Shown piece after piece: positions 1 through 64,000 of a DNA stretch of 64,000 bases. A program made the translations under genes and the position numbers. The DNA is taken from NCBI RefSeq assembly GCF_009914755.1, contig NC_060934.1; one strand, 5' to 3'. The notes beneath the pieces are model-generated. The model did no database searches and was not told the origin of the DNA. It worked only from the letters and a program-made list of their open reading frames with translations. The stretch comes from the human T2T-CHM13v2.0 reference genome, Homo sapiens. Within the stretch, counting starts at the first letter, position 1, and every line of letters begins with the position of its first letter.

Positions 1-84
1 AGGGTCAGCAATACTTTTAAAGAGGATTAAATCACGGCAAGGTAAAAGTTAGATCACCTTAGAGCTGAGCCAAGCAGTCAAAGC

Positions 85-255
85 ATCTCGGTCTTGAGTG
101 CACATTACAACCACCTGCAGCAGCTTTTTAAAAACAGCGCTTTGCCCTCTTTCCAAACCACTTAAGTCAGAATCCCTGTGGTGAAGCCAAGGCATTCCTC
201 ATCATTTAGAGCTTTCTTAGAAGATTCTAGAACAGCCAGAATTGAGAAAAACTGA
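85..255. mobile_element. MER5-like hAT-Charlie DNA transposon fossil
   Basis: Diverged match to recalled MER5 consensus (…aagtcagaatccctgtggtgaagccaaggcat…cagccagaattgagaaaaactg); boundaries approximate. Confidence 0.55.
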
Positions 256-394
256 GTTAAATAAAACCCTGTTCAAATGCATGTCGATTTGGTTGCCTTT
301 TGCTGACTTTTGAGGTCATCCCAGAAAAAAGTCTTGCTTGTCGATTTCCTTAATCATATTCAATACCTTACAAAGTACACAGTGTGCACTCTGA

Positions 395-555
395 ATTAGG
401 TAGGGCTGATCTTGCCAACTACATTTTACAGATAAAGAAAGTGGTGTTCAGAAAAGTAAAAGCATTTGCACAAATTAGCCCGGCTGCAAGTGATGGAACA
501 AACATGCAGGTTTTCGGAACAGCCCAAGCCCAGTGGTCTTGCTATTGCACCACGT
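395..555 (-). mobile_element. MIR SINE fragment
   Basis: Reverse MIR core cattttacagataaagaaa…ttcagaaaagtaaa. Confidence 0.6.
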
Positions 556-1347
556 GGCCTGCAAACTCTTAAAGGTTTACTGCTGAGTTGAGCTTGCCCA
601 CGTTAGAAGTTGTTTGATAATTGCTTTTTATGTGAGTCTCTAAGCTTGACTGAGTAGGGGGTAGATGTCCAGGGTGTGGGTGAGGAACTACACAATCACA
701 TACGCTCATAAAAGACAGGCAGCCGAGGATGGACTGGCTTCCTGTGATGCTCATCATTTGCATCTTATTAAAAGATGCTAGGAAAAGAGAAAAAAAACCT
801 TCAAAGACAAGCAGTTAAGTGAATCAAAAACTTGCAAGGAAAGGGATAAATGACTCAGGGAAAGAGAGAGCGAAAACAAGATAACATAATATATATATTT
901 AGGATCAGGCTTCCTAATTTACTGCAATCTGTGATTCTCTGAATCTGACTACATTGGGTATAATTATTTCTGTCTAAATAATTTTGCAGACTTGCAGCAT
1001 AATAACTCAGGATTACAAATAAGAATCAACTCCACTGTGCTCACAACACAGCAATAATTATGTTCTTGAGTTGGTACAGCTCCTTACAGCTTAGTGCAAA
1101 GTAATTATGTTTTTTCTTGGTGCAAAGCATATTAACCTGTGAAAATTACAAGCCGTGAAGTGTAAGAGAAGTCTGTGTTTCGAATGGGAAAAATGCCTAC
1201 AGAAGAATTAGCTGGCACTGGAAGGACTTCCTGGTGGAAATTTCTGGTCACTGGTAAGGTCATCAGCTTCCCACACAGACAGACAGAACTTTCAGTGAAT
1301 GAGATATAAAAGCAGCTACATTCTGCCCAGTTAAGATAGAAATGTGT

Positions 1348-1750
<403 letters not shown>

Positions 1751-3033
1751 AATAGAAATGTGCATTTGATTGTGGAAAGAGCACGGGAGTTCTTGAAATC
1801 TATCTAGGTGGATACCTGTGGTTTAAGCAATTCCTTTTCAAAAAAAGCTGTATATTCCATTCCATGAATATACCACGACTTCTTTATCAATGACTGGCTG
1901 CCTCTGGGGAGTGGTGAGGATTGGCATGGTGAGCTATGGAAAGTGATTGAAGAGGGATCCCCGGCAGGTTTCTACTATATTTGTGATGCTTTACTTCTTA
2001 AGCAGGATGGTGATTGTACAATATTTATCTTATTCTCTACATTTTTGTGCATTTTAAATAATGTATAATTTATTTTTTTTTTCAAAAGAAAGAATGCAAT
2101 TCAGAGAAGCTGTCGGGGACATAGCTTTTGAATTTTCCAGAATCTCCACATAAAAACACATAGAGCAACTACATAGCAAATCAAAACCCATGGACAAAAT
2201 TTACAGGAAAACTAGATAACAAGGTATTCCTGCAATTTCAAAAATGCAAGCAAATGGAGAAAAATCTCCAGTGGTTGCCAGACTTTTGGAGTCAGTACGG
2301 GAGAAAGTGGAAGGAAGACTTGAGAACAGGGGGACCCCAACAAGGTCAGCAGGTATTCATGGGTAAGCACAGTGTGAAAATCTGAGAACAGTGGTTGAAA
2401 TGTGGAGAGATTTGGCTTGTTCCAATAATGAGCAATGGCAAGAGACAGGGATTAAGAAGAATCTGAGGCTATCTAGCTCTGATGAATCTTGAAACTGACT
2501 CTTAGGAACCTCTAGGACAGAGCTTCAAATAGAGAATATGCTGTTAGAAGTGCAATCAAAATTGAGCAGGAAAGGGAGCCAGGGATAATAGAAATAGAAA
2601 GTGAGATAAAATTGTAGACGTGGAGGACACAGAGCCAGGAAATATCAAAAAGTAAGCAGTCGTATTTGAACACCATATGAAAACAGCAGAAGTTAGAAAA
2701 GCTGTATTGGAACAAGCCACCTTCTAGAAGTTCAGAAAAACTAACTTCATGTAAAGAATGACAACAGATTACTATCAAGATCAAATCCCATGCCAAGGTA
2801 CAGTAAGGAAAAATATATTATGGAGCAGAGTAACCTCCCCACCATGAAAGCACTCCAAAAAGCCATACTAAGAAAAAACAAAACCATTTCAAAATGTGCT
2901 AAGACATTAAGAAAACAACACATGGCACAAAAGAACAACATAAATCAGAACTAGAAAAACTCGGAATGAGGTAACAGAACTCAAAAAACAATTAGAAATA
3001 CAAACTTTAAAACGTAATTAGAAATTAGCATTA

Positions 3034-3494
<461 letters not shown>

Positions 3495-4725
3495 TTAAAG
3501 ATAGACAAAGAAGATCCAACAGATAAGAGTAGTCCCTAAAGAAGAAAACTGAAGGAAAGATATAGAATAAATAATACAAACTCTAATGCAAGGAAACTTT
3601 CTTGAAATAAAGATATATAAAACCACTTGCCAAAGCAGCACACTATTTGCCTGAGAATATCAACACAGAACAACCAATAAGAAGATATATTCCAGTGAAA
3701 TCACTACACTTATTTTTTTTAAAAAAGGAAAAATCCTCTGGATATACAGCCAAAAAAGAAAATACAATTTAAAAGGAAAATAAACATAGATTATTAGCAG
3801 ATGATTCTTTTTTCAGAACATTTTGTGCCAGAAGAAAATGAAGTAGCACATTTAAGATATTTAAGAAATGAAAATATAAGTCAGGATTTTACATCTGACA
3901 AAGTTTATCTTCAAGTACAAAGAGCACAGGTAAATGGTTACCAATGTAAAAAACTCAAGGAATCTTGTTTAAGTGAGATCTTCCTAAGGAACTAGTAAAG
4001 AACATACTTCAGACAGTCAAAATGACCCGAGAGTCTCAGCCTGAGGACTGGCAGTGTGCATTACATATATATTTCCTTGTAAATGAAGACTCAATAAAAG
4101 CTGAAAGGGAAATATCATAGTGTGTAATGGCTATAGGTAGAATATAAGCAAAATAAAAAAATTAAAATGTTTTCAATGATGATAACTGGTGATGATAGTA
4201 TTAGAATACTTACCATCTAACAAGGGGGTATAGCTGAGGGGTAGATCATTTGACTGCAGAATAATTACCATCTGACTCTAGTATGTGTAAATAAGGTGAA
4301 ACAAGTGAGTAACTATAGGTATTCTAATTTTACCATCTCCTTTGTCCTTTAGAACCAATACTCTTAGTGTAAAAAAAAGGCCGGGGGGAATTTCAATGTA
4401 ACAGAGTTCAAAACCCTGTAACTTTGAATGTAATTTTAAAATATCAGTATGAACTTACAAGTTATTTTATTTTTACTTGCAGTGGGGAGTGAGAAATCTA
4501 TCTATCTATCTATCTGTCTATCTATCATCTATTGATATAGCCCAACTCTGTCCATTGTAACTATGAACATCCAGTAGCAATGAAAATTGTAAGAACCCAG
4601 ATTGTGGTCTTGAAATATCACTTTCCAATAAAAGAAACAAGAGCTTAGAGAAATAATTGATTCCAGGTCTGGAGCAAGAGATGTATAAGATGAATCTGGA
4701 ACATCACATAATACTAGATAGTAAG

Positions 4726-5081
4726 GGATATGGTTTGCTGTGTCCCCACCCAAATCTCATCTTGAATTCCCATGTGTTGTGGGAGGGACCTACTGGGAGG
4801 TAATTGAATCATGGAGGTAGGTCTTTCCTGTGCTCTTCTCATGACAGTGAATAAGTCTCACAAGGTCTGATGGTTTTAAAAAGAGGAATTCCCCTGCACA
4901 AATTCTCTCTCTTTGCCTGCTGCTATTCATGTAAGACGTGACTTTCTTCTCTTTGCATTTGGCCATGATTGTGAGGCTTCCCCAGCCGCATGGAACTGTA
5001 AGTTCAATTAAACCTCTTTCTTTTGTAAATTGCCAAGTCTCAGGTATGTCTTTATCAGCACTGTGAAAACACAGTAATGTA
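4726..5081 (+). mobile_element. THE1 (MaLR) solo LTR
   Basis: Starts ggatatggtttgctgtgtccccacccaaatctcatcttgaattccc; 5-bp TSD GTAAG at 4721-4725 and 5082-5086. Confidence 0.9.
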
Positions 5082-5388
5082 GTAAGGAAGCTTGTAAGAC
5101 TAATTCCTCTGGCTAAATGTGGAACAAGTAAAGAGGGCTTTGTTATGAATGAGAATTGCAATGGATTGAACTCCAATAAATATGTTTATATCTATGAATT
5201 TGCAATGACTTTTTAAACAATTAACTTGTCACCTTTGGAAAATGACAGGAACCAATTCATTATCTTGGAAGCTGGGAAAAAATAGAGAAAAGAATCAAGC
5301 ATTTACTTTGCCTTTTCTTTAAGAACTATGCCACTGATAACCAAACAGTGGGAGAAGAAAGCATCTTCTTATAAAATTATTCCAGTGA

Positions 5389-5707
<319 letters not shown>

Positions 5708-7589
5708 CTAGTGAAATGAAATGATAGAATGAAATGAAATGATGGAATGAGAACATCAGTGTTCTGTAACGCCCAGGGAATTAATGGATACAGGCATTAA
5801 GCAACATGGCTGCTAACATTTAAAAAGACCATAAATCAGACCCTCTCTTCTCCTGATAAAAGAACACAACCTGTAGACTTGCCAAAATGTTCCAACCTGA
5901 GTCTGACCTAGCTTTGAGATCCAGCTGACAAATTCCAGGAAATATAGAGGCCCAGGAACATGATGAACCACACCAGGATCTTGCAATCAGCAAAGCCCAA
6001 TCTATGGGAAACTATAAGTCAAACAGCCTGGGTTCTTCTCCATATAAATTGTAGGAAAAGAAAAAAGAATATGGATTACTGAAAACTTAAAAAAAATCAA
6101 GTTTCAAAATATGGGCAAGATTAATTGGTAATATCTGAAGATAATGCAGGTGACAAAAACATAAGGGATCCCAAGGACGTGATTACTTTAAACATTAGAG
6201 AGTGGTGACTTTTAGAGCAAGCAAGGGTCTAGGGTTGAAAGGGGGTGACTGGACAAGTTCATGATCGCAGTGATGGCTGCAACATTATTTGCCTTAAAAT
6301 TATTCACTAAACTATTCAATCAACAAATGAATAAATGGCAAAAAGGAAGAACGAATAGTAGACTTGGGATTAGCCCACCTAGGATTAAAATCCCACCTCC
6401 TGCCCTTGTTAGCTATTTCACTTGGGCAAGTCACTCAGCTTTGCTGACTTCGTTTTTCTCATAAAAATGGAGTCCAACTTGCAGTGTAGTGGCAAAAATG
6501 CTTCCTGCCTCCATATTTTTGTCAACATGGAATAAAATGTGATAACGTAAGTACATTTCCCGGAGCCTCGCTGACTAGCACTAAATAAGACCCTGGGAAA
6601 TGATCTTGGGATATGAATATGGATCTTAACTATCTAGAGTCAGCTTTGCTTTGGAAACAGGAGAACTGGGTCTGCCAGTCATACCCTTTGTGATGAGGGA
6701 AAATCACTTTTAAAATAGGAATAAAAATAACAATACCCACACACAGCCCTGGGTGACTGTGACAACTGAGGGCAAGAACAGGTGTGGACACCCCATCAGT
6801 GGTCAAGAGAAAGAGCCATCGTTCTTACCCTCCAGGGCCTGGGGAGGAGTACTGTGCCTAATGGCATGTGGGAAGGGTAGCTGTGCTTCAGTGGCTGCTC
6901 TAGTCTATGCAACATTTTAAAGTTCACTTACTAAACAAAATTTAAAAAAAAACATAATGAGAAGCCTTTATTGGCCAATTGCTATGATTCAGGTAGCAGT
7001 GTGAGGCTATTTATATCGATATAATTTATACCGATTGAAGCATAAGCGACAGTGTTATTTCCACCGGTTATGAATGGGGAGACTGAGATACCCAGGATTA
7101 AGTCAGAGGCACAAGACCAGAGCCACAGAATGGGGAAGCAGGATTCAGACCAGGCTGGTTAGCCCCATGGCCTGGCTTTTCATCCCTAAGAGGCCCAATA
7201 AAGGATGTACAGAGGAAAAAGAAAAGCCCCCAAAATCTCATCCTCTTCCAGATCCTCCAGTGCCCCCACCTCTGAACATGCTTCTGTGGGGAAGACCTTG
7301 CTCAGGGAATCACAGCCACAGCTGGACCCGCGGACCCCACAGCTCCTTATCCTCCTTAGCACCAGATCACCTGGGAACCGTGGCCTTGTCTGAGTTTTCA
7401 AGACAGCTTGCTGTCCTCTGAACTCCAGGGCCACGTTTCTGGCTCCCCAAAGGGTGGTTCCTTTTCTCTTCTCCACCATGACGCTTGGACAAGCTGCTGC
7501 TATGTGAACACAGATGGACTCTGGCAAGTGCTTTTATTGGAAAATGGTCATTCTGATCTAAGGCTTCCCTTTAGAAGTAGGAGGCAAAT

Positions 7590-7830
7590 AGCCCAGAGGT
7601 TAAGGGCTTCAGGTTAGGGGTTAAATTAACTGGGGTTCAAATCCCATCGCCATCCTCTGCTAGCTGGGTGGCCTTGGACATGTGCCCTAAATTGTCTGTG
7701 TGCCTCAGTTCCCTCACTGGTAAAAAGGGAATCATACTGCCTACTTCATAGAGTTGGTGGGAGAATTTAACATAAAGTGCTTAGCTTAGCACGAGGCTCA
7801 TAAGAAGTGTTCAATAAATGGTAGCTATTA
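7590..7830 (+). mobile_element. MIR SINE
   Basis: gggttcaaatccc…gcctcagttccctcactggtaaaaaggg…tcaataaatggtagctattatt. Confidence 0.75.
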
Positions 7831-8203
7831 TTATCATTTATTACAACGAGGTCCAAATTAGAAAGCACAATCTGCCCTTCCTCTCCAATGCTCTCAAAAG
7901 CCACGGCTCCAAGGATCCTAAGAAAGAAAGCTCTTTACATTTCATATTTTATGTTCAAAATTCATGTGATTTTTACATTCTACTTCTGTGTTTTCTGGGA
8001 GAAAGCATTTCCATCTTAAACCCAAGGCAAATGGTTAATATCTTAGCATATAAAAAGTTTTCTAAAATAACAAGAATAAAAGATTCATAAACCTGATTTT
8101 GAAAATAGATGCCAAACACAGAGTTTAGATTAAAAGAAAGGTAAATGGCCACTTGATATATAAAAATAGGCTCTGCCTCAGTCCTGATAAGAGAAAGATA
8201 ACT

Positions 8204-8534
<331 letters not shown>

Positions 8535-10754
8535 TCATTTTTTACCCATCATTTAAAAAAATGCAGACATTGTAAAACACAGTCTGTTGGAAAGTCTGTG
8601 GACAGATAAGCTTTTATATATTTCCAGTAGGAACACACAATTATATGAATGCTATGCAGCGGAATGTGGCGTTAGCCAGCAAACCTACTGTATTTGTCCT
8701 TGACCAGACTATCTCCTCTCTAAAAAGCTACCTTGAAAATAAACTTCCACAAATACAAAAGCACATATGGTCAAGCTTATTAATTGTGCTGCCTTTTGCA
8801 ATAGCAGGTAATTAGAATCAATCCCAATGCCATGAACAAGAGACTAGCTGAATAAATGACGACAGAGCCTGCAGCCATGAAAAAACGTAGTAGGAAGACC
8901 TCTCTGGATTGATTTGAAATGATGTCAAGCATATGTCGTTCCATGAAAAAAAGCAAGGCACAGAACAGGATATCTAAAATACTACTTTGGGGATAAAAAG
9001 TAAGAGGAAATAAAAATGATACGTGTGTTTGCCTACTTTTGAAAAATTAAAAGAAACCCCCCAAGAATTTCTAGAAATGAATGGAAGTGGCTGCCCACAG
9101 AGGCAGGAAAGTGGACTAACGGTGGGGCTGGTAGAAAGGCAACGCGAATTCTCAAATAATACCTTTTATACAGTCATGTCTTTGAATCCTGAAAACGATT
9201 TATATATAAAAAAAGTAAAATTTAATCCTAAAAGGCAAAAAAAAAAGAAAATCTAAAAAGAAAATTCAAATAGAATCAACGAAACTAACTAGACTTCAAG
9301 TTGGTTAAAAAAAAAATCTGCAGAAGTGAGCTATCACTGGTCACATTTAGATGTGACTCTCTCCAGACGGCCAGCACATGGTGAGAGTTATCACCTCAAC
9401 AAAAAGAACAACAAAGAAAGTTTGAATGTTCCTTAGTGATTTCATGAGTAGAAATTATATTGGTATTGTAATTTTGAAACAGTTTAATCTACATTGTAGG
9501 ATAAAGTAAATAGTAAATACATTAATGTTATTAGAAACTAAGATATTCATGATATGGGAAAAGAAGTACAACTATAAAGTCTAAAAGGTTAAAAACAAAA
9601 CCCTATAATGTTTAATTTGAATTGGAATAGCAATATGAACTCAGGCTTTTTAAAAATAAAATCCTACCTTCGCCTTCTGAGAGAGCCTAGAGACTGACTC
9701 TTCAGTAGCAACAAAACTATCTAACACCCAGACCTTGGTTTCTAAATACCATTTTCCCCTAAAAGGAAATAAGGATTCTTGGGGCAGATAATAATGATTT
9801 CAGATAAGAAAGATGGATGGTAAGCCTGGGACATCATTTTGATCCAAAAAACATGGAAATACTCAAAGGCTAAAGGGGTCTTACTAAAATGACTGGGGCT
9901 CTACTGGTTAAATGAGATAGAGGGAGACAAGCTGAACTTCAAAAAAAAAAAGACTAATTCATAGAATACATAAAAATATATGAGTCCTCCAAGTGGTACA
10001 CCATGAGAGGGGGGCTGGTGGAGGGGGATAAGTTTTCTAGTGGCTTTACATTAACTCTTTGCTCTGAAAATTGGTAATTGAAGGGGAAAAAGCATGAACT
10101 GTGCATTTTTTGAGAAATGATCTTTATCTCCAGTTTATGCTAGCAAGCTCTCCTTTCAGAAGAATGCTGGCTAATAAATGTAGAAATTATGATGAAAGTT
10201 GCAAATCACCATTTTACAGTCCTCGAGGAAATGACTGATATAAGCAAGGAGACTTGAATGATGCTAAAACCATTCGGAAACGTTGGGGAAAAGAATATTT
10301 GCATAGTGCCAAAGTATCCCATGTGGATTGCTGACTACTCACAGTGGGGAATCCAGCCTTTACAGGGGGAGATCCCAGGGCCACCCTTTAACCAGTGGTC
10401 GGACTTAGCATCACTAATAGGGACATAGGCTGACATCCTAGATCTCTTGATGTGATGCAACGTGACCCACACGGTATCGCCTTTGAAGCATTCTTGCCAA
10501 AAATGTTTAACCAGAATCTAACAAAGCCCTTTGACCTAACTGTCAGTTTACAGCAAATTTAGTGGATGAGAGAACATAGACAACATCACAGGAAATAATA
10601 AAAGAAATCCAGAACATTATAGAATTTAGCAGAAGGCTATATTCACTCAGCAGTCCTGTTTCTGAATCTGTACTGAGGCAGAGGCACTGGGCCCTGTGCT
10701 AGGAGGCTAGCAAGGTTAAGACATGACTTTAAGAGCAATACAAGTGTGAGGCTT

Positions 10755-10980
10755 ACAGTGTGCTTGGGCTTGAGAGACAGAAACAGGTCAAAATCGTGGT
10801 CTAACCATTTACCCTGTGGCCTTAAGAAAATGACTGAACACTTGAAAGACTAGTGTCCTCATTTGCAAAATGGATATATTAAAAGTGTCAGGATGTGTTC
10901 CTTGTAAGTTTCTGTGAAGATTCTATCAGGTAATGCATGCAACACACTTTGCACAATTACCTGGATCAGAGTAAATTTTT
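10755..10980 (+). mobile_element. MIR SINE
   Basis: tcctcatttgcaaaatgg…tctgtgaagattctatcaggtaatgcatgcaa. Confidence 0.55.
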
Positions 10981-11381
10981 ATCCTTTTTATTATAATTAT
11001 AAATAAATTACAAAGATTATAAAAATATGTACATATGAAAACATGACTTATAAAAGCTTGGCAGTCCGTGGATAAAGAAAAAATTAAGCAAAACCTCAAA
11101 GAAATAATCAGACCTAGAACATGGAATATTTTTCAAGACAACTGGAATTATCTTTTCAAAGAGTCAATGTCATTAAAACCAAGTAAAGGGGCAATTTCAA
11201 TTTAAAGATATAACAAAGAAATGCAGTCCGTGAAACTTGTTGGGATCCTGGTTAGAAAACAAATGAGCTATAAAAGACATTTGCCATAGATTAAGTATGA
11301 ACATGACCGGGACATAAGACAAGAAATTACATCATACTCTTAGCTGTGATAGTGATCCATACTTTCAATGTTCATATTTTC

Positions 11382-11692
11382 TTTTTCTCTTTCTTTTTTT
11401 TTTTTTTTTTTGAGATGGAGTCTCGCTCTGTCGTCCAGGCTGGAGGGCATTGGCACGATCCTGACTCGCTACAAGCTCCGCCTCCCAGGTTCACGCCATT
11501 CTCCTGCCTCAGCCTCCTGAGTAGCTGGGACTACAGGCGCCCACCACCACACCAGGCTAATTTTTTGTATTTTTAGTAAAGACGGGGTTTCACCGTGTTA
11601 GCCAGGATGGTCTCGATTTCCTGACCTCATGATTTGCCTGCCTTGGCCTCCCAAAGTGCTGGGATTACAGGCATGAGCCACCACGCCCAGCC
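11382..11692 (-). mobile_element. AluY-like SINE
   Basis: Reverse Alu with poly(T) head; TSD CARTGTTCATATTTTC at ~11366-11381 and ~11692-11707. Confidence 0.95.
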
Positions 11693-11899
11693 AGTGTTCA
11701 TATTTTCAAGAGATCCAGTTGAAATATTTAACAGTAAGGCATCAGGATATGTGCAACTTACTTTTCAATGGTTCAACAACAACAACAACAACATCTGTCT
11801 GAGCCGGTAGGTTGATTTGGGTGGTAGGTATTCAGTTGGACATGACATTCTTCCTTCAATGTCTCTGTATGTTGATTATGCTTAAACTCTTTGTATGTT

Positions 11900-14425
<2,526 letters not shown>

Positions 14426-14819
14426 TGCATTCATAACCACAAAAACACTTTGGGTATACTTGTTTACATTCTTAAGAAAACATGGAAATCATTTTCAAAT
14501 TAAATACTTAATTGTTTTTTTCCAAATCTTAAAAAGAAAATTGGTGCGTGGGAAGATGTGCAATGTGTGTGTTTTGGAAACTTTAAGAGCTGCCCCTACC
14601 CCAAAGCGGGCACAGTAATGTCAGAAGTGGGGAACAGAATGGCAAACTGTTGAGGCTCAGATACCTTGGACACTATATTACCAGGGCTCAGGAAGGTTAA
14701 CCTTGAATCCCTGGCTCAGGGTCTCCCCTCGTCCTGTGGCCTCCCCCTCAGATGCCCAAGGCCAGCTTCCCTCTTCAGGACTGTGTGAAGACAGACCCTT
14801 TTAAAAAAAATAACTCCAG

Positions 14820-15020
14820 ACACAAACTGGTAAGATGAAGAATTCCTCACTGTGTGACCTGGGGCAGTGACAGCTCCTTTGAGCCTCAGCTTCCTCATCT
14901 GTAAAGCAGACTCAATGACAGAACCCACTTCATAGGCCTAAGGTGGCGAGTCGCTGAGATGACGCATGTGAAGTGGTTGGCCGAGTGACGATCCCATGGC
15001 AGATCCTCCATCAATGCTCG
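14820..15020 (+). mobile_element. MIR SINE
   Basis: ctgtgtgacctggggc…gagcctcagcttcctcatctgtaaa MIR core. Confidence 0.7.
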
Positions 15021-16249
15021 CCATCCTCATTCTCGCTCTCCCCTACACCCACACGAAACACTGGGCTGACACTTTCAAAAAGCATTAAGGGGCCTTACAG
15101 AACTGGTGATTGCCAAATGACAGAAAAGACTGCAGCTCTCAGGCCAAACATTACCTCCCATGAGTGACCCTCACTGTACGGGCCTAGACCAGGATCTTCC
15201 CTGAACATCCTTTGAAAAGAATTCTGCATCACTGTCCATAGTTTAGGTGTTTTCTCAAACAGAAATCACCTGCTCCCATTTTACTTCAGTCTCTGTAAAA
15301 ATGACCTTGTGGCTTCTTGCTTTAAATGTGGTCAAAACGAGGCTTAAGCTGAAGCAACTCAGGGTCCTCTTCCCTCTTTGTCTCCCACTTCTTTGGGTTG
15401 CAGTCCAGACACCACACTGGGGTGGGTGGGGTGGTGAGGGGCTTTGTGTCACCTGGCCCTGGGGGCACGGCCTGGGCCAGGCTGCTTCCACCCTGATTGA
15501 TGACCTCCTCTGGATGTAGCTCATCCACCCAACTGCTGTGCTTGTCCATCAGTTATGGCTCCTGAAGGCTGACTTCTCTCTTTTCCTTAGACTTTGGGCC
15601 CTCTCATTCCTTTTCAGCCCTTCTGTTCCCATCTTGAGGGAAACGAGAACATCTCAGGTGCATTTCTGCCCCACTGTGGGGTGCATGGAATTCCAAAGCC
15701 CTCAGGATGAGAGGCCGGGGAGGCACCCACACCTGGCTGTCCTTGGAGAAACGCAAGGGCAGCTTCACAGTCCCGTGGTGACCTAGTGGTTCCCATTGCC
15801 CAACCTTCTTTTGGAGTTTTGACCTAAGCAGTGGGTCAGGGCTTCAGACTTCTCAAGGTCCTACAAGTTCTAAATTCATGCCAGTCCCCTCTGGTCTTTC
15901 TCCTATAACCAGCTGGGCAAAGCCTTATCCCCTTTTGGACAGAAGCAAACACATTCTCTTTCTAATCTATTATATATGGATTAACTTTATGCCTTCATCC
16001 TTCAGACTTCAGGTTTGATTTTCCCAACGAAGGTTTTTGGAATTCAAATCAGCCTTTTCTCTCTCAAGGGCGTAGCTCTCACCATTCAGTGCTGTGGCTT
16101 TCAAGACCATCCTTTGCCCCAGCTTCCTCTCATCTTCTTAGAGCTCCTCCAGGGCGAGGGAGGCGTTCATAAAAAAGCCCTTCATGCTGCATGAGTGGTG
16201 GAGGGGAGGGAAGAAGTAAAAGGAACTCAAAGGAAAAACAGACGGTAAT

Positions 16250-16737
16250 TATCGTAGGCTAAATAATAGCCCCCAAAAGACGACCACATTCTATTCCCTG
16301 GAACCAGTGAATTTACCCCACATGGCAAAAGGGACTTTGCAGATGTGATTAAGTATCTTGAGATGGGAGATTATCCTGGATTATCAGGGTGGGCCAAACG
16401 TAATCAATGGGACCTTATAAGAGGGAGGCAGGAGGGTCCGAATCAGAAAAAAAGGAGATGAGACGACAGAAGCAATGGTTGGAGGGATGAGCTTTGGAGA
16501 TGGCGGGGAGGAACGAATCCAGGAATTCAGGCAGCCTCTGGAAACTAGAAAAGGCAAGGAAACAGATTTTTTTGCTGGAGTTTCTGGAAGGAATGCAGCC
16601 TGCTGACACCCTGATGTTAGCCTCATGAGACTCATTTTGGACTTCTGCCCTCCAGAATTGTAAGATAATAAATTTGAGCTGTTTTAAGCCACTAAGTTTA
16701 TGGGAATTTGTTACAGCAGCAATAGGAAACACGTGTA
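16250..16737 (+). mobile_element. MLT1 (MLT1D-like) MaLR solo LTR
   Basis: catggcaaaagggactttgcagatgtgattaag…taagccactaagtttatgggaatttgttacagcagcaatagg; TSD GTAAT at 16245-16249 and 16738-16742. Confidence 0.88.
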
Positions 16738-17493
16738 GTAATACGTCAAAATTTTATGCGGTGACACGTCACTATTGGTGGGGTTGGGTGAAGAATGCTG
16801 CCTTTCCCCTAGTGGACTGTCAGCATCACAGGGTAGAATCCAGGTTAATTTTGCCTGCTCTTGTAGTCTACCTGGGGTAGGCACACAGAAGGTATTTACG
16901 AAAGGCATGAGTGAATTGTTCTCTTTCTCAAAGATAACTTTTGCTCTGATGATAACCATCTGCCAATCTCAAGGACCTATTTCCTTTTCACTCTCGTGGT
17001 GTCTGGCCTGTAGTCTCTGCAAGATGTGAGCATCTTACTCCCCGCTATGTTGTTATCTGTTTTCCAAAGTCAAAACACCCCCATCTCATGCCTCCCCACA
17101 GGGCCAGTTTCTGTCCCAAGGTGACATGCTTTATCTCAGCCAAATGGTAGCACTGGGATGCTTGCCATGACAGTGAAAATGCCCCTTCCAAGCAAGACTA
17201 CACTCTCTGCCAATCTTTAGAATTATTTGTGAGGACTCAGGTAAGACCCTCTCATCCTATCCCCTCTTCAGTGGCCTGGTCCAAGTGGCTTTACCTCTCA
17301 CTGGGATGGAACCATACCCTAGACTTCACATAACATCAGGGAATCTAAGGTTGCCTGCAGCAATCATGACAGTCCACTAGGGGAAATCCTTCCATGCTCA
17401 GGCATTTTGCTACAAGGGTTAAAACCCTTCTGTTGCTTCCGACTTAGCTCAGAAGAGGTGTGCTGACTGGCCTTTAGAATATCAGTAGATATG

Positions 17494-17835
17494 CACCAAG
17501 TCTGCCCAGAAGGCTCAGAAGGCTAAATGAATATTATCCCTGATACCTGCCACCCCCCTATTAATCAGTGGTGGAAGAACTATCTCAGAACTGTTTGTTT
17601 CAATTGGCCATTTCAGTTTAGTAGTAAAAGACTGGTTAATGATAACAACGCATTGTAAAACTTTCAGAAGGAAAGGAGAATGTTTTGTGGACCACTTTGG
17701 TTTTCTTTTTTGCATGTGGCAGTTTTAAGTTATTAGTTTTTAGGATCAGTACTTTTTAATGGAAAAAACTTGACCAAAAATTTGTCACAGAATTTTGAGA
17801 CCCATTAAAAAAGTTTAATGAGAAAAAAAGAAAAA
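17494..17835 (+). pseudogene. EEF1A1: 5'-truncated processed pseudogene (retrocopy) of EEF1A1: last 11 codons, 3'UTR and poly(A)
   Basis: acc aag tct gcc cag aag gct cag aag gct aaa tga = TKSAQKAQKAK*, the EEF1A1 C-terminus; then the recognisable EEF1A1 3'UTR (…gtagtaaaagactggttaatgataac…gaattttgagacccattaaaaaag), ATTAAA 17804, A-rich tail and 16-bp TSD AGAATATCAGYAGAYA. Confidence 0.93.
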
Positions 17836-20800
17836 AGAATATCAGCAGACACAGATCTGTGGAGGAGTCTCCTTCTTCTTCCCAGCACTGACAGTATACC
17901 CCAGGGATGGCACACAGGTGTCTTTGTACACAGCTGTAACTGATTCATAGTGGCTGCCTGGAGGACCACGCTGGGGAAAATTCTGAAGCGACATCTCAGT
18001 TCAGACACAAAGAGTGCTACAATGAGTGATTCCTGCTGTGGGCAGGAGGGGTGGGGAATGAATTTCCCATTTCCGTGCCACCCTGTTGGCACATTTATGC
18101 TGCTATGAGTCACCCATTTTCTTTGTGCATTCCTCTCTCCAGCTGTGTTATAAACTTTTGAGTTCAGAAACCAGGGCGTAGGCTTCTTTGAGTCCCCAGT
18201 CCATGACACAGTGACTGGCACACAGTAGGGTTTTTATAGATGACTGTTTCATCACTCTCTGAGTATTAAAATATGGACTTAGAAACAGAGTTTCTTACTG
18301 TGTGTTATTAAACCCTCTGGAGAGCAGCCTTGTCTGGTTTCTATCCTCCCTGTTCACTGCCGAGAAGCCCAGGCACAAATGGGCGTGCTTTGATCACTGC
18401 TGACAATGTCCTGCTGATTTCCCCCAGTTCCACTTACATTCCTTTTATTCTGCCCTCCATGAGTTAGAAGGCTTTCCTATTAGAGTTTGAGATATGCACA
18501 AATAGCAGAGCTCTAATTCTGGCATTCAAGTTGTTGTGGACAGGTTAATTCTCTAGGACAACATCTCTAAACTGGGTAGCGACATTGGTAGTTAGCAACT
18601 TGAAGAAACAACCACTGAAAATCCATGTACACACTAATAGGGTTCTTTATTACATATTTTTGAATTGAGCATGTGGAATAGGATGCCGATAAAGTAGCAA
18701 TTGTGATGCTGGATTGAGCAGAAATAATGATCCCAAATTGTTAACCATGTTGTGGTTAAGAATGAATCAACTATCATACAAATGTCAATGGAGACATTCT
18801 CCTCCTAAATCATCCTCCCATATTTAACTGTCATTCATAGATGACTCAGCTCAATGAATAGATGGAGTTTAATTCTCCTAAAACCTTTCTTTAGCCTGAC
18901 TACTAACCAGCTGTCTTACCTCACAGAGTTCTTTCTGGCTTGCTAAGTATACACCAGATGGCTTAAGCCCCATCTTTCCCCCCATTCCAGTTGGGGAGAC
19001 GGACCTGTAACCAAGATATTTTATTAACTGTTGGAAATGCGTTGTATGCAGGCTTAAAGCTTTTAGCACTGCTTTGAATGTCAGGAATTGACAGTTCATG
19101 CTAAAAAGGGTTAATCAGATTTAGTGGATTGCTATCCAAGTTTTATCAAATGTCAGGCTTTTCTCAATATGCTGCACATCAGCAAGATGAGAGTATCATT
19201 GAGAGGAAATTTATAGAATATGTCTGTGCTGATCCCAGGACACAAAGGGAGTCATCTCCCAGGCAACAGAAATGTCTTCATATTCATCGGGTTCAGGGTC
19301 CTTTCTCAGACTCTTTGTTTCCTAGACTTGTGGGTTTTGTTGGGCGTAGGACACATCCTATTTGTTAGGAGGAAGGTGGGGCTCTCCTGACCTAGCTGAC
19401 CTGGGCTCCCAGCCTCCCATGGCCAAACTTTCAGGCAGAAGGGAGGGGGAGTATTGCGGATGGTCAGAATGAGGGGCAGATTGAATCCAGGCCAGGAAGG
19501 TTATTACGCTCTTGCCTGACTGCAGATAAGTGGATTTTGGAAACAGATGGTGCTGTCTGCAACCCAAATTACAAGAGGCAGGTACAATGAAGAGGTAAAC
19601 AGTACTTACCTTCTTTGCCAACAGATGGACAGATTCTCGACTTATTACCCAGCTACAAGATACAGTTTCAATTACTTCTATTTAAAATTCCAACTGGGAA
19701 TGGTTATATTGGTACAAAATAAGGGGAGGCAATATCAAGTGAGAGATTAAATATTTAGGAGCAAAGAAGAACTTGAAAATTAACACTATGCATAACCATT
19801 TCAATCACAGATTTTAAAAAATGAGACATGTAGAGACAAGGCTCTTATGACAACATATTCGAAAGGCCTAATTTAATGGAGCGGTGCCCCAAACCCTTCT
19901 GGATGTTTCCGTAGTGCAACAAACATCAACCGTGATTTCTTCTCACATAGGCATGGCCTCCCTGAGCCCTCGCATGTGACTGATGATCTAAGGCCCTCAA
20001 GGCACAGTTCTCTGGGTCTTTCAGATGGGCAGTGACTGACCAGAGGTGCCTTCAGATTCTTCTCCTAGCCCACGGAGCCACATAATTCATATCTCAGCAG
20101 AGATGCCATTCTTCATCAAACCCCATTTCCTCCCCTTCCCCAGGAAGGAGAGAGAGACAGGGGAGTGGCAAGAAAGCCAAAGCTCAGTTTCACACATATG
20201 AATTCAGATCTCCCAGGAATATTCTTGTAGACATGCCAAACAGTTTGAAATATGAGTCTGGAATTCAAAGGGGAAGCTTTCGTTTTAGATGCACTTTTGA
20301 GATGATCAAGTTTGGAGTGGAACGTTATGAAAGCCACTATCAAAGTTCTAATAACAGCTCAGCCACCAGAAAGTGATTTCAAATTAACCCAATTCCTTTC
20401 TTGTCTTTTGCACTCTTGTTGAATGGCATGAGTCATGCAGGGCGGTATTTCTCCCAAGCCTTCCTCTTCCTCTGTCTGCCTTTCTCCCAGGCTCCAGTTC
20501 CCCAACATCCCTTCCCTACACGCCTCTCCCATGACTTCTGCATGTACCTATGCCATCTTTTTCCAGCTCTGCAACACAATGCAAAACCCTACAAGAGCTT
20601 TTTGGCAATTCCTCAAGGAGAGGAAAGAAACCTAACTCATAAAACCAGAATCTTTTAAGAGTAATAAAAGCTGTCCCAGCAAATGAGCAACAGAACTTCT
20701 GATGCCAAAGTTTCTTCTGGGTAGAAAAGAGCACCTTTTCCTTACACAAGATAGAAGGAAGTTTTCAGAGGCAGCAGGACAACCGGCTTCCTAATCTGGC

Positions 20801-21420
20801 TAAGGGTCCCATTGAGATGATGAACCGACCCTACGATTTACAACTTGTTCATCTGTGTCGGATGAAATGGTTGTAAGAGAATCCACATTCACAATAGAAA
20901 GCCAAATAAAATGTATGAGAAGGTATCTTTGCATCTTTTTGGCATATTTTGGAAAAGCCGCTTCCTGTTTCAAGCCATCATTGTTTTCATGAGAGGAAGT
21001 GATCAGCATGGGGCTGTGGTGTGGAGCCAGGATGTTCACAGCCAGCCAAGCTCTATCGAGAGAAGAGCCAGCTGTGGGCGGGACTGCCACGCTAGAAACA
21101 GTTCAGAAAACCAGACTGCATTGAAACCTCCTGAAGTTCGTCTGAAAATGTGGCCCTGACTGTGAGCTGTGAAGTGTTACTAAAAGAAGAAAATAATACA
21201 GCAGTTGTCTGAAATCACGAATTAGCACTCCGATGTGAAAATAGGACTTGAGAATGTCAAATAGCTACAATAGATAAAAGACTGGAAATTCTCGGTTGTA
21301 CTCATTTGCCAAATTGGAATAAAGATTTGGTCTTGCTGAACCAAATGTGGCCTGCTTCCCACATCAGCAGAAAAAATTCCTCCTCCTAGTTTCTAATGCT
21401 TATGACAGTGAAGCATTATG

Positions 21421-21422
<2 letters not shown>

Positions 21423-21463
<41 letters not shown>
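21423..21463. repeat. (GT)20 microsatellite
   Basis: Perfect dinucleotide run. Confidence 0.98.
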
Positions 21464-21464
<1 letters not shown>

Positions 21465-22456
21465 TCAACCACTTTGCTATGGAAATAGGGAGTTAGAGAG
21501 GTCCTAGGTCCTTATTAGAGATTGCCAGAATGTTTGGATAAACTGCAATTTTGTGGATTTAGTTGACTTTGAAAAGTACATCACATTTTCAAAGAACTGT
21601 CAGATTGTCATCACATGACAGAGCTCAGAGATTTAACAAGATTTTATTACAATGGGATGAGAATGTGATTTTTAATATAACCCTCAACTGATGCATTTTT
21701 GGAAGTGCCATACCCTTTCAAAATCATCATTTTTTGAGTCTACTCATGTTTTCCAGGGCTTCTATGATCACTCAAACAGCCGTTTGATCTGGTGTTCAGA
21801 GCTACATTATTTGAAACTCTGGAAACTCCAGAAAATCATTCTCATCTCTTCCCAGCCGTGCCTCTATTTTTAGCCTAATCATACTGTATTGGTCGGTTTG
21901 ATCCCCCACTGAATTCACAGCCCTGATTCGGAATGACTTTTCCTCTTTCTGAAAGTCAGCACCATCCTAGGCGAGATGGTTGAAAGCCACAAGGAAAATT
22001 CAAAGGTATCGTGTTTCTCATTTTCCCAAACTTGGAATTAAGCTCTAGGTTTTTTTCAGATAATTGTTTTTTGGTTAAAATATTGTCTGTAGACTTTAAT
22101 TTATCACAAAGAAGTATTCATGGATGAATGAATGAATTTAACAAGCATTTGTTTCAGTGTTTATATGTGTCCTTTATTATGGGTCCAACACATGCTTGGT
22201 CGTTGGGACACACACTTGGACAAGGCGTGTCTTGGTCTTACGGGGTTCTTAGACAGCTGGGGACAGGCTCACACATGGATAAGAGTGTGGGGAAACATGG
22301 GTGAACGTGGGTTCTACAGACACCGGGGCATCTAGGCTGGCGAAGGGGGATGCAAGCAGAAAGCTCTCCTGGGAAATAGCAGCAGCAGGTGAGGAAGCAG
22401 CGCAGGGACCTGCAAGGGAGGGAGCTCCGGTGACAGCACCAGAGGCAACTTCTGCC

Positions 22457-22705
22457 CAGGATCAGCTCATCCAGGAGGCACAGTGGGACCTCTGCCTGGG
22501 GCCTATGGCATTTTAGAACCTGTGAAGACGCTTTAATTGTTTTTAGAATCAGAAGACTATAAACCAGCTTGATTATATTTGTCTTTATGCCACCATAGTC
22601 ATAATATATAAATTGTAATATTCCTTTAAAACATTTTTTTTTTGAAGAAAGGGGCCTATGAGGACAATAATGGCTTTGACCCATGAAAGTCACAGCGTGG
22701 CCTTG
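22457..22705. mobile_element. ORSL-like hAT-Tip100 DNA transposon fossil
   Basis: caggatcagctcatccaggaggcacagt…gaagaaaggggcctatgagg…atgaaagtcacagcgtggccttg matches recalled ORSL consensus. Confidence 0.65.
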
Positions 22706-23002
22706 CTTCAGGCTGACCATCAAAGAGACATCTCAGAGTTGTCCCTAAAGGAGTCGAGAAAGTTGGGTTTTTGCCCTCGTGCAAGGACTGTCTCTGATTA
22801 GCAATTGTCCAGGCAATGTGAACTCTTTGCACGTGGCTCTCTACTCCAGGATCTCCCAAGGGCAGCCTCTGAAGGAGAGCAGCAGGTGCTGGCCCTGGGA
22901 GCCCGGAGGAGGAGCTGGGGCACAGAATCAGCAAACAGGGGCCTGAGGGCTGCCAGAGCCGACAGTGGACCCCGTTGTTTGCATTGCAAGAGAAGTGCTG
23001 AG

Positions 23003-23299
23003 GGCCGAGCTCACACCTGTAATCCCAGCACTTTGGGAGGCCGAGGTGGGTGGGTCACCTGAGGTCAGGAGTTCAAGACCAGCCTGAGCAACGTGGTGAA
23101 ACCCCGTCTCTACCAAAAATACGAAAATTAGCAGGGCGTGGTGGTGCACGCCTGTACTCCCAGTTCTTGGGAGGCTGAGGCCTGAGAATCGCTTGAACCC
23201 AGGAGACGGAGGTTGCAGTGAGCTGAGATCGCACTGCTGCACTCCAGCCTGGGCAACAGAGTGAGTCTCTGTCTTACAAAAAAAAAAAAAGAGAGAGAG
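23003..23299 (+). mobile_element. AluS SINE (small deletion near the 5' end)
   Basis: Alu dimer; TSD AGAGAAGTGCTGAG at 22989-23002 and 23300-23313. Confidence 0.94.
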
Positions 23300-24202
23300 A
23301 GAGAAGTGCTGAGAAGTTACAGGGGGAAGCTGGGACCAGGGCAAGGATGGAGCTGTTATGGTCACCAGGGACCCAAGCTGATGAGCAGCAGCGCTGAAGC
23401 TCAGCAGGAAAGCCGCTTCATTATTCTCTTTTGAAAAACACTGGGGACATGGGAGACTGCACCAGAGGAAAGGACATGCATTGGTTCTCCTCTGACTTCC
23501 AAGAGATGGTCTCAAATCACTAACGCAGACAAAATGGGACCCAGCCATCCAGAAAGACACCTGAGAAATAGAAGTCTGAGATTTGGTGAAAAGGGGACTG
23601 AGATGGGAAGCACTCCCTGGCCCAAGGTGTATGATATTCTTGGACAAGTGTCTGCTCCTGAGTGGAAACCAGGCCAGGAGCTCAGACCCAGACAAGGTGT
23701 CACTTGGGCTGGGATTATGCTGCCGTGATGCTGGCTGCTTTCTCTTAAGGGGACCTTTTTGCAGAAGACGATAGGCATCAAATCCTGGGCTCCCGCTGAC
23801 ATTTTCCGTCACGTGGCTCTTTCTCCTACCAGTCACTTCTTAATAAAGCCTGTCACCTTGAGATGGTGAGGTGCCAAGCTGCTTCTGGCCTTTCTTGCTC
23901 CCTCATGACCTTCTTTCTATCACTTGAAACCTAGCTCTGTACCCACAGCCTTTTCTCCCCAGAACCCCAAGCTGGAGAGCTTCTGGAGTGGCTGATTTTG
24001 GTAACTAAGCCACGCCACAGTCACTCTGCGGTCATCCGGAGAAAGCAGCAGCTTCATCTCGGCTTCTCTTTCCGGGTTTGTGTGTCCCTGAGCTCATCAG
24101 AGAACCCTGCTAGTTCCTGTTTGTAGTTCTTTAGAATGAGAAGAGGAACCCTATAGAGAGGTGATATGGGGGAGCCGAGATGGGCCAGCATTTTATTTCC
24201 AA

Positions 24203-24380
24203 CCTTGGGTGGCTCCATGGGTGTGTGAGCCATGCAGTCCGATGGGCCCATGCTCAGATAGGCTCCTCGTTTGTGTAATGCTCTGCTGTCCTTGTTTGGA
24301 AATTCTTAGTAATGTTTGAACAAGGAGCCCCATATTTTTATTGTTCACTGGGTGGCTCTGCAAATAGGCCGCAGGTCCTA
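24203..24380 (+). mobile_element. MER45A-like hAT DNA transposon fossil
   Basis: taatgctctgctgtc…gaaattcttagtaatgtttgaacaaggagccccatatt matches recalled consensus. Confidence 0.7.
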
Positions 24381-24389
24381 GATCTCAGC

Positions 24390-24620
24390 CAAGATGGTGA
24401 CAATAATAGCGACCCCGTTGAGCTGTGCCAGGCACTGTTCTAGGCACTTGTGTCTGCATGCATCTCACTGCAAGTCTATCAGGTAGTTATTGGTATTTAT
24501 TATTAGCTCCACTTTACAGATGAGGAAACTGAGGCACAAAGAGGTTAAGCCACTTGTCTAAGGTCACAAAGCTAGAAGGTGGGAGTTCAAGGCTCCAGAG
24601 TCTAATACTCATAGCCTCAC
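24390..24620 (-). mobile_element. MIR SINE
   Basis: tttacagatgaggaaactgaggcacaaagaggttaag. Confidence 0.85.
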
Positions 24621-26065
24621 ACACTGCTGCTTCTGAGGCAAGTATCCGATCTCCCTGAGCTCTCTCTGTGCCTTTGCCCATCTGGCATTCCTGGGATTCT
24701 GAGGTAGCAGCCCTCTGCGTGAACTCTATGGAAAGGCCTGGCTACCTTCCCAGATGCTCTAGTGGAGTAGTTCATGCTTGCCCTGAGCCCACCCTAGCAA
24801 AGTCTTATGAGCCAGATAGGCCATTCTAACCTTTTCCTCTCTGGAATTTTCCTCAGGGGCAGAGTTGCTAAGTGGTCTATCACCTTGCTGCATCCATGCG
24901 TTTCTGCTACCAAGATCCCTGGGTCTGCCTGGATCTGCCAGTGCCAGGCCCCGTTGCTCAACTCTTTTCTTCCTGTGAGCCTCCCACAGACTTCCCTGGT
25001 CTGGTTGAATGAGCCCATCTCTGTGTCATACAGTGGAAAACCCCACCCTGTACAGGGCCTGGGGTGCTTGTCTGTGGAGCATGGTGATAATAACTGCCAT
25101 GCTGGATTGTGGCGACAGAACAATGCCCGCCATGTGCCTGGCTCAGACCCCGCACACAGTAGGTGCTCAGAAAAAGATGGCCGTGGCCATTTGTGCTGAA
25201 AGTCAAGGACTCTGCTTTTCACATTCCTGCAACTTTACTGGCAATTTATTCTTGTGGCTGCTCAGAGAAATTCCGTGTTTATCACATGTTCAGCTGAGAA
25301 GCCAAAGGAGCTCTTTACTCTAAAGTGTGATGAGGCTTCATCTTTGACAGGTGTCTTTTCCATAGCGCTGACATCTTTCTCAAGCAGCAACTTCCCGTAG
25401 AATCTCTCTGAGCTGCCTGCGAAATCATCATCCGGGTTGGTGGACCCAACTTCCCAGGTTCTCTAGCTGCTGCCAAGTGGAGGAGGCACATTCTGGGCCT
25501 CCTAAGCCATATTCCAAACAGAAAGAATGTCCCACTTTCTACCTGTAGCCCCCTGCCTTCCTCCCAGAGCTTCAAATATGAATGTAAAGGAAATGAATAA
25601 TCTGCCATGTAGATGTGTTGATTCTTTAGACTGAATTGGCCAAGTCTTTAATGGGCTTTCATGGAAAATAAGTAAAATAATTCCAAAAGGAGTGAAATTC
25701 AAAAGTCCTCACAAATCTTTCAAAACCAGGTTATTGGTGCTATTCAGACATGAAGTTGAAGTTGGCTGTTGGAGGCCCTGCCAGCTCTTGGCTACCAGCA
25801 AGGGCGGGCTTGGCACAGAGCAGCCCGGGGAAGAGAGGAGGGCAGACATTGGCGGTTTCACTTCTCCCATGCCGGTATGAGGCCTGCGTGCCTCTGTGCT
25901 CCTCTTCCTCTAGAACTGCCTCAATCTTGTAGTTAGCAATCTCTAAAATATGGTACACCCTTCCTCCACCTTGTTCATTCTTGAAGATTCACCAGAAATC
26001 TGTATTTACAAGAAGAAAAAATATGCAACTACCAGATGGACTTTGAGGCTGATAAATCTCTTAGG

Positions 26066-26297
26066 CAAGCTTGTCCAATCCACAGCCTGGGGGCCACATG
26101 TGGCCCAGGATGGCTTTGAATGCGGCCCAACACAAATTCATACACTTTCTTAAAACATTATGAGATTTTTTTGCAATTTAAAAAAATCTCATCAGCTATC
26201 ATTAGTGTCCTAATGATATTTTGTGTATTTTATGTGTGGCCCAAGACAATTCTTCTTCCAATGTGGCCTGGGGAAGCCAAAAGACTGGACAGCCCTG
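26066..26297 (-). mobile_element. MER30 hAT-Charlie DNA transposon
   Basis: tgtggcccaagacaattcttcttccaatgtggcctggggaagccaaaagactggacagccctg; terminal inverted repeats. Confidence 0.85.
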
Positions 26298-28226
26298 CTT
26301 AGGAATCACAGACTATCAGGGAAGGATGAAGCAGTGCTAAGAAGCCGTAAACACCTCCTAAAACTGAAGGCAAGTCCCTTCAGGAATGGCCACAGCACAG
26401 AGGAAGTGTGGTCGGTTCCTGGGGGTGGGCCTGGCATCAGGCAGCCAGTGAGTGCCATCCTAATGCGATTCCTCCCCAGGCTGGAATCTTCCCTCTTTCC
26501 TTTGCAGTGTCCACCATGGCTGTTTTTGCTGCCTATTTCTCAGGCCAGCAGCACTCAGATAGGCTGGCAGAGCTCTGGCTGCTGAGATGAGGTGGTTGGC
26601 AAGGCTGTTGGGCAGTGCACTCCAGCGGGAAGGGGCCCCCGCCCCCAGGCACTCCTGAGTAAGTGCAGAGTCTAGCACTAAGCCTGGGGGTATGTTCTGG
26701 CAGGAGGAGTGGGCATCCTCCACTCTCAGGGAAGTTGAAAAGCAAATGTAGGCCTGAGGACTGACCTGCGGGCAAATCCCCACTAGCTCCCAATGGGAAA
26801 TCAAGAGAACTCAGCCAGGGCTGTGGAAAGGGGTGTGAGGAACGTTTGGGACAGAATATGTCATCAGCAAAAGACCTGCAATTTTACCCTCCGGAATCCT
26901 AAACCATATCTGCTCTGACCCTCAGGGGCCTTCCCCTTGTATTCCAGTCTTTTGGGCCAACTTGATCAAGGCTACAATCTAGAACTTACCATTGTCAACA
27001 AGAAACCCTAACATTTTTTCCCCACCTAAGCTACATATTGCAGACATACAAGCAAGTTTTAAAGAACTTTGCCAATTCCGCCTAATTTCAATGCGCTGCA
27101 GTGGTCATCGTTGCTTTCACAGGCACAGGAAACTCTGAAATGTCACCAGTTAGAAGACGTTTCCTAGTTGGCTGACCTAGTGTGATGTGTATGTTTTCAG
27201 AGACAGTTAAGTAAGGAAGCTTACATAACTTATCAGCCATGTTTGTCTTTTGCAATTCCACTGGGGAGGGCAAGCATGAATGCCACCTTACAAAGGCAGA
27301 AGCTATGACTTAGGGGATTCCTTGTAATTCAGAAAGTGAAAGTCACACAAATCCTTTCCAGTTCCGAAGGAAGGAAGGAGGCCAGTGGTGAGAGGTCAGC
27401 CCTCTCCCGTCTCCCCTTCCCATCCACAGCTCTGTCCACAGTGGAAACTTGGTGGCAGAGGGGATCAGTAGAAAAGACTCATATAAATAGAAATGGTGCA
27501 GAAGCAGAGGGGTTTAACCTCTCTTCTGAGTCTCTGGAAGGGCTTCATTGTTGATTCCGGAACCAGAATGGGTGACCACAGGAGAACAGAAACCACAACT
27601 TAGGGTTTTCTAAGCCAGAAAGAGGACCAAAGATAACTCCCCAGGGCTCCATGCACCATCAGGTGGACAGGGAGGAATAGAGAAGTTTCTATTGCTCTCA
27701 GTGGAAGGCAACTGAAAGTCAAAAAGCCATTGTCCCTGCCTGAGAGGACCAGAGCAAGATGGGCCAGGCTGCTTGGTGAGGCTGCAGGTGAGCAAGCTAG
27801 GGGCAGATGGAGCTGTCAGGACAGGGTGGGGACAGGAGAACACACTAGTCTCAGATGCCTGTGGGATGGCCCTGCTCCAGGAAGGAGCAGCCAAGAAACA
27901 GGAATCCCTTACCTGCAGCTACCACAGAGCTGTTCCTACCTTACCCAGGTGCCTCTGGGAGAGGAGCAGGAGATGGCAGAAAAAAACCCACCAACACGTG
28001 GCTGACCTACAGGCTACTGTTTAAATACAAGGAGACCCTTATTGGCAACTGAATTAGCTTTCAATGCTAAGTTTAAAACATTTCCAGATGCCTCATCCCT
28101 CGAAGAATCCTGGTGTGAGCATGATGAGGAAACAGATAGAGAAAATAGAGAGACAATAGTTATTTCTCATTTACCTCTCTGTGTCTCAGGCGCCCCATGT
28201 GTAAAATAAAAATAAACATTCCCAAA

Positions 28227-28584
28227 TATATTTGTCTGTTTTTATGCTGCTCATAAAGACATACCTGCGACTGGGCAATTTACGAAGGAAAGAGGTTTAA
28301 TTGGACTTACAGTTCCACGTGGCTGGGGAAGCCTCACAATCATGATGGAAGGCAAAGAGGAGCAAGTCACTTCTTACATGGATGGCAGAAGGCAAAGACA
28401 GAGAACTTGTGCAGGGAGACTCCTGTTTTTCATAACCATCGGATCTGGGGAGACCTATTCACTATCAGTAGGACAGCATGAGAAACACCTGCCCCCATGG
28501 TTCAATTACCTCCCACCGGGTCCCTCCCACAACATGTGGGAATTCAAGATGAGATTTGGATGGGGACACAGCCAAACCATATGA
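28227..28584 (-). mobile_element. THE1 (MaLR) solo LTR
   Basis: Reverse THE1 ending gatgagatttggatggggacacagccaaaccatatga; TSD CCAAA at 28222-28226 and 28585-28589. Confidence 0.9.
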
Positions 28585-31309
28585 CCAAATTTACAAGTTG
28601 TTTTAAGGACCAAATACCTGAAAGAGCTTGAAAAAAAAATGAGTGTGTTATCCAAATGCAAGACTCGAAACACACTATTGTTAGTGGTTTTCAGGTTGGA
28701 GCCCCGCAGGCGAATCCTCCACATATCTTTTTGCCTTTCTTGCAGCACAAAGAAGAAAGCAGGTGACAGCCATGGCTGATCTCTCCCTCCTTCTTTCAGG
28801 GAAGGGGGCCACTGGGTAGAATCTGTAGATCACAGTGACACATCCTCGGCTAGAGGAAGGAAGGGCCAGGGAATAAACACAGCAGCCCCAACACCAGCCG
28901 TCACAAACCTTCTCCCTCCCAGGAAGCCAGACACTGCCCCCGTCCTGGTGGAGGGATTCCTGTGCTCTGGCTCTGCTCCCAGCTTGGTAAGATTTTCTGC
29001 CAAAGCAACCCCATGCCTGAGCCTTCCTGTTTGCTCATCTTTGCCTCCAGCCACACCCACTCTTATTAGGCATTTAACTTTTCCTTCTGGCCAATTTCAG
29101 ATGTGTATTTCAAATTTTTCCCACTTAAGCATCTGACAAGGTAAGAATAAAGGACATAGATATTTAGAGGAAACAAGCTGCTTTTATTGGGCTCAGCAGC
29201 CTCTCATTTGTGCAGGAGTGAATTGTGGTATCTGTTACTAATTGTGTGGTTAAAATATTAGTTGGATGCCCTTGCAATTTTCACAAGCAACTGTATTCAT
29301 AATCTGTCTAAAAATGCAAGGTGGCAACCACCGGAAGTCCGCTCGAAACCCAAACCACATGTAGTGTAGACGTCATGTTTATAATCAGGCTTTAGTGTTC
29401 ATTTCACAGGGAAATTAATTATACTTAATAGTCGCAGATAGCTGCAGAATTCTAAATAAAAAATTCAAAAATGGTAAAAAAAAATTCACAAAATAACAAG
29501 AGGGAGTTTGAGTGAAGAGATAAATTTATCGCTATCTTGTTTAGGGGTCTGAGATTCAGAAAGCTCTGTCTTTCAGAGGAGCTTGATAATGACACAAAAT
29601 TATTTTAGCTGGGAGATCAGGATCATTCTGTAGGCCAAAGCAGAAGCTTCCAGTAGATAAAGTTTCAAGTGCCTGGTATTTATGTGTCCATGAATACAAC
29701 CCTAATAAAAGACTGTAAAGTTTAAAGGGATATGTAGTTGGAAGATAACTATGGTACTCATAAGAACTCGGTAGTAGAATCTATGGATGAGAGGTCTGAA
29801 ACCTTGCAAAAACAAAAAAAGAGAGAGTGAGAGATGAGGACAGAGGTGGAAAACAGAACATAGCCAGCAGGTTTGTCCTGAGAGATGGGATTCACTGGCA
29901 TCACTGAGGCCTGGAGCACTGCCTCCAGGGAAGGGGCTTTGAAGCTAGCAGCCCCCGAGGGGCCTGAAGATTGTTGTTATGTTGTTTCTGAGCCTTTTGG
30001 CTCTGGAAGCCAGACAAAATTCTGTCTGGGATGCGAGAAAGTGAGGGCTGATGGGGGCTGGCTGGGCCTCCCTGTCCAGGCCAGCGTTGCTCCCTGCCCC
30101 GTCACCTGCTATCTGCATTGCCATGCTTAGGGAGATCATTCTGGAAGCTGTCTCTGGAGCAGGAAGGAGGGAAGCAGGAAGGGGAGGCAGCGCTGGGCCC
30201 CTGGAGCTGGTGGCTCCACAGGCTCCGGTTCTTCCTCTGGCACAGCTGTGTGGGGTCACGCTCTGGCTGGGGCATCGTGAGAGTGACCTGGATGTCTAAG
30301 CCGGACTCCAGATGATGCCTGGGTGTCCACATCTATGAGCAGGGATGAGAACAGCCCCTGCTTCCCATCACCATGGGGAGGATGCAGTACAGAAGTGAGT
30401 GTGAAGCAACCACACGGCGCCCGGCACACACGGCTGTCTTCCCCAGTCATCTTAGTCTAATCTCTGAGAGGCACAGAAGGAAGAGGAAGGTTCTGTACCT
30501 TCCAGCGGGACGCCGCACCTGGCTCAGTTCTGCCCCTCTGCCTGGCCCACAGATGTCTTGAGAGGCCGTTCATGATCCTGGCTTCCCCTTCTCCACGGTG
30601 GGACCTTTACATCCCCTTGGCTTCTCCAACGTTGTGATGCCCACCAGGCGAGGGGCTGCAGTTTCCTCCTGTGGCCATGTCTCCCATTCTTCCTCCTCAT
30701 TTCTGCCCCTTACATCTGTGGCACCCTCTTCTCCCTCAACCCCATTGCCACCCTTAATCAATCTACCTTGTCCCCTAACTCTGGCTCTACTCAGCCATGA
30801 CACTCACCTGAAGCATCCTGGGCACGTCTTCATGGCTACCCTAGGTTACCTCTGAAGACTCTTGGACACCCATTGCCAACTCCCAGGGGCTGTTTCCAGT
30901 GCTGCTGTCTTTGCTGGAGAAAATATGTAACACACTTATGCGATGTATCCCACAAAGGTGACTCTGGTCTCCCCAGACTTTCACGGCAGTTTGGCCTCCT
31001 CACCCATGTCGAGCCTGGCCCCCACCATGGCTGGAAGAGAGTGGGGGTGGGTGATGGGTGGCACATCAGGCAGGCAAGGGAAGGGAGGAGGAAGAAGACA
31101 ATCCCTGTTGCTCTCATCGTTTAGGCTTCCTCTTCGTCCACCCTGTGGCTGGTGAGAACAGGGCACGGCCCCGAGAGAAGCTCTAAAAGTACTTGTTGCA
31201 TAAATAAACACACACTTTCTCTAGAGTAAAACTGAACATATGATCTCCCTTGTGAAACAAAACTTTGCCATAATCCTTTTGCTGTTTACGATGCACTCAT
31301 TCTCTTCTC

Positions 31310-32170
31310 TTTATTTCATTAATGAATTCATTTGACAAATGACTATTGAGATATTTCTGTTCTGGTCTGCAGAATAAAGCAGTGAACAAGATGGTAAACT
31401 ACCTGTTTCTGGTTGGAATAGGGCAGGATACCAAAAATAAACAAACAGAAGAAATGAAGACATCAATGATGAGGGTGAAGTGTTGTGGGGCCGGAGAGCA
31501 TGAGGGGTGGGTGACTGGGAGCACTTCAGGTGGAAAGGGACTGAGTTGACATTTGGTGGGGGCAGGTTTTTGAGTGGCTGCAGTGAGCTGGTGATAAAGA
31601 TCTCCTCATCACACCCACACATCCAATTAGTAACAGTGTCAGTTTGCTCCTGTGCCCATCTCATTGCCACCGCCCTGGTCCACGGCCCCATATTCTCACC
31701 TGGGTTCCTACCACAGCCTGTAGGGTGGGCCCTCTGCTCAGTCGCTGACCCTCCCATCCCACTTGCTTCTGGCAGAGCGCGCTTCCAAAACACAGATCTG
31801 TTCTGGCCCCGCCCCTGCTTACGGCCCTTTTTGGCCTCTGTGGCCCTCAGAATCAAGTCCAGATGCTCTGGCCTGGCGCATATGCACGATGGGGACCTGC
31901 TGGGGCCACCCAAATGGGCCCTTGCAGCAGTGAGACTGAGCCACATGCAGGTCCTCAGATCACTGTGGGCTCCGTCCCTGCCCTGGCTGTAGCACATGCT
32001 GCTCCTGCCCCCTCCTGTGTTCTGCTCCACCCCAGTCTCACCCTGACATTCCCATATCTCCTGCTTTTACCCCTCTTTGGTGTTTGCTTATCACTGCACC
32101 CCAGAACCTCATCCAGTCCCTGGCATGTAGAGGACCCTCACTGGTTCTTTGAGAAATGCATAAATTCAGT
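31310..32170. mobile_element. L2 fragments (31310-31520 minus; ~31600-32170 plus)
   Basis: L2 3'-end motifs ttcattaatgaattcatttgacaaat and cctggcatgtagaggaccctca; highly diverged. Confidence 0.55.
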
Positions 32171-32294
32171 GTTGGTTCCTGCGAAGAGTCTTCCTTGAAA
32201 ATGCTTTCAGGAGGCTGTGCTGTCCCTGGCAGGGCAAGGCGCTTTGTAGCAGGATTTTCCCCTCTTATGGTGGTTCTTTAGAAAGGCCATTACT

Positions 32295-32564
32295 TGGCTA
32301 TGCCTGTAATCTCAGCACTTTGGGAGGCTGAGGCAGGTGAATCACGAGGTCAGGAGATAGATACCATCCTGGTTAACATGGTGAAACCCCATCTCTACTA
32401 AAAATACAAAAAAAAAAAAAAAAGCCAGGCATGGTGGCACGGGCCTGTAGTCCCAGCTACTCGGGAGGCTGAGCAGAAGAATCGCTGGAACCAGGGAGGC
32501 AGAGGTTGCAATGAGCCAAGATGATGCCACTGCCTTCAGCCTGGGCGACAGAGCAAGACTTCGT

Positions 32565-32595
<31 letters not shown>
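32295..32595 (+). mobile_element. AluS SINE, slightly 5'-truncated
   Basis: Alu dimer with ~30-nt poly(A); TSD AAAGGCYATTRC. Confidence 0.92.
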
Positions 32596-32598
<3 letters not shown>

Positions 32599-32920
32599 TA
32601 TTGCAAGATCCAGGCATATACATAGTAAACCATAGATACCACATCAATGATTGATGGGAATTTACTAAACAGAATGCCATTTAGGATACGATGAAATCAT
32701 GCCTAGTGTAACATCTGCCTTCTTAAAAACAAATTCAGAGTATCATTAAAAAAAAAAGTACAAGAAAAATAAGACCATATGTAGAAGTTTGTAACTAAGA
32801 ACATATGTCAGTGAAAAGAAAACCTAATAGCATATTTTATTACTAATTGTTTAAATCAATATGTAATACATAAGCCTTTTGTCCCAAATGCTGTTGCCTT
32901 CCATAGCATCTAAAAATAAA

Positions 32921-33320
32921 TACCATCTTTCATTGAATCTAAGACTCCATCAATCATAAGATGAGCTGTTATTTTATGTACAGCACTGCCCCGCTCATTC
33001 ACCCTCCTATTCTTTTCTGCCTGCTTCTGGCAGCCAGATCATTCTTCCAAAACACAGATCTGATTAGGCCCAATCCCTGCTTGTGGCCCTTTGGTGGCTT
33101 CTGGGGTCCTCAGAATTAAGTCCAGATGCTGTGGCCTGGCACCCATGCCCTGCACTGTGGGAATCCTCTGTGTCCTCCCACTCGGCCCTTGTGGCAGTGA
33201 GACCCAGCCATCTGCAGGTCCTCAGATCGCCATGCGCCCCTTTCCTTATTTTATGCACTATCAATAAAGAAAAATATGCTGCCAATTAACTGTGACCCCT
33301 GATTGTAAAGCATTATGACT
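32921..33320. mobile_element. MER104-like Tc2 DNA transposon fossil split by a ~258-bp insertion
   Basis: ccatctttcattgaatctaagactccatcaatcataagatg…ttattttatg | insert | ttattttatg…aagaaaaatatgctgccaattaactgtgac matches recalled consensus. Confidence 0.6.
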
Positions 33321-33375
33321 GCCCTGCCTCTTCACCTCCACCAGGAGAGTCTGAACATAGAGTTTCTCTCTAGAA

Positions 33376-33599
33376 TAGTGGTTCTCAACTGGGGGTGCTT
33401 TTGCTTCCCCCTTGCCCGAGGGGATGTGGGCAATGTCTAGAGACATTTTCACTTGTCACAACTGGGGTACTGGTGGTACTGGCATCTCGTGGGTAGAGCT
33501 CAGGGTTGCTGCCAAATCTCCTCCAATGCACAGGGCAACTTTCAACAACCGAGAGTCATCAGCCCAAAATGCCAGTAGCACCAGTGTTGAGAAATGGTG
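33376..33599 (+). mobile_element. MER20 hAT-Charlie DNA transposon
   Basis: tagtggttctcaactggggg…gttgagaaatggtg; 8-bp TSD CTCTAGAA at 33368-33375 and 33600-33607. Confidence 0.9.
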
Positions 33600-33739
33600 C
33601 TCTAGAATGTACAAGAATTGCTTGCACATCTCCTCCAATGCACAGGGCAACTTTCAACAACCAAGAGTCATCAGCCCAAAATGCCAGTAGCACCAGTGTT
33701 GAGAAACGGTGCTCTAGAACGTACAAGAATTGCTTGCAC
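33516..33739. repeat. 112-bp tandem duplication (2 copies)
   Basis: 33516-33627 vs 33628-33739, 3 mismatches. Confidence 0.95.
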
Positions 33740-35422
33740 TTTTTGTATTCTGCCGCCATGAGTACTATCATCTTCTGGATTTTCTTTGCTTTTTTTTCTG
33801 TAGAGCATTGATCTTAAGCACTGGGCCCATTCAGAATGCATATATGAAAACTCTAACAAAGCATTTTAGGAGCCTCCGTGAGTTGGAGCCATGATTTATT
33901 TCAATAAATTAAACTAAGCTCTGCACAAGCCTTTATTTCTCCCACTCTAGTATAAAACCAGAAAATGCACTTAGACACATTCTGCATTTTAATTATACTT
34001 TCAGAGGATATAACAGTTGTATGAATTAAGAAGCAGTAAAATTAAATCGATTTTTCCATACATGCAGAAAGATGCAGGACTTAATGTGCATTATAATTAG
34101 GGACAATGAAATCAATTGTAGAATTTGTTTCAAAGTCACTAAAACCCTAAATTATATTGAACTGCCAACCTCTTCCAGCTTGTCACTTGTTTCCTTAAAA
34201 TCAGTCTAACACCTGTTTAAGTCCTGCTTTTGGCAAGCTGCTAAACCCAGTAGCAATAAAGCTGGCCCTTGTAAGAAGTTTTTTGGTATGACAACAGGAA
34301 ACTCTGGGAATAAGAAAAGGCCTCCTCTGATATTTTCAGTCCAAAATATGCCTGATTTGACGTACTGAACTTCTGAGGGGTGATTCAGAAAGTGTCTCAA
34401 ACACTTTAGCATTGACAAATGAGAAGCAAAAGTCAAAAACAAAAAGGAAAGAAAGAAAGAAAGAAATTGCTCACTCTTGGTCTCACACTGATGTTAGGAG
34501 GAAACGTGTGAAGAGGGCTTGGGTAACTCTAAGACAGTTACCTCATGACAAAGAAGAGGGTCAACGTTCCATGAGAAGTCTGGCAAATTCCAGGATGGAG
34601 CTGGGTGCTGACCTTCGCTTTTGGTGTGGACAGTTGGTCTTTGCACATTCTAATTGCACCCTAAATACTCATTGTAGACATCACACATCAGAAGTAGCAC
34701 CAAGAGATGGTCCAGTGCCAGGCAAACCCTCATGATCTTGTACCAGACAGAATCCTTTTGAGGTTCCTGACACTCCGTTCCCATTTCTGCCCTCCATCGT
34801 GTGTGACAGGTAGTCACCTATGATTTTAAACATCCAGAGCACAGTTTTCTTTCTCTCCTCCCCACAATTAAAACCTGGTTGAAAGAAATATCTTGCATTA
34901 GTCATTTGCAGCAGAGGGTGACGCTGCTGATGGTTGGGACGTTCTGATCCTAGACCCTAATTAGAGTGGTGAAAGTCTCTGCTTCTCATTGAGGAAGTCA
35001 AGCCTCTATTAATGATTTGGGAAGGAAGCTGAGATGCTGAGGTCTTGGCCCTGCCTCAGAAGTCAGGGCCATTTACGTAACCTGAGCCCCATCCCTGCTC
35101 TCTCCCAAAGGTATGCACAGCTGCTTCCTGGGTGCTGCTTTTAATAAGCTCAGAATTAAAAAGCAAATCCTGCTATTTGAGCCTTCACTGAGTGCTCCAG
35201 GAAGACAAGAGATAGGGGTCGAGGGCATCTTGTTCACTCCAAGTCCCCTGCATCTGGCACAGGTCCTAGTATGTGGGTGATGACCAAACAATATGGATCC
35301 AATGAGTAAATGGTAGACTGAACGCCTCTTGAGCTAAACATTGTGATTGATTCACATGGCATAGGTTACTTTCAAAGGCAGGAGGTGTTCCTGTGGGCAG
35401 GCCCAGGCCTTGAAAACTTAAT

Positions 35423-35424
<2 letters not shown>

Positions 35425-35469
<45 letters not shown>

Positions 35470-35841
35470 TTTGTATTTTGGTAGGTCTTTGGGGAACAGG
35501 TGGTGTTTGGTTACATGAATAAGTTCTTCAGTGGTGATTTCTGAGATTTTGGTGCACCCATCACTTAAGCAGTGTACAGCTGCTTCCTGTGCACTCACTG
35601 TGTAGTCTTGTACCCTTCATTTTGTCCCAAACTTTCCCTCAAGTCCTCAAAGTCCATTGTATCATTCTTATGCCTTTGCATCCTCATAGCTTAGCTCCCA
35701 CTTATAAGTGAGAAAATACGATGTTTGGTTTTCCATTCCTGAGTTACTTCACTTAGAATAATGGTCTCCAATTCCATCCAGGTGGCTGCAAATGCCATTA
35801 TTTCTATCCTTTTTATGGTTGGGTTATATATATATGGTTGG

Positions 35842-35909
<68 letters not shown>

Positions 35910-36775
35910 ACATTTTCTTTATCCATGTGATCCATGTGTTTATTGATGGGCATTTGGGCTGGTTTCATATTCTTGCAATTACAAATTGTGCTGCTATAAA
36001 CATACGTGTGTAAATATCTTTTTCATATATTGACTTCCTTTCCTCTGGGTAGATACCCAGGAGTGGGATTGCTGGATCAAACGGTAGTTCTACTTTTAGT
36101 TCTTTAAGGAGTCTCCACACTGTTTTCACTGTGGTAGTACTAGTTCACATTCCCACCAACACTGTAAAAGTGTTCCCTTTTCACCACACCGATGCCAACA
36201 TCTATTATGTTTTGATTTTGGCCATTCTTGCAGGAGTACAGTGGAATCGCATTGTAGTTTTGATTTGCATTTCCCTGATTATTAGTGATATTGAGTATTT
36301 TTTCACATGCTTCTTGGCCATTTGTGGGTCTTCTTTTGAGAATTGTCTATTCATGCCCTTAGCCCACTTTTTGATGGGATTGTTTGGTTTTTTTTCTTGC
36401 TTATTTGTTTGAGTTTCTTGTAGATTTTGGATATTATTCCTTTGTCAGATATACAGATTGCAAAGATTTTCTCCCATGCTGTGGGTTGTCTGTTTACTCT
36501 ACTGATAATTTCTTTTGCTGTGCAGAAGCGTTTTAGTTTAATTAAGTCCAATCTATTTATCTTTGTTTTTGTGGCATTTGCTTTTGGGTTCTTGGTCATG
36601 AAGTCTTTGCTTAAGCTAATGTCTAGAAGGGTTTTTCTAATGTTATCTTCTAGAATTTTTATGGTTTCAGGTCTTAGATTTACGTCTTTGATCCATCTTG
36701 AGTTGATTTTTTGTATATGGTGAGAGATAAGAATCTAGTTTCCTTTCTCTACATGTGGGTTGCCAATTACACCAG
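35425..36775 (-). mobile_element. 5'-truncated L1 (L1PB-like) with (ATTT)n tail and internal (TA)n
   Basis: Reverse L1 3'UTR and ORF2 end ([30 protein letters not shown]); 14-bp TSD TGAAAACTTAATTT at 35411-35424 and 36776-36789. Confidence 0.92.
35846..35906. repeat. (TA)~30 microsatellite
   Basis: Perfect dinucleotide run inside the L1. Confidence 0.97.
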
Positions 36776-36984
36776 TGAAAACTTAATTTTAAGTCGTTTC
36801 TACTCTGTAATCTTTATTACTATGTATGAGGGGTGATCATTCTTTGGTCAGTGGTCAGTGTTAGGAGAGAGGTTCCTAACCCTATTCATGATGCCAAGTG
36901 TTTGTGTTTGGGGAAGGAAGGCCAGTGGGATTACATTTGAGGAGGAGCTGCATTCAAGACTTTCAGTGATTGTTTACTGAACAC

Positions 36985-37360
36985 CTACTGTACCAGTCTT
37001 CTGCTACCAATAGTCCCCAAAACTCAGTGACTTAACAACAGCCATTTATCATGGCTCCTGAATCTGCATGCTGGGGTGGCTGATCTAGGTTGGCCTGTCT
37101 GGGCAGCTCTTCTCCATGAGTTTCTTGTCTTCCTGGGATCAGCAACCTGACATGGGCATGTTCTTCTCAGGGCAATAACAGACGTGCAAGAGAGCAAGTG
37201 CCTTTCATACCTTTTGTAGCATTATGTCTGGCTGAGATCTATACACCAAAACAAGTTACGTGGCCATCCTCAAAGTGGAAGGGTGGGAAAGTACACTCTG
37301 CATGGAGAGGGGAGACAGGAGGGAGTGAATATGTCTGAACAAGGATCTCATCTATCAGCC
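36985..37360 (-). mobile_element. MLT1 (G/H-like) MaLR LTR
   Basis: ccccaaaactcagtgacttaacaacagccattt…catgggcatgttcttctca…caaaacaagttacgtggcc. Confidence 0.7.
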
Positions 37361-37761
37361 CAAATACATGCCAGAAATATCCCATTAGCCTCATTCATGA
37401 TAAGACTTTGTACTCTTTGCTCCCTTTATGAACCTTGTCCTATGAATGAGTGAATGCATGGATGCTGTGAGGACGATGGCAGAGGTGAGAAGAGCTGTCA
37501 TCTGTCCAGCTTCCATCTGCCTGGGGGTGAGATGATTTGGATTGGTTATAGGTGTATGTCTAAACCAGAAGTTGTTATCTTGGAGGGAGGCCCATTATTA
37601 TTATTTTGTATTCAGCCTGGGGTATGTTAGTCAAATTTTTTCAGTTACAATCACTAGTTTGTATAAAGGGAGTGTGGGAGCTGGTGTATGTAAATGGGGA
37701 ATCGAAGGAGAGAAATCAGTTTCAAGCATGGTTGGAGCCAAAAGTTTAAACAATATCATCA

Positions 37762-38110
37762 CCTCTCATTTTCTCTCTCTCTATCTCTGTTTCTCTCTCT
37801 CTGTGTCTCTCTTTCTCTCTCCTTCTCTGTCTCTCTCTCTCTCTATGTCTTCATCTTTCCCTTTCCCCCTCCATCCTTCCAACTCTCTCTACTTCTCTCT
37901 CTACCTCTTTCTCTCCACCTCTCCATTTCCTTCTCTCTCCCCACCTCTCCGTTTGTCTCTCTCCCCCTCCATATCTCTCTTGCCTCCTCTCCCTCTCTCT
38001 CTTTCTCTTCCTCTCCATCTCTCCCTCTCTCTCTCCCCCTCTTCATCTATCTCTCTCTCTCTCCCTCTTGCTCCCCTCCCTCCTTTTCCCTCTCCTCTCC
38101 ATCTCTCAGT
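37762..38110. repeat. CT-rich polypyrimidine low-complexity tract, probably within an old MLT1 LTR (~37625-38200)
   Basis: ~350 bp nearly all C/T on the + strand. Confidence 0.9.
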
Positions 38111-38204
38111 TCTGGCTTCTGGTGTACGCTTCCTTATCAGGCAGGCTTTCTCAATGCAGTTGTACAGGTGCTTTCTGGCATCTCCAGGCATACCTAGTCC
38201 ATAA

Positions 38205-40770
38205 TGATGTAATTTTTCAAAGCTTTAGTTTCATTGCAGTTAATGGTGCACCATATTTAAGGAATCAAATCTTTCTAAGGGGCATTTTTACAAAAACAGC
38301 AGTCTCTGCTTCTTGTTCAGTTTCCTCCCCCGGAGTCATCACTTTCAAACTTTTAAGCTGATTACCTTACTATTCTTTCTAAATTATATAGTACATTTTG
38401 ATTTTTAATTTTTCATCATGTCTTGAATTCCTTCTATAGAAGTTAGGCAATTCACCTCACCACAGAAATATACCCTTCCCTAAACCCAGCTCCCACTATA
38501 GTTAAATTATTCTATTGTTAGATTATTATTTGGTAATGACATTATTATAACCATGTAAATACTACTACAAGCTGAGTCAAGTGGTTAACTGTGAAATACA
38601 CACTTCTTTTTTGTGTATAATACTGTTTCATTGGAGTGAATACATGTTCCTCTTTTTTCTTTTCTTTTGCTTAGTTTTCTATGGATTTATCACTAATTCA
38701 ATCCCAAGTTCTCTAATTTTCTGATTCTCCACTCAAGACGTTCAGACATTCTATGGCTTTCATACTTCTGCAGAAGTGTCTCCCAGAGTTTTCTAACCCA
38801 CAGCAATATGGATCTGTTGCCCTCTAGGTCTTGTGTGCACTTCTCATTGGAGATCTTTCTTTGCTGTCATCCTGAAGTTTTTCTTTTGTTTCCTGTATTC
38901 ATGGCCTGTTTATGTGTATCTCATGTTTTTCTCTTTATTGGTTTATGTACTTATTTTGTTGGAGTACATCCTGAAGTAGCTTCCTGAGAAAGGGTTGGGG
39001 GAAGTATAATTTTGAGATCTTACATATTTGAAAATATTTATTATAGTATTAATGGAGAGTAATACATTCTGGTTATTCTTGAATCATTGGGAATAAATTC
39101 TTGATTAAAAATATTTTTTTTCTCCAGGGTTTTGAAGACATTGTTCCATTGTCTTCTAAGCTCCCAGGGTTATTTTTAAGAAGTCCAAAGTGTTTCTGAC
39201 TTCTGAGACTCTGTAGGTCATCTGGAAGCTGGTAGGATCCAATTTGCTGAAATTTTATGAGATGTACCTTGGTTTGGGTTGAATGTTATTCATTGTGCTG
39301 GAAACTTGATTAGTCCTTTCCATCTGGAAAGTCACAGCCTTGTGTTATGGGACATGATACTGATTTTTTTTTTTATTGATAATTCCTTCCCCCCTCATTT
39401 TTCTATTCTTGTTTGTAGAATTCTTTTGTTTCTGTGTTGGACCTGTTAAACTATTCTTATTTTTTTATTATCTTAATTTTCTCTCATTTTTTTTTTCTCT
39501 GATATCTGGGAGATTTATTTAACCTTATCTTTTAATTCTTCTAAGGTTTTAAAAATCATTTTATTTTTTCATGAGCTTTTTCTGAGTCCTCAATGTTTCT
39601 CTTTTATAGCTTTCTTTTCTTATTTGTAGATACAATATCTCAGTATCTTCCCTTTTCGTGAACAATATTAAGGTGTTTCTTTTTAAGGTTTTCTTCTCCT
39701 ATGTTTTCTCTTACTTCCTTTGAGTTATTTTTTTCTGCATGTTTTGGTCTCCATTTTTCATGATAAATTACTATGGCTATGGAGTTCTTATCTTCTTTGT
39801 TTTTGTTAGATTATAACTTCATAAATATCCTTCATTCATTTTAGTGTGTCTCTGGGTTGTCTGCTTAAAAGTGGACACTAAAAAGCCCATGGCAGGATTT
39901 TGTGTGTTATTGGGAATTGTCAACTGTGGACTTCTGTGTACTGCAGTTGGCTGAGATATTTTTACTAGAAATCTTAACGTCTGTATCTGTAGATTTTTCC
40001 TCTTGGGCCTCTCATAGGAGGATCTTCCATTGACTTGTCTTGAAGTTTAAGACCTGTCTGGCAGTGTGCTGAGAGTTGTGTCAAGGAAGAGATCCATGAG
40101 TCTTGGCATTGAGTGTAATCCTTATTCAATCTTTGTTTTTGGAAAGATACTCTTTCATTTCACTATACCTGATTCCTTCTCTTTACCTTCTCCTTAGAAT
40201 AAACCTTTCTGACTAGATGCAGTGGCTCACACCTGTAACCCCAACTCTTCGGTAGGCCAACGCAGGAGGATCGTCGCTTGAGTCCAGGAGTTTGAGTTCG
40301 AGACCAGCCTGGACAACACAGTGAGACTCTGTCTCTACAAAAAAATTAAAAAATTAGCTGAGTATGATGGCACATGGTCCTAGCTACTTGGAGGCTGAGG
40401 CGGGAAAATCACTTGAACCTAGGAGGTTAAGGCTGCAGTGGGCCATCATCATGCCACTGCACTTCAGCCTGGGCAACAGAGGGAGATCCTGTCTCAAAAA
40501 TAAAAAATAAAAATAATAAACCTGTCATCTCCTGCCAATTCTAGAGAGTAGACAGTGTCTGGCAATGGGAAGTTGGGAGAGGATGTGCTATTGATTGAGT
40601 TGATTCTTAAACAAATTTCCACTTAACCCTCCATTTTGGTACCATCTTCACTACATGCAAAAATAACTTGAGTCTTTTGGGGGTATTTCAGTAAGCACCT
40701 TTCTCAGATCCACTTGATCAATTGTTTATCACTTAATAAAATCCTTCTGCATTCTTTTTGGGTTCCTGCA
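38205..40770 (-). mobile_element. Old L1 (L1M-type) remnant
   Basis: T-rich degenerate reverse LINE sequence; subfamily not assignable. Confidence 0.5.
40211..40517 (+). mobile_element. AluJ SINE
   Basis: AluJ diagnostics (gaggatc…gcttgagtccaggag; ggttaaggctgcagtg); TSD ~AATAAACCT. Confidence 0.9.

Positions 40771-40773
<3 letters not shown>

Positions 40774-40811
<38 letters not shown>
40774..40811. repeat. (GT)19 microsatellite
   Basis: Perfect dinucleotide run ~1.5 kb upstream of the NPS TATA box. Confidence 0.98.
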
Positions 40812-40814
<3 letters not shown>

Positions 40815-41589
40815 AGCTAAAACAACCAAAAGTAAATATGTGTGTTCAGTCCCTTTGTGCTCTTAGGCCCTTTGTCTCCTAATATCCACACTATGTCCCA
40901 TAAGAACACTGATCAAAGTAGTTTGGATCACTTCCTCAGCCCCTCAACTTGGCTCTAATCCTGTGAGCTTGGTTCTCTTGAGAGTCCAGGTCATCTGCTT
41001 TTCCTTGTGATGGCAAACTGTGACTGTATGATTGACAGCTACATAAAAATCATGCAAATGGCAGTTCCCCAAAGAAAGAAATGCAGTGCCAACAAATTGG
41101 CAGCAACTGTCCCAGACACAGGGCAGCTTTGTCCTCCAAAAGGTGCTGATCTCGAGGAGGCACGGATTATCCTTGGTTGCTTTGTATTCAAAAACTGTTG
41201 GCATCATCTCAGAAACACTAGTTATCCAAGCAGAAAGCACCTCCCTTGGTGTTTTTCTCCATTGTAAGCCTCAGCAACATCTGTTCATACTTAGAGCTCC
41301 TGAATCCATTTATTAATGCAGATGCCCATTGAAGTGCAAGGACAGCAAAGGCTGCCTGAAGAAATTCCATACCCTGGGGAGAAAAAGGAAGCCATGAAAA
41401 GCAGGCTCTCCCAGAACTGTGGGCCTGGGACTTTGGGAGCCCGTGGGACTTTTGGGAGTACATGGCATGGACAGGGGATACACAGTGTCCTTCCTTTATT
41501 TCGATGACTAGCGGAAAAGGTGTGACATTTATTTTCCTGCTTTAACTGCTGAAGTCCTAAAGGAAAGAAATCTAAGGTAGAAAATGTAA

Positions 41590-41967
<378 letters not shown>

Positions 41968-42303
41968 TAAGTATTTCTTTTGTGTTAGTTTCTGAAACAT
42001 AATGTCTGGGACATTCAAGGAAAGAATGTCATCCTTCTTAAAGGTTTAAATTCTAAGCTAAAAAAACCTTTTGTTTCCTTTTGAGACCTCTGGCCACCCA
42101 TGCCACAATGATGCAGTCTCGAAGACAATGGTTTTGAAGGACATTCTTAATGGCAAACTTTAAATGAAGTCGATCATTGGCAGCTCAATGACAATGCCCA
42201 TATGTTATGTCCTTTTCTTCTTAACAAGAACAAAAGGCCACAGCCAGAACAATTAGTCATATAGGAGGGATGAGATGACATTTTTACTCCCGAACTTTTC
42301 TGG

Positions 42304-42310
42304 TATAAAA
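42304..42310 (+). promoter_or_regulatory. NPS: TATA box of NPS
   Basis: Canonical TATAAAA(G) 91 nt upstream of the NPS ATG; implies a TSS near 42335. Confidence 0.75.
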
Positions 42311-42394
42311 GGGCCACCCAATGAGGGTCTGACAGTAAGTGTGAGAAATTTGGCAATAAAACCACCTATCTTTACAGATTTTGGGAAGTCCAAA

Positions 42395-42402
42395 ATGATT
42401 AG
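42395..42402 (+). CDS. NPS: NPS coding exon 1 (ATGATTAG, 8 nt)
   Basis: caaaATG (A at -3) followed by donor AG|GTAAAA; 112-nt intron 1. Confidence 0.93.
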
Positions 42403-45400
42403 GTAAAAGGCTACGTTTTTCTGCAAAGAAAAATGTTGCATTTTCATATGCTGTTTTACTTATTCTTGCCTACTTGAGACTAAATCTTGATTGTACTTTT
42501 TTTCTACTTTGCAGCTCAGTAAAACTCAATCTCATCCTAGTTCTGTCGCTGTCCACAATGCATGTGTTTTGGTGTTATCCAGTTCCATCTTCTAAGGTAA
42601 GGATTTGCCTCCGTTGTGGATATTTAAATAGATGACTAGAATGGTAAATTATGTAAATTCCAAATACTTTCAAGGAATATGTGACAGAAAAGTAATTTCC
42701 TTTATTATTAGAGTTCTCAATGGGAAAAAGTCAGCAGATTGATGACATTAGTAAAAGAAAATATTAGTGTGACAAGTAACACTGGACTATATTCAAATTT
42801 GTTTTGAATTATTTAGGGTTGGCTCCTGCAAAGGGAAATATTCATCTCAATCTAAAGTAATTTTTTTGCCAATGGCAATTTATTTATTCCACATGCATTC
42901 ATTCATAATCAAAGTGAACACTTAACCATGGAAACTATATTAAAAATAAAGTGGTCATTTTTCAAAAACAGTTTAATTTTTTCAGATGCAGAATATAGAT
43001 AAAACGTTAGATCTAAATAAAATATCACATAAAATATTAATTCATATATTTATTAGAGAATATTGATTGAACTCCTACGTTCATTGAACTGTTCAAGACA
43101 TTCAGAAAATAAATATCTTTCTTTGGAATATTTAATATTATTTCTACATAATATTTCAGTTGCCTTTATGTCAATATTTTGTTTATAATTTTAAAATATC
43201 TTTTGTCATTGACGGCATTTTGAACTTGAACTTTTTTTCACTAAAACGTAACCTGTCACATTATAATGACTGAAATCAATGTGATTTATGAAACTACTTT
43301 TAGGATAAAGGGATGTCGCATAAATCCTAAGTGATAAATATATGTCTGAACATAATGATCTAGTTATTTATATTATTGGCCTTTTCACTAATCTTTGCAT
43401 CTGTCATTTTTCTATTTCTTGTTTATTTAATATAGCTTCTTTTTTTTGGTTTCCTCCTATGAGCATTCAACACTAATTTAGTCATCAATTCTATAAGACA
43501 CCACATTGATCAAGCTGATGAGTCACAATCCATATACTGGTATATTTTCTCAAGTGTCTTCCTAATTACTTTCTGTTCTTTCCCCAAAGGTTTACTCATG
43601 ACATTTCTGTTGAATAACAGGCTCTTCTCTGTAGCTTTTTTAAAAGAAATTAAGAATGTACTTTGTTCTAAAATACTTATGAGACTTCCTTGTCCATAAA
43701 TGAAATGTTTCTCCTTTCACTGCATTTTCCTTATTTCTACTTTTGCACGTGACAGTTTTGTTCTTGTTATTACCTAGTTCCGTAGTAAGAGTGTGGATGC
43801 TATTCATGCCAATTTGATTGCTTAGGGTGAATGATTATGCAGGCAGACGACACATAGGCTTTTATAATATTTGTTGCGAACTTCACTGAGTCCATTAACC
43901 AGGCAAATATACAATCTTATTATGTTAATGAGTCTGCCCTGGCAAGGGCTGCCTTCGACGATCAGCAAAGTGCATCAGTGTCTTTTTAGGGATGTTTCAG
44001 GAATCTCATAACCAGAACTGATACATTCCTTTTGCAGTATAAAGGTGGCATCATGAGTATTTCTGGAAAGAACTGGCTTGCTTCCCTTCCTGCAATGACT
44101 CAGAGGCCCTTCCCTGCTGGGGATTTTAAATAGAAGGCGTTCTCTCTATCATGTTTAGATTTCCTCTGTTAGCACACGGAAAAATACATAGTGGATGTCC
44201 GACTAAGAGTGTTTGATTGGTTTTCTCATGACCAATATTTCTGAAACTCTCTGACCAAACTCTCTGAGATGAAAAAGGGGGGAAAAAAGCCCATTTTTTT
44301 TCCCCAGAGGCCAGTGGGAATGATTTGTCTGGGTTGCACTGAATCTTCAGTAAACCACCCACGCGTGGGTGAAGAATTACAGGGAACGCTTTATGCACTC
44401 TGGCCCCGTTTCCACTTCCATACAGTAACCTGAGACCACACTTGTTTTCCTGCACCAAGATAGAAAAAAAAGTATGAGTTTTACCTTGTAGTATGTCTCT
44501 TTATTGATAAGAAAAGCACTCAGTTTCCTTTTCCTCTTGTAGTTCTAGTATAGTTGAGAAACCTAAACTTAGAGTCAGATGCCTTGAAAATAATAGTATC
44601 TACTTCACAGAGTTTTGTTTAGGAGTAGGACAAGATGATGCCCATAATGCAAGCAGCACACAGATCATGGGTAAATCTGTGCTTTGCATTATTGGTGAAA
44701 TTTGTATTAGCATCTTATCAGTGTGTTATAATTCCTCTGAAACCATGCAAGAGGGAAAACACAACAAGTGTTGATGATTCGTACCCAAGCCCTGGGTCAG
44801 AGCTGCCTCTTGGAATCTCCAGCCCTGTCACATGGGGCATGCACCTTTGGTCTTGTACTTAGTTTTTTTATCTGCAAAATATGGGGTTGAACTTCAGGTT
44901 CCTGAAGGCCAGTTTGAACTCTAAGATTGCAGATCTGTTTCTTCCACCACTAAGCGCCCTACACTCTCCTACATTATCCAGCCTCGAGCCAGTGATGAGG
45001 ACCTGAACTAAAGTCAGAAGTTGAAGATGCCATTGTTCAAGTATCAAGACATCCTTATGGGGAAACTTGGCAAATGGCCCAGGACAGGCCCCAGGAGAAA
45101 AGTGGTTCTGATTGACACCTAGAGTCTGATCCTCATGGGTTGTTTTTCTAAGTGAATTTCAAAAACAATTCCCAGGGCTGATTAGTGCTGCTTGAAATAT
45201 TCTTTTTAAAATAACAGCAACAAGATAACTTATGTGTAGTGCATGATGTAAATACGGAATAGCAGCAAGTATATAAGTAGTGTAAAAATTAGACAAGTGG
45301 GTAGATCACCCCAAATAATATTTTGTATCTAGATAAAGTAGATATTGTGTTTTAGCAAAACTTCTGCCTTTAAGATGATTGATATATTGGATTTATCGCC

Positions 45401-45666
45401 ATAAGATTTTGAAAATTGTTACTGTTGAAATATACTTTTAACCCTAAGGCTGTATTCTCTTTCTCCTCACCCATCTGAATTGCCAGGTGTCTGGAAAATC
45501 TGATTACTTTCTCATTCTGCTGAACAGCTGCCCAACCAGATTGGACAGGAGCAAAGAACTAGCTTTTCTAAAGCCAATTTTGGAGAAGATGTTTGTGAAA
45601 AGGTCCTTTCGCAATGGAGTTGGCACAGGGATGAAAAAAACTTCCTTTCAAAGAGCAAAATCATGA
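42395..45666 (+). CDS. NPS: Neuropeptide S precursor, 89 aa, join(42395..42402,42515..42596,45487..45666)
   Basis: Spliced translation [89 protein letters not shown]; 8+82+180=270 nt; GT-AG introns; signal peptide, KR site and the known 20-aa NPS peptide. Confidence 0.98.
42515..42596 (+). CDS. NPS: NPS exon 2 (signal peptide), 82 nt
   Basis: Acceptor tttttttctactttgcag|, donor AAG|GTAAGG; encodes [27 protein letters not shown]. Confidence 0.96.
44550..44930 (+). mobile_element. MIR fragments in NPS intron 2
   Basis: agagtcagatgcc…ataatagtatctacttcacagagttttgt; agttttttatctgcaaaat. Confidence 0.5.
45487..45666 (+). CDS. NPS: NPS exon 3 coding part (pro-region, KR, mature NPS at 45604-45663)
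   Basis: Acceptor …tgaattgccag| after a pyrimidine tract; phase 0; ends [23 protein letters not shown]. Confidence 0.98.
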
Positions 45667-46549
45667 CTAAGTGTGCAAAGGACTCGGGGAATTAATCTAA
45701 CTGTAGAGTGTGACTGACGTACTCAAAGTCCATCGTCTCTTTATCATTGAGTGTTGGCATGCTCTCTATTCTCAAATATCTTTCCTCTCCTGACTGGTAC
45801 AGAGTAAATTGAGTAAAAAAAGAAAAAAAATGTAAACATGTCTCAAACCTGTCTCAAACTTCCACTTGTGAGAGAAAAAACAATTTATGTGGTCCATTAG
45901 TAACTTTTTCCTGAATGGGATGGACACTTTTGCTTTGGTTTTAACTTGGCCAGAAAGCATGAGCATGTTGACAGTCATCACGATAGTATGATTTTTTTTT
46001 TCCTGCCTATAATATCATAACACGAATACTGTGATATTTGTTTTTCTTTTTAATACCGTTTTCTCAAATGACTTAACAGGCTCAATTCTTGGGGTGGGGG
46101 GATGTGCTATTTCTGTTTCTAAGGGGCTTGTGAAGTTAACCAAAATTAAGGTGAATGGTACAGCTGTATCAATTGATTAATTAATTGATACCAAGAACAA
46201 ACATCCCTGGAGCACTCTAGATGTAATTCTTGTCTCCCTTTTCCTATTCCAAATATACTTAGCTATAGGGTGTTGTTTTGTTGTCTTGTCTTGGAAATTT
46301 GTTGCCTTTTAAAATCTTTAAGCACAGAAATGCTGCCAGTAACAACAACAACAGAGAGACTGAGAGTGCCCTGTGTTGTCAGGGCAGCCATTTGGAAACC
46401 TGTTCCCCAAACTATGCTGATTAATGCCCTCTCCTTTCCCCCATCCTTCCAGGAAAGACTGCCCACTCTTTGCATTGAAACTCCTGACACTCCTTTTTTA
46501 AAAGGATAATGCGACATTGGTTGACGTGTTATTTCAAATGCATAATGTT

Positions 46550-46555
46550 AATAAA
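46550..46555 (+). terminator. NPS: Probable NPS polyadenylation signal AATAAA (3'UTR ~0.9 kb)
   Basis: First AATAAA I found after the stop codon. Confidence 0.65.
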
Positions 46556-49309
46556 TCTGTTCACGCATATTGGATTCTGCAGCACACTAAGGGTGTTCGC
46601 TGTAAGCCACACACAGCTCCTAGACTGGGGGCAGCGGAAGCCTTAGGATGACCTGTCCTTAGTCATCAGCTTCAGATAGAAACACATCAGAAAACAGTAC
46701 TCATGGTGAGCTGGTCTCACAGTAATCAGCTAGGTTCACACAAACAAATCGGTTTCTACACAAAGCAGTCTTTACACATGCCATATTGTTGGTGATGTGC
46801 CAAGTGCCCACCGAAAGAAACAGAGGCCCCTAAAGGTCTTCTGTGATTTGTTGCTGACTTCTACGAAAACAAGTGGTTTCATGGTTGTGGTGTATGCTTA
46901 TTCTGCTCTTGTTACACAGATTCATCCTAAGTATTGGGGGATGAAGTAACATAGATCATGCAAATACAAGTTATGGGAAGCAGCATTTATTTTAAGGATC
47001 AGGGAACTTCAGGGAAACACATTTTGGGAAGCACAGAGGAGCTTGGTAGAAGTAGAAGCCATCAGGCAGCATCCCTGCCCTCCGGGGTCCTTTGCGCCCT
47101 TCTAGCTACGTTTTCTTCCCTGCAAACCGGATGGTCTGCAAGACCTTTGTTTCTGCTCTCCAATAACTTCCATCTGCCTGGGGCTTTGTGTTGCTCTATA
47201 GGGCCTCACAACATCAGGTCCAGCACCTCCCGTGGGCCAGCATTTTGTTTTCCCTTTGGGGTCAGGTATCCACTGCTGGTTCTCTCTGCAGAAGCCAGAG
47301 ATGCAGACAGGGTCATGTGTGTGTGACTGCAGCATGAGCTGTGGCAGGGCAGCCCCCTAAGAAGGGGTATGAGAGAGCAAGAAGAGGAGGACATTGCTCA
47401 TTCTGCTGCATCACCCACTGCACCCTCACTGTTCCCTGGATCCAAAAGGACACACGTGGCCTTCCGGTCTGGTCCTTCTTTCAGCAGATATTCCATGTAT
47501 AGAAAAGCCAGATATACCCTTCAATACTTTTTAGAAAGTCTGCTTAAACAAATTCATATTTTCTTTCTAAGATCACCTCCTTCACATCAGTGTTCCCCTA
47601 AAGACACACACACTCACAGGAACACACAACAGAAGGGGCAGCTATGGGCTGATTTTCTAGTTTCAAAGTCATGGGCTTGAGTCTTGATGCAAACATGGCC
47701 TTTGGGCATCTGCGAGGACAAGCAGGTGGGGATGCAGGGCGCGGGCGTCACTGGGAGAGGAAGAGCTAGCTCAGGATGGGCGTCCTCCACCTGCTCCTTT
47801 GCTCTCCCTCGTCTGCTCATGGGCCTGGTCCTTTCTCGATCATGGTCACATTAGCAGTGGCCCTGGCATCTTCCCCCACCAGCAGCCACATAATAGGTCA
47901 TACCAGCCCACTGCCATCCCTTCAGCAGCACCGTGGCCCCTGTCTCTGTTCCCAGGGTGTGTGGAGTGGGGCAGGTGGGAGACTTCTGTGCAGGTGTTGA
48001 AATGAGAGATCAGCCCAGCAGTGCTCCAGGTGTTGGAGTAGGATCTGAAGGCATTTCCCTTATCCATTAATGACATCCAGTTACTTCCTGCTTGATGGCC
48101 ACACAAGTGGCTGAAGTCATTGAGATTTTAAAGAAATATTTGAAATCAGAAACAAGCAAAACCCTTTGAAGTGGATGTACCTTTAATTCTTTTTTAACCC
48201 CAAACAATCATTCCGTTTCCCACTTCTCTATATGTATGTGGACACAGATGCAGTGAAGTACTCAGGCAATCCTGTGTCCCTCGGTTTTCTGCCGCTATGG
48301 CCTCTGCCTTTGTTCCTATGAGGTGGCTTTAAGAATCTAAGCCATCAGCCAGTGGCAGCACCACTCTCCTTACCCTCGGCCCTGAAACTGGAGTTCTCTT
48401 GGAGCATCTGCAAATGCGGCAAAGGGCTCTGCAGCTCCGTGAGGTTTCAAGGGTAACATGCAAAGTAATTCCAATAAAATGTGGAAAATCTGACAGAAGC
48501 TTGTCAGGGAAGTTGGCATTTCTTATCTGCCTAACGTTATTGGCAGGGAAGCTAATTAGATAGGCTGATAGGCGTTATTTACTCCTGCGGAGTAGAAAAC
48601 AAGTTACTTCATTAATAAGCTCATGGTTAAGTGTGGTGTAAATGGGGCATCTTGTGTACAGAAAAGATTGCTATTTCAGGAGAATCTTCCTAATTTTCTA
48701 TTATTTGCATTTATATGGATTGGCTGGAATAATAAAACACCAAAAACATAATTGGAAAAATTCACTTCCCACTTCTAGAGCTAAAATATCATTTTAACGT
48801 CAGGGGGGAAAAGGCCTATGAAAAACTATTTGCACTCCAAAAATCATAGCCGATGAAAAGCTGGTAGGAAGGAGTATTTTCTTTCTGAAGAAAAATTGCG
48901 CCTCTTGCTAAAGTTTTAGGAATAAAGCGTTTAAAAGCAAGGCCTGCTCTCAAGCCTGCATTGGCAAGTAGGAAAGTGGCTTGGGGTGACGGGGGCAGTG
49001 ATGAGAGAGGGCCCTGGTGACCCTCTACCGTCCAACACCAGGGGTGCTGCTGGGGGCCTGAATTTCACCTTTAGATTTGGATGCATCGGGCAAAGCTTTG
49101 GAAGCCCTTGGACTGCAAGCATCCCAAGGGATGAATAATCTTTTAGTCAATTTTGGCCAACTCTATCTGAATGTGATTGATCTTCATATTCTATCTGGAG
49201 AGATTTTATTGGAGAGGAAAGAAAAGAACTCATGAGGGCCATGGATACCTGGAGAGAGAGAATGCTGGTGTGGAGGAGAGGAGTGCAAAAGGAAGCTTAG
49301 GAGGCCAGA

Positions 49310-49930
49310 TACCAAAGGCACTGGGCCACATGAACTGTACTTGAATCCTGGGGTCCTTGTTCACTCAGTGGTGCCACCTTGCTCTAGCTTCTAGAATCCT
49401 TTTGAGCCCCAAGCTTAATCACCCTTAAAATGGGGCCTGTATTACTTACATCTGAAGATTGTTCATTTACTAATTAATTTATTTGTTTGACAAATATTGA
49501 GCACCTTCTGTGTTCTCGGTACTGGGAATACAGCAGTGAAGAAAATAGAGCCCAATTATTGGGGTGGGATGGCATGATGGAGTTAGAGAAAATAAGAATA
49601 TATATTTAATATATAATCCTATATATGTGTGTATATATATATGTGTGGGTGTACATAGTATTTCAGATGGTGATAAGGAGAAACAGCAAGGAAGGGGGAG
49701 CTGCAGTATTGTGAGGTGGAGATGGGGATGCGATTTCTGATTCAGCGCTCAGGTAAGGGATCGCTGAGAATTGCGAGAATCCCAGTTTCCTGGCTTGGAG
49801 TGAGCAGGGTGAGGGTGGAGAGAGATGGCACCTTACAGGTAGGAGGGCTTCTGTGTGGCCTTGCGATTCTGCCCTGAGAAGTAATTAAGCGGCGATGTGA
49901 AGCCCTGGATTGGATCAGGACCCTGGGACA
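49310..49930. mobile_element. MIR (+) followed by L2 (-) fragments
   Basis: ttgaatcctggg…cttaaaatgggg; tttgacaaatattgagcaccttctgtgttctcggtactgggaatacagcagtgaa. Confidence 0.6.
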
Positions 49931-50134
49931 GGAACGCGGCTGCTCTCCAAGGTGCTGAGGGGATTTGGGACAGTAGAGCAGATTCCTGGCCCATCGTCTG
50001 AAAATGGTTTTGAGGCTAGAATGTCATGCCCCTGGATTATTTTTCATGTGCGAATGAGGAACGTTTTGTTCTCACAAATATCTACTGAGATTATCATAGA
50101 AATATCCCCCATTATTTTTTGGAGGGATGCATGT

Positions 50135-50564
50135 TGTGATGGTTAATACTGAGTGTCAACTTGATTGGATTGAAGGATACAAAGTATTGACCCTGGGTGT
50201 GTCTGTGAGGGTGCTGCCAAAGGAGATTAACATTTTAGTCGGTGGGCTGGGAAAGGCAGACCCACCCTTAACCTGGGTGGGCACCATCTAGTCAGATGCC
50301 AGCACGACTAGAATATAAAACAGGGAGAAAAATGTGAAGGACAGACTGGCCTGGCCTCCCAGCCTGCATCTTTCCCCTGTGCTGGATGCTTCCTGCCCTT
50401 GAACATCAGACTTTTCAGTTTTGGGACTTGGACTGGCTCTGTTTGCTCCTTAGCTTGCAGACAGCCTGTTGTGGGACCTTGTTATCCTGTGAGTTAATAC
50501 TTAATAAATTCATGTATATATATATATATTAGTTCTGTTCCTCTAGAGAACTCTGACTAATACA
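50135..50564 (+). mobile_element. MLT2A (HERV-L) solo LTR
   Basis: tgtgatggttaatactgagtgtcaacttgattggattgaaggatacaaagtattg…ctctagagaactctgactaataca; TSD CATGT/CATGA. Confidence 0.92.
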
Positions 50565-51659
50565 CATGAGTATGGATGGAAAGTCTGTGGGTTAAAGCTC
50601 AAGCAAAAAAATAAAATATTTAAGATCTCTACTCTTGTACCTGACTTTTTAGGGTGCTCCTCTCATTTTTTTCTGTTGGCTATTTATTTCTAATGCTAAA
50701 TCCTTAAAAAAAAACAAAGAGGTCTACTATAAAATTTCTACCCCAAACATTCATTCCCATTCATCTTTGAGTACTTGCAGTAAAAGATCAACATTTTAAG
50801 GAAGGAAAATCTGAAAACAATTAGATTTCATCTCCCACATGCAGTAAGGCTGAGAATATGGCAATTTGATATTAAAGGCCTGTTCCTACACTCAATATTC
50901 TCATTTCTCCTTTTGTCCCATCTGAAAATAACAGTGAGCATCCAGGAGCCTCCTCTCCACTCTTTCCCTCCTGAACTCCTCGTTGTTAATATTCAGACAC
51001 ACTCACATGGTGAGGAAATAGGCAGGCTTCTCTGTTGGTGGAAGATTTTGTCTTGACTTCTCCTTTATGGGGTAAAGATGGTCTTTTGGTTGACCGTGAT
51101 GGCTCTCTCGGGGCTGTCTGGGATGGACTCTCACCTGTGCTTCTCCTCTTCATGTGGGCTGTGCACCCTGTCAGCTTCCCCCAGTGTCACCTTCCCCCAA
51201 GCCAAGTGTGCAGCTTTTCTGAGCAGTTGACTCCACCAGCTCAGTGTTTGTCCCCAGCTTGCAAGGTCATTCTCATGCTTGCCTTACACAAAGGGAGATG
51301 AAAGGCAAGATGCCTCTCCTGGAGCGCAAACCATGATGGAGCCACAGATGCAGCCCATGCAGCATAAATATCTCTCTCCAGAATAACAAAGACCAAGACC
51401 GAGTCCTGCAGGATCGTTCCACCTGCTGGGCCTTGCGCCTGTGAGTTCCATCTTGCACTGTGCATTGTTTAGAGTGTGTCTGAGCCTCTGGTTGGCACCT
51501 ACCTGGCTGACATCTGCCTATCAAGTTTTAAATCCAGCTAATGCCCTCTATGGAGAAACTTTGCCAAGGAATCTAACCCAAGGAGATAAGTGAGACTCAA
51601 CATGTGGGTACAAACAGGCTGCTCTTCAATGTTCACCTAGCTTCTACTTGACAGGTCTG

Positions 51660-51860
51660 AAGTTTCTACCAAGTGCTTTCCACATAGTGTCTCATTTGCC
51701 CCTCCACAGCCATGTGAGGGGCACTAGGATGTTCTTAGTCCTGTGTGCAGACAAGGAAACCAAAGCTTACAGAGATGCAGTGATTTTCTTGTGGTCACAT
51801 ATCTGGTAAGTGGCAGGTCTGCCTGGCTTCAAAGCTGGTGCCCTGTGATCTGTGATGTCC
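51660..51860 (-). mobile_element. MIR SINE
   Basis: gcagacaaggaaaccaaagcttacagagatg…ggtcacatatctggtaagtggcag. Confidence 0.65.
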
Positions 51861-51869
51861 AACTACCCA

Positions 51870-52282
51870 CAGTATAATCTCAAGGCTCAGTTGGGGGGAA
51901 ACTTTGCTTCCAAACTCATGTGATCGTTGGCAGCACTCATTTCTCTGTGGCTTAAAGCCTGAGTACCTCAGTTTTTTTGCTGGCTGTTGGCAGAAGGTCA
52001 CCTTGGTTCCTAGAGGCTGCCATCAGTTCTTTGCCACATAGGTACCCACCGTGGCTGCCAGCTTCATCAATACCACCATGGGGGAGAATCTTCTAGCAAA
52101 ATGGATGCTGCAATCTTAGGTAACATCATCATGAATGTGACATCTCATCACCTTTGCTGTATTCTAATGGCTAAAATCAAGTCACTAGTCCTGCCCACAC
52201 TCAAGAGGAGGGGCTTATGCAAGAGAATGAACGCAGGGACATAGGGACCATGGAGGGGGCACTGTGGAGTCTGTCCAGCACT
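51870..52282 (-). mobile_element. MLT1 MaLR LTR (partial)
   Basis: gcttccaaactcatgtgatcgttggcag…aagtcactagtcctgcccacactcaagaggagggg. Confidence 0.75.
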
Positions 52283-52433
52283 GACATTATGAATGGCCAC
52301 CTCAGCTATGGGAGAGGACCATCCCATGCTGGAACAGAGCCCTAAGAAGTGAGATCCATACCAAATTTGAGTAGTATGTGAGTAACGTCTGCAAAAAAGA
52401 ACCTGTGAAGTGTTAAACCACAAGTATATGCAT

Positions 52434-52808
52434 TATATTAGCCTGTTATTACACTGCTAATAAAGACATACCAGAGTTTGAGTAATTCATAAAGGTAAGA
52501 GTGTTAATTGACTCACAGTTCAGCATAGTTGGGGGGGCCTTAGGAAACTTACAATTATGGCAGAAGGGGAAGCAAACATGTCCTTCTTCACAGGGCAGCA
52601 GGAAGGAGAATGAATGCACAGTGAAGGGGGAAGACCCTTATAAAACCGTCAGATCTCGTGAGAACTAACTCACTATCGTGAGAACAGGATGGGAAAAACC
52701 GTCCCCATGATTCAATTATTTCCATCAGGTCCCTCCCACAACACATGGGGATTATGGGAACTACAATTCAAGATGAGATTTGGGTGGGGACACGGCCAAG
52801 CCATATCA
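52434..52808 (-). mobile_element. THE1 (C/D-like) MaLR solo LTR
   Basis: Reverse THE1 ending gatgagatttgggtggggacacggccaagccatatca; TSD TGCAT/CACAT. Confidence 0.9.
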
Positions 52809-52914
52809 CACATGAAAGCAAGCTTCTCCTTCATAGGGTTTGTCTGTGTCTCTGCGTGCTGTGGAACAACCTTGAGGCTCAGACTTAGATTCTTACAGGG
52901 CCTAAACACATATA

Positions 52915-53170
52915 AATAATTGAGTTATTGGAGTCCTACTATGTGCCAGTCACTGGCTGAAGAGTTTACATAAGGTTTCATTCAATTTCCATAACAACTC
53001 TAAAAATACAACAAAATACCTGTTAGGTAGATACTCTTGTTAGCCCCATTTCACAGATAAGCCATTAGGTGCAAAGAGATTAAGTTCTCTGCCCAGGGTC
53101 ATGTAGCTTGTGAGCAGTAAAGCCAAGTTGGGAACCCAGGCAGTCTGACTCCAGTATATGAACATGTCCC
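52915..53170 (-). mobile_element. MIR SINE
   Basis: ctactatgtgccag…ccccatttcacagataag…gcccagggtca…cagtctgactccag. Confidence 0.8.
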
Positions 53171-53914
53171 CAGCCCAGTGTCTGAAGCCTTTATCTTACT
53201 TGAGTGTCCCAACATTTTTGAATGGCACAGGCTGGTGAAGAAAAGTTGGCTGCATTTGATTACAGGAGAGACAGGGTGGAGAGTAAGTAAATAGAAATGG
53301 CAAAAAGGACACAGTGAGGGGAAACGATGATGTCTTAGAAATTTTCAAGATATATTTCACATGGTGAAATGTATTCCCATGGGAAAGAACAAAGGAGCAA
53401 TTAGAAAATGACTGGATCCAGTTCAAATAGAAAATTATGAAATTATAAAGAAGCTGCCCACGCACTTGATAAACACTGATATAACGTGGTAAGGTAACTC
53501 TTCTGTAAAGAATGGATCTGTGGTGTCTTGCCATCTACAACAGTAAATGCACTAAAAGTTTTACTGGAGAAGACAGCCTGCGGGGGGTTTGTAACTCTTG
53601 TTCCCCTGTCCACGATGGGACTCCGTGCATCCTTGGGCAAGCAGGTTAGTAATTATCAAAGTGAATTACGGTCACTGCCAAAGGATGACACTAGCTAGAA
53701 TCCTGCTTCCTGCAACCATGATGGAAACTCTCCAGGTATATAAAAGAATTATGGGTTAAGATTCCTTTACAGTCTTTAAGAAGAAAGATCTGCAGCTCAG
53801 AGCTGGTGCATTGCATTCTCTCCCAGGCTTCTCTGGGATTTGGTAACCCAGGACGGATGTCGGATGTGTGGTCAAATCATTTTACGCGGTCTCACATTTC
53901 CTGGGATTTATAAG

Positions 53915-54140
53915 CTCCGGCTTTACAGTCAGACATAGCCGAGCTAAAATGGCATTCCACTTAACAAGGTCCATGACTGTGGCCATGTTCCTGGACCTCT
54001 CCAAGCCTCAGTTTCCTCATCTGTAAAATGGAACTCAGTGACATCCCAGTTGGGCTGTAGTGAGAGATAAGATAAATAGTACATGCTATGCACTCAACCC
54101 AGTGCTTGATCCCACGTGAGTGCTCCATAAATGGCAGCCA
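53915..54140 (+). mobile_element. MIR SINE
   Basis: gcctcagtttcctcatctgtaaaatgg perfect core. Confidence 0.8.
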
Positions 54141-54391
54141 GCCACAGCAGGGGTGTTATGAACATTCCAGTTTAATGCTGAATCGAAAGTTGGCTATATA
54201 ACTCATATTTATAAACTAAATCAGTAAAGAATAGAGGCAGATAATACTTGCTGATAATGGAAATATGGATTAGATATTATTCTGAGTATATTGCTAAGCT
54301 AATATAGATGCTGGTATGGCTGAGTCCCAAGGGAAGAATTCTGTATTTTTTAGAAATGATGTGGCCAATAATGTAAATTAATTGCAGTGCA

Positions 54392-54830
54392 TTGAGAGAT
54401 GAATATACAAACGGGCAATGGTCAGACCATGTACAATGATGCACACCCGCAAGCCTGCAGCAGCCAGTTCAGGAAGCCAATCGCTGCAGTAATGGGCTCA
54501 GAACAGCCAGGACATGGTCAATGACTGCCAGCATTCCTAATTCCCACCCAACTTCCAACTCAGAACCAGCAGAAAAAGCCAAATATGTTCTCCAACCAAT
54601 CACATACGACGTCTTACTTTACATGACTCCACCTCCAGTTTCCCCACACCAACACCCTGCCAGCATATCACACTGGAAGCCATTCCTTTTTTCACTATGA
54701 AACTTTCCAGCTCCTCGCGTGCCTTCAGGTCTCTGCCAAATGCAAGTGATGATGCCCGACCCTTGCCACGGAAGTTCTAAATATATAGCCTCTGTTTGTC
54801 CTAATTTGGGTGCTCTTTATTTCTGGAACA
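54392..54830 (+). mobile_element. Old ERV solo LTR (MER89/MER90-like; family uncertain)
   Basis: TG…CA ends, caatggtcagacca…cctgcagcagccagttcaggaagccaa, CCAAT boxes. Confidence 0.55.
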
Positions 54831-54899
54831 CTAATATGGTAAAAGTGGCACACAGCAAGACCAACGTCACAGGAACTCCCCAGTGAAAGTCACAATCTT

Positions 54900-56390
54900 T
54901 TTTCATAAAAAGATTAAGTAGTTTTTTTCTTAAATAAAGGCAGTTGTATTAATGACTCTTACTGTAAATTTAAAAGTTGTACAGTTAGAAAATTTACACT
55001 AAGAAAGGACAAAGAAGTAAAAATGTAACCCTTATCTCTCTTCCCATAGAGAACGACCCTCATGCGTTCAGATACCTGTGTGATATGGGTGGGACTATGC
55101 GTGTGTGCACACACACATACTTTTTTTTATATATAAAAGTGATTATAAAATTCTCATTCTGAAATCCAAAATATTGATGGATATCTTTCCAGGTCGAAGA
55201 ATGCTGAAATACCGCATTGTGCTGAACATCTGTATGATATTCAGTTGAATGGATATATCATACTTAATTAAGCTATCATCTATTAATGGACATTTAGATC
55301 ATTCACAGCACTATGCTAATGGGAAGATTGCTACAGTGTATACTACTACACATCTATCTTCTTCTTTTATAATGATAGAATGCTAGAAGTGGGAAAGCCA
55401 GTCAACAATTATACACATTTACAATCTCAACACTTACTATAACTTACCCCCCAGAACAGTCATATCACTATAGGAACACTGAACATTGTCTATCCTTTTC
55501 AATTTTGCCAATATGTTAAGTAAAAAGCAATATCACATTCTTGTTTGAATATGTACTTTTTCATTATGAGTAAGAACAAATATTTGTACACACACACACG
55601 CACACTTGGAATTATTTTATAAATTGCTTTTTCATGTATTTGGTCCATTTTTCAGTTGGGCTTCTTTTCTTACTGATGTTAAAACTTCCTTATGTAATTG
55701 GATATTAGCATTTTTGTCACATTTGTAATTATATTTTGCATTGTTTGTGTTTGCCTTGCAAATATCTTTCTTTTTTCTCCTTTACAGTTTCTGGCTATTG
55801 GGTCATGGGAAAGAAAATATGTTCCTATTTCAAGATAATAAAAGGTTTTAAGGTTTTATTTAAATCTCTGTTTCAGGACAGTATCACTTATTGGGTGAGA
55901 TTATATCAAGTGCATTTCAAATATTAATCCCTTTTGCATATTTTGAGTGTCCTTCTGCAGACTTCTCATGTAAATAACAGTTTCTTGAGTATACAATCTT
56001 CAGACTTGCATTTTTTTCTGTCAAAATATTATAGACATTTTATTGCTCCATTTTATCCTGCAATCCTATGTTGTTGAGGAGACATTCTACCCAATCTTTT
56101 ATTTTTTATTTTTGCTTATGAGCCACCTGTTTCTTCTTATTGAATATTTATATGTTTCTTTTAGTTGTTTTGAAGTTTAGTAATCTTACCAGGATTAATC
56201 CCAGTATTTATTGTTCCCTAATACTATTCTAGGCCATGGTACATTTCTTGAAAGTCCTTTTCTCTTGCATTTTTATTATTAGTTCCATTGGCCCATTCTC
56301 CATTCTATTGTATTCTCTAATTCATAGAACCCAATATCATCTCCATTGTCATCACATTTTGATCATTATCTAAGTCTGAATTAACCCCAA
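54900..56390 (-). mobile_element. Old L1 (L1M-type) remnant
   Basis: Reverse L1 3' motifs (tattaatggacatttag…tttttcaattttgccaat). Confidence 0.55.
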
Positions 56391-56928
56391 AACAAAATAT
56401 GAGGAAAACTTCATGGCGACCCTTTGGAATCCAATCCCAGGACAACAAGGATGAAAGAACAACGGCAGTGAGAGAAGCAAAGGAAGAGGCAAAGCAAAAG
56501 CAAGGTGCATTCCTGAGCTGGTCTCACATCCATAGAAGACAGCTGGTGTTCCGCGGCTTCAGGAACCACTGTGTCCTGGAACAGTTCACCAGGCAGCGGG
56601 TGGAGATACAAATCATCTGTCACCAAGTCTTTGGTCACATTTGTCTGCTTGCTCCTTTCCATCCAAGTTTGCCACAGGGTTCACCACCTACTCCTTCATA
56701 CTGGGATGTGTTACCTGGGCCCTCTGGCAGCTGCTGGACAGTCATAGTCCTAGCCCCAGCCATGATTCTTCATGTGAGTCTGGAGGTCATGGGAGGAGAA
56801 GGGGGTTGGATGCAGATGTAAACCTAAGCTTGTGGTATTAGGAGAAATGCCTGAGGCCCTGACCTGGTGCCAGGTGTGTGTGTTGGTTGTACCGTGTGTG
56901 TGGCTGCAGCCCCTGATGCAGGCTGTCT

Positions 56929-56942
56929 CCACTAGGGGGCAG
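56929..56942 (+). promoter_or_regulatory. CTCF core motif
   Basis: CCACTAGGGGGCAG fits consensus CCASYAGRKGGCRS exactly; binding not shown. Confidence 0.6.
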
Positions 56943-58504
56943 CGCAGCCTCCCTGCTGAGTCTCCCCAGGGGGCCCAGAGGTGTGCAGCCCAGACAGTTT
57001 GGGAGGCTTAAATGTCCGGCCCCCGAACAGTAATTTTCTCTGTCATTTTTTTGTTTCTTTGTCTTCTGCCTCTATGTTATCTGTGACTTTTCAGTCTTGT
57101 CCTGAATGTTATTCAATTGGTTTCTGCAGTGTCGCTTCTGGTAACTGCAGCTTCTAAAACATTTGGGATTTCTGCAAAGGCGCTGTTTTTCTCTTGGTTA
57201 TCTTTACTTAGGCCTGCCAGGTCTATTTTAATCTCATTCTATTATCTTCTTTAGGCTTTTATCTTTTGTTCGTTTTACTTTCTAAGTATGTGAAGAAATT
57301 CTCTGATTTATTTGATTTTCTAAAGTGACCACTTTGTGTCTTCCTTTCTCCCTTCTTTCCTTCTTTTCCTCCTTTCTAAAAGTAAAATTCCAGAATAATC
57401 ATGCACTTTTGAGTGCTTACTAATGGCAAGTATTTTGGTAAGCATTCTGAATCCTTACGACAATAGTATGACACAGGTAGTGTTATCTCATTTAAGCATA
57501 GAGAAGTCCATTAAATTGCCCAAGCCACACAGCTAAAACACAGAGGAGACTTCAACCCAGCTGTACTTGCCTCCAAATCCTGTTTTCACATATTGAGGGC
57601 TTTCTATGTATAAGCGCTTATTATGCCTTCCCAAATAGACCTTTTAGCCTTGTTTATTCATCTGATTAGCTGCAGAACTTTGCCCAAGTCATTGCACAAT
57701 TTATGCTCAATTTCCTCATCTGTGAAACACCGAGCTTAAATTAATTTTCCTCTAGCTTTGAGTTTCTTGGCTCTATTTTCTCCCTACCCCATATTGTATC
57801 GTTTTGGAGACACAAACTGTACTTTCACTATGGGCTGCTGGTTGTCCAGGATTGAAACAATGGGGCTGCAATCTCAGCTCTTCATCTGCCAAAAGGAAGG
57901 TTTAAAAACCAGATAAAAATGCCCGACTTTCCTCCCTGTCCCCAGCATTCATCTCGATTGGGTAGCAGGGTGCAGTGCATTGCTGATTACCAGACACAGA
58001 AAAGAACTGCTAGAATTTTGCTTCTCAGCACTCAAGAGAGGAACAAAGCTTTGGTGTGGACTCTTTCTTGGTTCCCGGAAGAACCAAGCCCTTCTGACCA
58101 CCAGTGTAGGCCAAGCAGTCACTCTGTGTCCTCTGCATTGCTGCAGATATTGAGTGAACACAAATTCAAAGGCAAGCACCTCAGGCCAGGATAGTGAGTG
58201 GAGCATCTCTTTTAATAATATAAAATACTGTCCAAAGGGAGAGGGTGCATCTCTGTGGATTTTTTAAAAGTTTTAAAAATTCTTTTAATTGCAGGTTTCC
58301 TCTGGTTTTCAAGAGAAGACACTGGACGATGCTGGGGATATGGGTGGGGACACAGCTGATGAGATGGGTTCTCCATTAAGGACAGGAACAGGCCTGATAT
58401 TTAATCACAAAGTCCAGGATTTAGACTTCATTTGTGGAAGTTAAGAAGGAGGTGTCATGAAGTGAGCTGGTCGTGATGTCCTTATGCTTTCTCCAGGTTT
58501 GCAC

Positions 58505-59008
58505 AGTAGATGCTAGCTGTTTGTCACCACCTAGTATCCATTCCCCCTTCTGGTAATAAAAGATTGCACGTCAAGGACCCACATTCCTGTACTCTTGGCC
58601 CTGTGGTTTCTCTGGGCTTGGCCTCAATTCCAGGGGTGGCCATGTGACCAAGGTGCAGCTGGTCAGCCTACTAAGCTCCCTTCTACAGGGATGGGTGCAG
58701 GGATGATCACGTGGAGCCCAGACTTTTGCTGAATCCGCCTAGAAGGAAAACTCCTTTCTTCCATGGTCTTGGGGCTGTTGGTAGCCATTTTTCCACAGCA
58801 AGGGAAAACTTTCAATAGTATTGCGGGATACAGATATTCGGGGAGACACAAGTCCCTGGAGACAAATTCTGGGGCTCTGGAGTCCATCATGCCGGAAGCC
58901 ATATCCACTCTAGCCCTTCACTTGATGTGATCCAATAAATTCTCTTCTTATTTAAACAGCTTTGAGTGGAGTTTTCTGCAGTTTGCTAACGAATGCTTCT
59001 ACAGTACA
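58505..59008 (+). mobile_element. MLT1 (J/K-like) MaLR LTR
   Basis: ccaggggtggccatgtgaccaagg…ccaataaattctcttcttatttaaacagctttgagtggagttttctg. Confidence 0.7.
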
Positions 59009-60199
59009 CTGTTCACCTTGGCTGCTTGGATGCTTAAGCAGGAGCCTTATTGTTCTTTCTTTCCATTGAAGTCAGATGTCAGTGTGCTTTCTCCAATGTC
59101 TTGGTTTCTACTAAACAACTTTAATGTTCTCTAATAATTTGGCCACAGCATTTCAGTTGCCCAACGCACCTGCCTTAGAGTGTTATTTTACGGGAAGTAT
59201 TACATAAAACTTTCAACAAGCACAATTAGTATAAATTTGCCCTCTTGTTATGTGGGAGACTTCCTTTCCTTAGCTTCCGGGGCATGTGGGTATGAGAAGG
59301 TTCTGAATTACCCTCCATCCGAAATGTGTACTGACTAGCTCTCTCACATAAATTGGGAGCAGGGAGGGTGAATAAAGGCAGTGGCATCTTTGGTTATAAA
59401 ATCCTGCCAATAAGCACGAAAAAAGATGATATACCAGAGGACAGGAGTAGGAGTTGAATGAGGCTTTAAAAATTCTTTTGTTTTATTTTGTGGTGATAAC
59501 CATGAAAAAAATCACTTCCATTTGGATAAGGCTTTTTTCTTTTTATATCTCAAAAAGCTTTCACATCGATATCTGAATTGATCCTTATAATTCTGTGATG
59601 TAGGGAAAGAAGATGCTGTAATTTCAGTTTTTACAGTTGATAAAACTGAGCTCCATAGAAATAAACCAGGGACATACTCTTAATTATTAATCCATGCTCT
59701 GTGGGTTCTCGGGATAAGAACTTCTCTGTTTTCTGACTTACAGATGATATGTTATATTTCAAAAAGATCATGCATAAACTTACCACTGAGAATATGAACT
59801 GTCTTGTCCACGATCCCAGAAGTTCCAAATTATGAAAGAATTTTGCAAAGGACCAGTGTTACCATTGATATTATGCTTTCACTAGTAACTCCTCAAAATA
59901 ATTAATTTTAAACGCTACATTCAATTTTTTTATAAGAACTTTTGGAAGGTTTAACTCATTATCCTATTTCCAAGCTCTCCTTAAGTTTACCATTTCAGAA
60001 GCAGCAAATTGTATCAGGTCGGAAGAACAGATATTTGCAAGATTCCAGTTAAAGTACAACTGCACTTTACTTAAGAAACAGACACAGCCACATTGCAAAT
60101 CAAGGGTGGGTAGGCAGATCTCCCTGGGCTCCTGGCCTCAGATCAATGAGCAAAATCAGGTAGGACTGGAATGCATTGGTTGCTATCCAATCCCCATCA

Positions 60200-60440
60200 G
60201 GGTCATGGGCACTGGCATTATAGACCTAGGAGTACTCCCAGCTCACCATTCACTAGCTGGTTGCCTTAGGCAAGTTACTTACTTATCTAGGAATTATGTC
60301 CTTACTCTGTAAAATGTCCTGAATAACAATAACGGTTTTACAGGGTTTTGTAAAGATTAAACGAGGTAATACACATACAGTACTCAGTACGGAGCCTGAT
60401 ACTCAGTAAGTACTGAAAAAATTGCTACTTTTAGCATTAT
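60200..60440 (+). mobile_element. MIR SINE
   Basis: ccttaggcaagttactt…ctgtaaaatg…gtaaagattaaacgaggtaatacacat. Confidence 0.75.
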
Positions 60441-60649
60441 TCTTGGCATAGCACTCCCCCCATCCCCTGAATCACCATCAGCAGTAGCAGCAGCAGCAGC
60501 AGCATCACAATCCTGGAAACCATGTTAGGTCTCTCTTTTGGGGACTCTAGTTATTGACCTTCCTGAGATCCAACAGTTTAGTGTCTTGACTCCATGGCCA
60601 TGACCTTGCCTGTCTGCTTGTGATATAGAGGTATGCTTTGTGTTTCTTA

Positions 60650-60956
60650 CTTTCTTTTTCTTTTTCTTGAGACAGGGTCTTGCTCTGTTGGCCGGGTTGG
60701 AGTGCAGTGGTGCAATCTCGGCTCACTGTAATCCCCGCCTCCTGGGCTCAAGCAATTCTCGTGCCTCAGCCTCCCGAGTAGCTGGGATTACAGGTGTACA
60801 CCACCGCACCCCACTAATTTTTTTTTTTGTGTTTTTAGTGGGGACAGGGTTTTGCTATGTTGGCCAGGCTGGTCTTGAACTCCTGGCCTCAAGTGATCTG
60901 CCCACTTCAGCCTCCCAAAGTGCTAGGATTACAGGCATGAGCCACCATGCTTGGCT
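60650..60956 (-). mobile_element. Alu SINE (J/early S)
   Basis: Reverse Alu; TSD TRTGCTYTGTGTTTC. Confidence 0.93.
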
Positions 60957-63900
60957 TGTGCTCTGTGTTTCACACTCCCAACATCACACACAGGAGTCAA
61001 CATAAAATATGACAAGAAATATAATTCTCAAATGGTGTCTTACGTAATTCCAGTTGAATGACTCAGTAGCTCTATAAACACTCCACTAACAAATTAGGGG
61101 CTCATTTGGATATTTACCATTTTGTAGTTATAATCCTAAATGATGGAAATTGGAAATTGGCCTTACTTGCTGACTGTAGTCACCTCTGTATTTTTCTCTC
61201 ATTCTGCTTCGCACCGGGCTCTAATACTGCATAGCCCAAGAGAAAATCCAGGACTTTTCATTAGGACCCCAGACAGTCAAGGAGCATATTTTACTTGAAG
61301 CAGCTACTCCCAGGTGCAAATCTGATGACTTTATTTGATGATTATATATTTTAAATAGCCCTGGCTTGGAAAATCACTTGCCATTATGAGACCCCTCCAT
61401 CTGTGTATTTTCATGAAGAAAACACTGTTAAAAGCTTTTAAATTTTCAAAATATAATTTGGTTTAATGAGAGAAAAGAAAGTCTTTCTACTTGGTGAAAT
61501 GGTCTGAGACAGATGTTGGAACAAGGTATGCTAAAAATTTTTTTAATAGATTAGAAAAATCTATTCCATTCCCACTTTCCTCCTCTCATCTATAGTAAGA
61601 TATTCAGTTGCTGGAAGGAAGGAAAGCAATTGTAAGATTTAAACTACATATTTTTAAAAATCATAAGGTTTTAGAATTCTTATAGTAGAGTGGTTGTGTG
61701 GGATGTCTGTTTACTTTCAGCTAAATTTTCTTTGCTTAAGTTATGTGCACGTTTCTTTTTCCACGTTTAATTTTAGAATGGTGCTCAAGTTTGCAGAAAA
61801 TATTTACACTAAAAAAGTAAGCATATTGCACTATTATTAACCCCAAGTCTTGTTGACACTCATAACACTTCTTTGTGAGCACACAATCCATAATTCCAAC
61901 CTTTGTGAAATTGTAGCCACAGCCCTCTCAAGCTGGTTTGGGGTAGGTTTGGGGATTTGGTGCAGGAGAAACATCAAGACATCATAATTCTTGTTCCTCA
62001 GATATAGGCATAAAGGTTTTTCATTAGGGAGCATCAAGAGATACATTTGGCTTGTTGCATGGTAACCAGTTCCTTGATGAAGGAAGACAGTTGATCTACT
62101 CATGTACAAGGATCTGTTGTGCGCCTCCTCTACTCTATATCACAGTATTCAAAGAAGAAGGAGGAGATGGGGGAGAAGAAGAAGATGAATCCCTGTCCGT
62201 CAGCAGTTGGCGCTGAGTAGGAGGCATATTAAAATAGTGCATGAGCTGAGTAAGTGAACCAATAAAGAAAGAAATGTGACAACTCACCCTCATTTGGCTC
62301 CATGCTCCAAAAAGGGACTCTCTTACAAGCAGAGGGAGAAGCATCCCCTCCGAGGGTGGCTTGACCACACATGCCAGTTGGACTCTCATTGTTGCTGGCT
62401 CAGAGAGATGTTTCCTGTGTATTTCAAAGCAACTTTGATCCCAGTAGACTCTCTCTTTTTCTTTTGTCTCCCCTTCTTTATTCTAATTTGAAATATCACT
62501 TGATGTGAGCTCTGGAAACAGAACAGTTTTTGAGAAGCTTTTGGCTCAATGTGCTTGAGGAAGAACCACAGGAAATAAGCAACATCTGGTTCTAAGGAAG
62601 ACCAAACAGCATGTGTTGGGCTGGGGTGGGCTATCGGTCAAGACTCCTTCAATGGCAGGTGGCGAGAGCCAAGTTCAATGGAGTTTCTGAAACACAGAGC
62701 ATGTTCTCAGACATGGAGGAAGGAGTGTGGTCGGGCCTCAGAAGCCACTGATCTCAGGCCCAGCTTCAGCCAGACTCTGTCTGGAAAGTTCTCCTCCATT
62801 CTCTCTCTGTTGGCTTCTCTCTTCTCCCACTCAACAGAACAGCTTCCTTCGTGTAGCTGGACCTGGGGATACCTTGTGCTCATCTAACAGCTTCAGCGGC
62901 TCAGGGAGAAGGAAACTCCCTGAGAAGGAAACCTGTGCTCTGAGTCCCTGGTATTTGGGAAACTCTGGTGGAAGGATTCTGACTGGCCAGGCTCCAGGCG
63001 GGCACTCTCTCCTGGCTCAATCAACTGTGGCCAGGAAAGACCCTTCTGTGTGAACACAGTGTATGGCATGCTAAGTCTCATTACATATGAATCTCATTTA
63101 TGAATCACAACCACAGAACCATGATGTGGAGGATCAGCCTCAGGAGGGAGCCATTCATGGAAGACAATCCCATGGAAGTCCACTGAGGGTGAAGTGTCCA
63201 CTGGACTTCTCTTCAAAGACAGGCTTTCTCTGTGTCTTCCAGAGAGTCTATAAAACATTTAAACACCAGGAAGAATCGGTAGGAAAGATAAATACGTCTG
63301 CCTGTTGCTAGAATGTCATGTGGACTGGACTGGGTCTTCAGGATTGATCATTCTTGATGTCTAACCACCTTCCCTTAGCTTTTTGGAATAGGACAGGTGG
63401 CCTGAGTGACAGGAGATGGTGGGTATCACCTTCACAATGACCCCTGGGTGGGCCATCTTTCCTTAAAAAAAGCATATTTTCAGGGAGAGGAGGCAGCACC
63501 CAGCATTGCTTGCTTCAGGGAATATGGCTGTACCTGGATTCCAGGCCATGCAGAACATTAGGCACATTAGGCATGGGTAGTCACTTCCATGGGGCGATTA
63601 GGAAATCCTGGGGCAATGTTACAGCTAAATATATCCACCAAAACCTCATAAGGACACATTTATTTCTAAATTTCAATATGGTTCACATATTTCTTGCTAG
63701 GTGCAAGTTTTATGCCAGTTTTCTAGCCTGCAAAAATATAGCAAAATGCAAAATATAGCACTTGCAATGGATTTTTTCATACACTGTATTCTCAATTTTT
63801 ATTATATGTCCTTATAATAACCATGTCCCAAACATGGTTCCTATAAATACATAAATGTCTTAACATAGTTTTTAGTGGCAAGCCAATATAAATACATTAC

Positions 63901-64000
63901 ATAAAATGTTTTTTGAAAACTGTAATTAAAGATGATAAAATAATATAAGGAGATGCTTCTTCTATTATGTAACTATTAGAACTTGGGAAATAAGCTTTGT

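What the first reader, a model, noticed from the sequence alone, without database searches (positions are those of the whole stretch)
42304..46575. Hidden three-exon neuropeptide gene (NPS) missed by the ORF track
Seen: TATAAAA, an 8-nt first coding exon, GT-AG introns of 112 and 2890 nt and a 270-nt spliced frame. It encodes a hydrophobic N-terminus, a pro-region, a dibasic KR and a C-terminal 20-mer [20 protein letters not shown], followed by AATAAA ~0.9 kb after the stop. Known: this is neuropeptide S, ligand of the GPCR NPSR1 (arousal/anxiolysis). It is the main biological system in the window, but it is already described.
Basis: partly seen in the sequence, partly recalled or inferred. 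Interest (0 to 1): 0.8.

Follow-up and report, generated by a model that had tools for sequence, protein, structure and literature searches.

The report
Human neuropeptide S gene, already annotated
This stretch is the ordinary, already described human gene for the neuropeptide S precursor, a small secreted protein whose last 20 residues are the arousal-promoting, anxiety-lowering brain peptide NPS.

Summary
These are TATAAAA at 42304, ATG at 42395, an 8-nt first coding exon, GT-AG introns of 112 and 2890 nt, a 270-nt spliced frame of 89 codons with TGA at 45664-45666, and AATAAA at 46550.

The 59 residues read from exon 3 match Pfam PF14993 (Neuropeptide S precursor protein) at 121.5 bits, E 1.2e-35, against a cut-off of 27. 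The C-terminal 20-mer behind the Lys-Arg pair is printed letter for letter as human NPS in 21 held papers (passages read). The junctions equal those of RefSeq NM_001030013.2 in the hub's table. Exon 3 occurs once in the window's own 3.1-Gb genome.

The motifs alone are weak evidence. TATAAAAG occurs 12 times and AATAAA 141 times in the window. The family match and the peptide identity carry the case.

The gene was "hidden" only because its largest open piece is 59 codons, below the tool's default 60-codon cut.

Verdict: real, correctly read, already known. Interest is low.

The parts
42304..42310 (+). TATA box (TATAAAA), 31 nt before the annotated transcript start
   Evidence: The position fits a TATA-dependent RNA polymerase II promoter (general knowledge). 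The motif alone is weak: TATAAAAG occurs 12 times in the window. Function is inferred, not tested.
42335..42402 (+). Exon 1: a 60-nt 5' UTR without any ATG, then 8 coding nt (ATGATTAG) from 42395
   Evidence: The exon limits are those of the hub's RefSeq row NM_001030013.2. The donor is tag|GTAAAA.
42403..42514 (+). Intron 1, 112 nt, GT...AG, with a strong polypyrimidine tract before the acceptor
42515..42596 (+). Exon 2, 82 nt: the rest of the signal peptide (hydrophobic core LNLILVLSL) and the start of the pro-region
   Evidence: The hydropathy maximum of 2.6 is at residues 7-15. This short piece gave no Pfam hit on its own.
42597..45486 (+). Intron 2, 2890 nt, GT...AG, phase 0
   Evidence: ORFs inside it are short and were not examined further.
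45487..45603 (+). Exon 3, pro-region (39 codons) ending in the Lys-Arg processing pair at 45598-45603
   Evidence: The pro-region alone, 38 residues, scores 65.9 bits and E 2.7e-18 against PF14993, so it is conserved in the family.
45604..45663 (+). Mature neuropeptide S, 20 codons. The Val6 codon GTT at 45619-45621 is the site I infer for rs4751440.
   Evidence: The 20-mer alone scores 41.3 bits and E 1.3e-10 against PF14993. It appears verbatim as human NPS in 21 papers (passages). The codon was read. The Val6Leu variant (G/C) is described in PMC8146834 (passages). The placement is inferred: GTT to CTT is the only single G-to-C change of that codon giving Leu.
45664..45666 (+). Stop codon TGA
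45667..46567 (+). 3' UTR, 901 nt, with AATAAA at 46550-46555, 12 nt before the annotated end
   Evidence: The end coordinate comes from the hub's RefSeq row.

Best explanation
The stretch is the human NPS gene, a single-copy, three-exon RNA polymerase II gene on the + strand. It encodes the 89-residue neuropeptide S precursor.

Shown here: the exon-intron structure, the open spliced frame, membership of the Pfam NPS precursor family, identity of the C-terminal 20-mer with published human NPS, and a single copy in this genome.

Inferred from general knowledge of neuropeptide precursors and from the literature, not tested here:
- The hydrophobic N-terminus directs the precursor into the secretory pathway and is cut off. 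I recall the cut at about residue 23 for human. A 23-residue signal peptide is stated for chicken in PMC8507198.
- A prohormone convertase cuts after the only Lys-Arg pair (residues 68-69). This releases the 20-mer, whose own C-terminus is the end of the protein, so it needs no C-terminal trimming or amidation.
- The peptide is released by a few brainstem neurons and activates NPSR1. That GPCR couples to Gs and Gq and raises cAMP and Ca2+ (PMC8146834).
- The reported effects are arousal with reduced anxiety.

This assembly carries the common, fully potent Val6 form.
For: -: every signal is at the stated coordinate, and the 270-nt frame has no internal stop.
- PF14993 Neuropeptide_S at 121.5 bits, E 1.2e-35, cut-off 27, covering profile positions 8-65 of 65.
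- the pro-region alone (65.9 bits) and the 20-mer alone (41.3 bits) each pass the cut-off.
- the 20-mer occurs verbatim in 21 papers; the passages name it human NPS, agonist of GPR154/NPSR.
- (PMC8146834, passages): a single-copy peptide in a precursor of under 90 residues, present in all tetrapods, with a conserved N-terminal Ser and seven identical N-terminal residues. NPSR1 couples to Gs and Gq. Expression is in a few brainstem nuclei.
- (PMC8507198, passages): human NPS has 3 exons. Phe2, Arg3, Asn4 and Gly5-Val6-Gly7 are the functionally important residues, and all are present here.
- exon 3, as protein and as DNA, matches only its own place in the 3.1-Gb genome.
- Hub annotation: NM_001030013.2 has the same exons and coding parts.
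Against: Nothing found speaks against it. The limits are these.
- No transcript data were available to me, so the junctions rest on splice consensus, frame continuity and the hub's RefSeq row.
- No signal-peptide predictor was available, so the cleavage site is not computed.
- The exon 2 piece alone (27 residues) gave no Pfam hit. That is expected, because at most seven profile positions lie outside exon 3.
- The whole 89-residue protein was not sent to any search, because joined sequence may not be typed.
- TATAAAAG and AATAAA are common in the window and prove nothing by themselves.
Confidence: 0.98

Rival explanations
1. The locus is an NPS-derived pseudogene or a non-expressed relic, and the functional copy lies elsewhere.
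For: None found. I considered it only because short spliced frames can survive in relics.
Against: The frame is intact and all four splice sites are canonical. Exon 3 has exactly one match in the whole genome, as protein (5 candidates scored, 1 match) and as DNA (1 candidate, 1 match), so there is no other copy to be the functional one. The hub's RefSeq row lists it as the protein-coding NPS gene.
Confidence: 0.01
2. The spliced frame is a chance assembly of GT/AG sites and short open frames in AT-rich intergenic DNA.
For: TATAAAAG (12 in the window) and AATAAA (141 in the window) are frequent. An 8-nt first coding exon carries almost no information by itself.
Against: The Pfam match at E 1.2e-35 on exon 3 and the exact identity of the 20-mer to a purified, pharmacologically characterised peptide cannot arise by chance.
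Confidence: 0.005

Closest known systems
Human NPS (neuropeptide S precursor; RefSeq NM_001030013.2; Pfam PF14993)
   Same: Everything tested is the same: exon coordinates, the 89-residue frame, the family match, the 20-mer, and the Val6 allele.
   Different: Nothing. This is that gene itself, in the T2T-CHM13 assembly.
Tetrapod NPS orthologues (e.g. chicken NPS, KX595274, PMC8507198)
   Same: Three coding exons, an N-terminal signal peptide, and a single 20-residue NPS at the very C-terminus. [quoted passage not shown]
   Different: The chicken precursor has 99 residues against 89 here. The C-terminal half of the peptide varies between species.
NG peptide precursors of invertebrate deuterostomes, and CCAP of protostomes (PMC5860471)
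   Same: The Asn-Gly motif is shared. The Branchiostoma peptide SFRNGV-amide equals the first six residues of NPS. The receptors are orthologous to NPSR1 (passages).
   Different: Those precursors carry several peptide copies, and some carry a C-terminal neurophysin domain (for the sea urchin precursor). The human precursor holds one copy, and the peptide is the end of the protein, so nothing follows it. Pfam reported only PF14993 on exon 3.

Membership tests
Neuropeptide S precursor (Pfam PF14993) | Sequence match to the family profile above the curated gathering score | tested here: met
   121.5 bits against a cut-off of 27, E 1.2e-35, profile positions 8-65 of 65; the pro-region and the 20-mer each pass alone.
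Neuropeptide S precursor (Pfam PF14993) | A single 20-residue peptide at the C-terminus that starts with Ser and has the N-terminal seven residues SFRNGVG invariant in tetrapods | tested here: met
   Searches give the peptide. The criterion comes from PMC8146834 (passages). The peptide is verbatim as in PMC13507374 and PMC5860471.
Neuropeptide S precursor (Pfam PF14993) | A basic processing pair directly before the peptide | tested here: met
   Lys-Arg at residues 68-69, the only adjacent basic pair before the peptide. Cleavage itself was not tested here.
Neuropeptide S precursor (Pfam PF14993) | An N-terminal signal peptide on a small precursor (under 90 residues) | tested here: inconclusive
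   The length of 89 residues is met. The N-terminus has one Lys and then a hydrophobic core with a Kyte-Doolittle mean up to 2.6. No signal-peptide predictor was available, so the cleavage site was not computed.
Neuropeptide S precursor (Pfam PF14993) | A three-exon gene structure, as stated for human and chicken | tested here: met
   (canonical GT-AG, frame kept). PMC8507198. The hub's RefSeq row.
Neuropeptide S precursor (Pfam PF14993) | The peptide activates NPSR1 | not testable with these tools
   From the literature only (PMC8146834; PMC13507374).

The most novel reading that the evidence does not exclude
The pro-region (about residues 24-67) may be more than a spacer. It is almost as well conserved in the family profile as the peptide: 65.9 bits over 38 residues, against 41.3 bits over 19 aligned residues for the peptide. 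It could therefore have a function of its own, such as a sorting or chaperone role for the very basic peptide, or a second secreted product. I searched no paper on this point, so I cannot say whether it has been addressed in print.
Probability: 0.1. Interest if true: 0.45.

Novelty: already known. Interest (0 to 1): 0.05.

Why it matters
It adds nothing to biology. NPS, its precursor, its receptor NPSR1 and the Val6Leu variant are in print (PMC8146834), and the gene is in RefSeq.

Tried and rejected
- Solved structures. Neither the 59-residue exon-3 product nor the 20-mer matched any PDB chain meaningfully. The only row was a chance tubulin match at E 1.7, and the 20-mer gave no match. So no solved chain with the NPS sequence is in that copy. 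A 2026 paper still models the NPS-NPSR complex with AlphaFold2 (PMC13507374).
- Cryo-EM literature. The search for 'neuropeptide S' + 'cryo-EM' + 'NPSR1' gave 2 papers, both general pharmacology guides. I saw only the listing.
- Rfam over the whole window at gathering thresholds: 0 matches.
- Bacterial-type promoter and terminator scan of 42000-42700: 3 promoter-like sites against 2.4 +/- 1.6 expected. It is irrelevant for a human gene and not above chance.
- Other ORFs in 42000-46800 on both strands: 13 ATG-ORFs of 40-84 residues. None was examined further. The 50-residue antisense ORF at 45512-45664 overlaps the conserved coding exon and is most simply a by-product of it. That is an inference.
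- CpG-island scan. Only one 500-bp window in the 64 kb, 1101-1600, reaches GC 0.5 and observed/expected 0.6. There is none at the NPS promoter (GC 0.40, 8 CpG in 800 bp), which fits a TATA-type tissue-restricted promoter. That is also an inference.
- Reinscheid 2007 (PMC1868679) is not held.
- I did not use the large protein-database searches or structure prediction, because the Pfam match already decides the question.

Full report
**Observation**

I read 42241-42720 and 45421-46680 and recomputed the features by script from the window file.

- TATAAAA lies at 42304-42310, 31 nt before the annotated start at 42335.
- The ATG is at 42395. The 60-nt 5' UTR holds no upstream ATG.
- The first coding exon piece is 8 nt (42395-42402), followed by tag|GTAAAA.
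- A polypyrimidine tract and an AG end at 42514, so intron 1 is 112 nt.
- Exon 2 is 42515-42596, followed by aag|GTAAGG.
- An AG lies at 45485-45486, so intron 2 is 2890 nt and in phase 0.
- The exon 3 coding part is 45487-45666 and ends in TGA.
- The joined frame is 270 nt, 89 residues, with no internal stop.
- AATAAA at 46550-46555 lies 884 nt after the stop and 12 nt before the annotated end. It is the only + strand copy in the 3' UTR.

**Is it more than chance?**

The regulatory motifs are not. TATAAAAG occurs 12 times in the window (3.3 expected from shuffles) and AATAAA 141 times (65 expected). Only their positions are suggestive.

The coding frame is. The 59 residues of exon 3 match Pfam PF14993, 'Neuropeptide S precursor protein', at 121.5 bits and E 1.2e-35. 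The curated cut-off is 27, and the match covers profile positions 8-65 of 65. The 27 residues of exon 2 gave no hit on their own. That is expected, since at most seven profile positions remain for them.

Split in two, the 38-residue pro-region scores 65.9 bits (E 2.7e-18) and the 20-mer scores 41.3 bits (E 1.3e-10). Each is above the cut-off.

**Identity**

The C-terminal 20-mer behind the Lys-Arg pair occurs verbatim in 21 papers of the held library. I read two sets of passages.

- PMC13507374 gives it as the 'human primary sequence' of NPS. It names NPS as the 20-residue agonist of the former orphan GPR154, now NPSR.
- PMC5860471 gives it as human NPS. It places NPS in the bilaterian NG-peptide/CCAP family, whose receptors are paralogous to vasopressin/oxytocin receptors.

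The review PMC8146834 (passages) says several things about the system.

- NPS is a single-copy peptide in a precursor of fewer than 90 residues.
- It is found in all tetrapods and is absent from fish.
- It has an invariant N-terminal Ser and seven identical N-terminal residues.
- NPSR1 couples to Gs and Gq.
- Precursor mRNA is limited to a few brainstem nuclei.

PMC8507198 (passages) states that human NPS, like chicken NPS, has 3 exons. It names Phe2-Arg3-Asn4 and Gly5-Val6-Gly7 as the functionally important residues. All are present here.

**Copy number and surroundings**

The window's own 3.1-Gb genome holds exactly one match to exon 3. This is true as protein (5 candidates scored, 1 match, 100% identity, at the window's own place) and as 1081 nt of DNA (1 candidate, 1 match). 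No paralogue or processed copy was found at the sensitivity of these two searches.

- The window has no Rfam family at gathering thresholds.
- It has no CpG island at the NPS promoter.
- Within 42000-46800 there are only short ORFs on either strand.
- Window-wide, 19 stop-to-stop frames reach 130 residues or more. Several read like repeat-derived or low-complexity frames, and I did not follow them.

**Why it looked hidden**

Under the tool's default settings, the longest open piece of the gene is the exon-3 frame. It counts from a GTG that happens to be its first codon and is 59 residues long, below the default 60-residue listing cut. The other two coding pieces are 8 and 82 nt. So any prokaryote-style ORF listing will miss the gene. 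This is a property of the method, not of the gene.

**Mechanism**

Shown here: the gene structure, the intact frame, family membership, peptide identity and a single copy.

Inferred from established knowledge of neuropeptide precursors and from the papers cited:
- co-translational entry into the secretory pathway through the hydrophobic N-terminus (one Lys, then a core with Kyte-Doolittle mean up to 2.6);
- removal of the signal peptide, at about residue 23 by my recollection for human. A 23-residue signal peptide is stated for chicken;
- cleavage after the only Lys-Arg pair by a prohormone convertase. The peptide's C-terminus is the end of the protein, so no further trimming or amidation is needed;
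- release by a few brainstem neurons and activation of NPSR1.

**Allele**

PMC8146834 describes rs4751440 (G/C). It turns Val6 into Leu6, lowers agonist potency 10-20 fold, and may derive from Neandertals. The Val6 codon in the window is GTT at 45619-45621. This assembly therefore carries the common Val form. I inferred the placement of the variant at 45619 from the codon, not from a variant table.

**Structures**

No PDB chain in the 2026 copy matches the exon-3 product or the 20-mer. A 2026 paper still relies on AlphaFold2 models of the complex. The search for cryo-EM work gave only two general guides, and I saw only the listing.

**Verdict**

The gene is already known and annotated.

The only reading with any novelty that the evidence leaves open is a function of its own for the conserved pro-region. 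I rate that as unlikely, and I made no literature search on it.

Noticed in passing
window 45619-45621: The codon for Val6 of mature NPS is GTT. By inference from the codon, this is the site of rs4751440 (G/C, Val6Leu), which lowers potency 10-20 fold and is said to be of possible Neandertal origin (PMC8146834). This assembly carries the Val allele.
   Followed up: partly
window 45487-45603: The NPS pro-region alone scores 65.9 bits against PF14993. That is about as much per residue as the bioactive peptide, so the pro-region is well conserved. Its role was not looked up.
   Followed up: partly
window 33516-33739: A tandem duplication of a 112-bp unit, 2.0 copies, 97% matches. It lies about 8.6 kb upstream of NPS and is not explained.
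   Followed up: no
window 37772-38107: A long imperfect TC/CT-rich low-complexity tract. It produces three overlapping Ser/Leu/Pro-rich open frames of 167-222 residues on the + strand. These are most simply artefacts of composition.
   Followed up: no
window 30001-32000: The most GC-rich 2-kb stretch of the window (GC 0.545), with stop-free frames of 149-251 residues on both strands at 31311-32198. No 500-bp window there met the CpG-island criteria.
   Followed up: partly
window 22928-23839 (-), 60604-61005 (+), 13473-13898 (+): These stop-to-stop frames contain stretches that I recognise from memory as translations of Alu or L1 repeats. They overlap or adjoin the stretches the hub lists as masked. 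They were not checked with any tool.
   Followed up: no
window 45512-45664 (-): A 50-residue ATG-ORF antisense to the NPS coding exon 3. It is probably a by-product of the conserved sense frame.
   Followed up: no
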